From NCBI GenBank assembly GCA_977017645.1, contig OZ360242.1:30194001-30258000 (forward strand): a stretch of DNA of 64,000 nucleotides, given 5' to 3'. The position numbers were made by a program, and so were the translations under genes. The notes under the pieces were generated by a model. That model worked only from the letters and a program-made list of their open reading frames with translations. It was not told the origin of the DNA and made no database searches. This stretch comes from Torpedo marmorata (lineage: Eukaryota). The number at the start of each line of letters is the position of its first letter. Position 1 is the stretch's first letter. Shown here one piece after another: positions 1 through 64,000 of this stretch.

Positions 1-13797: not shown

Positions 13798-16700
13798 TAT
13801 CTGCCAGGTCTCTTTAGAGATTGATTTGACTTTTTCGCTAACTTTAAGCGATAAAAAATAAAGCAAAACACTAATACGAGAACATCAAGGTGCCCTATTA
13901 CATTATTTGTAAAATGATCAATTCAATTTTTAGACAGCCCAGTTTAATCTTGTGGTAATAGGGAACATTTTTTTTGTTCCCGAAAGCTTGCTCTCAAATC
14001 CCCTCTAATCTTCAACCTCCTATTTCAACCACGTCACCCTCCACCCCACAACCCCCCCCCCTTCCCAAGCACACACATGAGCACACACGAACACATATAC
14101 AACCATTTATGTTTGCACAAAAGAGATTTTGGAAATCCAGATTTATAGCGATGTTAATGAAAATAACAATGTGTTTATGTTCGGTGCCAAAACAACTGCA
14201 GTGAAAGCAGTCAACACATACTCTCCGGTGAGACATATTTCCACTAAAGGAATCGCTAATCGTAGAGCATTAGTCCTAGTCTAATGCGAAATTCGCATCA
14301 GTTATTTCAGCTGAAATAGCAACAGCAAACAGTGTACATTTTATGTGTCTTGCTTTTTAGTTGGCTCCACTGGAAGGCCAAAAGAACACATACGATTCAT
14401 GTAGACATGTTATCTGTCTAGACCTCATATCTAATGACTTCACGTTCTTCTATTCTGTCGTTCTAAGGCGGAGACGTATTGATGATCTAAGTTATTTCGG
14501 TTTTCAATGTGTTTGCTTGAAGAATTATGTAAAATGCCCTTTCCCTGTCCTATACTCCTTGGATAGAATCTCTTTCGGAATATCGCCAGGTATATTAAAC
14601 CTTTGAGAGTTGTCTTTTTAAATTTTATAAATCTATATGCAATTGTAGTGGGAAATGTTTCTTAACATGATGTTTCCTGCTCAAATCAAATATTGTTGAC
14701 AGTTCTAAAATCCAATTGTTTAAGGGTTAAAGTGGTGCATTATATGACAATCTATTTAAAATTTATTTCCATGCTGCAGAAGCTTACGTTTCACTTATTG
14801 TGCCCCACTATATTTGGAACTGAAATGAATAGTCAATATTCAGCAACACTCTTCCTGAAGTAAAAGGGTTTTCTAACTGATGTTTTTTATTTTGCAATTC
14901 CATTAATGTTTTGCTAACTTACAGATATGGTCACTATCTACGGCCTCGCTTGAGAGAGGGGGGGCTTTTCAAAAATTGTTTTCCAATTATTTGACCGTTG
15001 ATCAGTAAAACAAATATAATGCGCTAACGCCAGAAGCGGAGTCAGCTATTGCACGTGTTTATCAGGAGCTTCAGACAGGCAATGAAATGTTGTCATTCAT
15101 ATGTATCAAGGTCCTTGTCATCCTATGATACCAGTGCAGTTGGTGGATATAAAAACACATATAGTTAAGAAGCAGCAGCCTTTACCCGGTTGACCGAAGT
15201 TCAGGTAAGCTCGCTAAAGCCATAGCTGCCCCCCAGCCGCCCCACCCAACCTCAGCAGGAACCGACGTTACAGAAAACGTCCAAACAAGATACAGAAAGA
15301 ATTGTGTCAAAGGCTGATTTGTTGACCGCTGAATCATTTCATTAAATCAACGCGCCGCTTCGTCTTTTTCACTCAAAACAAGTAAGGTTTAAAACACGCC
15401 TCGTTTTGTCAACCCCTCCCCTTCAGTTGAATGTGAAAAGACAAGCACAACAGCATCCTTATCTGCAGATAGGCTCAACCAGTTCTCTCCGGTTGCGCTG
15501 GGAGCTGCAGATAGGCGATTTCAGATATCGCACTGCAACATAAAGTAACGTTCTGGGGTACGTGTTCTGTGCTTTACAATGCGATAATGTTCTAACGCAA
15601 GACTTGGTCTAAAGATATTAAGTTTGTCAAGAGTGTGAAAAATAAATGGTATGTTTCGCAGTCCGTTCTGAATCGACACCGCGCGTATCATGGAGCAGGC
15701 ATCTAGTTAATGATTATACGACAATATTATTGTTGCGCAGCATTAGATTTATCTTAGCAACCAAGCGCTCACATTCTATTCATAATTCACTTTCATCCAA
15801 TCGCTTCTTTCTCGCAAATATGCTGAAGGATGTAAGCACGCGGTCAGTATTTTAATTCAAATCGATTGTACGGAATCTGAATGGTGACAAATAAATGGGT
15901 TCAAAAGAAAGAGCAACGCCCTGACATAATTTACTGTGGTCAGTCCGGTGAGATTTATTGCCGCCACTGTACCTCTGATCTCGCGCTTTGTGAAGAACTG
16001 TTTGCAATTCAAATATCCGGGGAAATTAACTGATTTAAATCAATGAGCGTGCACACACTCGCAAATAAGGGAGAGAATATTACGTTTACCCTGGCAAATA
16101 TAAACGGTGCAAAGTAGACATTATCGATTGCATCCGAAGGTTACTGAATACATACACCCCGACCTCCATTCGCACAAGTACACAGCCGTTTTTAATATTG
16201 ATGCAAAGTTCGGGAAGATCTTTGCTTTCGCGAGGTCAGGTTTCACAAATCAAAAGCCGAATTGGCATGTTTGTTCATTAATAAACCTGTACAGTCAGAA
16301 AGGCTGAAATGTATGTGGTGGGGACAGTCAAGAATTTGGATTGTGACTCTGGTTGAGCAGGAGGACATTTCGATGTCCACGCGGATCCTAATTATATGCC
16401 TTTCACGAGAATTACTATCATAAAACATCTCCCGGTTTATTCCATACGATCTGAAGAGAAATTAGGGTTGGAGAGATTATCAAAGACTATGTTGATTGAC
16501 ACACGGGGACCTAGAGCAGCAGGCCAAGCGGGTGATCTATGAAATACCCTTTCAACTTTGAAAGTTTTACTACATCTATTCTCGTGCTTCTTACTTTTCA
16601 GAACAACCTCTACTGCGGTATCAAGATTACCTTCTCTACGTCAACAGTGTTATGCTTTATAGCAGGCGTCACCTACTTGAATCAAATCAACCATTCTATG

Positions 16701-19254
16701 GGTGCAAAATATTGGATTGAGGTTCAGTGCTAGCGGGCAGTATCTTGGTGATCATTACACAGGGCTGTTGGATGTGACGCGGCTGCATCAGCTTAATCGA
16801 AGATTTTAAGTACATATTAATTTTTATTTATGTGTACTCTGGCTGGCGCCAAGGACACTGGCGTTGCTCAAGAGAATCGTCCTTTTATTTCTTAAAAAGG
16901 AAACTATCGTGGAGTATGTTTATTTTTAAAACACCCTTGGATCTGGTAAAAGATTTGCCAAAGTTGCTAATGATTTCTATTTCAAATATGTAATATTTTT
17001 TTAAACCGTGGCCCTCCTTTTCCATCCTGTAATCTTGTTGCTTTCGTTGGCATTTGAAAATCCATAACCTAACGCATGATCTATTAGCGGGCTGTAATAT
17101 ATTTAAACCATAGCAGAACATAGACTGAATTGAATAAAATCTTACAAAGTTAAAATGACCCTGCACATTTTTCTCAGAGCGACCTCTCACAAAGCTGGGA
17201 TAGCCACTCCAACCAGCAGTGAACGCACGCAATATGATTCAGAAGACCAAGACTCAGTGCATATCATACAGTTTACAGCCAATCACATGTTAAAAATCGA
17301 ATGTTAAACGTTTTTACACATGGGAACTAGGACGTCCTCTTTTCAGCTCAAGCAGAAATGTGCGTTTCAGACCTTTGGGGAAGAAACCGAAGGTTCAGAT
17401 CTAATTTCCTCCGTTCTCCCTGTTGCTGATCACTCGGTTCCGTTTTTGAGCGGTTAAGAGAGTTTGAGGCTGGCGGAGGTGGTGAGTTACGTGGAGTGAA
17501 AGTGGCATTCATTCGTTTCACCAACTATCCGCAGTCCCCGCTTTGTAATCGCCGTCAAGGCGCTCTATCAACTCGAGAGTTGGGGCTGAGCTACTTTCCC
17601 AAATATCGATTCAATGGCGTCAATCCTCCAAACAGCCTTTTCAGTTGGGGGGGGGGAAAGAAAGAATCGTTGAATTTCGACTGCCAGCCCACCCTGAATT
17701 CCAGTACTTTCCATCTCCTCAATTTTGTGCTCTATGTCATTTTTGCTAAGCAATGGCTTTGAATTTGCCTGCAGGGCCTTAATTTTATGTTAACGCAAAT
17801 ATTCTATATATAAACGTGAAAGTTATTTGTAGGGCATTGCACTGAGAGAATGGGAATGCATTGTGTAAACTGGGAAAAGTTTTTCTCCCCTTCTGCAATC
17901 GCCGCATATCTTTCTAATTCCAACACCCTGCCACGTGTTATTAATGTCTGCCAGGGAAGCAGAGAATATATTTGCCAGCAAACTAAGACGCCACCGAACA
18001 TTCGTCACGTAAGCAGCGCTATTTACTGTGGCTTCGTTTAACGACTATTAAAGAAAAGCCTTCAACTCAAGGTCGAACTCCCAACCAAATGGCTGTATAG
18101 AAAACATAGAGCACAATAAATATAGCCGGGTAACCTTGCAGGCTGCAGTTTGCCCTTCATTACCCATTCCTCAAACATGGCTCCCAACTGACCGAGAGTA
18201 TTATTATTTTATATATATTAAAAACACGAAATCACACAGCCACGGTTCAACTTGTCTTCAACACGCACATGATGCATTTAAGAGTTCAATTAAAGCATCA
18301 GATAGACAGTTGTAGCTCGATTATTGAAGATAAACGAAGTTTTAAATAAATTACAATCCCGTTTGTCGATCCATCCACGCACACCACAAACACAAACGCA
18401 CAGCTCTAGCTCGTTATTAACCGGATGATTTATTGTTATACATACCTAATCACATTATAGCTTCTGTTGCATCCCAGTGAATTAAACAATGAGTCACACA
18501 TTGACAAAACTAGGGAAAAGAAAAAGAACTAAATGTAACCAATTGTCTTAAGATTCCTCAGTACACAAAGAATCCACGGAGCAGGCGTTGCATTTAAATT
18601 ACATGATGGGATGCAATACATTGATTTTCTATATTTTAAAATACAGCAGCATTTTTTCCATTAGAACAGAAAGGAAGGGGGAAAATAAGTTGGAAGGAAG
18701 CTGTCAGTCATTACTGCTCCATTGATCATTCACAATCTTCTGCATTCTGCTGTTGCCATCAGTCAATCCGCACTAATTGTCCCTCCCCTCCCCCTCTCTG
18801 GGCGTCTCTCCCTCTCTCGCTTTCTATCTCGATCCTGTCGCCAATTTGAGACAAACACAACGCTGATGAGTCCTTCAGAAGTTGCTTTTCTTTCATTCGA
18901 GGCGCGATTGTGCCTGGGAGATATTCAGATGAGCTCTTCCAAACATTCAGACGGTTGTTCCCCTGGCGCTCGGGAGCTCATTACTATTTTAGTCCCCTTC
19001 CTTGTGTTAGGGAACTTGAGGAACTTGAAACTGCCTGAAAAAAAAACATGAGACAACACTGCGAGGCAGAGTAGATGGGGAACTTGAAACTCCTCGCCAG
19101 ATTCTTATTACTATTTTGATCATTCACGAGAGAATGGGAGACCTCGAAACCGTACAATACTGAGTACTATTGTGATCGTTCAATGCCGTACAAAGGATCG
19201 CCTTGAAACCTCCCGTGCTCTCTAATTGGTTTTTCAGGGACGTCGCGAGGGTGA

Positions 19255-19365
19255 GTTGGCCCCGGGCCAATCAGAGGCGTGTTTACATTGATTGATTGGC
19301 AGCTGGCTCGGCCAATCGGAGAGTTATTGACACGGGGTGATTGACAGGAGGCAGGCGGTGGCGAA
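19255..19365 (+). promoter_or_regulatory. Probable TNRC18 core promoter: three CCAAT boxes plus PBX/PREP-MEIS decamer
   Basis: CCAAT at 19267 and 19312, ATTGG at 19295, TGATTGACAG at 19338-19347, variant TGATTGGCAG at 19293, forkhead-like TGTTTAC at ~19280. Lies 2 kb upstream of the coding exon. Confidence 0.7.
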
Positions 19366-19369
19366 ACAA

Positions 19370-19533
19370 TGTGTGCTTCATTGCAAAAAGAGAGTTTGGA
19401 AGACTGGCTAGAGTTGAAAGAGGTTTTTGTATTTTGTTTTCTGTATGGCGATTCCAGAAATTGCGTTCACCTCTACCTTGGATTAAAATAAACTGGTGAA
19501 AAATCTACTTAGCTGTCTGAATCGTCCATAAAC
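19370..19533 (+). other. TNRC18: Probable non-coding first exon of the TNRC18-like gene (start approximate)
   Basis: Follows the promoter cluster and ends at a strong donor AAC|GTGAGT (19533/19534). Inferred without transcript data. Confidence 0.5.
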
Positions 19534-21259
19534 GTGAGTAAAGTTTCGCATCTAACGTATTCTAACTATTGTACGGGGTAAGATGTGAAGTAATGGGAAG
19601 GCGCGCAAACCGTGAAAAACATTTATTCTGGGGGCATTCGCACAAATTTGGATTGGGAAGTGAGATTCTCCAGAACATTGGACGTTACTAAAATAGCGGT
19701 GGGATTCTTTCTTATATACAGTATTTTAATGCTGTCGAAGCGGCTGTCTAACTCTCCACTGAAGTTAGACCGGATCTTTTGTAACAGCAAGTTAAGAGGA
19801 TCAATGCTACTCGCTTTTAAAAAAAATATAGATCCATTTTCATTTTATTGCTAAAAAGAAGTGAAAATAACCAAACGTTGACGCGTAGATTCTCCTACCC
19901 CACAAAAAAAGAATGTTTTTTTTAATGCTCCACGGTAGACGTGGATTGCAATTGATTGTACTCTCTGAACAAATGCCTGTTTTTAATTAAAGTCAAAATT
20001 TAAACAGTTTCATGAAACACTGGGCCAAATCCTGGATACGAAAACAAAGCTACTAAAGGATTCAGTTGGCAATGTGGCGAAAAGTTCTCGACAGAAAAAT
20101 TCTTCGATTCCATATGAAGATGTTAGTATTAATGCCTGCTGCTCTTGCCGTGTACATTTTGGGATGATTTACACGCCTAACCGATGGGTTTTAGGGACGT
20201 TGCATGTTTCAGCATGTTTTTTTTTACACATCGCTTATGATGAGAGAACAGTCACGGGTGGGAATGAACTTGGGATTTTAGGACCTGCAAAAAAAAAAAA
20301 AAAAATCACAATGATAAAACAATTATACGCTTTAATGAGGAAAGGAGTCTGTTGATTATATTGAATGAAACGTAGGAATTGAAATAGTTTAATTAGATTG
20401 GGTGGAGGATAAACGTTATTTTTAAGCAACTATTCCCCTCTACGTTTCAGGGTTATAGTGATAGAGCAAAAATATTCTCTCTTCAGAAGCTCCCATTCTT
20501 TCAGCACTTCTCAATTGCTGTTTTTTTCTATATATTTCATTTTTATTATGGACTCTGACGATGCAAAATATGGCTTTAAACTTCTTTTAAAAATGATCAT
20601 TTTGTCCAGTGTTTTAAAAAGCTATTGGCTTCAGAATGTAATCATCTATAATTGTATGAGGCAAACACGTTTGCAGTTTTTTTTTCATAACCACCCGCTG
20701 CTCCCACCTTTTTTAAACTATGTGCCCATGGTGACAATGTAGTGGACAATCGGCAGTTAAAATAAAGCTGGGGAGATTACTTTGAACTAAAAACCCTTAT
20801 TGTATGCATTTCTGCTGTCGAATGGGCGGGAGTTGCAGCATAATTATCCTTAAGAATCGTGCAAAAAGCTGTATTTAGTGTTCCATGCATTCGGTATGCC
20901 TTGCGTTAGCGCTGCTCACTGAAATGCCAGGCAGAATTCGAAGTGATTGAACAGTTTACAAAAAGACGGAACTTTCGGTAAAGTCTAAAAACTGCATGTC
21001 CTGAGCTCTAACATATACTTAAATTACAATTTAAGAACGAAGACTCATGAGCTGAATATGGCGCCGATGTTCAAAGAGGATTTTTAAAAAGTTGAACTTG
21101 GAACATAAATGTAATTTTCTCCCTGTTATTTTAATTAATAAAATCCACGTTTCTAATGATTTGAGTTATTGTAGTAAAATGCTTCTAAACGATCGGATTT
21201 TATATTTTTAAATTGCATTGTATAGATTGAAGGAATGTTTCTCTCCTCTTATTGCACAG

Positions 21260-21387
21260 ATGCTGTTCAGAATGGCGCAAACAAAACCTGATAATATGCT
21301 TGCTAATCTTGGGCCCATCTAGTAGCCTGAATTAAACAGGAGGGATTTGTTCCGAGGCAGAGTTGAAAAGAATCACATTGACTCATT
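21260..21387 (+). other. TNRC18: 5' UTR portion of the first coding exon
   Basis: Polypyrimidine acceptor CTCTCCTCTTATTGCACAG| ends at 21259. Confidence 0.6.
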
Positions 21388-21589
21388 ATGGATGGGAGAG
21401 ATTTCGGCCATCACCGAACAGTTCACGTCCCTTCTCCACTGCTCACTGGGCTTGGCATGGAGGCGCACAGAGTCGGCGCGCCAGGCGGCAGGATCGTTTC
21501 CTCGGCCGGCCACCTTAGCTCGGCGCTCGGGTCTCATCTTCCCCCGGGCAAGTACCTTTCTTCGCCGGTTTCGGTTCATGGACATTCGG
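21388..21589 (+). CDS. TNRC18: First coding exon of trinucleotide repeat-containing 18 (BAHCC1/TNRC18 family chromatin reader); 67 codons plus 1 nt
   Basis: MDGRDFGHHRTVHVPSPLLTGLGMEAHRVGAPGGRI...LPPGKYLSSPVSVHGHSG aligns with the recalled TNRC18 N-terminus (MDGRDFGPQRSVHGPPPPLLSGLAMDSHRVGAA...LPPGKY...HPHPG) better than with BAHCC1. Phase-1 donor CGG|GTAAGT at 21589/21590. Confidence 0.88.
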
Positions 21590-22514
21590 GTAAGTGGAAC
21601 CTTCTCTTCTTCTCACCGTTCTCCATGTTTTTAGTGCTTTAAAAATCTGCATTACGTCTGAACCATCTTAGACCTGGTATTTTGTATTTTCTAAGAAAAA
21701 CAATGATTTTTCAAAACCACGAGGGTTTGCTTAGTAAAAGACAGTCCCTCCTTTGGCGGAGGGAAGGGATATTGGAAGGTTTTTAAAAGTTTGCTTGGAA
21801 CTTCTGTAACTTTATTGTCAAATGATTTCGTACCTAAATTGTGGCAAGATATAATGGATATAGTCCTTAACAATAATACTTAGGGTGAAATGTTTCCTAT
21901 CTAGATCTCATTGGCTGTAATCAGGTGGTGCTCATGAGTAGTTTCCCCTTTTATCAAAATGTTAAGCGCATTCGAAATACCTTTGCCTCCATTGAGCTGG
22001 TGGTGTGTTCTCTTATGCTTGGAATCAACACAGGACAGGCAGACTAGAAACACCGAACTGTGCAGAATATAATGAAGGAAATGCCGTTCCTTTGGAGCTT
22101 TCTGTTGCTTAGAACTAAGCGAGAGGACCTTAGCTTGCTTGTGGTAATATTGCTGGGGTGCTAAGCTTTAATTAAATTGAACGATGCCGATGGGAAAGGT
22201 TGGACTATATAGATTACAAATATATACTCCTAACTCTGAAAACCAATTAAGTCAGCATTTTAGAATGTGTAGTATTGATGAGAAACATTTCGGGCCAAGG
22301 TTGTATCTTACCTGGAACTACTTTGCGTTTCTATTTTCGAATCTCACCTTTTTACAGACGAGAAGCGTGCTGCCTCGTACCAGTACCTCAGCTAACATTA
22401 ATTCGACCATGATTCCGAAGTAACATTTGAACAGTTGGCTGTGATTTGGATCTCTTTACTGCATTCAATGCGAGCCAATTTACGGTATAAGTACCCAAAC
22501 ATCTAAAAATACAG

Positions 22515-22561
22515 ACGCTGCGAGACCGACTGAGTTCCTCCAACATTTCTGTGTGTTTTTA
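22515..22561 (+). mobile_element. Penelope-like short repeat fragment
   Basis: GACGCTGCGAGACCGACTGAGTTCCTCCAACATTTCTGTGT matches ~11932-11975. Confidence 0.65.
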
Positions 22562-25500
22562 TCTAAAAATACAGGGCGATTTGAAGCAGAGAGAGAGACA
22601 TGGTCGAACGCATTGCCAGGTTGAAGATAGATAGAAAGAGTTGCAGTAAAATTGAAGGTAGCCCCCTAAAGTCAAACAAGCGATCTGAATGGATAGGAAT
22701 TTCAAATCGGATTAAACTGCAAACAACTTTTTTTTTGGTGAATTCGAACAAATACTCGCACCTTTGTATGAAAGCGCAGTTCTAATTCTCTCTAAATGGG
22801 TTCCTTTTTGTATGTAAATACACAAAACATTGGTCACAATTAAATGCTGACAACATTCTTTAGTGCATTTTATCATTTCGGTAGAAAGATATCGAAGTTA
22901 AAAAGTTTGGGCAATGTTTACAGAGATAGGATTTTTGTTTCGAATTTGTGACATATGTTATATATTGCTAAATCTCATTTGATTTATTTATTTTAGAAAG
23001 TTTATGCCAGGAAATTGATAGTAATACACAGGACACATTCCAAAAACATACCAGACATAAACCGGAGGGAAGGTCGACATTACTGTGGTGGTTGTGGGGG
23101 TGGGGGTGAAGTTGTTGTTAAGGGGTCCATGCCAACTGGTTTAAATGAATTGTAAATGTTTCTCGAGGAAGCTGCGCCTCGCTGACTACTTTTTCCCTCA
23201 AGCATGCAAATTGTCTGACATTCACGCTTGTTAAAGGATGATTAGAACTGCCCAGATTGAAAGTGCACCTTTGTGTGAGAAAACACTGGTGGGGCTGGGA
23301 GCAAAAAGCGCCAAACATGCCATTTGCGGAATTACATTGGTATGAGTATATCTCAATATATGTTTATATAACAAGACAAACTGATTCGCAGGCTGTTGGC
23401 CATTCCCGCAAGATCGCGGCACGTCCGCCTATTGAATTATAGCTAATATTTAAGTGCAGACCTTAATTCATTTTAGATCGTTAACTGTTTACAATCAGAC
23501 CTTCGCTGCAGTGTGACTGCTTAATTGATGATATTTTGAAGTTGTCTCATTATCAAACGCAAATGACTTCTTAAAAAAAGTTTTAATTCCCCCCCCCCCA
23601 TATTTCCCTTATTCTCCTCCCGGGTTCTCAGCGTTTTAATAGCTCCGCTCCCTTTAACCATTCTGTTAAACAAGCACAAAGTTAAGTTTCTCTACAATTT
23701 TAGTGCCTGTTATACTTTTCGAGGAACGGAGCTTTAGTTGAAGCTTTCATAAAACCAGCGCTGAAACCTTTTTTATTCCTCGATGTAAAAACGCGAAATA
23801 CCAACCCCCCCCCCCCCCACACACACATAACAATTACAACTGAAAAGATAATCCATTGTGTGAATGGCGCAAGTATCATCGTTTACCGAGCTAGTTAAAC
23901 GTCTGACGGGCTCTTGCTTGACACAGACTTGAAGGCGCTTTTACTATTTTTTTCTGGGCTGCTGAGTTGTGAGATACTGGAAATGCATGATGATGTAGGA
24001 GATGGGCTTTAATTTAAATGCTTTGTGTTGGTAGACGAGGCTGAAACGCCTTTGATTCTTAGCTTCTCTCCGTGTTTACTGTAAAATGGGTTTGTTAACA
24101 AGTCCACCCCAGATAATACAGTCGGCGGTTAAAGTGTTAATGCTTTGCCTTTTTTTGCGCAAGGTAATTGTCCCAACTGTACAACCATGTCTTACAGAAA
24201 ATGTTAATTTCGACAGTTATTTTTAATCATTCAGCTAAGTGAGAACGACTTTAAGTTTCAGTGTAATAATGACCGTAGCAGCAGGTTTCACTGGCCATAT
24301 GTCCCACTGCATTACCTTTAATGAGTTTTAAATATTAAATTATGGAGAGTGGTTTCAAGTTTCCGTTGAAGATTTCGACTGCTTTGCCGTTGGAAGGTGG
24401 CCGTACATTAAAATTAGTAATACTTGGTCATATTTATGTTAGTCGACTTCAGATATCGACGAGAGATTTCAAATAAGTAGCTCCAGGTCATCGCGGTTTG
24501 AGCGATTCTCATGAAAGACCTGCGAAGAGTAGAAGTGGGGGGGGGGGGGGGGGTAAGGGAATAGAGTAAGAGTAAGAGTAAGATAACTTATATGGAGTGA
24601 ATTTAAAACTGCAAAAATCTATGTAAGGAACTTGGTGAGCTGGAAGGGTAGACGATGTAAGCTGGCTATTTGTGGACGTGTTGGCATGGTAAGACATCTT
24701 ATTGTTGCAGCTTGGCATTGACACAAACATTCTATTTTTAAAACGACTTTTTAAAGCTTAAAACTTCGGTCAGGGTAACTCAGGGGCTGAAGGACATGGT
24801 GCGCGAGTGGGAAGCCTTCAGCTGACACGCAGCACAGAGTCTCGTCACTCCCCGTGGAAAGTACAATATTAACGAGTACCATACTTCTTTCAATTATGTT
24901 CCCCGTCACTACCTCTAACATTTATTTTATTATATAACCGAAAGCAACGTATCTAGAATATTATTTCCATATTAAAAGAAAAGTGTAGCAAAGTGAGTGC
25001 GATCTAATACCCGGCGTTTAAAGTCACTGTATTCTATTCCGTGTCTCATTTCTCCGTAATGAGCTCTAGGCATTTTAAAAATTAAACAGCGGTTCCTCTT
25101 TTTAGCACCGTGCCTTTTTAACAAGCTCAAATTCTCATCAGTTCTGGATTTAAAAGTTCGAACTGGAAATTGGATACTGCGATCGTGGATGTGTCTGCCC
25201 AGGAATCCCTTAGAACGCTCTGTGCCCTTAGTTCATACGTTTCACCGTAATTAAGGAGGAGAAGGTTTGTGCAGGGTCTTCCTCCGGCGTTTTTAACGGT
25301 GTTGTTGAAACCTGTTCAAATGGACGGTTATTGAAACCAGTTAAAATCAGCTCTGTTACTCCTTTACTTAAGCCTGTAGGACGGTCTCTTTTAACCTCTC
25401 GCCGGCCAGGCGGAGAATTCTTTCTGATCACTGCAAATTTGGGGATTTTAGCGAGGTCAGCCTTTTCACGTGCAGAAGGGACGGAGGCATTGAAGGTCTC

Positions 25501-26460
25501 ATCTGGAAAAAAAAGACGCGATCTTAGAAGGTGGAGTGGCCTCGCCACATGGTTTGGCTAAGAAATTACATTATTAACAACAATATCACCGTTTAGCTCG
25601 CACTGATTTATATCGTTTTCGCTGCCAATGCTTGAAAGCAACGGCTGCGCCTATTTTCGCTGAGATTTATTGGGATACAAGACAGCGTGGTCCAGTCTCT
25701 CTGATCACCAACCTGAACTTAGCACTGACTGAACAAATGCTCTGAGTAAAAAGTTTCACACGCGGAGGACTGGGTATGATAAATGAATCAGATGATCCGA
25801 AATTACATTCCAGCGGTTTCCAAAAATGGGAGCTGTCTGGCGCGGATTTAATTGTGAAGCGGAATCAGGTTGTGCGCCTTTTAACTGAGTAAGCAGAAGA
25901 GATATGCTTCATTCCACTTCCCACTTCTCCTGTAATCAGAAATCAGACCGGTAGGGTCCAAAGTCTTGTTTTTGTGGCTAAAGCTTATGCCCAACAATTT
26001 TTTTAGATAAATATTTCAAGGGCTATTCCACTCTCAAGGACAATGCTTGTAACCCAAGTACATAAAAAATGCATGCATTCAAAAGGGTAAAAATGAGAAG
26101 GTAACATTGACGGGTTGAAATGAAGGCAGTAGCCCGCCTGGACCAGCACGGATTAGTTGGGCCGAATGGTAAATGCAGTACATTCTATCTGTGTTACATG
26201 AGAAATGTACCGAAAGAGCTGTCTGAATGTCAAGGAGAGTGGGAATAGCCAGCGGGGTTTGAAAGGACCCCGAAGGGATAATAGTCTCCAAACATGCTCG
26301 GACTGAATTCAAGCAGCCGTCACTGATAGGGGTGAGCAATGGATAAAAGCAACCCAGTTTTAAGCGCTGATACCAAAAGAAATCTGAAACACCAGACAAC
26401 CTTCGCTCCAGCAGAACTCAATCCTGGTGCTCAGTGCCTCAGTCCAAAAGCAAAAAACGC

Positions 26461-26632
26461 CTGCAGATGTTAAAAATCTAAAATAAAAACAAAAATACTG
26501 ACAATGCAGCAGGTCAGATGCACACGAAGAAAAAAATAACGTGGATGGTTATGAAACCTTAACTCTGCCTCTATTGCCACTGATGCTGGTTGACCCTCTA
26601 TCCTTTCGGCAGTATCTGGGTTTATTCCCCGC

Positions 26633-26672
<40 letters not shown>

Positions 26673-26765
26673 GGCAAAAAAAAGGTTAACTACACAAAAG
26701 TGCTGGAGAAACTCAGCAGGTCTAGCAGTGTCTTTGGATAAGGGAGAACGTTTTGGGCTTGAGCC
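26461..26765. mobile_element. Cluster of Penelope-like fragments in both orientations around a (CT)n(CA)n microsatellite
   Basis: Minus copies at ~26461-26523 and ~26691-26765, plus copy at ~26550-26600, microsatellite at 26634-26670. Confidence 0.6.
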
Positions 26766-29700
26766 TAAACATAAATGTACAAAAGAGTTGCACTACAATC
26801 ACAACGTCTGTTTAACTCCAAAAAGGATCAAGATTGTTCAAGAAAAAAAACAGATCCATGTTATTTATATTTGATTTCCTTCCACTGACCATCTAGTCTA
26901 GACTTTCACTCAACCGATATACACATACTCAGTAAATAGATGTGATCCCACTTTGAACTGACTGCCTTACTTATTCATCTCTGCCGTAGAAGCTCGCTCA
27001 GTCTTTCATAATTAAAAACAGCAAAATGCTGGAATCAGGCCGGCCAGGCAGCGTCTATATCTCACTGAGAGTGTAGGAGGAGAGAGAGCCTCATTTGGTG
27101 TGACCAATTTTCAAGACTGTTCCTTGCTTTGAGTTAAATCGTTTGGCAGCCCATAACCCACTCCTCCCCCCAAAAAAATGTGTAGATGTGGCGAGGGATG
27201 GGATGAAAGGAGAAGGGGTCACTCTATTTCAAATATCTACCGTTGGATAACAATCTCAAAAGTATCATTTGGCCTTCGAAGTACTTGGTATTCGCCAAAT
27301 TCGCTGCCGAATTCAGGTACATTAATCGCAGCAGATCAGTTTAACATTTTCAAGCAGAGGTCGAAATATAATTGAAGATTTTTTTCTGGAAAGAAAAAGC
27401 AGTTTACAACCATTGAAAATAATTGGCAATGAGCCAAATTTGTAGTGAGTGTCTCTGTCAGTTTCGCGTCAGTGTCACCCTGGATATTTCCATCGACCAA
27501 TCCAGGCACTGGGCTACTTTCTACGGTGGAGTAAGCAAATAGGTCACTGCCCATAAGTTTCAAACATTGTGCCAGACAAATCCAAACAGCTCCATAATGC
27601 AAATTACTCCTGCAGATTCGCGTTAAGGCACCCTTTGTTTTTTAAAAAATAGCTGCGCGCTTTATATTTTGATTATATTTATACAGATAGAGAAATTAAG
27701 ATGAAGGTAGAATCCAAAGCAAGGCAATACCAAACTAAAATGGAATAATCAGAGTCAGCGTTAAGCTAGTTTCAAGTTTGGGGTTTAAAAGCTTGAAAAT
27801 TCTTCACCTTTTTAGGAAGGGTTGGAGAGATGATGGATTTTCAAAATCTTTATGGTTACTGGGGACAAAAAACTGTTTATTTTATCGAGGGTTCCGCTTA
27901 AAACAATTGTATCGGCGTTTAAATTTGAATCCCCTTTTTCCAATCTGAGGGTTTTTGTACATTTTACAAAAGAGAGAAGTGTTGATCAGGAGCCTGAAAG
28001 GGCTCTGGGAGCAGAAGCAATGGTAACTTCAACAGGGAATTTGGGAGAATACTTGAAGGGGAAATGTGCAGAACTTTCAATTTTTCAGAATAGGTCTTTG
28101 AAAGAACCAATTCTGGGAGGATCGCAGAACGACTCCCACTGCGCTATGTCAATCTGCCAGTACGGAATTTTCCTCCGTCGATCATCACAATTTCGTGAAC
28201 CTGCCCGAGGGGGTGGGAGATGCAGTTGTTTGAAAACATTGGAGTAAAATATCTTGGGCGCTTAAGTATTTGCTCCAATTTCGCCGATTTTTTTTTAACG
28301 CGGTCTTTGCTCTCCCTCGCAAACACAATTACAGGTTTATCTTTAATTTTTTTAAGAATATGGGGGCAATTATTGCTGGTAATTTCTGGAGCAGTTGTGG
28401 CTTCGAGCGATTAGTAAGAGCTAGGTTATAGAGTACAGCACAATTTAGTAGTGCCAGCCCTGTGGTGACACGATGGGTAGGGAATATGGAATGAATCTTG
28501 CCCATTCATTCTGTAACGTTTGCAAAATTGCTGCTCATTTGGACGACTTTTAAGCAGGCCTACGCAAAGCTCCTGGAGACATAATTGGCAAGAAATGATG
28601 AGTAAAATAGCACACGGGTCCCCATTTTGTTTCTTTCCAGCATTATGCGGCAGATGGATGCTTCCAGTGAAAGCTGGGATTTTACTGCAGAAGGTGTTTC
28701 AGGACAAGTTTTTATACCAAGCAGCGCCTCGGGGTTTCTTTGCAAGGGCACTATGTCTGGAAGTTTTGAAAAATTCCTTTTTGCATAAGCGCTTCTATCA
28801 TATCCTGAATTAAGAATAATCGGCCCATCATTATATCTATGTGGCCGGTGAGGGCAACAGCGCAACGGGAGAGACCACACAATCCAAGCGGATTTACTGG
28901 TGCTCGCAGGCTTCCCATGTCAATTTTCTTTCTCATGCAATCCCTCCTTCAACCTATCCAACTTCTTCTTGAATGCTTTCCTTCAAGCATATTTCCTTCT
29001 TTTTGCCCGGGTAATACTTGGAGTAAAAATGATTGTTCTGTTGTAAAGCGCTGATGTGAACACATTGAAGCGGTTATATAAATACACTTGAAGGTTTCTT
29101 AAGTTAAGATGTAAAGCGACTAAGTCACATCCATCTCAATCTCATTGCTCCTTTTGTAACTTCCATGTTTCACTGTTCTCAATTACTGGTGGTGGGTGGA
29201 AAAGCTGAATTTTGTGGTGTTTTATCCATTATGACAAGGTGGCAGGAAGAGAAAGAGAGAAACAAGTGTGGTTAAATGGTTACAGTGGAGGTTCCGTGCA
29301 ACAACCTCGTATCAGTAGAGGTTAAACAAAATTGGAAGCATTGGAAGACCCGTGTAAATTATGAAGAATGGAAATATGAAGGGGGGGGGGATAATTGGGC
29401 GCAATATAATTTTGCATTCTCTCCAAGCCAGAGGGATTGCCTCCAATGGAATGGAGTTAGTGCATTTGGGAGACCTGGAGCAAAGCAGAACTGCTACCAA
29501 TTGGTGTTTTTTTAAAGAAAAAGTGAGGAGGTGTTATTGGCTCGGGTTAACCGTGAACAGTTTGGAAAACAACGCCACGGTTTAGACGCATTGTTCATCT
29601 ATTTCGGAATTGTAATAAAGACCATGCGCTTTTAAAAATCAAAATAAACCCCAGCCACCTCCTCTCCCCCTCCCCCTCCCCTTCCCCCCTCCCCTTCCCT

Positions 29701-32700
29701 TCCCCCTACCCCCCCTCCCCCCCTCGCCGCCGAGGTTTTATCGTCGAAACTGCGTTCAACACCAACCATTCACTTTGCGCTCGGGCTTGGGGTAAATGGG
29801 GGTGCCTCAGGGCATTGCTATTTGTTAGAGGGCGAGGTTCGCCAATGTTTGCCTGCTTCAATTTTAATGAAAGTCGTTCCCGGATCAGGATTAAATTCCC
29901 TCCCAGTAAAGGGAATTAAACGCAGCACTGAAGGGGAGGGAGGGGAGGGGTGGTGGGGTGGAAGGGATATTCTGCATTTTTGGAGGCGCGAAATCCAAAT
30001 TTGGCAAACTTTGCTGCTCTTCATTAGATATTAATAATCCTTTCATTGACTTAAAAGGCAATGTGTGCTTTAGTGAAATGTGGAGCACTGGCTCACATTG
30101 CTATACATACAGCCTGTAAATTAATACAATCTGCCTATATTTTAAACAGTGTCGTAAAGACGTGGTTGTCAGTGCTTTAGTGCTGTTTACGTGGCCTACC
30201 CACAACATTAATTAAAACAATATATACAATTACATGAAATGTTATGCAGTGATAATCCTTTGGTCTTTGTGCTTTTGCTCTTACTATATCTTTCTTAGCT
30301 TAGCCTCAAAATCTTATCCGCAGTTGTTTTTTTAAATCTCCGAACCTATCACCCATTTTAGACGATCGCGTCTTTTTTTTCCCCGTCGAATTCACCTTTT
30401 TTCAATGAGGATTTTGGCGGATAGACTTAAGTCTGAGTTTATAAGAACGGTTAGTTAAACGGTTTACGGTATTTACATGCAAACAAAATTACACGTTTAG
30501 TTTCATATTTGATCCTTCATAACTAAGAGCCTTATTGCTGAGATTTCGCCCTACAGACTTATCTGATTATGTGGAAACATGTCAGGGCACAATTTTTAAT
30601 GACCAAATTGGCGATATTGTAAATTTAATCTGGGGAATTAACATCTCCAGAGCAGGGTACAAATTGTATTATCGCCCTCACTGACCTCTTCTGCCACCCC
30701 CACTGACTGCAGTGGATGGAGAGACCAAGATCCATCCCCGCTACCTTAAATGTTTTGTAATTAAACGATATGCTTCCTTTTCGGAAAAGTGCTGTGGTTT
30801 AACATTCGAGAAGCTCAACGAAGTCAAGAAATGTTTACATATTTTTAACCAAAAACGACAGATGTCGTTTTGTGTGAATAGGGAGAAAGATGGGTGTGTG
30901 CGCCTTTGGGTGGAGATGTTTAAAGTAGGGGAACACACCAAATTGAAAAGGCTGGACCACTGCATGGTACTGCAGATGCTGCGACATATCATTTTAAACG
31001 GATATTTTCAATCTACTTGATAAACCAGGCATCAGTTGTCCACCACGGGCTGCATCATTGGACACTTCAAAGTCAGACCCCTGCATCCTTGCTGAATATC
31101 TAAACGAGCACAAATTTCATGCAGATAGTGCTTTTATTGATGATTTTTTTGTTTGAGGTGTGACACTGATGAACAAAGTGTTCACTTTTATTCCCCTTTC
31201 AGTTTCTCCAGGCTATTGAGATAACTCGACTCCTCTGTGGGGATAAGGAACAAACAGTCCACAGAGAAACATTTATCCAACTGATGACCTTAGAAAATCT
31301 AGATACATATTTTAAAGCATTTTGCCAACTATGGAAATGTATAATTTTGTTTGGATAATGACAAGCCAGAATTAAAGTGAATATGTATAGTCTTTGCTGG
31401 AGTCACTACAGGGCATACTCTTCCACAGATGCCTTCTCTGGGCTTTTCTGGTCGTAACTTTGGCTGTGTGCCAGAAGCACTCCCCTTGGTCCACACTTGC
31501 TTTTAAAGAGACATAAGGCAGATTTCAACCTGACAGCCCATCACTTAATTACAGTCCAAAGTCTCCTGTGCTCAAATCCCTCCTTGCAATTTCTTTAAGT
31601 CTCTCTGCTCTCCCCATTCACTCCCCACCCCCCCTTCATCTCCTCAACCAACTCCGTTCCTTTGACTGGAGTTACACAAGAGGGAGAAAATACTGAATAA
31701 AGCATAAATCTTTTTGAAATGCACGTCAGTCCATAACTTGGAAAGACAGAAGCGCCAAGGGTTCTTTCTTTTGCCTTTCATTTGCCGGGAATCAGCAAAT
31801 TGCAATTCCTCTTTGGTGTATTGCTTTGGAGTGAGGAGACAACCCCCCCCCCCCCTCCCTATCTGACTGCTTTGAATGTGGTGATTCATTTAAATGGACG
31901 ATTGTTCATTTTTGTCAGAGAGGGAATGATGAGCTCCATGGCACAAGGTCCACCAGTATAGATTCCTTCTCATTTTCATTCTCAACTCAGATTAATTAGG
32001 AATCAATGCATTGTCTGTCTATCTCAGCCCGTTTTCACTAGTGCAGTACTGGTCTGTAAGTTTCACACATTCTGCATCAATCTTAATGAGAGCCCCGGTA
32101 ATAACATTACTTGGAACATCACGCTCATTTAGAAATAAGTTATTGGGCTAGACATTAGGATAGACATTGGATAAGTTTTCTTTTATTTTAATGTGCCACC
32201 TCCACAGGTTGACCTAAAACCAGCAGTGTGTCTTCAGGTTTAATGTACTGGAGATTCTGCTGAGGTTGAAGTGATCATTGCTGACTGCCAATAACCTGGA
32301 ATGCCTCCTAATTCAAAATCCATATTCTCGGCAATTTTTCAAAAAATTGTTGAGAAGATATATTTCCATCCAATTATTGTACATACAAATCTTAAATATA
32401 TGTTGGAATGGTCAAGAGTTGGACTGCAATTCAGTGGGTCATACGTTGACCTGTATACAGAACCTTTCACTCTACCTGGCTGCTTTATAATGCTAAATGT
32501 ATGCAGGCATTTCGGCCTTTGAGAAGGAAGCACAGAAATTGCCAAAAGAGCAATTAAGTAATCTTTAAATGCAAATTGCTCATGGACTGAAATTACAACT
32601 CATCTAACGTGTGAGCAGTGTGAGATGCCTTCTCACTGGGATGCTGATAACAGTTTGGTTCAGGGTGAGGGTCAGGCTGGACAGGACTTCCTGACTGATA

Positions 32701-34242
32701 CTGCAATGCACCTTAAAACTTTCTAACATACAATCAACTGACAGTATAGTTGCACTTTTGAAAACATTAAAATGTAACTTGTTTTATTGGCATTGTTTGA
32801 AATTTAGGTTTTGGATTAAAATCATGTTAATCCTTGATTCCTACATTGGTGTAGAAAATAGCTAAGTATTTAAGCATCATTTTTCAAGATAAGGGCATTA
32901 CTGGACTGGACAGCATTTACTAGCATTCTTAGTTGTCCTTGAGAAGATGGCAATCAGCTCCTGGAGTACCCCCACAGTGCTGCAAGCGGTGATCTTCGGG
33001 AGGAAATATGAGGATTTTGCCCAGCCCCAGCATGAATTGGCCATGAATTTCCAATTCATGTGACTTAGGTGAACAAAGAGTTTCTTGCTCCTTGTTGTAG
33101 TTGTCAGGAATTATGGGATTGGCTGGTGCTACAGAAGCTCAGTGAAAATTTCTAAGTATGATTGAAAAAGATGATCAGTAATAAAAGTTACAGCCATGGT
33201 AAAAAGTTATTCAGACACCAAATCCAAGAGGCCCTAATATTTCTTTCTCAACCCAAATTAGAGATTACTTGGCAATGGTATAATTGGTATGTGGGGAATT
33301 ATCCCTGCAAAAGCCTTTAGATCATGGAACCTTTCTAGAATAGGAGTAGCTTGAAAGTGAAGATTGATGTGTTTTATTGACAGTTAGTGGGGTGTGTCTG
33401 ACAGGAGCCAAGTATCTGTGACATCTCTCAAGCACCTGATTACCCCATGACATAAAAACAATCAGAGCTTCCAAAAAGAAACTCTTTGGTTATATGTTAC
33501 AATAAAATTGGTTTCCATGCTTGTTCTTTTTAACTTTGCCTGCAGGAAACTTGATTTATTTTTTTACCAGATATTTGATATGAATATCTCCTTGATACAG
33601 AGAAGGACATATATATAAAGCTTTAATGTTACAAGAAAAATAGAGTCCAGAGCTAATGAAATCTTACTAGCTTTGCAGCCACACATTAAAAAGAGCTCAT
33701 CATATTAATACTTGTATGTACTTGGTTAGGAGTCAATGTATTGACAAATGCAATATATGGAATAATTTATTTGACTAATTAGATCTAACTATTTTCCTTT
33801 CATCACATGGGTGACAATCTATGAAAAACCAGCTCAAGTATAAGTGACATCCTCCTCCTACTTTATATAGTTTTACTTTATAACCTTTAATAGCTAAATA
33901 AACTATTCTTACTGTCACCAAGAAAATATAAAAAGGTCTTTGAAAATGTTCTGATTTTATCTGTGAGTAAGCTTTACGTCGTTTTCTGTGCTGTAGGCCG
34001 AGTGCAAAATTTGAAAGAGAAATCTGATGAAAGCCCTATCTATTCTGGCTGATCAAGTCTGCAGAGGCATTAACCCTTTCAATGCTGTAATAGGGAATTC
34101 AGCATCCTCGAGTTCTTCTTATTTTCATATAATAACTGTATTTGCATACATAATTTTTAAATTTAAAAACACTTTTGCATGAAAAGTTTTTTAAAAATGT
34201 TAAAACAAATGTACATGGAATGAATCATTTTAATGTGACACA

Positions 34243-34460
34243 ATTAGTAGTGGTTAACGCAACGCTGTTACAGTGGCAGCGATACGGGTTCGAATCCGGC
34301 GCTGCCCGTAAGGAGCTTGTACATTCTCCCCGTGTCTGCATGCATTTTCTCCGGGTGCTCTGATTTCATCTCACCTTTCAAAAGCGTACCGGGGGTGTAG
34401 ATCAATTGGGTGTAATTGAGTGGCATGGGCTCGTGGGCCGAAAGGGCCTGTTACCGTCTC
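34243..34460 (+). mobile_element. tRNA-derived V-type SINE (HE1-like)
   Basis: A-box-like TAGTGGTTA, B-box GGTTCGAATCC, V-domain-like TTCTCCCCGTGTCTGC...CCGGGTGCTC, and CR1-like tail GGGCCGAAAGGGCCTGTT. Homologous to 52461-52705. Confidence 0.85.
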
Positions 34461-36627
34461 CATTTAAAAAAAATATTAAGATCTCACATTTGAACTTCTT
34501 TTTATTTGAGGACCATGCAATTTTATGTTTGTGGGAATGATAATCTCATTTCTCTTGGGATTAATATTGAAATGTGTACAAATCCAGAATGATGACTCAC
34601 ATGTGTGAAATGACACTTCGATGGTCCCCAAAGTAGCTTAAAAGGCAAAATTATTGCTGCAGTCGAGGCTATGCATGAATAGAATCTGCTGTCTTCAAAC
34701 ACTGATAGTGTGGTTTAGAAATCTTTTCATGCAATCAAAAAGCCATAATAAATTGTGTGCATTTATTGTAGAGACCATCTTCCAAATTGTTTCCATTTAA
34801 AGATGTGAGTTTAAGATATTTTCTTAGCAAAGGAAATGAAAATTTAGTCAGAGGGGATGTAAAATTATTTTAAATTCTTATTTGTTAGCTTTTGAAGACT
34901 ACCTGGATATGGTTTGATAAGGGATTATTTTAAAAAAAACTAGCAGATTATTAATTGCTTTTGTACTTGGTAGAGCCCAGTTTGTGCATGACCATTTATC
35001 AGTTTTAACTGCTTGTTTGTTATATTGTGAATTCTGTCCCTTTTCAGCCCTGACAAGGACTCAGCTCCTTTATGGTGTTTGTCTTATGTTATAGCTTTAA
35101 AAGGCAATCTTTTTCTTGGCAAATGTTTAATCGCCTCATCTTGGATTTTTAGTTACCCTTGGGAGATTGCATAATACACAACAGCACCAGATACATAATG
35201 TTTTTAATGCCTGCACTAACTCCAATGAATGGTCTCTTACATTGCGCAGAGGCTGAATCTGTTTCTCATCACCAGTCATGTACAAGATTATGCAAGTCAG
35301 TCTTAATGCTAAACATTATAAAGCAACTAGAGGATAGAAGTGTTGTGTGTCTATATTTATGTGTCCGTGTGAGTTTGTTTCTGCTCATGTCTACTTCCAT
35401 TTTCTAAAAAAGAACCAGAATGTAATTTTCCTTCATGATTTTAATCTTTCAAGGACTTTGAGGTGTTTTGTTTCACTTGTAATTACACGTTTAGATATGT
35501 TTCATTGTAATCAAAATTTCATAAAAACACTGTTCAGTGGAATTATGCCCTGTGTAAATTTTGCGATGTAAAATTTAGTATTTGAAATATGTGATATATC
35601 ATGATGTTGACCATTTCAAGGTAGAGTGCAGATGCATAGAATTGTTTTAAAATTATCCATTTACAGAGTCTTAAAAAATCACACCTGAGGCTTTGAGCTG
35701 AATGTGAAATGTGATATTTTGCGACTTACAATAGTTATTTACTGAAATTAGTTTGGGCTTTGGTATAGCCTTAGCCAAACTGTAATGTGTCATGTCAGAT
35801 TTTGGCAAGAGGGGAACAACATTATGATAGAAATAGATACTTAACTAATCACTTTGTCCTTGATTGATATGGAGAGAGTACAGCAATGCCCATGTACTTT
35901 ATCCAGTTTTTAAGTTAATATATGGAGACCAGCTAGCTTTGCTGCACAACAAACAGTGCAATATATTTATAGCCTTTCAGTATATTAACTGAGCAATTGA
36001 CACACATGCTAATGGAAAAAAATACTTGCATGCATAACCTAATCCTAAATTCTGTGCACGCTGAGACCGGCTGATACTTGTTTTTATCTGTTTACCTGCC
36101 AATATATTTAGTACAGCCCAGATTTTTGATTTAATCTGTAATGGATTGAGTATTTGATTGCAAAAATAATTGGATGCCATACCCTAATACAGATTTATGA
36201 GTTACCCCAAAAGAATAAAGGTGTTGGTGTCCTAACAAGAGGTAACGATGATTTATTGTGCAATTCAGCTGCAGCTAATAAATCTGTATCTGTTATTCCA
36301 ATGAAAGCCGTGACCTTTATCCCCTCAGTGAAGGATGCTTTGGCTTTTTAACATGGCATCAATTACCAAATTACGTTTCAACTGGAATTTGGACAATGCA
36401 AGATAATGAATGTTTTAAGAACTGCAACAGTATTAAACTTTAGAGGATGATTTTGTTTCACTTCCCCATCATTCCATCCGCCCACTGCTATTTGTTTAGA
36501 AAAGGCTGTAAATGATATGTCCTTTGTCCCTATGGAGTTTGTTAGTTTGACTTTTAATATTCAACAACGTTTACAGCTACAATTTAAAGAAAACACATGT
36601 GCCCATGGTCCCCAGAGTCCCAAAGCT

Positions 36628-37785
36628 TCACAAGATCACAAGATAAAGGAACAGAAGTAGGCCATTCGGCCCATTGAGTCTGCTCCACCACTCCACCATG
36701 AGCTAAACCATTTTCCCATTTAGTTCCAATTTCCAGCCTTTTCCCCATATCCCTTGATACCCTGACTAATTAGATACCTATCAATCTCCTCCTTAAACTC
36801 CCCCAATGATCGGGCCTCTACAGCTGTATGTGGCAACGCATTCCATAAATCCACGACCCTCTGGCTAAAGAAATTTCTCCTCATCTCTGTTTTAAATGGG
36901 TACCCTCTAATTCTAAGACTGTGCCCTCTTGTCCTGGACTCACCCACCAAGGGAAACAACTTATTCACATCTACTCTGTCTAATCCCTTCAGCATTCAAA
37001 ATGTTTCTATGAGATCCCCTCTCGTTCTTCTATACTCCAATGAATACAATCCAAGAGCTAATAAACGCCCCTCATATGTTAGCCCTTGCATTCCAGGAAT
37101 CATCCTGGTAAATCTTCTCTGAACTCTCTCCAACATTAGAACATCCCTTCTAAGATAAGGGGCCCAAAACTGCACACAGTTCTCCAAATGAGGTCTCACC
37201 AGTGCCCCATAGAGCCTTATCAACACCTCCTTACTCTTGTACACTATTCCTCTTGAAATGAATGCCAACATAGCATTCGCTTTCCTTACTGCCGATCCAA
37301 CCTGGTGGTTAACCTTTAGGGTATCCTGCACGAGGACCCCCAAGTCCCTATGCACTTCCAAATTTTGTATTTTATCCCCATCTAAATAATAATCTGCCCA
37401 TTTATTTTTTCTTACAAAATGTACAACTGTACATTTCTCAACATTGTATCTCACCTGCCATTTCTTTGCCCACTCTCCTAAACTGTCCAAGTCTCCCTGC
37501 AACCTTTCGGTTTCTTCAACACTTCCTGCTCCTCCACCTATCTTGGTGTCATCTGCAAACTTAGCCACAAAACCATTTAATCCATAATCTAAATCATCGA
37601 TATACATTGTAAAAAGAAGCGGTCCCAACACTGACCCCTGCGGAACACCACTGGTAACCGGCAACCAACCAGAACAGGATCCCTTTTTTCCTACCCTTTG
37701 CTTTCTGCCTATCCGCCAATGCTCCACCCAATCTAATATCGTTCCTGTAATTCCATGGGTTCTCATCTTATTAAGCAGCCTCTTA
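36628..37785 (-). mobile_element. 5'-truncated CR1 LINE, relatively young
   Basis: ORF2 RT motifs GVPQGSVLGP and KFADDTK, CR1 C-terminal TRGH...RNFFSQRVV.LWNALP, and a tandem (ATCTTGTG)n tail at ~36628-36644. Confidence 0.95.
36720..37766 (-). pseudogene. CR1 ORF2 reverse transcriptase C-terminal half with one in-frame TGA at 36996-36998
   Basis: ORFs 36996..37766 and 36720..36995 are contiguous and in the same frame. Confidence 0.92.
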
Positions 37786-39154
37786 AAATGAAAGGAATAT
37801 TTAACAAAATGACAAGCCTTCTAAAATGTGTGGTTTTGGTGCTTTTAACATCTTTTTTATGTATTTGTACAGTCAATATGTGAGTCAGAATAAATACGAT
37901 TTTCAATATCCATGCCATTGTTATCTAATTTGGCTGGCTGTATTGTAACTCATATCAAGCCTCATTTATCCTTTATTCCTATGCTCACAAACTTGCACTA
38001 ATACCCCTCACCCTATTGTAACTTGGTGAAGTGCCTGCGTTTTGGGAGGAAAACCCAACAATGAATGTTGGCAGGATGACTGACCACTGCAAACGCAGCC
38101 TGCTTTTGCTTTCATTGTACATCCACATCTGAGAAATGACAGTAAGAATCACTGGAGTGGGATCGGTGATTGGTCTTCTCACTAGCCTCATTGGCAGTAC
38201 CTTTACCCCATCCTCACCTTTGCAACTAACTCAGCCAAGATCAGCTTACTTAGCAGACAGCATGCAAGAATCAGGGAGCGGGTGAGGTTCAGCTACTGTA
38301 CTGACTGTGCAGTGAGTGCAGGAAAAAATACTATTCATTTTGTTTTATTTAGTGATGTAAGGCAACATTTTTGAAAGGTTATTGAGACATCTAACAACGA
38401 AATGCCTTGCATCCAGTTGGAGCCTAAAGAATACTGAGTATTTTAAGTGTCTGAGATCCAATAGAATGAGGGAAAAGGACAAAACAATGTAAAGGGGAAA
38501 TGAGATGATGGAGTATAGAATAGAAGGTAAGGTCAGAGGAAGCATGGTATGAGAAGGAAGTGTGGAGCACAAGCACTGGAGCATTACCAGTTGGGTCAAC
38601 TGGCTATCTCTCTGCTTTCAGTTCAGTATAATTAAATATATTTAGTTGACTGATGTAGCAAAGTTAAAAGCTGCCCTTTTGTTCCAAATTCTCAGCTAAT
38701 CTGAAAATACAGAGGAATTGGAGTGGCTGCACTGCCCAAGAACTTTTGTTTTTAACATTTCCAGTACCTGAGAGAGTTTGAACATATTGTTCAAATTTAC
38801 TTATTCCGAGATTCAGCTTTGTGCAGGCATGCTTTTAAACGTTTAGCCCAGAACTTTTTTTTTCATGGAAGTCTAAACTTTACAAAGGCAAAAGGTTAAA
38901 TGCTGGCCGATTATACAGTTTCAATACAAATTCTTTCAAGTGAATGAGATGCACATGCCGAACATTTCAATCAAAAGTTGAGAATATCAAAGCAGTACTA
39001 ACAACAAAGTGTAGGAGTATTCTAAGGGGAGAGAGGGGATTATTTCTTGGTCAAATTGAAGATGACATTTAGTAGAAAGTTGCTGCTGACATTTTATCGT
39101 TACATTTTTGAAAGGGAGAGACTAAAGCCGGATATTTCTACATTTCTGTGGTAC

Positions 39155-39400
39155 TTTCCATAAACTCAAAATGTTCCAAAGAGCTACTCAGCCAATGAAA
39201 TACATTTTAAGTGTACAGTTGTAATGTAGAAGACACAGCAGCCAGTTTGCTCACTGTAAGCTTCTACCAGCAGCTTTGCGATAACAACCAGATGACTGCT
39301 GATGTTGATTGAAGGTTGAATGTTGGCCAGGGTACTTCGAAAAACTCTCCTGTCTTCTTCAAAATACAGACACAGGATTCTTTACATCTAACTGAGTGGT
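39155..39400 (-). mobile_element. Deu-domain SINE (SacSINE1/AmnSINE1-like), 3' part
   Basis: CAGCCAATGAA...GTTGTAATGTAG...GCAGCCAGTTTGC...CCAGATG...GTTGATTGA...TTGGCCAGG...TCTTCTTCAAAATA...GGATTCTTTACATC matches the recalled Deu-SINE consensus. Confidence 0.7.
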
Positions 39401-39529
39401 AGTCCGACCCAAAAGCAAATGACTATGAACATTGAAAAGTCGATACGGTGGAAATATTTACCTGATAAGGTAATACCTGTGGAGAGAAAACAGACTTATC
39501 AGGTTGATTAATCAAGTTCTGTAAGGTCA

Positions 39530-39730
39530 TTGAACTGAAACATCAACTCTGTCCAACCCATCCCACCCTGTCCTCTTTATACTGGCTATCTCACCTCTGT
39601 ACTCTCAGTCTTAATGAAGGTTCCAACCTGAGATGCCAACAATTCTTTTTCTCCCACTGATGCTGCTTGATCTGCTGTGTTCCTCCAGCAGATTGTTTTT
39701 CAGATTCCAGTGTCTGCAGTCTCTCGAGTG
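39530..39730 (+). mobile_element. Penelope-like fragment lying between the two Deu-SINE halves
   Basis: AATGAAGGTTCCAACCTGAGATG...CTGATGCTGCTTGATCTGCTG..TTCCTCCAGCA...TTCCAGTGTCTGCAGT. Confidence 0.65.
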
Positions 39731-39784
39731 TCTCCATTAACTTTGTTTGCTTTTCCACAGATGCTGCCCTTTTCATTTTTTATC

Positions 39785-39890
39785 TACAGACATAATAGGG
39801 TTGGTTTAACATCTCATCCAAAGGTGGCATTTTCAGTAGCGTGGTTCTCCCTCAGTGCTGCACCAGAGTGTCAATTTCAATTTTGTGTGC
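39785..39890 (-). mobile_element. Deu-domain SINE, 5' part (continuation of 39155-39400)
   Basis: GGTTTAACATCTCATCCAAAG...CTCCCTCAGTGCTGCAC..GAGTGTCA is collinear with the Deu-SINE consensus as I recall it. Confidence 0.65.
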
Positions 39891-40640
39891 ATGACGTTTT
39901 CCTATCAGATGCTTACAAATATTTATAATTGTTTCTTCCCAGTGTTTGGAAAGTACTAGTTTGTGCAGTGTCTTTAAACTGAGGGAATCTTTGGGACTGG
40001 GGTACAAAAGGGATGCATGTTCACAAACTGAAGAATTCAATCATCCATGACCAGTGGATCAATCTGCCATGAATCCCACGTCTACGGATTAACAAGTCAG
40101 CTTCTGTGCTCTGGACAGCATCCCTCCAACAAACCCTCTCTCGACATGAAATGGAGCTCTCTTCATGTCAATATGTCAGTTTTAAAATGTTTGCCGTCAG
40201 TAGTTTGATACGTCAAATCCAGATGTCTTAATTTTTCAATAATCGCATAGAGGAAACAGAATCTCTTGTAAAGTGTATTGAAATTTCGTTATCCCCAATT
40301 GTATAGTCCAGATCCTTCACTGTTAACTGTTATCTTCAGCTCCAGCAGTAGATTGTCAGTATCCTCACATCTCATTATCCAGTCACTTTACATACACCTA
40401 GGTATCTGTATGGTACCTTTCACATCATTGAATGTCCCAACGGTGCCTCTGAGGAGAACTCTCAGGGAAAAATTGATGTGGATCTTAATACCAGCACTGG
40501 AAAAGAACCAAGTTTAAGGAAGCGAGAGACGTAGGGAGGTTCGGGGAGGGAATTCCTATTAGAGCATGGCAAGATTATGGTGTAACAAAGGAAATTGTGT
40601 ATTTCAATAACATGAATTAACAAGTTACTGTTTTAAGGAT

Positions 40641-41625
40641 AGAGTTACAGAGTTATGCAGCACAGATACAGGCCCTTCGGTTCAACTTGTCCTCGCCGAC
40701 AAAGATGTCTTTCTGAGCAAGTCCCACTTGCCTGAATTTGGCCCATATCTCTCTAAATCTGTACCATCCACGTGCCTGTCCAAATGTCTTTAAAACATTG
40801 TAATTTCATCTGCCTCCACCACATCATCTGGCACCCTCTGTGAGAAATACTTCCCTCTTAAATCTTTTCCCTCTCCTGTTAAACCTATGTCTTCCAGCTA
40901 TAGACTCCCCCACCTGAGAAAAGACTGTGACCATCCATCCGTCATGCCCCTCATGATTTTATAAATTTCTATAAGATCACTCCTCAATGTCCCCTCTGCG
41001 GGATAAATAGACCCAGCCTATCCAGACTCTCCTTATAACTCAAACCCTCCAGTCCCTTATCAATCTTTTCTGCACCCTCTCTACCTTAATCACATCCTTC
41101 CCTCAGCAACCACACAGTGCTCCTGGTGCATTCTCACCAACATCTTGTACAGCTGTAACCTGACATCCCAAATCTCATACTCGTTGCCCCATCCAAAGAA
41201 GGCAAGCTTGCCAAATGCCCTTTTCACCACCTTGTTCAGCTGTGCCCCCACTTTCTGGAAATGGTGTACAGGTACTTGTAGCCCTGCGTCTCTCTTGTTT
41301 TACCACACTCCCCAGAGCCTGCCTTTTACTGTGTATGTCCTGCCCTTGTTTAACCTATGAAAATACATCACTTTGCACTTGTCCAAGTTAAATACCATCC
41401 GACACTCCTTGGTCCACTTTCCCAGTTGACCCAGATCCTATTGAAGCCACAGACAACCTTCTTCATTGTCCAACTCACCACCAATTTTGGTGTCATCTGC
41501 AAATTTACAAGTCATGCCACCTACATTCGCATCCAAATAGTTAAAAAGCAGCGGACCCAGCTCCAATCCCTGTGGTACATCTTTGGTCACAGGCTTCCAA
41601 TCTGGAAAACAACCCTTCACTGATC
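40641..41625 (-). mobile_element. Older degenerate 5'-truncated CR1 LINE
   Basis: DVPQGLELGP and KFADDTKIGG in ORF 41438..41620. CR1-type 3' end CCGAAGGGCCTGTATCTGTGCTG plus (TAACTCTG) tail. Confidence 0.9.
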
Positions 41626-42072
41626 CAAATATGTCTCCATTTGTCTAGTTAACCCTGGGTGCTGTATAATCTTAATTTCCAGACCATCTTACCATGAGGT
41701 GTATTTATGAAACTTGACTTTAAGCAGCAATGCTCAACCATTTTGTTACAAAGATAAAACTATTTGGCTTTTTCCATTTTATTATCAGTTTCTTTTTTGA
41801 TTTCTTCCTTTGATAGATTTCCAGCCCACTTTAAAAACTCTGCTTGACCTTATTTCAAAAGAAGCCAAAATTGCTTATGAACTGTGGTGGCTTCAGCAGG
41901 CTACTCATACAAAGTGGGATCCTCATATGTTGCTCACAGCCCAGTGCTGCTAGCAGAGATTGCAGTAGCCCTGGAGGGTTTTTTCATTTGGCCCTCACCA
42001 ACTTCCAAAGGTGCTGGGATCAGCTGCCTCAGCACGGATTGGAGCTCACATGGTTTAACAAGTTAAGTCACT

Positions 42073-42834
42073 AGGCCTTTTCACACCGCCAAAGTTTGGC
42101 GACCCTCCTAGGACCCGGGTAAAGTTCCCGGGAAGGCTGCACCTCCAGGGCCTTTCTCACCGCAGCCTTACTTACCTGGTAAATCGGCAACCGGACATTT
42201 TAAGGAGGGGTCCCGCCTCCAGTGATGACATCGCGAGTGATGCGTTACGCACTCAATGGCCGTCTTCATTACCCATAATCCCCCACGCAGCTGGAACCGC
42301 TCTGCCAGCGCCAAGGAAAAGCAGAGCGGTTCCAGCTGCGTGGGGGATTATAGGTAACGAAGACGGCCGTTGATCCCGAATTGAGCCGCCGTTGCTGCCG
42401 CCCTGAACGGGCCCGTTATTTTTTGATTTCACAGGAGCATTGAAAGCTACAGGTTTTGCAATTTTAAAATACTTTTAATATTGTGGTTTAGTTCCCTTTG
42501 GCATTGTTAAAGTAACATTTCTATTGTTGTATCTCTTATTTCTATTGTTATTTGACGGCTTGTCAGTCAGTCAGGGGTTTTATGTGACGCACGCACGCAG
42601 GCGCTGACGTCACTAATCTTACCAGGTAAGCCATTTGTGCTTTCACACCGCCAGAAGGCGATTGGCGGGTTAACTCGGCTGGGCTCCGAGAGTACCCCAT
42701 GACCAGGTCTCAGAGCCCGGTCGATTTTGACCTGCCTTGCCCAGTTGGGACGTTTCACACCGCACGATTACCGGGTAAGTTACCGGGTATATTGCCCGGT
42801 TAACCCACATGTACTCGGCGGTGTGAAAGGGCCT
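42073..42834. mobile_element. Non-autonomous TIR DNA transposon (MITE, PIF/Harbinger-like)
   Basis: Terminal inverted repeats (TIRs) AGGCCTTTTCACACCGCC / GGCGGTGTGAAAGGGCCT match 17/18. Flanked by ACT...ACT (or TA...TA if the TIR starts 1 nt inside). Internal TTTCACACCGC repeats; no ORF. Confidence 0.85.
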
Positions 42835-43008
42835 ACTTCATGAACTCAAAGTATCAATGCGATGGCAGAATGCTCAGAGAGCTTGGTTAGTCTCATTGGG
42901 CTCAATGGCCTCTTTCTATGTTGTAAGGAAATATAACATTTGTTGGAAATATTCTTTGTCTTAAATGACATTTGCTCTGTCATTTTTGGAGTAATGCAGT
43001 TTGCAGAT

Positions 43009-43588
43009 TATAGTGACTTCAATCCAACAATAGTCACTTGGAGGCTAGGTGAGATACTTGTTTTTGACGCATTTCAATTAATTTACTGACAAAGTCCTAT
43101 ATGTTCAAAAAACTTTATTTACACACGTGACTTGCAGCAATCTTCAATGACTTAAATATCTTCTTTAAACAAAATAAACAGTTCTTGATAACGAGGTTTA
43201 ATATATTCCTTTAAACGATTCCTTTGATTGTATTTAGACGTTCAATGTAATGACTTTAAACCATCAATGAAACAAGTTTAAATGTTCAATGAAACGGTCA
43301 ATAAAAGATATGGTGATCTCACTCACCCTCCTCTAAGCTGCCATCTTTTTCCAATACTTTTTCCCGATTCGCGCATGCTCAATACGCATATCCCACCACG
43401 CACACTCCACCGCGCACACTCCACCGCGCACACTGCCGTCAATTCCAAACTGCGCATGCGCCCGTCGGCACTCTAGCGCATGCGCAGAGTACTAAATAGG
43501 CCTAGCACGGCCTACAAACACCGCGACTCCTCCGTAACCCGCCGAGAACATCGGAGCGCCGCGACCAAGGTAAGTAATCAAGCCTACA
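43009..43588 (-). repeat. 3' LTR
   Basis: Minus strand TGTAGGCTTG...GTCACTATA. About 15 substitutions and 4 indels relative to 48252-48835 (~97%, counted by eye). Confidence 0.95.
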
Positions 43589-43784
43589 CCGGCCCCTAAT
43601 TATTATAATTAGACGCAATGTCTTAAATAATAATTACACATCAATTAAAAATAACAATAACCATAACATTCAAACAATATACAATTCTTCTTTCTTCTTA
43701 AGACCAGAGTTTACCATAACTCTGAATCAACAAAAGTCTGTACCTGTGAAATATACGACAACAAATAAAGTCAGTTTGTATTTA

Positions 43785-43967
43785 TCAAAGTTCCTCCGTC
43801 TCCAACAGAAGGCAGACCTTGTTAATGGGTCTATTTAGAAAGCCAGTCTTAGTTCTAATTCGAACTTGACGCACAAGTCCCCTTTTGTCCTGAATAGTCT
43901 CAATAATTTTTCCAAGTAACCAGAAGTTTCCTGGAGTTGAATCGTTCACAATAATTACAGAGTCTCC
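43785..43967 (-). pseudogene. BEL/Pao polyprotein C-terminal remnant (post-integrase, DUF5641-like)
   Basis: My translation: GDSVIIVNDSTPGNFWLLGKIIETIQDKRGLVRQVRIRTKTGFLNRPINKVCLLLETEEL*. Confidence 0.85.
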
Positions 43968-44344
43968 TCAAAGTTCTTTTATCTCCAGAATCTTTGAGTT
44001 AAACCGTCGACCAGTAAACCTCAAATCTTCCTCAGACAAAATAGATACAGTTTTTCTTAACACGAGGCGCTTCTTCAGCATGTCGTTTTACTTTATTTCT
44101 TTCTTCAGTATTCCACTTCTCACGTGAAGAATTTAAACTCTTAGAACTAGAATTTGAATATTTATCTGATCCTTTCGATTTTAATAAACGAGTCTCTTTA
44201 ACCACTGGTTTCTATTGCCTTTTCCTGCAATTCCAAATCCAATTTTGCAACTTTCAATTCAGTCTCAGTTCCTTCCGAGAAATTAATAACTTGATCTGAA
44301 ATCAAAATATTATGTGATACTTTGATATTTCTATTGTCAACCCT

Positions 44345-44652
44345 GCTGTGGTAAACTTGAAATTTTTGAATTTATTCATCTTGCTTGTTACATTTCTGCA
44401 ATGCAATATCACTTTCTTTCTGCATTGTTAATAGCTGAACATTCAATTTACAATCTTGATTGTTTTTTGTAATCAACTGTTTTGTGTTATTAACCAATAA
44501 CTTGTTCTCTTTCAATATATTAATCTCTTCAACCTTTTACATTTTGATAATGCTGAATCTCTTTCCTCAATAACTGTATTCATTTCTTCAGCAGTTATTC
44601 TTTTCTTCCGCTTTCTGACTTTGCGAGTTTTACTTACAATTAAATCTTTCTG
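44345..44652 (-). pseudogene. MIPOL1: Captured MIPOL1-like coiled-coil fragment inside the LTR element (one frameshift, one stop)
   Basis: KKRITAEEMNTVIEERDSALSKCKRL / EEINILKENKLLVNNTKQLITKNNQDCKLNVQLLTMQKESDIALQKCNKQDE*IQKFQVYHS aligns with recalled MIPOL1 KMRITAEEMSALIEERDAALSKCKRLEQELHHVKEQNQTSANNMRHLTAENNQERALKAKLLSMQQARETAVQQYKKLEEEIQTLRVYYS. Confidence 0.8.
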
Positions 44653-44783
44653 TTTACTGTTTTCATGATTATCTAATATTTCCAATTCCCCTTTCAACAT
44701 TTTGTTCTCTGAATTCAATTGCATTAAATTATCATTCACATTCTTCTTTATTCCATCAGCACAATTTCTTGTGTTCTCCAGTT

Positions 44784-46046
44784 TTACATCACATTGCAAT
44801 ATTTCTTCATTGACTTTGCTGTAACCTCCGAACTACAAAATCTACTTTCAAATTTGTTTTCAGTCACTTGTTTTATTCCTATATCTGATTCAATTACACA
44901 GGAATAATCACTAGTATTATTTGAAACATCTTCTAATACTTCATTTTTATCCATTTCTGATGAACATAATTCCTTCAATGTTGTTTTAAATACCTTTGAT
45001 TTATTTTCACATTGATCTGTTTTCTTTTCTTCAAAAGTGATTTTCTTATACACATTTTTTTGCTCTTCCCTGAACTCATCAACTTTCACAACCAAAATCC
45101 TGTTAATATTTATCGCTAACTGTTCCTGAGCAATATCATTATTTCTTTCCAATGGTCTATTGATTGTCCAACCAAGCTTGGTTCTAATAGCGTAAGGTCC
45201 ATTCCTTCTACTCTGTATTACTTCTAGTGGTTCCAAAACCTTTGGCACATCTGAACCAATCAGCATTTCTATCTCAGAATTAATTTCAGGTAAATAAACC
45301 TTCCACAGATAAGCTAAATGATGGATATCATTTTGATGAGGAATATTTCCTTCATGTACAGGCATAGTCTTCTGAGTATATAACATTGGAAGATCACAAA
45401 ATTTTTTGTCATCCAATCCAGCAACCTCTAAGCCTGAAACAATGCTGGTTTCAACTACCTTTTCTTGTCCCATGGTTTTTAACATAATTCTTGACCTTCT
45501 TCCTTGAATATTAAGTTTGTTCATTAGTCCTTCTGTGCAAAAAGATGCAGTGCTGCCTGGGTCTAGAAATGCATATGTATGTACTGTTGCATCCCCTTTC
45601 TTGGTGTTGACTTGTACAGGCACTATCGAAAGTTTGCAGTTATCTATACCAGCCCCGGTAAGACCACTTGTCTGAACCGAGGTTATAACATTATTTTCTG
45701 TTGTTTCCTTTGTTTCTGTTTGCTCCTTTTCCAATTCCTTGTTTCTTTGATGGATATGCAAAATTCTAGGATGTTTCAAATTGCATATGTTACAATTAAT
45801 TCGCTTCTCGCAGTTTTTACTGATGTGCCCTTTACACAGATAGCTAAAACATATTCCATTTTCCTTTAAGAAAGCGATCTTCTCATTATGTTCCTTCTTT
45901 TCCAATCGTAAACACATTTCCAAAGCATGTCCACCTTTAGAGAACAAACAACTCTTTTCATTAGGCAAACTTTCCTTTTCCTTATTTACTTTGTCCTTTT
46001 CTTTATTTATAACTGACACATTAGTAGCAAAAGTACTCCTTTTCAA
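44784..46046 (-). pseudogene. BEL/Pao Gag Cys-His knuckles and aspartic protease, followed by non-RT sequence
   Basis: CFSYLCKGHISKNC, CNICNLKHPRILH, protease YAFLDPGSTASF, LIGSD and PYAIRTKLGW. Confidence 0.9.
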
Positions 46047-46053
46047 TTTCGGA

Positions 46054-47058
46054 CTAGTCTGAGTTAGACCTCCTTACATCTTTGCCCATTGAATTGTCTC
46101 TGGTATTTCCATATATTGGATCTGTTTCAATGTACACCTGTCGTTCAAGAAAATTTACCAAATCCTTTAAGGTAGCTCTTCGACTGTAATTTTCTTGTAA
46201 ATCACAAGCCAAATTTCTCCATCTATCCCACAACTTGTAAGGTAATTTTTCTAAGATGATTCGCATATTACCAGGCACTTCAAGCTCACGAATATTATCG
46301 ATATCTTCCATGGCATTACAACATCCACTTAAAAATAGAGTATATTCTTGTAGCGCCTTTACATCATTCTGTTTTATTGATGTCCATTTAAGAGCTTTAT
46401 CCATATAAGCTAAAGCAATTCGATGCTTGTTGCCAAAATGTTGTTCAAGTAAAGTCTTAGCTCTGTCTAATCCTCTTTCTGAGGACATATGTTGACAACT
46501 TTTTACAAGTTCTTTTGGATGTCCCTTTGTGAACATTTCCAAATAATAAAGACATTCATCACGATCTTGGCATTTATTTTCAATATTGCGTTTGAAACAT
46601 CTCATAAATGATTGGTACTGAAGTGGATCACCATTAAAAGTTTGTATCTCTTTCTTGGGTAAAGAAGAGAGAGACTGTAACTGAATCAATGATGCAGCAA
46701 TTTCATTTTGTCTTCCCTTGGATGACAATACATTGCTCTGTTCACCGCCTCTTGTTACAGGTAATGTATCTGGAAACCTCACTGGTGTAGTTTCTTCCAT
46801 ATTTTTGATGCTTGACTCAAATAACAAGGAAGCTGCATCGTTCGACCGAACCCATGCCGCAGCTTTGTCTTCATGTGTTATCACTGGTACATGTGACTCG
46901 ATACCAATTTGCTCTTGAAGGATTTGTCCTTGTATTTTCAAGTTTTGTACCCCTGTTTCTAAAATATCTACTCTTTTGGTTGGTTTCTTTTCCTGTGACT
47001 CTTTTTTTAAAATGTGACCTTTTATTATCAGACACTTTGGATAATTTACTTTGAGCAC
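46054..47058 (-). pseudogene. BEL/Pao Gag capsid-like region (DUF1759-type)
   Basis: LPKKEIQTFNGDPLQYQSF...LYYLEMFTKG.PKELV...ILEKLPYKLWDRW...LVNFLERQ...DPIYG is typical of fish BEL gag. Confidence 0.9.
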
Positions 47059-47791
47059 CAGATACTATTGAGCCTTCTATTGCTTTCTTTCTGGCTATGG
47101 CAATAGCAATATCTGTTTTCAGCTCATGCTGCTCTTTTCTCTTTCTTAGCTGCTCTTGTCTCTTCCTTAGCTGTTGGCTTTGTCTTAGCTGCTCCTCCTG
47201 TTGTCTCTGCCTTAGCTGTTCCTTTTGTTCTCTTAGTTCCTCCTCCTGTTCTTCTAAAATATGTTTATCCTTAAGAGAATTTTGTTGTGCAAGAAGAGCG
47301 GCCAATTTAACATCAATCATTGTATGTGACGATGCAGAACTTGAAGTACGAGAAACTCTGGAGCTCGAACCAGAACTTCATTTGCTTCTCCTGCTTTCAG
47401 CATTTGAGACACTGTCACTTGCTTGTATTTTGTCCTGCACATCATATGTTGTCTTCATACTTACCTCCTTCACAAATTCGAATGGTACATCCTTTGCATC
47501 TTCATCCTCTTCATTTTCTTCATCCTCTTCATTTGGTGACACAATTTCAGCCATTTCTACATTATCTTCTTGTTCATCTAACAAAGCCGCCTCTTCTTCC
47601 TTTGCCTGCTTCAATCTTGTGATGAGAACCTTTTTATTTCCACTTATATCTTTTCTCAGTCGCTTCAATTCTTTTTTAATATCCGCAACCTTCATGTCTT
47701 CAATACGTTGGTCCTTAACAGTAACATCAGCGGTTGCTGTGTCAGCTGCTGATACATCAGTGGCTACTACATCAGCGGCTGTTGCGGCCAT
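46871..47791 (-). pseudogene. Gag N-terminus: SAP domain, acidic tract, Ser-rich segment and coiled coil (one in-frame TGA at 47378-47380)
   Basis: ORFs 47378..47878 and 46871..47320 share a frame. Likely start ATG at 47791 (AAAATGGCC). SAP motif at 47600-47704; BEL-like SDSVSN and KDKHILEEQEE motifs. Confidence 0.8.
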
Positions 47792-48251
47792 TTTACTCGT
47801 CTTGTTCCACTGTCCTTCAAGCATACACAACACTAGCCAAATCAACATTTCCCAATGGACTAGCGGCAGCAAATCCAATCTGTGTTTTAACTTGCCAAAG
47901 ATACACAGAAGGAGTCCACAGACTTATATGCCTACCACTTCAGATGACTGTAATGTGCTGCTATTCACAAACGAGTTTCAACCACAACATCCGTCAATAA
48001 TATCGCTGATTTTCCAAAAATGGTTTCTCCAACGTATTTATAGTACACTTTACTATAAGATTTGAAGCTTTAAATCCCTCTCTGGCTGTTACTCATGGCA
48101 GATGGATGTGGATTACAAACTGCCCCCAACTCGAGGCATCTCCAAGATGGCCACCATTTTATTTTAAATATCAGTCCAAAGCACAGAGAGGTTATTCTAT
48201 CTTCTTTCCTTCAATTTTCTGTTCCAAACATCCACTTTTATTGACTAATTA

Positions 48252-48835
48252 TATAGTGACTTCAATCCAACAATAGTCACTTGGAGGCTAGGTGAGATAC
48301 TTGTTTTTGACGCATTTCAATTTATTTACTGACAAAGTCCGATATGTTCAAAAAACTTTATTTACACACGTGACTTGCAGCAATCTTCAATGAGTTAAAT
48401 ATCTTCTTTAAACGAAATAAACAGTTCTTGATAACGAGGTTTAATATATTCCTTTAAACGATTCCTTTGATTGTATTTAGACGTTCAATGTAATGACTTT
48501 AAATGACTTTAAACCATCAATGAAAGAGTTTAAATGTTCAATGAAACGGTCAATAAAAGATATGGCGATCTCACTCACCCTCCTCTAAGCCGCCATCTTT
48601 TTCCAATACTTTTTCCTGATTCGCGCATGCTCAATACGCATATCCCACCGCGCACGCTCCACCGCGCACACTGCCGTCAATTCCCAACTGCGCATGCGCC
48701 CGTCGGCACTCTAGCGCATGCGCAGAGTACTAAATAGGCCTAGCATGGCCTACAAACACCGCGACTCCTCCGTAAACTGCCAAGAACATCGGAGCGCCGC
48801 GACCAAGGTAAGTAATCAAGCCTACGGCTCTTACA
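48252..48835 (-). repeat. 5' LTR
   Basis: Minus strand TGTAAGAGCCGTAGGCTTG...GTCACTATA; direct repeat of 43009-43588; two GCGCATGCGC (NRF1-type) motifs. Confidence 0.95.
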
Positions 48836-48951
48836 CAGATAGAGGAGCAATTAAAAGCACACCTCTGCCTTTAACAGTATACATACAGTATGTACTGTAT
48901 ATACCTGTATCCTGGGAAACAAATCAATTAATTTCATTTCAAATTGATGAT

Positions 48952-49065
48952 TTCTGAAAGGTCACTGACCTGAAATATTGTTTCTCTCTCCACAGACGCT
49001 GGCTGACATGCTGAGTATTTCTATTATTTTCTAATTTGATTTCAAGTTTCAAGCCTTTGCAGATT
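48952..49065 (+). mobile_element. Penelope-like short repeat fragment
   Basis: GAAAGGTCACTGACCTGAAA...CACAGACGCTGGCTGACATGCTGAGT. Confidence 0.6.
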
Positions 49066-50117
49066 TTTTCCCTTTTGATTCCAGTAATTTTCAAGTTATT
49101 TTCAGAATATGCCCTGCATTAAGAATCCTCCAAAATTTTCAATGGGAAATTTATTTCTAAAAGTCCCCTGCAGCACCATAGTATGAGTGTGGATCTGGGA
49201 CTTTTGTAAAGTTTAATTTATTTTAATGTTGGGCTCTTTTGTCAAGAACAAGTTCTATGATATGCCATTAACTATTTAAACCATCCCAGAGCAATTCAAA
49301 GGTGTTACGCATAGGTTAGAATGATACTGAGCCACTCAGGGATATATGTCAGGTTTTAATGAGGAGGAGAAGCAGAGCAGTGAAGAACTCAGGGAGGGAA
49401 TTCAAAGCTTGTAGCCTTAAAAATGTAAGGCATCACTCTGAACACTGGGGAAGGAAGCCCAGTAATACTCTGGTTTGATCCAATTTGATGAAAGGCAAAA
49501 AAGGTGAAGGGACAAAAGAGTCTATTATGATTTTTACACAGACTTCGCGGGATTTTACAGTTATGAAGAGTCTCTGATATCCTGGCATTGGTCGTTCACA
49601 CAGGAACGACCAAAACTGCAAATCTCTGTTTCTGTCCGCGATTTTAGACAGCATACCGGCATTCCGCAAATAAAAGGGGCGGGACGTGTAACTCAACAGC
49701 GTCGACGTCTGCGTCTAATGTCACGTTTAACATACCGTATTTGACGGCATGTTAGACCCACTTGTTTTTCCCAAAAAATGGCTCAAAAATATTCCCCTGG
49801 TTTTATATGCCAGGTTGAAATTAGGGTGATAATGGTGAGTAACGCTGTCGGTCCCCGCACTGCTCATTGTTGTGTTGATAAAGTGTCAGGTCCGTGAGAG
49901 ACGAGTCTGGACACAAGGGTTTGCTATCAAACGTTACTTTTATTAAAACACAACAATTAATAGAAAGCGTGGGAATATGCACAATAAGTGTACAATATGA
50001 AAGAGCGTGGGAAAAAATGCGCACAATTTAATAAGACATACGCACACAATGTATAAAGGAGCGTGGGAATAATGCTTTGTGATTGCCCTCACAATCTGGC
50101 AGACCTAGTGTCAAATC

Positions 50118-50519
50118 TAGGGTTAGGGTTAGGGTTCAGGTTAGTTTGTCAATATGCAGGCAGCAGGATAATCATCCCTCTTGTGTTCACTGGTCTCCTC
50201 TCTCAGAGGTTCTGTGTCACTATAAACTGCCACTTTTGGTTGGCCCATGCTTTCATTACCCTGTGCCTGTTTCTAGCTCTTAGTGGGATCAGTTGTGCAT
50301 TTTGATATGTCCTGGGGTAAGTTTATTGTCTGCATAGTGGGTGACCTTATATTCACATGTTAGGGTTAGGGTAAGGTGTGGGATTTTGGATAGGGTTAGG
50401 GTTAGGGCTATGGTTGGGGTTCTGGTTAGGGTTAGGCGTGGGGTTCAGGTTAGGATTAGGCGTGGGGTTAGGGTTAGGGTTAATGATAGGGTTAGGGTTA
50501 GTGTTAGGGTTAGGGTTAG
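50118..50519 (+). repeat. Interstitial telomere-like (TTAGGG)n arrays, degenerate
   Basis: Short array at 50118-50143 and a longer degenerate array at ~50360-50519. Confidence 0.9.
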
Positions 50520-50538
50520 CGACCCACAGCAACAGAAA

Positions 50539-50725
50539 GCAGGCAGCGAACCGCTGGGACAGAGCGGGACAGCGGACTGCGGGAGAGAACAGGCAGCGGA
50601 CCGCCGGGACAGCGGGCTGCGGGAGAGAGCAGGCAGCGGACTGCCGGGACAGAGCGGGACAGCGGGCTGCGGGAGAGAGCAGGCAGCGGACCGCCGGGAC
50701 AGCGGGCCGCGGGAGAGCAGGCAGC
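50539..50725. repeat. GC-rich minisatellite with alternating 50- and 40-bp units
   Basis: Units at 50539-50588, 50589-50628, 50629-50678 and 50679-50716, plus a partial unit. Confidence 0.9.
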
Positions 50726-52460
50726 ACTAAAAAAATTACGAATATACTGAGAAAATAGTGGTACACAATACACTTTGACCCGAGTTGGTCCCGGAATGCC
50801 TGCAGTGCAGTTTAGACTGCAGGCGTTCCGGGAAAATGACAAGGGGTCGAGGAGGTAAAAAGTCGGAACTGGAATGGCACCCACATTCCCGTTCCGAGCT
50901 TTTTACACAGCATGCGTTCTGGGAAAATGGGAATAATTTCCCGGAACGCAGCGGCTGTGTGAAAAACATATATGACTGGGTCTTCGTTTACATTTTGGTA
51001 ATCCACTACTGGAATTTGGTTAGAATATGAAAAGAAAGAACATGCATTTGTACCATACTTTTAGCTTTGCTCTGGACATCGCAGAGCATTTTATGGCAAA
51101 TTAATTAGTTTTGAAGTGAAGTTGCTGCTGCACATGTGACTGTCCATACAAGTGTAGCATGTGAGATGAAAGTTAATTTATATTTGCAATGGCATTTAGA
51201 TTTTAAAGTTAAAAGTGTTAGTTTACATTTTGTTTTGAACAGATATTTTTACTAGGATCCAAATAGAGATTGAAGAACATTTTGAAGTTTAATTCACAAA
51301 TATTACTTGTGATAGCGCAGTGTCCTCAATACTCCACAGTATGGGCGGATTATGTTGGACTTCTGGAACCAAAACACATCTAAAATGAGTTTTCCAGAGT
51401 GCAGTGTGATTACTTGTGTATGATGACTTTCCATGTATCTGCAGGTTTCTACTCCATGTTATTTCACATTCTGATATATCATGAGGCATAGCATTATGAT
51501 GGCATCATTCGCCACCCACAACAAGATATACGCTGCCGCATAGACTGCATAACCGATGTCTAGTTGAACTGATGTCTTGTCTCTGGAACTGTCCTGGATT
51601 CTGATGCGAGAGCTAATACATAGGCCAGAGAATAACAAGATGGTCAAATGGAACAGATTGCAGCATTTCCCTATTAATCTCCATCTTTATCATTTTAACA
51701 ATCTCCTTTATAAAACAAAGTACTGTAGAGAAAGGGTTGATGCAGTGTTACTACTGTCAATGTGGCAATGTGACATTGACCTGTTGAGGAATAGCCAATG
51801 AACAATATCCTGTAGGGTCCCATCTCTGGCCAGCATATCTCCAATTAAAGATCCTCCACAGTGTTGCTGAAACAAAAGGCTGTTCTAGGGAGGAGCCCAA
51901 TGAAATAGCATTGCCTGAATGTAAAAACACCAAGTTACACTGATGAAAATTTAAATAAGTTACATTCTTGAAAACAGTGAAGATTATCAATGAACACCCA
52001 AGTTCTCAGCACATTGTCTGATGATAATGAGCCCTGGCTAAAGTGATCCTGGAATTATAAAACCAAGAGGTGGAAACTTGACCAGCCTGTCCTTGTATTT
52101 TGTGACTGTCACTTTAATTTAGTCAAAGGATGAAATCTGGAAGCTTCTCAGGCTGTGCAACTCAACAACTTGCTGCTGATCTACTTGTGGGTGGAAGCTA
52201 CCACCATACTTTTTTAAAACAAGTAGTGCACTTGGTGGGTGTGGATGGGAGCAAGTTGTCCAGAGAAAAGAGGTGAGAAATCTTTATGGACTCTGCACTG
52301 CAAACAATTCCACTCTGAAAGGAACAACGCCTTTTCTGGTAACGATGCATGTATTCTCCCCACTCTGCTAAATGCTTTTGTTTATGAAAAAAGAAACAAA
52401 ATATGTCTGATATTGTGTAATGCTGGACATAATCAGTAATTCTCAAAGGAATCAAACAGA

Positions 52461-52705
52461 CGGGGCGGCAAGGTTAATGTAGTGGTTAGCACAATGCTGT
52501 TACAGCGCCAGTGTCTTGGGTTCGAATACGGCGCTGTCTGTAAGGAGTTTGCACGTTCTCCCTGTGTCCGCGTGGATTTCCTTCGGGTGCTCTGGTTTCC
52601 TCCCACCCATCCAAAAAAAACACGTACCGGGGTTGTAGGTTATTTGGGTGAAATTGGCCAGCACGGGCTTGTGGGCCAACAAGGCCTGTTACCGTGCTGT
52701 ATGCC
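52461..52705 (+). mobile_element. tRNA-derived V-type SINE (HE1-like)
   Basis: GGGGCGGC...GTAGTGGTTAGC...GGGTTCGAATAC head, V domain, CR1-like tail and A-rich end. Homologous to 34243-34460. Confidence 0.88.
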
Positions 52706-53254
52706 TGAATTTAAAATAAAAAAATAAAATTTTTTTAAAAATTCAATATGGTTTATAAAATGCTATTGGTAGTTTGGTAACTGTGGCTCCCAGATACAAA
52801 AAATGGATCTGACAAATGGCTGTGTGCAGTGTACCCTAGTGATCTGATTATGGTTTCAGAGCATTTTGTCCAGGACCAATTTAGGATAAATTCCTGCATT
52901 GAATACAGGGGTCTCCAATTTCTCACAGTACAAAGCTCCGAGTAGGTGCGTCAAAGCAATGCAATCACAGAGAGCCAGTTGTCAAGTGATGTTGCTGAGG
53001 AAGGTGTAGGGAATAGGTTCATCACACTGGGCATTGGAGATAATGGCTAGGCCATACAACAGCACCATGACACAATAATTAACTCTTTAAACACTGGATT
53101 GGAGAAAGGGATTGATATTGAAAGTCTGAACACAAATACAGTGGTGATACATTAAAGAAGAGGTTAGAGAAGTCCACGAGGGAGAAAGCATCAAAGGTTT
53201 ATGCTCATTAGTTGAGGATGTGGGACAGAATTGCCAAATTAAGTCAGGAGAAAA

Positions 53255-54089
53255 TTCAAGATTCAAGATTCAATTTATTGTCATAGTAATAAGACAGTGT
53301 CATATTCCATGAAATTTCTTTTTGCCTGCTGCAAGGCAGATAGATTCGCCACCGGCAGAAATTGCCTAAGTGCCTCTAACATTCCTTACAGTCAGAGAAA
53401 GAGAAGCAAAAGAGAGTCCCCCCAGAGTCACCGAGTGTCCGTAGATTCCACAGCCTCCGCAGCCACACAGAGTCCAGTCCAAACCATCGGCATCCCGAGC
53501 TACAGATCCGAACCTCTAACACGGTCAGGTTGCCCTCGGCACCCCCTCGCATCCCGGTTCCGATACCTGGTACTCCTCCAGCCAGTTCGAGCCAGCCTCC
53601 AGCAGTCCGCAGCCCGGCGTGAGTCCCCCGACAGCAGTCTCCAGCAGCCCACAGCCTCCGCGGGTTCCTCGCCTCGAGTCGCCAGCAGCCCGCCGCATGC
53701 ACTGATCCTTTAGCCTCAGATTCCCCTCACCGGTCCGCCGCCGTGGTCACCGTCCCATGGGCTGTCTCCTCCGCTTCTTCCTCTCAGACGGGGGGGTGAT
53801 CTTCCCGTCCTCTGGTGCCCTGCTCCAGTCCCCCGCTTCCCTGGAATCTGCAGCCCCTCGTGGCTGTTGCCGGTTAAAAGGCGCTGTCATCTTGGGTGCA
53901 GACCCCGCGGTCGCGGGATCTTAAATAAAACCACCGTCGGCTCCTTTAACGGGCCGTTCAAAGCCTGTGCGGAACCGACAGCAGTCGACTGGTCCCCGCG
54001 GGAGCGCTGTATCTCTGCTCCCAAGCTCCCCGCGGGTCTGCACCAGTGGCAGCACTGCCGCTACAGCGGCTCCGGCAGCGCCGCCATTC
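53255..54089 (-). mobile_element. Non-coding non-LTR retroelement with GC-rich 5' region and (TTGAATC)n tail
   Basis: Minus strand starts GAATGGCGGCG and ends AATAAATTGAATCTTGAATCTTGAA. No recognisable protein. Confidence 0.7.
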
Positions 54090-54130
54090 CAGAATTAAAT
54101 GGTGGATTAAGATTGATGCGCAAAATCTTA

Positions 54131-54312
54131 ACTTGGTGACTCTGGGGGGGATTCTCTTTTGCTTCTCTTTCTCTGACTGTAAGGAATGTTAGAGACGCTT
54201 AGGCAATTTCTGCCGGTGGCGAATCTGTCTGCCTTGCAGCAGGCAAAAAGAAATTTCATGGAATATGACACTGTCTTATTACTATGACAATATATTGAAT
54301 CTTGAATCTTGA
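54131..54312 (+). mobile_element. Second, truncated copy of the same 3' end in inverted orientation
   Basis: Near-identical reverse complement of 53255-53436. Confidence 0.9.
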
Positions 54313-54626
54313 GTTTCAAGAAAGATTTCAAACAAGATTGCTGAAAGATGAAAGGCTTTACAGGGTAGCCCTGGAGCATGGATGAAGAAACACTCATCAA
54401 TGCTGAGGCGAAGAAGAGTACAGAAGAATTCAGCAGAGGGGAGAAGATTACACAGGGAGGTTGCAAAGTTTGTAAGCAGAGGAAGTTATAGATAAGGACA
54501 TAGGTAAAGCCATGTAACTATATCAATACAAGAGTGAGCAATCAATTATTTAAAATTTGGTTTCAAAAAGGAATTTAAAAAATAAATGATTGTTTTGAAG
54601 CTAGTAAATTTATTACTTTTCAAAGA

Positions 54627-55334
54627 ATGAAAGAGAAGTTTAGTGTATTAAATAATACACTTTTTGCTTATTATCAAATTAGAGCATTTTTAGTTGAAAG
54701 GTTGGGTTATAGTTTAACTTTACCAAGACAAAGTGAATTGGAACTATTAGTTACTAATGGGGGTATAAATAAATTTATTTCTCAAACGTATAGATTGTTA
54801 CAAAGAAAAATGCCTAAATTAGGAATTCATAAATCAAGATTAAAATGGGAATCAGATCTGAATGTAACAATAGATGAGGAACATTGGAAAGAAATATGTA
54901 AACAAAGTATGACAAAGATTATTAACGTTAGATATAGATTAGTGCAATATAACTTTTTGCATCAATTATATTTAACACCTAAGAAATTAAAGAAATTTAA
55001 TTCGACATTATCAGGTTTATGTTTTAGATGTAATAGAGAGGAAGGTTCTTTTGTACACTCTACATGGCTTTGTCCAAAGATATATGATTTTTGGTTGAAA
55101 GTTAAAAAGTTTTTAGATAAAATATTAAGAATTACATTCCCAATGGATCCTATGATATTTTTGTTTGGAGATATTAAAATAATTAGTATTAAAATTAGAT
55201 TAAATATGTATCAAATAGAATTTTTGCGAATTGCTTTAGCTGTTTCAAAGAAATGCATTGCTATTACATGGAAATCTGATGTAGATTTAGGGTTAGAAAG
55301 ATGGCATGCAGAACCGTTCAGCTATACCACTTGA
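54627..55334 (+). pseudogene. L1 ORF2 C-terminal zinc-knuckle region
   Basis: KWESDL...W..I...RLVQYNFLHQLYLTP...CFRCNREEGSFVHSTWLCPKI..FW. Confidence 0.9.
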
Positions 55335-55491
55335 AAAAATTACTTATAATTTATGTAACAAATATCATTTCTTTTTGGAAAATATGGAGCCCATATATAA
55401 AAACTATGGGTCTAAGGATTTGAAGATCTCTGGATATCAGATCTGACTGGCGAACTTGTGCTCCACAATAAAGTTAGCTTGTAGTTGTCCT

Positions 55492-55730
55492 NNNNNNNNN
55501 NNNNNNNNNNNNNNNNNNNNNNNNNNNNNNNNNNNNNNNNNNNNNNNNNNNNNNNNNNNNNNNNNNNNNNNNNNNNNNNNNNNNNNNNNNNNNNNNNNNN
55601 NNNNNNNNNNNNNNNNNNNNNNNNNNNNNNNNNNNNNNNNNNNNNNNNNNNNNNNNNNNNNNNNNNNNNNNNNNNNNNNNNNNNNNNNNNNNNNNNNNNN
55701 NNNNNNNNNNNNNNNNNNNNNNNNNNNNNN
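55492..55730. other. N block within the L1 3' UTR
   Basis: Continuous N run. Confidence 0.98.
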
Positions 55731-56732
55731 GGTGGGAGGGTTAGGGAGGGAGGGGGGGATGAAAATATATCACATGTATTTTGATAATTTTGCATTTTAT
55801 AAATATGTATGATCAAATGATTTAAAATTTTAAATAAAATATTTAAAAAAAAATACAAGAGTGAGCATTTTAAATTTGCATTTAGGAATAGTCACCAGCC
55901 AATGTAGGTTATCACAGTTTGTGCAGGACTCGGTGTGACACAGAATATGGGCACCAGGACTTGGTGAGTGGAAAGTTATGGTGGATGGAAGGTGAACACC
56001 AGACCAGGAGAGCATTGTATAAGGTGGAGGTGTGGAGGCAAAAGTATGGTTGAGGGTTTTAATGATGGATGGGCAGAACGCAGAAGGTATGGTGGTTAGA
56101 TGCTTAGGACCTCATGATTTGCAGCAGGATACTGAGAAATTGGTACCAGATCCCAAAGGAAAACATCACTATATCTGAATCATTGTTCATTATAGCACGC
56201 TACCACACTTACTCCAATACTTCTCTATGGGTCTACAAGTTTTCTGGCAGGTCATAGGTGGCAGTTATACCCACATAACAGTCCAAGAGAGTCACGGAAT
56301 TTGCCTCAATGAGGAGGAGGGGATGAAGTGCTTTAGTTTAGGTTTGTGAAAATCAATAAAAAAAAACCACTTATTTCGTCAATGCACAATTTCACATACA
56401 GATTTGAAACATCAAGTTTCTAAGCAAGCTTCATAATATTGCAGCTAAGTGTGGTGACATAGTCACAGCTCCCAAAAGGAGATAATTCAAATTAAAAAAA
56501 GCAGGAGACGGTTTGTGGTATAAATTTAAAAGAAAATCATCACCTTTCACAAAACCAGGATCGCAGCCTGAACAATTCAAGTAACCGACAGAACCAGTAA
56601 CGGCGGCAAAATGCTGGAACAGTATGTTTTAGTCAGCTTGGCACAATAACCTTTCTACTCTTCACACTGGCTCTGCTATTTATGCAGCTGTTAGTTTTAT
56701 GCAGAGAAAATCCTCCAATGCTAAAGGCACTT

Positions 56733-57052
56733 ATGGTTTTTAGACATAAGTACCGAGAATTTCCAGTCAGCAATTTGCATACTTACCCTCTGGAGTGGCC
56801 GTTCACACAGGAAAGATGTTTACACTAACTTCCTGCATTGCGGTGATTTCGGAGGGTGGACGTCGTATTCTTTAGCCCATTGTTGCGGACCGCCTGCAGT
56901 TCAGTTTAGACCGCAGGCAGTCCACAAAATTGTCTAGGGCTGCTGCAGGAAAAATGTCCGGATGGAAATTAGTTACTAATTTCCGTCCCGACCTTTTTAC
57001 ACAGCCAGCGTTATGAGAATTTCCCATTACACAGCGGCTGTGTAAAAGTCAT
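56733..57052. mobile_element. Short MITE related to the termini of 49527-50969
   Basis: Ends ATGGTTTTTAGACA / CTGTGTAAAAGTCAT. Shares GTTCACACAGGAA, TGCAG...AGTTTAGAC.GCAGGC and CAGCGGCTGTGT blocks with 49527-50969. Confidence 0.7.
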
Positions 57053-59920
57053 AACTGTGTCCATTTGGGCCAAAGGTTGTTGATTAGGTTTAGTACTTTC
57101 TGAGTTGAAAGCTATCCCACTCTCCTTGTCATTGCAAAATTTTGGGCACTTAATTATTTATAGATGTCGGTTCATCTGGAGTTCCAGCAATGCAATCAGA
57201 AATAAATTTGACCAGCAAAATGTAGATTAAAGTCTTAAAAATTAAGGGAATTAATCAAAACCCAACATCATCTTCAGTTTCTTTAAATATCCATGTGCAT
57301 GTACACAGGCAATCACTTCTCATACACACAAATGTTAAATGTATGGTTGAACTGCTTCATACCCTTCTATCTGTAAGGGGATATGCACAGCATTTACCGT
57401 TGCACTGGTAATTACATACTGTCACAACCAGGTGTTTGCTGTGTAGAAAAATATATATTTACTGAAACATTCTAGCAAGTGTTGCAGCATGTTAGCAGAC
57501 TTGAGATTACGTCAGTAAAAGCCCAATTAATAAAAACTTTTCTCTGATAAACCATTGCTTGTCTTCATTTTAATAATCCCAAGATATAGTTTAGAGTTTG
57601 CTTGTTAGACGACAAAAAGAAAATATGTTGTTCAATAAACATAAAAGGTTAAATGCTGATACAAAATAAAGGCTAAAGACGCTTCTGTAATTACAGCTCA
57701 TGGTACAATTATAAGTGTTTATTAGTGTGTCACCATAACATGTTAGCTAGGCTATTGCAAAGTAGTTATATTTGGATTTTCATCACCTTAACCACCAAAA
57801 GAAACACACACATGTGTGAAAACAAAAAAAAAAGGTGTTTGCACCCATTTCCTGTTGACTTCAGAGTAGATTAGCAGTGAGGTATATGTTTAATGAACAG
57901 ATGGACATAGAATTGAGCCGCAGGGCTGGTGGAGACTTGAAATCAGCATACTGTATCTAGTTCTACTGTGGTTTGTAAATGTTCCTCCAAGCCTCCAAGT
58001 GCCTGGCCTCTTGGAAGCCAGGTGTATTTTCTGGGTGGAGGGTTTTGATGAAGAGGGAAAAGAATGGCACCCAGAAATTATTCTTGCCCCTATTGTAAAG
58101 TCTGGCAAATTATTTGACATGCTTAGAAATGAAATTTGGCTTCTTTGATTAAGATAAGGATTAAAGCATTTTTTAACATTAAGTTTGTTTTGTTAAGTCT
58201 TTCCATAATTAAATCTAAATTATCAGGAGTAGAGGTCTGGTGTGGAAAGCATGATATTGGTATTTTATTTCAAGCCTAACGATGCCCAGCGGGATTTTGT
58301 AAATCCTTCTATCAAAACTTTAAAATCAGAATTACATATTAAAACCATTGCCAGCCTTATTATGTTGTACAAGTTGCTATCCGGATATTTTATGTATTAG
58401 ATTAGAATATATTTATTTCGTTTCACTGGACTGGATGAATTCAGCATGAGTGTTAATGCAGGAACAGTAATGAATGAGACGAGACGTACATCGAATGAAC
58501 CCCTTGATGCCGAGATTAGCTGATGGATATTTGGAGTGGTTGTGAATTAATTTGATTTTGCTTTGTGTCCTTCGGTATGGTTTTTATGCCAATGCTGAAG
58601 TTTTATTTAGGATTGTGAATGTTTTTGGACTTGCATCTTTGAAATTGGTAAGTGTTTAAAGAAAGACACAGATAGTGTAATAAGGCTTGGGGGAAGATGT
58701 AGGGCCAGAAAAGAGACTCAGCTAATGACATGAGGCTCAGGAAGCAATACAAAAGCCATGAAGTTTTGAATGGTTTGTTCATCCAGAATCTTTCCATTCC
58801 AGATGCCAGATGAATCATTATTCTTGTTTCCTGTTGGACCCCAGGGACAAGAATGAGCCAAATTGTCTGTCTTTAGAATTAGTCGTGTCGTCCCCCCCCC
58901 CCCCAACTTCTTTACATAGAGATTTATTGCTCCTGCACCCACTGACACAAATTTGAAGATGTTAAACTGGTTAGTATCTTTTTTTTTGTTTCTGCTTCTT
59001 TTTAGCTCCTGGTCCCAATTCTATTACAGGGATGTGTACAGGGATTGCAGAAGCATTCCAAACATTGATCCATATCAACAGCTGTCTTGCTTACAGTCAC
59101 AAATCAGTTGGACTGATGCATTGAGAACCACAGTGCTCTCATTAGCAATCACAGGCTCACAGATACTTCATCCATTTGGAATAAAGCACCTTGGCTGTTA
59201 TCTTATTGGTGACTGTTGCTCTTTCTGAGTGGATGTGGACCTCCCACCAAAATGGGACACCGCCTGGGTCAAGCCCTGCAGATCATGGTTCCATGTAGTA
59301 CGAATAAGTTATACTATATGCATACGAAAAGATGTACTATCTGTCTATTACGGATCATGTATAAGTGATATATGTTAAACTCAATAAAATATTTTAAAAA
59401 GAAAGGAACGTGTTTTATTTTGTCTATAAATTTTACATCAACATGGTCTTCTGCTTGCTTAAAATCTGTCTAAAAATGTATTAAAAAAAATACCACACAG
59501 CACAATAGTTATTTAAAAACAATTTTATATTGATTGAAGAAAAGAGTAAAAGTTCACAGGGGTGGGAGAAGTGAGCAGGGGCTAAGACAGCTATTTTGCA
59601 TCCTAGGCAAGGCCAACTACTTGCACCCCCCCCCCCAAAAAATTGCCAACTTCCGATTTTCAAAAACAGATGTTTTGTAGAAAAATAAAAAGCACAAAAC
59701 TTGAAACTGCTAAATTTATTTATAAATTGCAAGAATAAGTAATACATCAATCTTAGATTATCTTTCTCAAATACAAAAGAAAATATCTTGACACTCAAAT
59801 CATTTTGAACTAAAGGGAACTCGGTAGAATGCATACCTCCGCCAAGGGCAACGCAACATTAAAACCTTTTACTTCACACACCTTTAAGTCTATATACCTT
59901 CCAGTGTCCATTTTTTCCCC

Positions 59921-60258
59921 ACAAGAATGATGCAGTATGAAAATGCCCCTTTGGCCCATCAAGTTTGCTCTGACTTTCCCGTAACCATTTTTACAAATCT
60001 ATGCTATTCCCTTTTTTTATTTTCCCACATTTCTATCATTTTCCCACAGATTCTACAACTCACTTACACACTACAGCAATGGCCAATAATCTACCTGCCC
60101 ACATCTTTGAGATTCGAGAGGAAATTGAAGCATCCAGAGGAAGCTCCCACGGTCACAGGGAGAATGTGCAAACTGCACACAGACAGTGGCAGAGTTCAGG
60201 GCAGAAGCCAGATCGCTGGAGTTGTGAGGTAGTAGCTCTATTAATTGCACCACTGTGA
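59921..60258 (-). mobile_element. V-type SINE, older copy
   Basis: Reverse complement of the V domain (GGTCACAGGGAGAATGTGCAAACTGCACACAGACAG) and a CR1-like tail. Confidence 0.8.
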
Positions 60259-60435
60259 GACAGCATCAACTACAGCAATAATAAAGTTGATTACATGACT
60301 CTTTAAGAACTGCCTGGAAGGATAGATATTACACAACAACTGTGAGAACTTGCAATACATTGATAGAGAACCCTGAGCGAAATGTAACTATACCATAGAA
60401 CCATAGAATACCACAGCACAGAACACAGGCCATAC

Positions 60436-60791
60436 AATACATGCATTCATACAGTATAAATAAAGAACTGAAAGACATGAATATTCACTCACCCTCCTTC
60501 AAAGCCCACCACACTACTCCACTCGACGTCGACTGAAGCGCTGCCGACCGCGCCAGAAGTACGTGCCTGCGCTAAACATTCCTCCGTCTGCGGGCCCACC
60601 ACGCACGCGCCAACCGGCCCCAATAACTAACCCACCGCGCATGCGCTGGTGACCCGGTACTCAAATCCATCGCGCATGCACCAGCCGGCACTCGCGCACG
60701 CGCACAGGAATAAAGATGGCCGCGCCCAGCCAACAAACCCCGGGACACCGACTAATAAACTAAGTACACTTTTGCACATTTAGCCCCTACA
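60436..60791 (-). mobile_element. Partial LTR related to the BEL/Pao LTRs
   Basis: Ends ...CCCCTACA (TGTAGGGG on minus). Shares CACTCACCCTCCT and GCGCATGCGC blocks in the same order as 43009-43588. Confidence 0.6.
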
Positions 60792-61046
60792 CACCAGACG
60801 TCTGGCCACCCTGACTGCGCCCCTCTGAGGTCTGCGCCCTAGGTGGCTGTCTAGTTCGGCTAGTGGTAGCGCCGGCCCTGGGCTAAGGGCTCTTGGAGAG
60901 GCAGTGGCTCCTCTTTTTCAAAACCCGTTCAATGATGAATCAGCAACCAGGAATGCCTCATCAGTAATAACAGCTTGCATTTATTTAGCAGCTTCAATAT
61001 AGTAAAACCATCCACATGATGGTTAAACAAAGTCAAACTACAGGGT

Positions 61047-61562
61047 TTTCAAAGTTCAGATTTATTGTCAGAGTACATACATGACATCACATACAACCCT
61101 GAGATTCTTTTTCTTGCGGGCGAGGCAGAATTACCACTTATTGGTGCAAAAAACTGTACTCAAGAATCAAATAAAGAAATGTAAACAAACTGCAATACAC
61201 AGAGAAAAACAACATTAAAGTGCAAAAGTAAGTCCTTAAATGAGTCTGATTGAGTTTGTTGTTGAGGAGTCTGATGGTGGAGGGGTAGCAGTTGTTCCTG
61301 AACCTGGTGGTGCGAGTCTTGTGGCACCTATACCTCTTTCCTGATGGTAGCAGTGGGAACAGAGTGTGTGCTGGGTGGTGTGGATCATTGATGATTGCTG
61401 CTGCCCCCCGACGGTTCTCGATGGTTGGGAAGGTTTTGCCAGTGATGTCCTGGGCTGTGTCAACTACCCTAGGGTAGTTCAGGGATATTGGTGTCCCCAT
61501 ACTAGACGGTATGCAGCCGGTCAGCACACTTTCCACCACACATCTGTAGAAATTTGCCAGGG
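61047..61562 (-). mobile_element. Rex1/Babar-type LINE 3' fragment
   Basis: NFYRCVVESVLTGCI...DPHHPAHTLFPLLPSGKRYR...RTTRFRNNCYPSTIRLLN, with AATAAATCTGAACTTTGAA tail. Confidence 0.88.
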
Positions 61563-64000
61563 ATGTTAAAAAAGGTGAAAGAAATATTGGGAGGTAGGCC
61601 TCTGATTTAAAACATGCATTCCATTCAATGGTTTGACACTGAGGAGGTGTAAAAAGGGTCAATCCACCCATGCACAGTTTAATATTTGGAAAAACCCTGC
61701 AGGCTCGGGTGCTTTCCCCAAACTATAACAGATGTGCTTCCAGAGTAAGTAAGTACCTCGTTGGCTGGCATCTGATCTCCAGCGCACAAAGCACTGGAGT
61801 TTCAGGCAAGGCAATTACAATATTTACAGCTTTGTAGCTGATTAATCATGAGTGTGAAGCAGAGCAAGAAAGGGTAGGGCACGGAAGTGAACGATGAAGG
61901 GGGTGCTGTAGGAATTCCTGCTCTACCAATTAAACCAGGCGCATTTCAACCAGATTTATCTATGTATTTCTTTATATGAGAGGAGAACATGCCAGGAGCA
62001 AAATGACCTGTACACAAAAAACAGTCTGTGAGTGAGTCTGGTTTAATGGGTGTTTATGATTTGCTTTTTGCAGATTCTGGCCGCTTGCTGCAGCGCCAAG
62101 AACTAGATGTTGTTGGTGGTTATGCTGCTGAAATTGATGACAATAACAGCAAAAATTGAAAAGCAGACTCAACATGATGCAGTACGTGATCTTAAACATA
62201 AGTTCAATCAGGCTGCTTGTTGAATGATAATTTGCCTTAGAAATTGTGCAGATAAAAATCTCTTTATCACAGCTTTAACCAATTTTGCACATATTTCTAG
62301 GTCTTTAATAAGGTAGGGCTTTTTATGTGTGAGTATTTTGGGTATTCTAATGCCGTTTTTTGGTGACAACAGCAGTGTACGTCCAATATTTTTTCCTGTT
62401 CGTATTAGTCTGTTTCAGGACTGACACTGTTCATCAAGCTGAGCATTATTTAAAGGCAGAGAACAACTCTTCTCATAGTCATTAAGCAGACTGCAGCCCA
62501 ACTCTGCCAAAGAAATCTCAACCCCACACCTTCCACGCCTCATCTTAAAATTAAGTGGCCACAAACGCCGAAACAAATCCTGCAAGGAAAGTGGTTTTGT
62601 GTTCATCAGATTGAAAATGAGAATAAAAATGAGTGGAGGAAAACATCTGACAAAAGAGGTGGTAATCATTGAAGAAATTGCTGGGAAGGTGATTGTTCGA
62701 GCATGGCTGCATTGCAGTCAAATGCCCCTTCCAGGTGTGAATGAGCGACAAATATAGAGGCATTCACAGCAGGGTCCCGAGACTGAGGGTGACTTTGAGA
62801 GCAATGCAAGCAGTTGTGTGTGTGTGACAGACATGCCTCACGTTTGTGGTGACATTTTCTCTGACGGTAGTGACTCCACCCCCATTGGCTTTAAAGTAAA
62901 AGGCTTTAGGAACAAACTTGTAGCTCATTAAAAAAAAGCCTTATTTTAAATCACTGCTGTGCAGTCATACCTTTAGGATTGTTCTAGAAGAAAGCCCAGC
63001 TGATCTGGTATACTACAAAGGTCTTTCTTTCTTTCAAGTTTCACAAACATCCATAATTCAGATTTATGATTTCACATTCAGATATGGTCCAAATTAGTAA
63101 CAACTCTGCACTCTCTCCTTCAATACTTTCTGTTCCTAATAGAAGTGTTGAGTTTGAATATTGGCATTCCTATCAAAATGAAGATTTACTTCTGACAAAG
63201 ACTTGCCTTGAGTCAATTCTTCTGAGGCAGTAGGAAACAGTTGCAATTGTGTATGATTCCTATTTAAATTTCAAAACAATAGTGGTCCCTGCCAGAAGTA
63301 ATTACTATGAAAGTGACCATGGATATATTTCAAACTACAACCTCTCTTAGATTTCCACTGAACTAACTGTCCTCATAAACAACCACATGCCCTTGCTTTC
63401 AAGGTTGTTTGGAAGCTGTAATTTAATGGTGGAAACACATGCCTGGGTGCAAGATATTAATTGTCAACACACTTTAGGATATTCTGTGTATAAAGGAGTC
63501 TGACCTTGCAATATTGTTTTAATAAACAGCATTATTTAGAAATCTGCACATTTATATTCATTTTACTTTTAATTAAAAATCACATTATTTGTCCCATCCA
63601 TTAATTTGTTTATTGTAAGCTTAGAAACAACGCCATAATATAATATAACCCAAGATCTTTCATTGCGCAAGTATGAATGTGCACAAGTAGACAATATTAA
63701 TCAGAAACTTTCAGTGTTAGAATGAAATTGCGACGACAAAGAAAACGATGGCCCATTATTTCATTGCCTACCTTGTGATGGTAAAGTTTCAGGATTTTCA
63801 GCCAGCAGTGATGAAGGAACATGGATATATTTACAAGTCAGGACAGGTTTTGACTTGAAAGGAGTAGGGAGTTGCTGGTGTTTTCAGTACACTTGTATCC
63901 TAAACAATAAAGGTTATGGGTTTGAGAAGTGCTACTGAGAAGTTTTAAGTTGTGGCAAAGGATCTTGTAGATGGTTTGCAGCATAGTCATGATGCATCAG

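What the first reader, a model, noticed from the sequence alone, without database searches (positions are those of the whole stretch)
43009..48835. RT-less BEL/Pao LTR element rebuilt with two host-like protein modules
Seen, on the minus strand: LTR - SAP/Gag - Cys-His knuckles - protease - ~1.2 kb coiled-coil-rich non-pol sequence - integrase C-terminal stub - PPT - LTR, with a clean CAGAT TSD. Known: BEL/Pao pol has the order PR-RT-RH-IN and needs roughly 3 kb for RT-RH-IN, so these domains are absent here. Inference: a non-autonomous family, mobilised in trans, that once encoded one chimeric polyprotein. The host-like parts look much more diverged from their donors than the ~97% identical LTRs are from each other, yet are mostly open. 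That hints at an old capture propagated with the element, possibly under selection.
Basis: partly seen in the sequence, partly recalled or inferred. Interest (0 to 1): 0.88.

Follow-up and report, generated by a model that had tools for sequence, protein, structure and literature searches.

The report
Retrotransposon carrying a captured circular RNA
In a ray-like fish genome, a jumping gene present in at least 4,000 copies has swapped its copying enzymes for spliced pieces of three host genes (BRCA1, MIPOL1, Elongin A); the MIPOL1 piece is joined tail-to-head exactly at splice sites and so likely came from a circular RNA, and selection appears to keep the frame free of stops rather than to preserve the host proteins.

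Summary
The element is real: 97.5% identical LTRs, CAGAT target duplication, SAP-Gag-knuckles-protease, no RT, RNase H or integrase core. The 1.09 kb middle holds three host modules, not two: BRCA1, MIPOL1 and Elongin A. All are spliced, sense and in frame with Gag-PR; all three donor genes were mapped. The MIPOL1 exons run F-G-H-B-C(-D): a donor is joined exactly to an acceptor 206 kb upstream, the mark of a back-spliced 780-nt circle. All 60 copies checked carry this junction; 3,995 + 186 exact junction 20-mers occur genome-wide. A less decayed sister subfamily (90-100% identical to host exons) also has an LTR end fused into exon D. A full-pol family with the same backbone and LTR type is the likely helper. 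Protease is under purifying selection (shared-variant dN/dS 0.17). The insert drifts neutrally in amino acids (1.07) yet fixed 0 stops where 9 were expected, and only in-frame indels. Multi-gene capture (Bs1, Tan 2016) and circRNA pseudogenes (Dong 2016) are known; I found no paper combining them at this copy number. The scan noted other host-gene LTR mosaics in other genomes, not this one.

The parts
48252..48835 (-). 5' LTR (584 nt, TG...TA), CAGAT target duplication outside
47378..47791 (-). Gag start (ATG at 47791) with SAP domain; SAP is native to the lineage. This copy is broken by a stop near 47378
46054..47377 (-). Gag low-complexity part and DUF1759 capsid-like core, frameshifted in this copy
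45065..46073 (-). Cys-His knuckles, aspartic protease (DPGST motif at about 45560) and pol linker up to the capture junction
44951..45064 (-). BRCA1 149-nt exon piece (host C61:25497377-229), with a 24-nt in-frame deletion
44648..44950 (-). BRCA1 large-exon 5' piece (host C61:25488548 onward), spliced to the previous exon; this copy has a 4-nt slippage deletion near 44835
44346..44647 (-). MIPOL1 exons F (3' part), G and H, spliced
44345..44346 (-). Back-splice-type junction: MIPOL1 exon H donor joined to exon B acceptor, which lies 206 kb upstream in the host gene
44205..44345 (-). MIPOL1 exons B and C pieces (81-nt in-frame deletion between them)
43986..44203 (-). Elongin A pieces (large exon 3' end and the FTGRRFNSK exon); the BC-box exon part present in subfamily B is absent
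43968..43970 (-). Family-wide stop ending the chimeric frame
43785..43967 (-). Integrase C-terminal stub (DUF5641 41-94), after the stop, so now 3' untranslated
43589..43600 (-). Polypurine tract, shared with both full-pol families found
43009..43587 (-). 3' LTR with AATAAA near 43118

Best explanation
This is one copy of a very abundant non-autonomous BEL/Pao LTR family whose RT-RNase H-integrase region is replaced, in frame, by spliced pieces of host BRCA1, MIPOL1 and Elongin A, likely captured by reverse-transcriptase template switching; the permuted MIPOL1 piece is likely a back-spliced circular RNA, the family is likely copied in trans by a full-pol relative, and selection appears to keep the frame open, probably to protect the RNA. 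Shown: anatomy, donors, exact splice-site junction, copy number floor, partner family, selection pattern. Inferred: (1) RT jumped between co-packaged RNAs (element, Elongin A mRNA, circMIPOL1, BRCA1 mRNA, element). (2) The circle entered the particle probably because an element had integrated in exon D, leaving the 17-nt LTR end seen in subfamily B. (3) The cassette later moved onto a second backbone (subfamily A, the window) and shrank by in-frame deletions. (4) The element still makes its own Gag and protease, which favours packaging in cis, and borrows RT and integrase. (5) Translation through the insert keeps the stop near the 3' end, which would avoid nonsense-mediated decay; the host peptides themselves are probably passengers.
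For: Donors: MIPOL1 E 1.6e-19, BRCA1 77% aa, Elongin A 93% aa and PDB E 1.8e-53. Subfamily B copies match 4 BRCA1, 5 MIPOL1 (plus 17 nt of a sixth) and 5 ELOA host exons at 90-100% with introns removed. H|B junction in 60 of 60 loci; the next 30 nt match exon B at 20-30 of 30 and the normal next exon at 6-9 of 30. Exons B-H are all AG/GT-bounded and sum to 780 nt. Contigs of run X1 leave the element at that exact base into host exon I on one side and exon A on the other; an X4 contig goes back 586 nt with 191 letters between. Exon B occurs once in the 400 kb of gene fetched. Exons A and H share only the final AG. The linker equals an LTR start at 17 of 17 and exon D at 5 of 17, with no PPT base before TG. 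Partner: 523 pattern hits; SAP, Gag, Peptidase_A17 and DUF5641 above or near cut-off, RVT_1 and rve weaker; 87-94% identical over gag-PR. Selection: shared-variant dN/dS PR 0.17, knuckles 0.37, insert 1.07; 0 fixed stops against 9.2 expected, 0 of 5,000 simulations; fixed A-vs-B indels all multiples of 3, against 12 of 74 private ones.
Against: The circular RNA itself was not observed, and no run is on record as RNA, so expression is not shown. No intermediate with a longer LTR after exon D was seen among 87 pattern hits. Microsimilarity is clear at only one module junction (6 nt), is 2 nt at BRCA1|MIPOL1 and is unresolved at pol|BRCA1. Some frameshifts are shared: -2 near insert position 489 in 3 of 20 copies, and -1/-2 near 1030 in 8 of 20, so an open frame is not strictly required. 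A CGA>TGA stop recurs in 6 of about 39 copies near the end. Gag C-terminal dN/dS is near 1 on few sites. The decay-avoidance step is untested.
Confidence: 0.72

Rival explanations
1. The permuted MIPOL1 order came from a lost tandem duplication of exons B-H, from trans-splicing, or from an RT jump on linear mRNA, not from a circle.
For: All of these give the same junction sequence, and the circle was not observed. A vanished allele cannot be excluded from one assembly.
Against: One copy of exon B in 400 kb. The captured MIPOL1 sequence stays within one turn of B-H, lacking only the 191 nt opposite the junction. An RT jump would have only AG to pair with and would have to hit two exon ends exactly, whereas the other module junctions are mid-exon. 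Mammalian MIPOL1 circles are listed in array studies (PMC9888537, PMC8783515; exon content not checked).
Confidence: 0.12
2. The chimeric tail is a working protein part: the MIPOL1 coiled coil would help Gag-protease dimerise in place of RT, or in subfamily B the Elongin A BC-box would recruit Elongin B/C.
For: All three pieces are sense and in their native frames. The MIPOL1 part still models as a long helix. A-vs-B dN/dS is 0.64 by plain counting, p 0.035. B keeps an Elongin_A Pfam match.
Against: With the observed mutation spectrum the synonymous share equals the neutral expectation (0.246 vs 0.231, P 0.34). Shared variants give 1.07. MIPOL1 part vs host gives 0.88. The far more abundant subfamily A has lost the BC-box and several hundred nt of insert.
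Confidence: 0.13
3. The host fragments act at RNA level as a shield: silencing small RNAs against them would also hit essential host genes.
For: BRCA1 and Elongin A are important genes (recalled). Subfamily B is within a few percent of the host.
Against: The successful subfamily A has drifted about 20% from the host. A shield does not explain the stop and frameshift avoidance.
Confidence: 0.07
4. The insert is an unselected passenger and the open frame is luck.
For: Amino acids drift neutrally; some frameshifts recur among copies.
Against: 0 of about 9 expected stops; all fixed indels in frame; three independent captures all in frame.
Confidence: 0.04

Closest known systems
LTR-mediated retroposition in animals (Tan et al. 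2016, PMC5131818; passages read), including a Pao BATUMI element carrying two Drosophila genes
   Same: Internal ORF replaced by partial, intronless mRNA copies; several parental genes; secondary retroposition; often sense and in frame.
   Different: Here there are thousands to tens of thousands of copies, one donor is in back-spliced order ('circular' and 'rfwd2' occur 0 times in that main text), and long-term open-frame selection is measurable.
Maize Bs1 (as described in PMC5131818 and PMC13317346; passages read)
   Same: LTR element with fragments of three host genes in a hybrid ORF, and shared switch points in all copies.
   Different: Bs1 has 1-5 copies and one piece is out of frame. Here the element is a vertebrate BEL/Pao, all pieces are in native frame behind Gag-PR, and there is a permuted exon block.
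circRNA-derived pseudogenes, e.g. mouse circRFWD2 (Dong et al. 2016, PMC4897178; first of two parts of the text read, supplements not seen)
   Same: Non-colinear exon junction, sequence confined to the circle, no poly(A), LTR association.
   Different: There are 33-42 mouse copies, LTRs are only enriched in the flanks, and the mechanism is stated as unknown. Here the circle piece is a coding part of a defined LTR family with mapped switch points, an LTR-end junction and more than 4,000 copies.
Replication-defective transducing retroviruses (recalled, not tested)
   Same: Helper-dependent genome with a gag-host fusion replacing pol.
   Different: No env; germ-line retrotransposon; no sign of selection on the host peptide.

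Membership tests
BEL/Pao LTR retrotransposons | LTRs and short target-site duplication | tested here: met
   LTRs and 5-nt TSD; ends are TG...TA in this subfamily, while subfamily B ends in CA
BEL/Pao LTR retrotransposons | Pao-type Gag (DUF1759), Cys-His knuckles and protease (DUF1758) | tested here: met
   DUF1759 above cut-off; DUF1758 and Asp protease weak, below cut-off; knuckles read from the translation
BEL/Pao LTR retrotransposons (autonomous) | RT, RNase H (Peptidase_A17) and integrase core in PR-RT-RH-IN order | tested here: not met
   Absent from the element; present in the partner family. It is a non-autonomous derivative.
LTR-mediated retrocopy (Tan 2016) | Internal ORF replaced by intronless partial mRNA, no poly(A) | tested here: met
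   About 3.2 kb of the partner's pol replaced by 1.09 kb; spliced exons
LTR-mediated retrocopy (Tan 2016) | Microsimilarity at switch points | tested here: inconclusive
   6 nt at ELOA|integrase, 2 nt at BRCA1|MIPOL1, 11-nt unresolved filler at pol|BRCA1, LTR end at MIPOL1|ELOA
LTR-mediated retrocopy (Tan 2016) | Secondary retroposition with shared junctions | tested here: met
LTR-mediated retrocopy (Tan 2016) | Transcribed from the LTR | tested here: inconclusive
   Junction-bridging contigs exist in runs only guessed to be RNA
circRNA-derived sequence (Dong 2016) | Non-colinear exon-exon junction at true splice sites | tested here: met
circRNA-derived sequence (Dong 2016) | No parental sequence from outside the circle | tested here: met
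   Exons A and I absent; about 589 of 780 nt present in subfamily B
circRNA-derived sequence (Dong 2016) | Parent circular RNA detected | not testable with these tools
   Only contigs were available, and element copies carry the same junction

The most novel reading that the evidence does not exclude
A fossil of how circular RNAs get retrotransposed. An LTR element integrated into a host exon and was back-spliced inside the host circle. The resulting cassette became the coding tail of a family with tens of thousands of copies, kept by selection for translatability alone.
Probability: 0.35. Interest if true: 0.88.

Novelty: new variant of a known kind. Interest (0 to 1): 0.76.

Why it matters
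Dong 2016 left the route from circRNA to genomic DNA open. Here the route is traceable to the base: LTR-element reverse transcription, with mapped donors, switch points, intermediates in decay (subfamily B to A) and a helper. The family is also a natural experiment, with thousands of copies, that separates selection on an open frame from selection on protein sequence. Practically, thousands of BRCA1, MIPOL1 and ELOA fragments and a DNA-encoded back-splice junction will confuse gene annotation and circRNA calling in these fish.

Tried and rejected
Degenerate RT/RNase H in the middle: none. SAP as a captured module: rejected, it is in the partner. Single-copy deletion: rejected. The window's 4-nt deletion as a frameshifted lineage: about half of the 30 window-similar hits have it, but 0 of 20 evenly sampled copies do, and it is scattered on the tree (my labelling there missed some carriers), so it looks like recurrent slippage enriched by the query. 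Full-pol family at L083/L189-L218 as the helper: same PPT but a different LTR and 70-78% identity; a closer family was then found. Search for an intermediate with a longer LTR after exon D: none among 87 hits. Run search: no RNA holder listed. No PDB match for the subfamily A insert and no Pfam match. The representative-protein search gave 42 hits; the 5 I read were ordinary MIPOL1 proteins. No complex prediction was run, as no binding claim is made. One script stopped with an error before its SAP and N-terminal Gag rows, so these have no dN/dS. Paper searches (listings) showed no report of this family or of a circRNA junction inside an LTR coding frame; subscription papers and supplements were not seen.
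Full report
Observation. The element spans 43009-48835 on the minus strand with a CAGAT duplication and LTRs identical at 550 of 564 columns. Pfam confirms SAP, DUF1759 Gag, a weak Pao protease and the last 54 profile positions of DUF5641. RT, RNase H and the integrase core are missing. The genome is 6.2 Gb; the nearest named BRCA1 and Elongin A proteins are from an electric ray, so the host is a ray-like cartilaginous fish.

A large family. The middle 1.3 kb gave 6,414 candidates, of which 40 were scored; the hits were 93-96% identical. An exact 20-mer across one internal junction occurs 3,995 times for the window's subfamily (A) and 186 times for a sister subfamily (B); reversed controls give 0. 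Five full A inserts fell by chance in 601,680 bases fetched around host genes, and one of the five had the exact 20-mer. That suggests roughly 20,000-50,000 copies, a rough figure from non-random DNA. Several natural copies read open from the knuckles or protease through the insert to one shared stop, so the breaks in the window copy arose after, or close to, insertion. LTR pairs differ by about 3-7% in A and 5-8% in B, and the tree of 50 A inserts is star-like with 2% tips.

What the middle is. Three host genes. MIPOL1, BRCA1 and Elongin A were each located in the genome and their exons fetched. Subfamily B copies match 4 BRCA1 exons, 5 MIPOL1 exons plus the first 17 nt of a sixth, and 5 ELOA exons at 90-100%, with introns removed and in native frames. 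Subfamily A is a shortened, more diverged version of the same cassette, about 76-90% identical to host exons in the window copy.

The permuted block. In the host, the MIPOL1 exons run A-B-C-D-E-F-G-H-I. The element has F(part)-G-H-B-C-D(part). H ends at a GT donor and B starts at an AG acceptor 206 kb upstream; 60 of 60 loci examined show B directly after H. Homologous proteins place an exon boundary there. Contigs from run X1, from a related organism and only guessed to be RNA, leave the element at that exact base into exon I on one side and exon A on the other. An X4 contig shows the linear order with 191 letters between D and F. Exons B-H sum to 780 nt, a multiple of 3, and the element holds nothing from outside them. 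Exon B is single in the 400 kb fetched, and exons A and H share only AG at their ends. A back-spliced circle is the simplest source (inferred; not observed). Circles from MIPOL1 are listed for mouse and human (PMC9888537, PMC8783515; passages only).

An LTR end inside the cassette. In B, the 17 nt of exon D are followed by 17 nt identical to a natural LTR start of the family, beginning at TG with no polypurine-tract base. This looks like an integration joint, which implies the exon was DNA when joined and was spliced afterwards. One reading is that an element sat in exon D and was back-spliced within the circle, which would also explain packaging. Integration into a cDNA, or an end-to-end RT jump, are alternatives. 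No longer intermediate was found among 87 pattern hits.

Helper. A pattern linking an integrase-core motif to A's stub gave 523 hits. All 20 inspected carry A-type LTR sequence. Of 12 extended, most show RT, RNase H and integrase motifs and 87-94% identity to the window over gag-PR; some LTR pairs differ by only 1-2%. About 3.2 kb of their pol corresponds to the 1.09 kb insert. A and B differ more in gag-PR (dS 0.40-0.47) than in the insert (0.23) and have different LTRs and 3' joints, so the cassette probably moved between backbones. Mobilisation in trans is inferred.

Selection. Among 33-39 A copies, variants shared by 4 or more copies give dN/dS 0.17 in protease, 0.37 in knuckles, 0.98 in the Gag C-terminal part (few sites) and 1.07 in the insert; singletons give 0.69-0.88. 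Against the host, A gives 0.80. In 318 insert codons A and B differ by 30 synonymous and 92 non-synonymous fixed changes and no stop. A simulation with the observed spectrum expects the same synonymous share (P 0.34) but 9.2 stops, with none of 5,000 runs at zero. In an alignment of 19 A and 8 B copies (14 of 41 dropped for missing anchors or nested insertions), the fixed length differences are 6, 24, 120, 81, 195 and 3 nt, plus one 3-nt run split within B; only 12 of 74 private indels are multiples of 3. Against this, a -2 near insert position 489 is in 3 of 20 copies, a -1/-2 near 1030 is in 8 of 20, and a CpG stop recurs near the end. So the frame is favoured, not obligatory. I commit to RNA protection as the likeliest reason: a stop just after protease would leave about 2 kb untranslated rather than about 0.85 kb, a known trigger of nonsense-mediated decay (established knowledge; untested here).

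Comparison and verdict. It works like the LTR-mediated retrocopies of Tan 2016 and maize Bs1, and carries the defining junction of Dong 2016's circRNA-derived pseudogenes. It is a non-autonomous BEL/Pao derivative, not an autonomous member. Nine paper searches listed no report of this family or of this combination; closed-access papers and supplements were not seen. Verdict: new variant of a known kind, interest 0.76.

Noticed in passing
window 50094-50531: Degenerate TTAGGG-like array with 12-nt spacing, followed by a GC-rich 40/10-nt repeat at 50534-50713; possibly an interstitial telomere-like relic.
   Followed up: no
window 42253-42373: 53-nt inverted repeat, 94% complementary, 15-nt spacer, just outside the element.
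   Followed up: no
L104 (G000:C61:25488548-540): The host BRCA1 exon lacks 9 nt that the element and two other ray proteins have, so the capture predates this host deletion.
   Followed up: partly
insert of subfamily A vs B: Fixed changes are strand-biased and not CpG-driven (C>T 44, G>A 37, C>A 24, G>T 4), unlike singleton changes, which points to a replication-cycle mutation bias.
   Followed up: partly
L039:2447-2860 and other B copies: Subfamily B keeps the Elongin A exons that include the BC-box region (label recalled) with a Pfam Elongin_A match; A has lost them.
   Followed up: partly
window 48251-48230: No TGG primer-binding site directly after the 5' LTR in A or B copies; the priming mode is unexplained.
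   Followed up: no
L227, L239, L242: L227 joins protease almost directly to integrase (another pol deletion). L239 and L242 hold an A copy directly beside partner-family sequence.
   Followed up: no
L107-L108 (G000:C25:175.31 Mb): A second, more distant Elongin A-like locus (59-68% aa); not the donor examined.
   Followed up: no
L166:4900-7800, runs X1, X4, X5, X6: Contigs bridging module junctions occur in organism A, whose host exons differ slightly from this genome, so the cassette is probably shared by related species; A-type deletions appear in X5 and X6.
   Followed up: partly

What the first reader, a model, noticed from the sequence alone, without database searches (positions are those of the whole stretch)
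47600..47791. SLTM/SAFB-like SAP DNA-binding domain fused to the Gag N-terminus
Seen: MAATAADVVA...IEDMKVADIKKELKRLRKDISGNKKVLITRLKQAKEEE, then an acidic tract, in frame with BEL gag motifs. Known: this fits the SAP motif, which binds AT-rich/scaffold DNA. The Ala-rich start and VLITRLKQA.EEE resemble the recalled SLTM N-terminus (MAAATGAVAA...LDITGVKTVLISRLKQAIEEE). Inference: capture of a host 5' coding end including its start codon, possibly giving Gag chromatin tethering or nucleic-acid binding. SAP domains also occur natively in some retroelement Gags, so the origin needs testing.
Basis: partly seen in the sequence, partly recalled or inferred. Interest (0 to 1): 0.72.

Follow-up and report, generated by a model that had tools for sequence, protein, structure and literature searches.

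The report
Jumping gene stole host gene's start
In a ray-like fish, a family of jumping genes took the spliced front end of a host gene (SLTM, from a protein family reported to repress such elements) and made it the start of its own main protein, where it likely still binds nucleic acid; this copy also carries scrambled exons of a second host gene, likely picked up from a circular RNA.

Summary
The SAP domain is real (Pfam E 5.8e-09) and opens the gag frame of a BEL/Pao LTR element. In this copy a stop and frameshifts separate it from the capsid; sister copies carry both in one frame. Its donor is SLTM. The oldest copies match this genome's SLTM exon 1 at 79-90% DNA identity from 38 nt before the ATG and run into exon 2 with the 1,184-nt intron removed, so the source was spliced RNA. 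Graded intermediates link them to this copy. 44 of 44 close BEL polyproteins from elsewhere lack SAP. Young copies with 2,000-residue frames keep it, with fewer amino-acid changes than a neutral model gives. Function is untested: nucleic-acid binding by Gag is my best guess (about 55%). The 108-nt SAP tree alone does not reject other origins. Unexpectedly, the pol gap of this copy holds five exons of host MIPOL1, with a downstream exon joined exactly to an upstream one, as in circular RNA. Host-RNA capture by LTR elements is known; a captured domain fixed as the start of an autonomous lineage amplified to likely tens of thousands of copies was not found in ten literature searches.

The parts
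48836..48840 (-). 5-bp target-site duplication, left copy
   Evidence: same 5 bases as 43004-43008
48252..48835 (-). 5' LTR, TG...TA ends
   Evidence: 2.5% mismatch to the 3' LTR
48549..48559 (-). 11 nt inside the LTR complementary to the primer-site position
   Evidence: side observation
48235..48245 (-). primer-binding-site position, complementary to the LTR segment above
47792..47822 (-). 5' UTR derived from host SLTM exon 1
   Evidence: alignment; score reached by 0 of 200 shuffles, z 4.5; place
47606..47791 (-). ATG, Ala-rich start (expanded by short repeats) and SAP core derived from SLTM exon 1
47590..47605 (-). first 16 nt of SLTM exon 2, joined to exon 1 without the intron
   Evidence: 14 of 16 here, 16 of 16 in 12 of 14 oldest copies
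47381..47589 (-). acidic and Ser-rich BEL linker with a likely remnant of the native N-terminal helical domain; frame stops at 47380-47378
46216..46638 (-). Gag capsid region, DUF1759
   Evidence: E 3.7e-07
45162..45611 (-). aspartic protease region, DUF1758-like
   Evidence: E 0.012, below the curated cut-off; aligns to the open-frame copy L098
44346..44664 (-). three consecutive MIPOL1 exons (d part, e, f) without introns, in place of RT/RNase H/integrase
   Evidence: 81-87% DNA identity to host exons lying about 29 and 78 kb apart
44205..44345 (-). two upstream MIPOL1 exons (a start, b part) joined behind exon f at exact splice sites: back-splice-type junction at 44346/44345
   Evidence: 74% and 90% identity; exon a lies about 206 kb upstream of exon f in the host gene
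43785..43967 (-). C-terminal stub of pol, DUF5641
   Evidence: E 9.9e-12
43009..43588 (-). 3' LTR, preceded by the polypurine tract
43004..43008 (-). 5-bp target-site duplication, right copy

Best explanation
This BEL/Pao retrotransposon lineage carries the spliced 5' end of the host SLTM gene (38 nt of UTR, the ATG, the SAP domain and 16 nt of exon 2) as the start of its gag-pol frame, likely taken once by template switching during reverse transcription, and the SAP likely serves as a nucleic-acid-binding module on Gag. Shown: donor gene, intron loss, both ends of the shared segment, in-frame fusion in natural copies, absence of SAP from relatives, fewer amino-acid changes than a neutral model. 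Inferred: a single event by template switch; that most of the native N-terminal helical domain was lost around the same time; that the constraint reflects DNA or RNA binding (genome packaging, or tethering to chromatin). The window copy is a decayed member of a non-autonomous branch that later likely took a back-spliced MIPOL1 RNA in place of pol; that piece looks like a passenger.
For: 15 of 15 SLTM-like copies fetched match host exon 1 at 79-90% over 170-190 nt. The next 16 nt equal the start of exon 2 in 12 of 14 oldest copies and 15 of 16 in the other two, against 5-6 of 16 for the intron start; the 14 nt after that fall to 3-6. Host SAFB1 and SAFB2 have the intron at the same place, so the gene is the donor. 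Identity to SLTM falls in steps, 0.93, 0.85, 0.76, 0.68 (window type), 0.66, and exceeds that to SAFB1, SAFB2 and an hnRNPU-like gene in every group. Identical codons at shared residues exceed the element's codon usage for SLTM (window 11 of 20, expected 7.2, p 0.035; two intermediate copies p <= 0.0001) and not for SAFB in the window. LTR mismatch: oldest type 6.0-10.5% (4 of 14 with both LTRs), window type 2.5-6.2% (9 of 11), young type 0-2.6% (12 copies). In the gag and RT trees the window/young clade arises from the oldest type's fork. 17 of 20 pol-selected loci carry SAP, 1 divergent family lacks it, 2 are undetermined. 44 of 44 outside relatives lack SAP. SAP oldest-to-young pS 0.70, pN 0.25, while flanking linkers give ratios near 1; the window has 16 residue changes where neutral simulations give about 21, reached by 0, 1 and 1 of 150. 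The model folds as a SAP helix pair, pLDDT 91 over residues 31-60.
Against: The 108-nt SAP tree does not reject other origins: grouping the element SAPs with SAFB (p-AU 0.25), or the later types with the hnRNPU-like gene (p-AU 0.58, slightly better likelihood). The codon test is weak for the window (p 0.035) and not significant for a young copy (p 0.09). 3 of 8 A-type copies show no UTR signal and young copies only z 1.5-3.7. The RT tree puts the A lineage outside the oldest type, and the protease tree makes the oldest type a sister rather than an ancestor, which allows recombination or two captures. The step leading to the window type has 12 non-synonymous against 3 synonymous changes (ratio about 1) and loses the loop Leu, so binding may have weakened or changed. 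Synonymous divergence in SAP is near saturation and inflated by the shift from GC-rich to A-rich DNA. For one intermediate copy the neutral model was reached by 9, 3 and 16 of 150. Insertion flanks are 0.61 AT (n 19) against 0.59 background. No pre-capture copy was found, so junction microhomology is untested.
Confidence: 0.6

Rival explanations
1. The origin is as described, but what was selected is the host's translation start and a stable N-terminal fold; the SAP no longer binds nucleic acid in the window and young types.
For: The captured ATG opens the only long frame in young copies. The branch to the window type evolves at a ratio near 1 and loses a core loop Leu. No AT bias at insertions.
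Against: The UTR itself decays in young copies. The SAP keeps fewer residue changes than neutral in window, young and A types, keeps or gains basic residues (12 K+R against 8 in the host), and two separate lineages retain it.
Confidence: 0.22
2. Two captures: an older SLTM-derived SAP gave the intermediate, A and window types, and the near-host type arose later by homology-guided replacement with fresh SLTM RNA.
For: The RT tree places A outside the near-host type; tree shapes differ among gag, protease and RT. The SAP tree cannot fix its root.
Against: The near-host type has the most diverged LTR pairs. One intermediate copy shows stepwise, not mosaic, changes. All types share the same upstream and downstream junction context.
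Confidence: 0.1
3. The SAP acts as a decoy or competitor against SAFB-family repression of the element's A-rich RNA.
For: SAFB1, SAFB2 and SLTM bind A-rich transposon RNA and suppress L1 and LTR elements (PMC10901741, passages); this element is 35-38% A.
Against: The RRM and ER-rich parts named in that paper were not captured. SAFB-family closeness to element RNA may explain why SLTM RNA was at hand, but that is conjecture.
Confidence: 0.05
4. The window's SAP is a generic transposon-borne SAP that converged on SLTM.
For: SAP occurs in other elements (Zisupton, a Chlamys Penelope-like element; PMC8557442, passage). The SAP tree does not reject it.
Against: Non-coding UTR match at the right place, 14 of 16 exon-2 bases, third-position identity 0.59 to SLTM against 0.18-0.40, graded intermediates, and no SAP in 44 of 44 relatives.
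Confidence: 0.03

Closest known systems
LTR-mediated retroposition in animals (Tan et al. 2016, PMC5131818; abstract, outline and passages seen), including Pao BATUMI and BEL18_AG cases and maize Bs1
   Same: Spliced host RNA inside an LTR element, in sense, more than one donor gene in one element, secondary amplification with shared switch points.
   Different: In the passages seen the retrocopies are treated as non-autonomous and of low copy number (Bs1 one to five). Here the piece supplies the start codon and first domain of full gag-pol frames and is shared by a lineage of likely tens of thousands of copies. Microsimilarity at the switch points could not be tested.
Accessory domains gained by LTR elements: chromodomain, extra RNase H, AlkB demethylase (PMC6338049 passages; PMC4408406 and PMC9289625 search listing only)
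   Same: An extra domain fixed in the polyprotein of autonomous elements.
   Different: Here it is at the Gag N-terminus, and the donor gene, intron loss and intermediate forms all lie in the same genome. PMC6338049 has no mention of SAP, BEL or Pao.
SAP domains in Zisupton DNA transposons and a Chlamys Penelope-like element (PMC8557442, passage)
   Same: A SAP domain carried by a mobile element.
   Different: Other element classes; no host donor named in the passage seen.
circRNA-derived pseudogenes, e.g. mouse circRFWD2 (Dong et al. 2016, PMC4897178; part 1 of 2 of the text read)
   Same: Reverse-order exon junction at splice sites, many copies, association with LTR sequence.
   Different: The MIPOL1 piece sits inside a complete LTR element in place of pol, in frame with gag-protease in some copies, in a cartilaginous fish. 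That paper leaves the mechanism open.
Retroviral transduction of host genes, and Gag chromatin tethers such as MLV p12 (both recalled, no call)
   Same: Intronless host coding sequence fused in frame to gag; a possible tether on Gag.
   Different: No envelope; the host piece is upstream of gag and gives the start; tethering is not shown here.

Membership tests
BEL/Pao LTR retrotransposon | Paired LTRs with short target-site duplication and polypurine tract | tested here: met
   LTRs 2.5% apart; 5-bp duplication in the window and in 13 of 19 copies; ends TG...TA in most
BEL/Pao LTR retrotransposon | One frame gag (DUF1759, Cys/His motifs), protease, RT, Pao RNase H (Peptidase_A17), integrase, DUF5641 | tested here: met
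   met in relatives L097 and L098; the window copy lacks RT to integrase core and is non-autonomous
BEL/Pao LTR retrotransposon | tRNA primer-binding site | tested here: inconclusive
   not compared with tRNAs; the site is complementary to the element's own LTR in 15 of 17 copies
SAP domain (PF02037) | Profile score above the curated cut-off | tested here: met
   35.8 against 23.9 bits
SAP domain (PF02037) | Helix-extended loop-helix fold | tested here: met
   predicted only: pLDDT 91; best Foldseek rows are SAP proteins but none reaches E 0.001
SAP domain (PF02037) | Binds DNA or RNA | not testable with these tools
   needs a binding assay
SLTM-derived retroposed segment | Closer to SLTM than to paralogues at silent and non-coding sites | tested here: met
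   strong in old and intermediate copies, weaker in the window, marginal in young copies
SLTM-derived retroposed segment | Intron removed at the exact junction | tested here: met
SLTM-derived retroposed segment | Tree groups it with SLTM to the exclusion of other SAPs | tested here: inconclusive
   best tree does so (88/99) but alternatives are not rejected
LTR-mediated retrocopy (Tan 2016) | Microsimilarity at the switch points | tested here: inconclusive
   no pre-capture copy found with one query
circRNA-derived sequence | Downstream donor joined to upstream acceptor, no genomic exon duplicate to explain it | tested here: met
   exact sites; no second host copy of exons a or b in the 330 kb downstream, only element copies
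circRNA-derived sequence | The circle exists as RNA in the host | not tested
   needs RNase R RNA-seq

The most novel reading that the evidence does not exclude
A vertebrate retrotransposon took the DNA-binding domain of its own suppressor family and has used it since as a working part of Gag, in place of the native N-terminal domain, to bind chromatin or its genome; the genome keeps the whole series from near-host copies to young intact ones, and the same lineage later packaged and fixed a host circular RNA, showing how circRNA copies arise by template switching inside LTR particles.
Probability: 0.4. Interest if true: 0.85.

Novelty: new variant of a known kind. Interest (0 to 1): 0.72.

Why it matters
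Domain gains by retroelements are usually too old to trace. Here donor gene, splice scar, both junctions and a graded series of copies sit in one genome, so how a host domain is refitted inside an element can be measured branch by branch. The donor belongs to a family reported to repress retrotransposons (PMC10901741). The MIPOL1 piece gives a case where a back-spliced RNA lies inside a whole LTR element, which bears on the open question of how circRNA-derived copies are made (PMC4897178). Practically, these copies swamp SAP and SLTM searches in this genome (29,045 first-look candidates) and could be mis-annotated as genes.

Tried and rejected
The window peptide alone found no longer homologues. 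The representative-library search was dominated by multi-SAP proteins and was useful only after per-domain rescoring. SAFB as donor was considered because intermediate copies share its GNK motif; rejected on DNA, UTR and exon-2 evidence. No pre-capture relative was found in the genome with one N-terminal query (0 of 53 candidates); this does not show absence. A profile of the native helical domain scored at most 6.8 bits on the element copies; the pairwise test was better (0, 0, 1 and 14 of 1000 shuffles against P0269; 10-405 against P0270; 3-28 against P0272), so the remnant is a lead. AT bias at insertion sites: none clear. Expression: no RNA holder listed; four runs held only as contigs cover parts of a young copy, one guessed to be RNA, which shows neither expression nor species range. 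Paralogue identities printed were off by one codon and were redone; exon-2 counts were off by one base and redone; the MIPOL1 codon count used wrong frames and was redone (pS 0.15, pN 0.13 over 145 codons, near neutral). Literature searches listed no paper on SAP or SLTM capture by BEL/Pao; subscription journals and Repbase were not searchable, and no supplements were opened, so an annotated consensus of this family could exist there. Earlier scan notes held nothing on this sequence.

Full report
Observation. The peptide lies on the minus strand with its ATG at 47791. Pfam SAP matches residues 30-63 at E 5.8e-09. It is the first coding part of a 5.8-kb BEL/Pao element: LTRs at 48252-48835 and 43009-43588, 2.5% apart, a 5-bp target-site duplication, capsid (DUF1759), protease region and a DUF5641 stub, but no RT, RNase H or integrase core. 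In this copy a stop at 47380-47378 and two frameshifts break the frame. The host is a cartilaginous fish, probably a ray: its SAFB1 exon 1 is 98% identical in protein to a stingray's.

The family. The SAP region has 4,812 first-look candidates; the 39 other hits listed are 94-95% identical. Of 10 copies fetched whole, 4 align end to end, 4 in two pieces and 2 are truncated. L031 holds SAP and capsid in one 693-residue frame. The Pfam SAP model gives 29,045 candidates, and 9 of the 10 best loci are BEL copies of other subtypes. In 780 kb fetched for other reasons there were 6 element-borne SAP hits; scaled up this suggests tens of thousands, a rough figure because the regions were few. Of 20 loci I chose from the 150 Pao RNase H hits by long frame or top score, 17 carry SAP, 2 are interrupted before the N-terminus and 1 divergent family lacks it. 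Five have frames over 2,000 residues; two scanned hold SAP, capsid, RT, RNase H region and integrase in order.

The donor. A profile of ten element SAPs ranks SLTM first among outside single domains: chimaera SLTM 68 and 63 bits, best SAFB 57, one unnamed SAP-RRM protein 60, among 268 proteins held. Searching the genome with chimaera SLTM returned a subtype up to 82% identical in protein. The host SLTM gene is on C68. All 15 such copies fetched match exon 1 at 79-90% over 170-190 nt, from 38 nt before the ATG. They go on with the first 16 nt of exon 2, exact in 12 of 14, with the 1,184-nt GT-AG intron gone, then leave the gene. SAFB1 and SAFB2 have the intron at the same place, so the flow was gene to element through spliced RNA. 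GC boxes just upstream of the 5' junction suggest it is the transcription start (inference).

Linking the window copy. Identity to SLTM over the SAP falls in steps: 0.93 (14 copies), 0.85 (1), 0.76 (4), 0.68 (window type, 11), 0.66 (young, 12), 0.59 (A type, 8), always above SAFB1, SAFB2 and an hnRNPU-like gene; third positions give 0.59 against 0.18, 0.40 and 0.18 for the window type. The window keeps the UTR signal (0 of 200 shuffles), 14 of 16 exon-2 bases and an excess of identical codons (p 0.035). LTR divergence orders the types from near-host (6.0-10.5%) to window type (2.5-6.2%) to young (0-2.6%). The SAP tree shows the same ladder, but 108 nt cannot reject other roots, and the gag, protease and RT trees disagree on the A lineage, so recombination or a second SLTM capture stays open.

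Before the capture. 44 of 44 close BEL polyproteins from other sources lack SAP (best profile score 0.3 bits); the closest ones printed begin with a shared domain of about 106 residues, probably helical. The oldest copies keep a short match to it just after the junction (0, 0, 1 and 14 of 1000 shuffles against the closest relative, weaker against two others) and lack the rest. So SAP likely stands where most of that domain was lost.

Selection and function. From oldest to young types the SAP has pS 0.70 and pN 0.25; linkers have ratios 1.18 and 0.95, capsid 0.30, protease 0.27, RT 0.10. Simulations with transition, CpG and AT bias give about 21 residue changes for the window's 38 base changes; 16 are seen. 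Against this, the step to the window type has a ratio near 1 on 15 changes and drops a loop Leu, and one intermediate copy is not clearly below neutral. The model folds as a SAP and is more basic than the host's. I put origin from SLTM at about 0.95 and a nucleic-acid-binding role at about 0.55-0.6; chromatin tethering in particular at about 0.25, as flanks show no clear AT bias.

A second capture. The 1.1 kb that replaces pol in the window-type copies resembles MIPOL1. The host gene lies downstream of FOXA1 on C40. Three exons about 29 and 78 kb apart are contiguous in the window at 81-87%, followed by two exons from about 206 kb upstream, joined at the exact donor and acceptor and in frame. 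No duplicate host exons were found in 330 kb downstream. This fits reverse transcription across a circular RNA junction; trans-splicing is not excluded. The piece evolves near neutrally.

Comparison. Capture of host RNA by LTR elements, BEL/Pao included, is described (PMC5131818; abstract, outline, passages), as are circRNA-derived copies near LTRs (PMC4897178; first part of text), SAP in other elements (PMC8557442; one passage) and SAFB-family repression of transposons (PMC10901741; passages). Ten searches listed no report of this capture. Verdict: real, a new variant of a known process, unusually well preserved; interest 0.72.

Noticed in passing
window 44205-44664 (-); host exons in L143, L151, L154, L164 (G000:C40, about 64.39-64.59 Mb): Second host capture: five MIPOL1 exons in the order d, e, f, a, b, with exon f joined to upstream exon a at exact splice sites in the window; the same order in 11 of 13 copies scored (exon a not detected in 2). 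Atlas score 0.96 to MIPOL1 clusters; host gene found beside FOXA1. Codon changes near neutral.
   Followed up: yes
window 48235-48245 and 48549-48559; L082, L085, L098-L103, L105, L109, L111, L116: The primer-site position is complementary to 9-14 nt in mid-LTR in 15 of 17 copies, and both sides change together across five sequence variants: a candidate for Tf1-like self-priming in a BEL element. No shuffle control or tRNA comparison was run. A search for this in BEL listed four papers, none read.
   Followed up: partly
window 44665-45100 and 43970-44204: The rest of the pol-replacing filler matches neither the open-frame relatives nor the MIPOL1 exons found; it is coding and in frame in L040 and L031. 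Possibly further host captures.
   Followed up: no
L097-L101: Five copies with frames over 2,000 residues and LTR pairs 0-1.2% apart: the lineage transposed recently.
   Followed up: partly
window LTR ends 48252 and 43009: LTRs end in TA rather than CA in 12 of the 13 copies with a clear target-site duplication.
   Followed up: no
window 50359-50531: Degenerate (TTAGGG)-like interstitial repeat followed by a 40-bp GC-rich tandem repeat at 50534-50713.
   Followed up: no
window 53252-54316: About 1-kb element with 172-bp inverted ends, 97% complementary, MITE-like.
   Followed up: no
L023:814-1692 (-): Host exon with an N-terminal SAP, taken as hnRNPU-like from recall; the only non-element locus among the ten best SAP hits.
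   Followed up: partly
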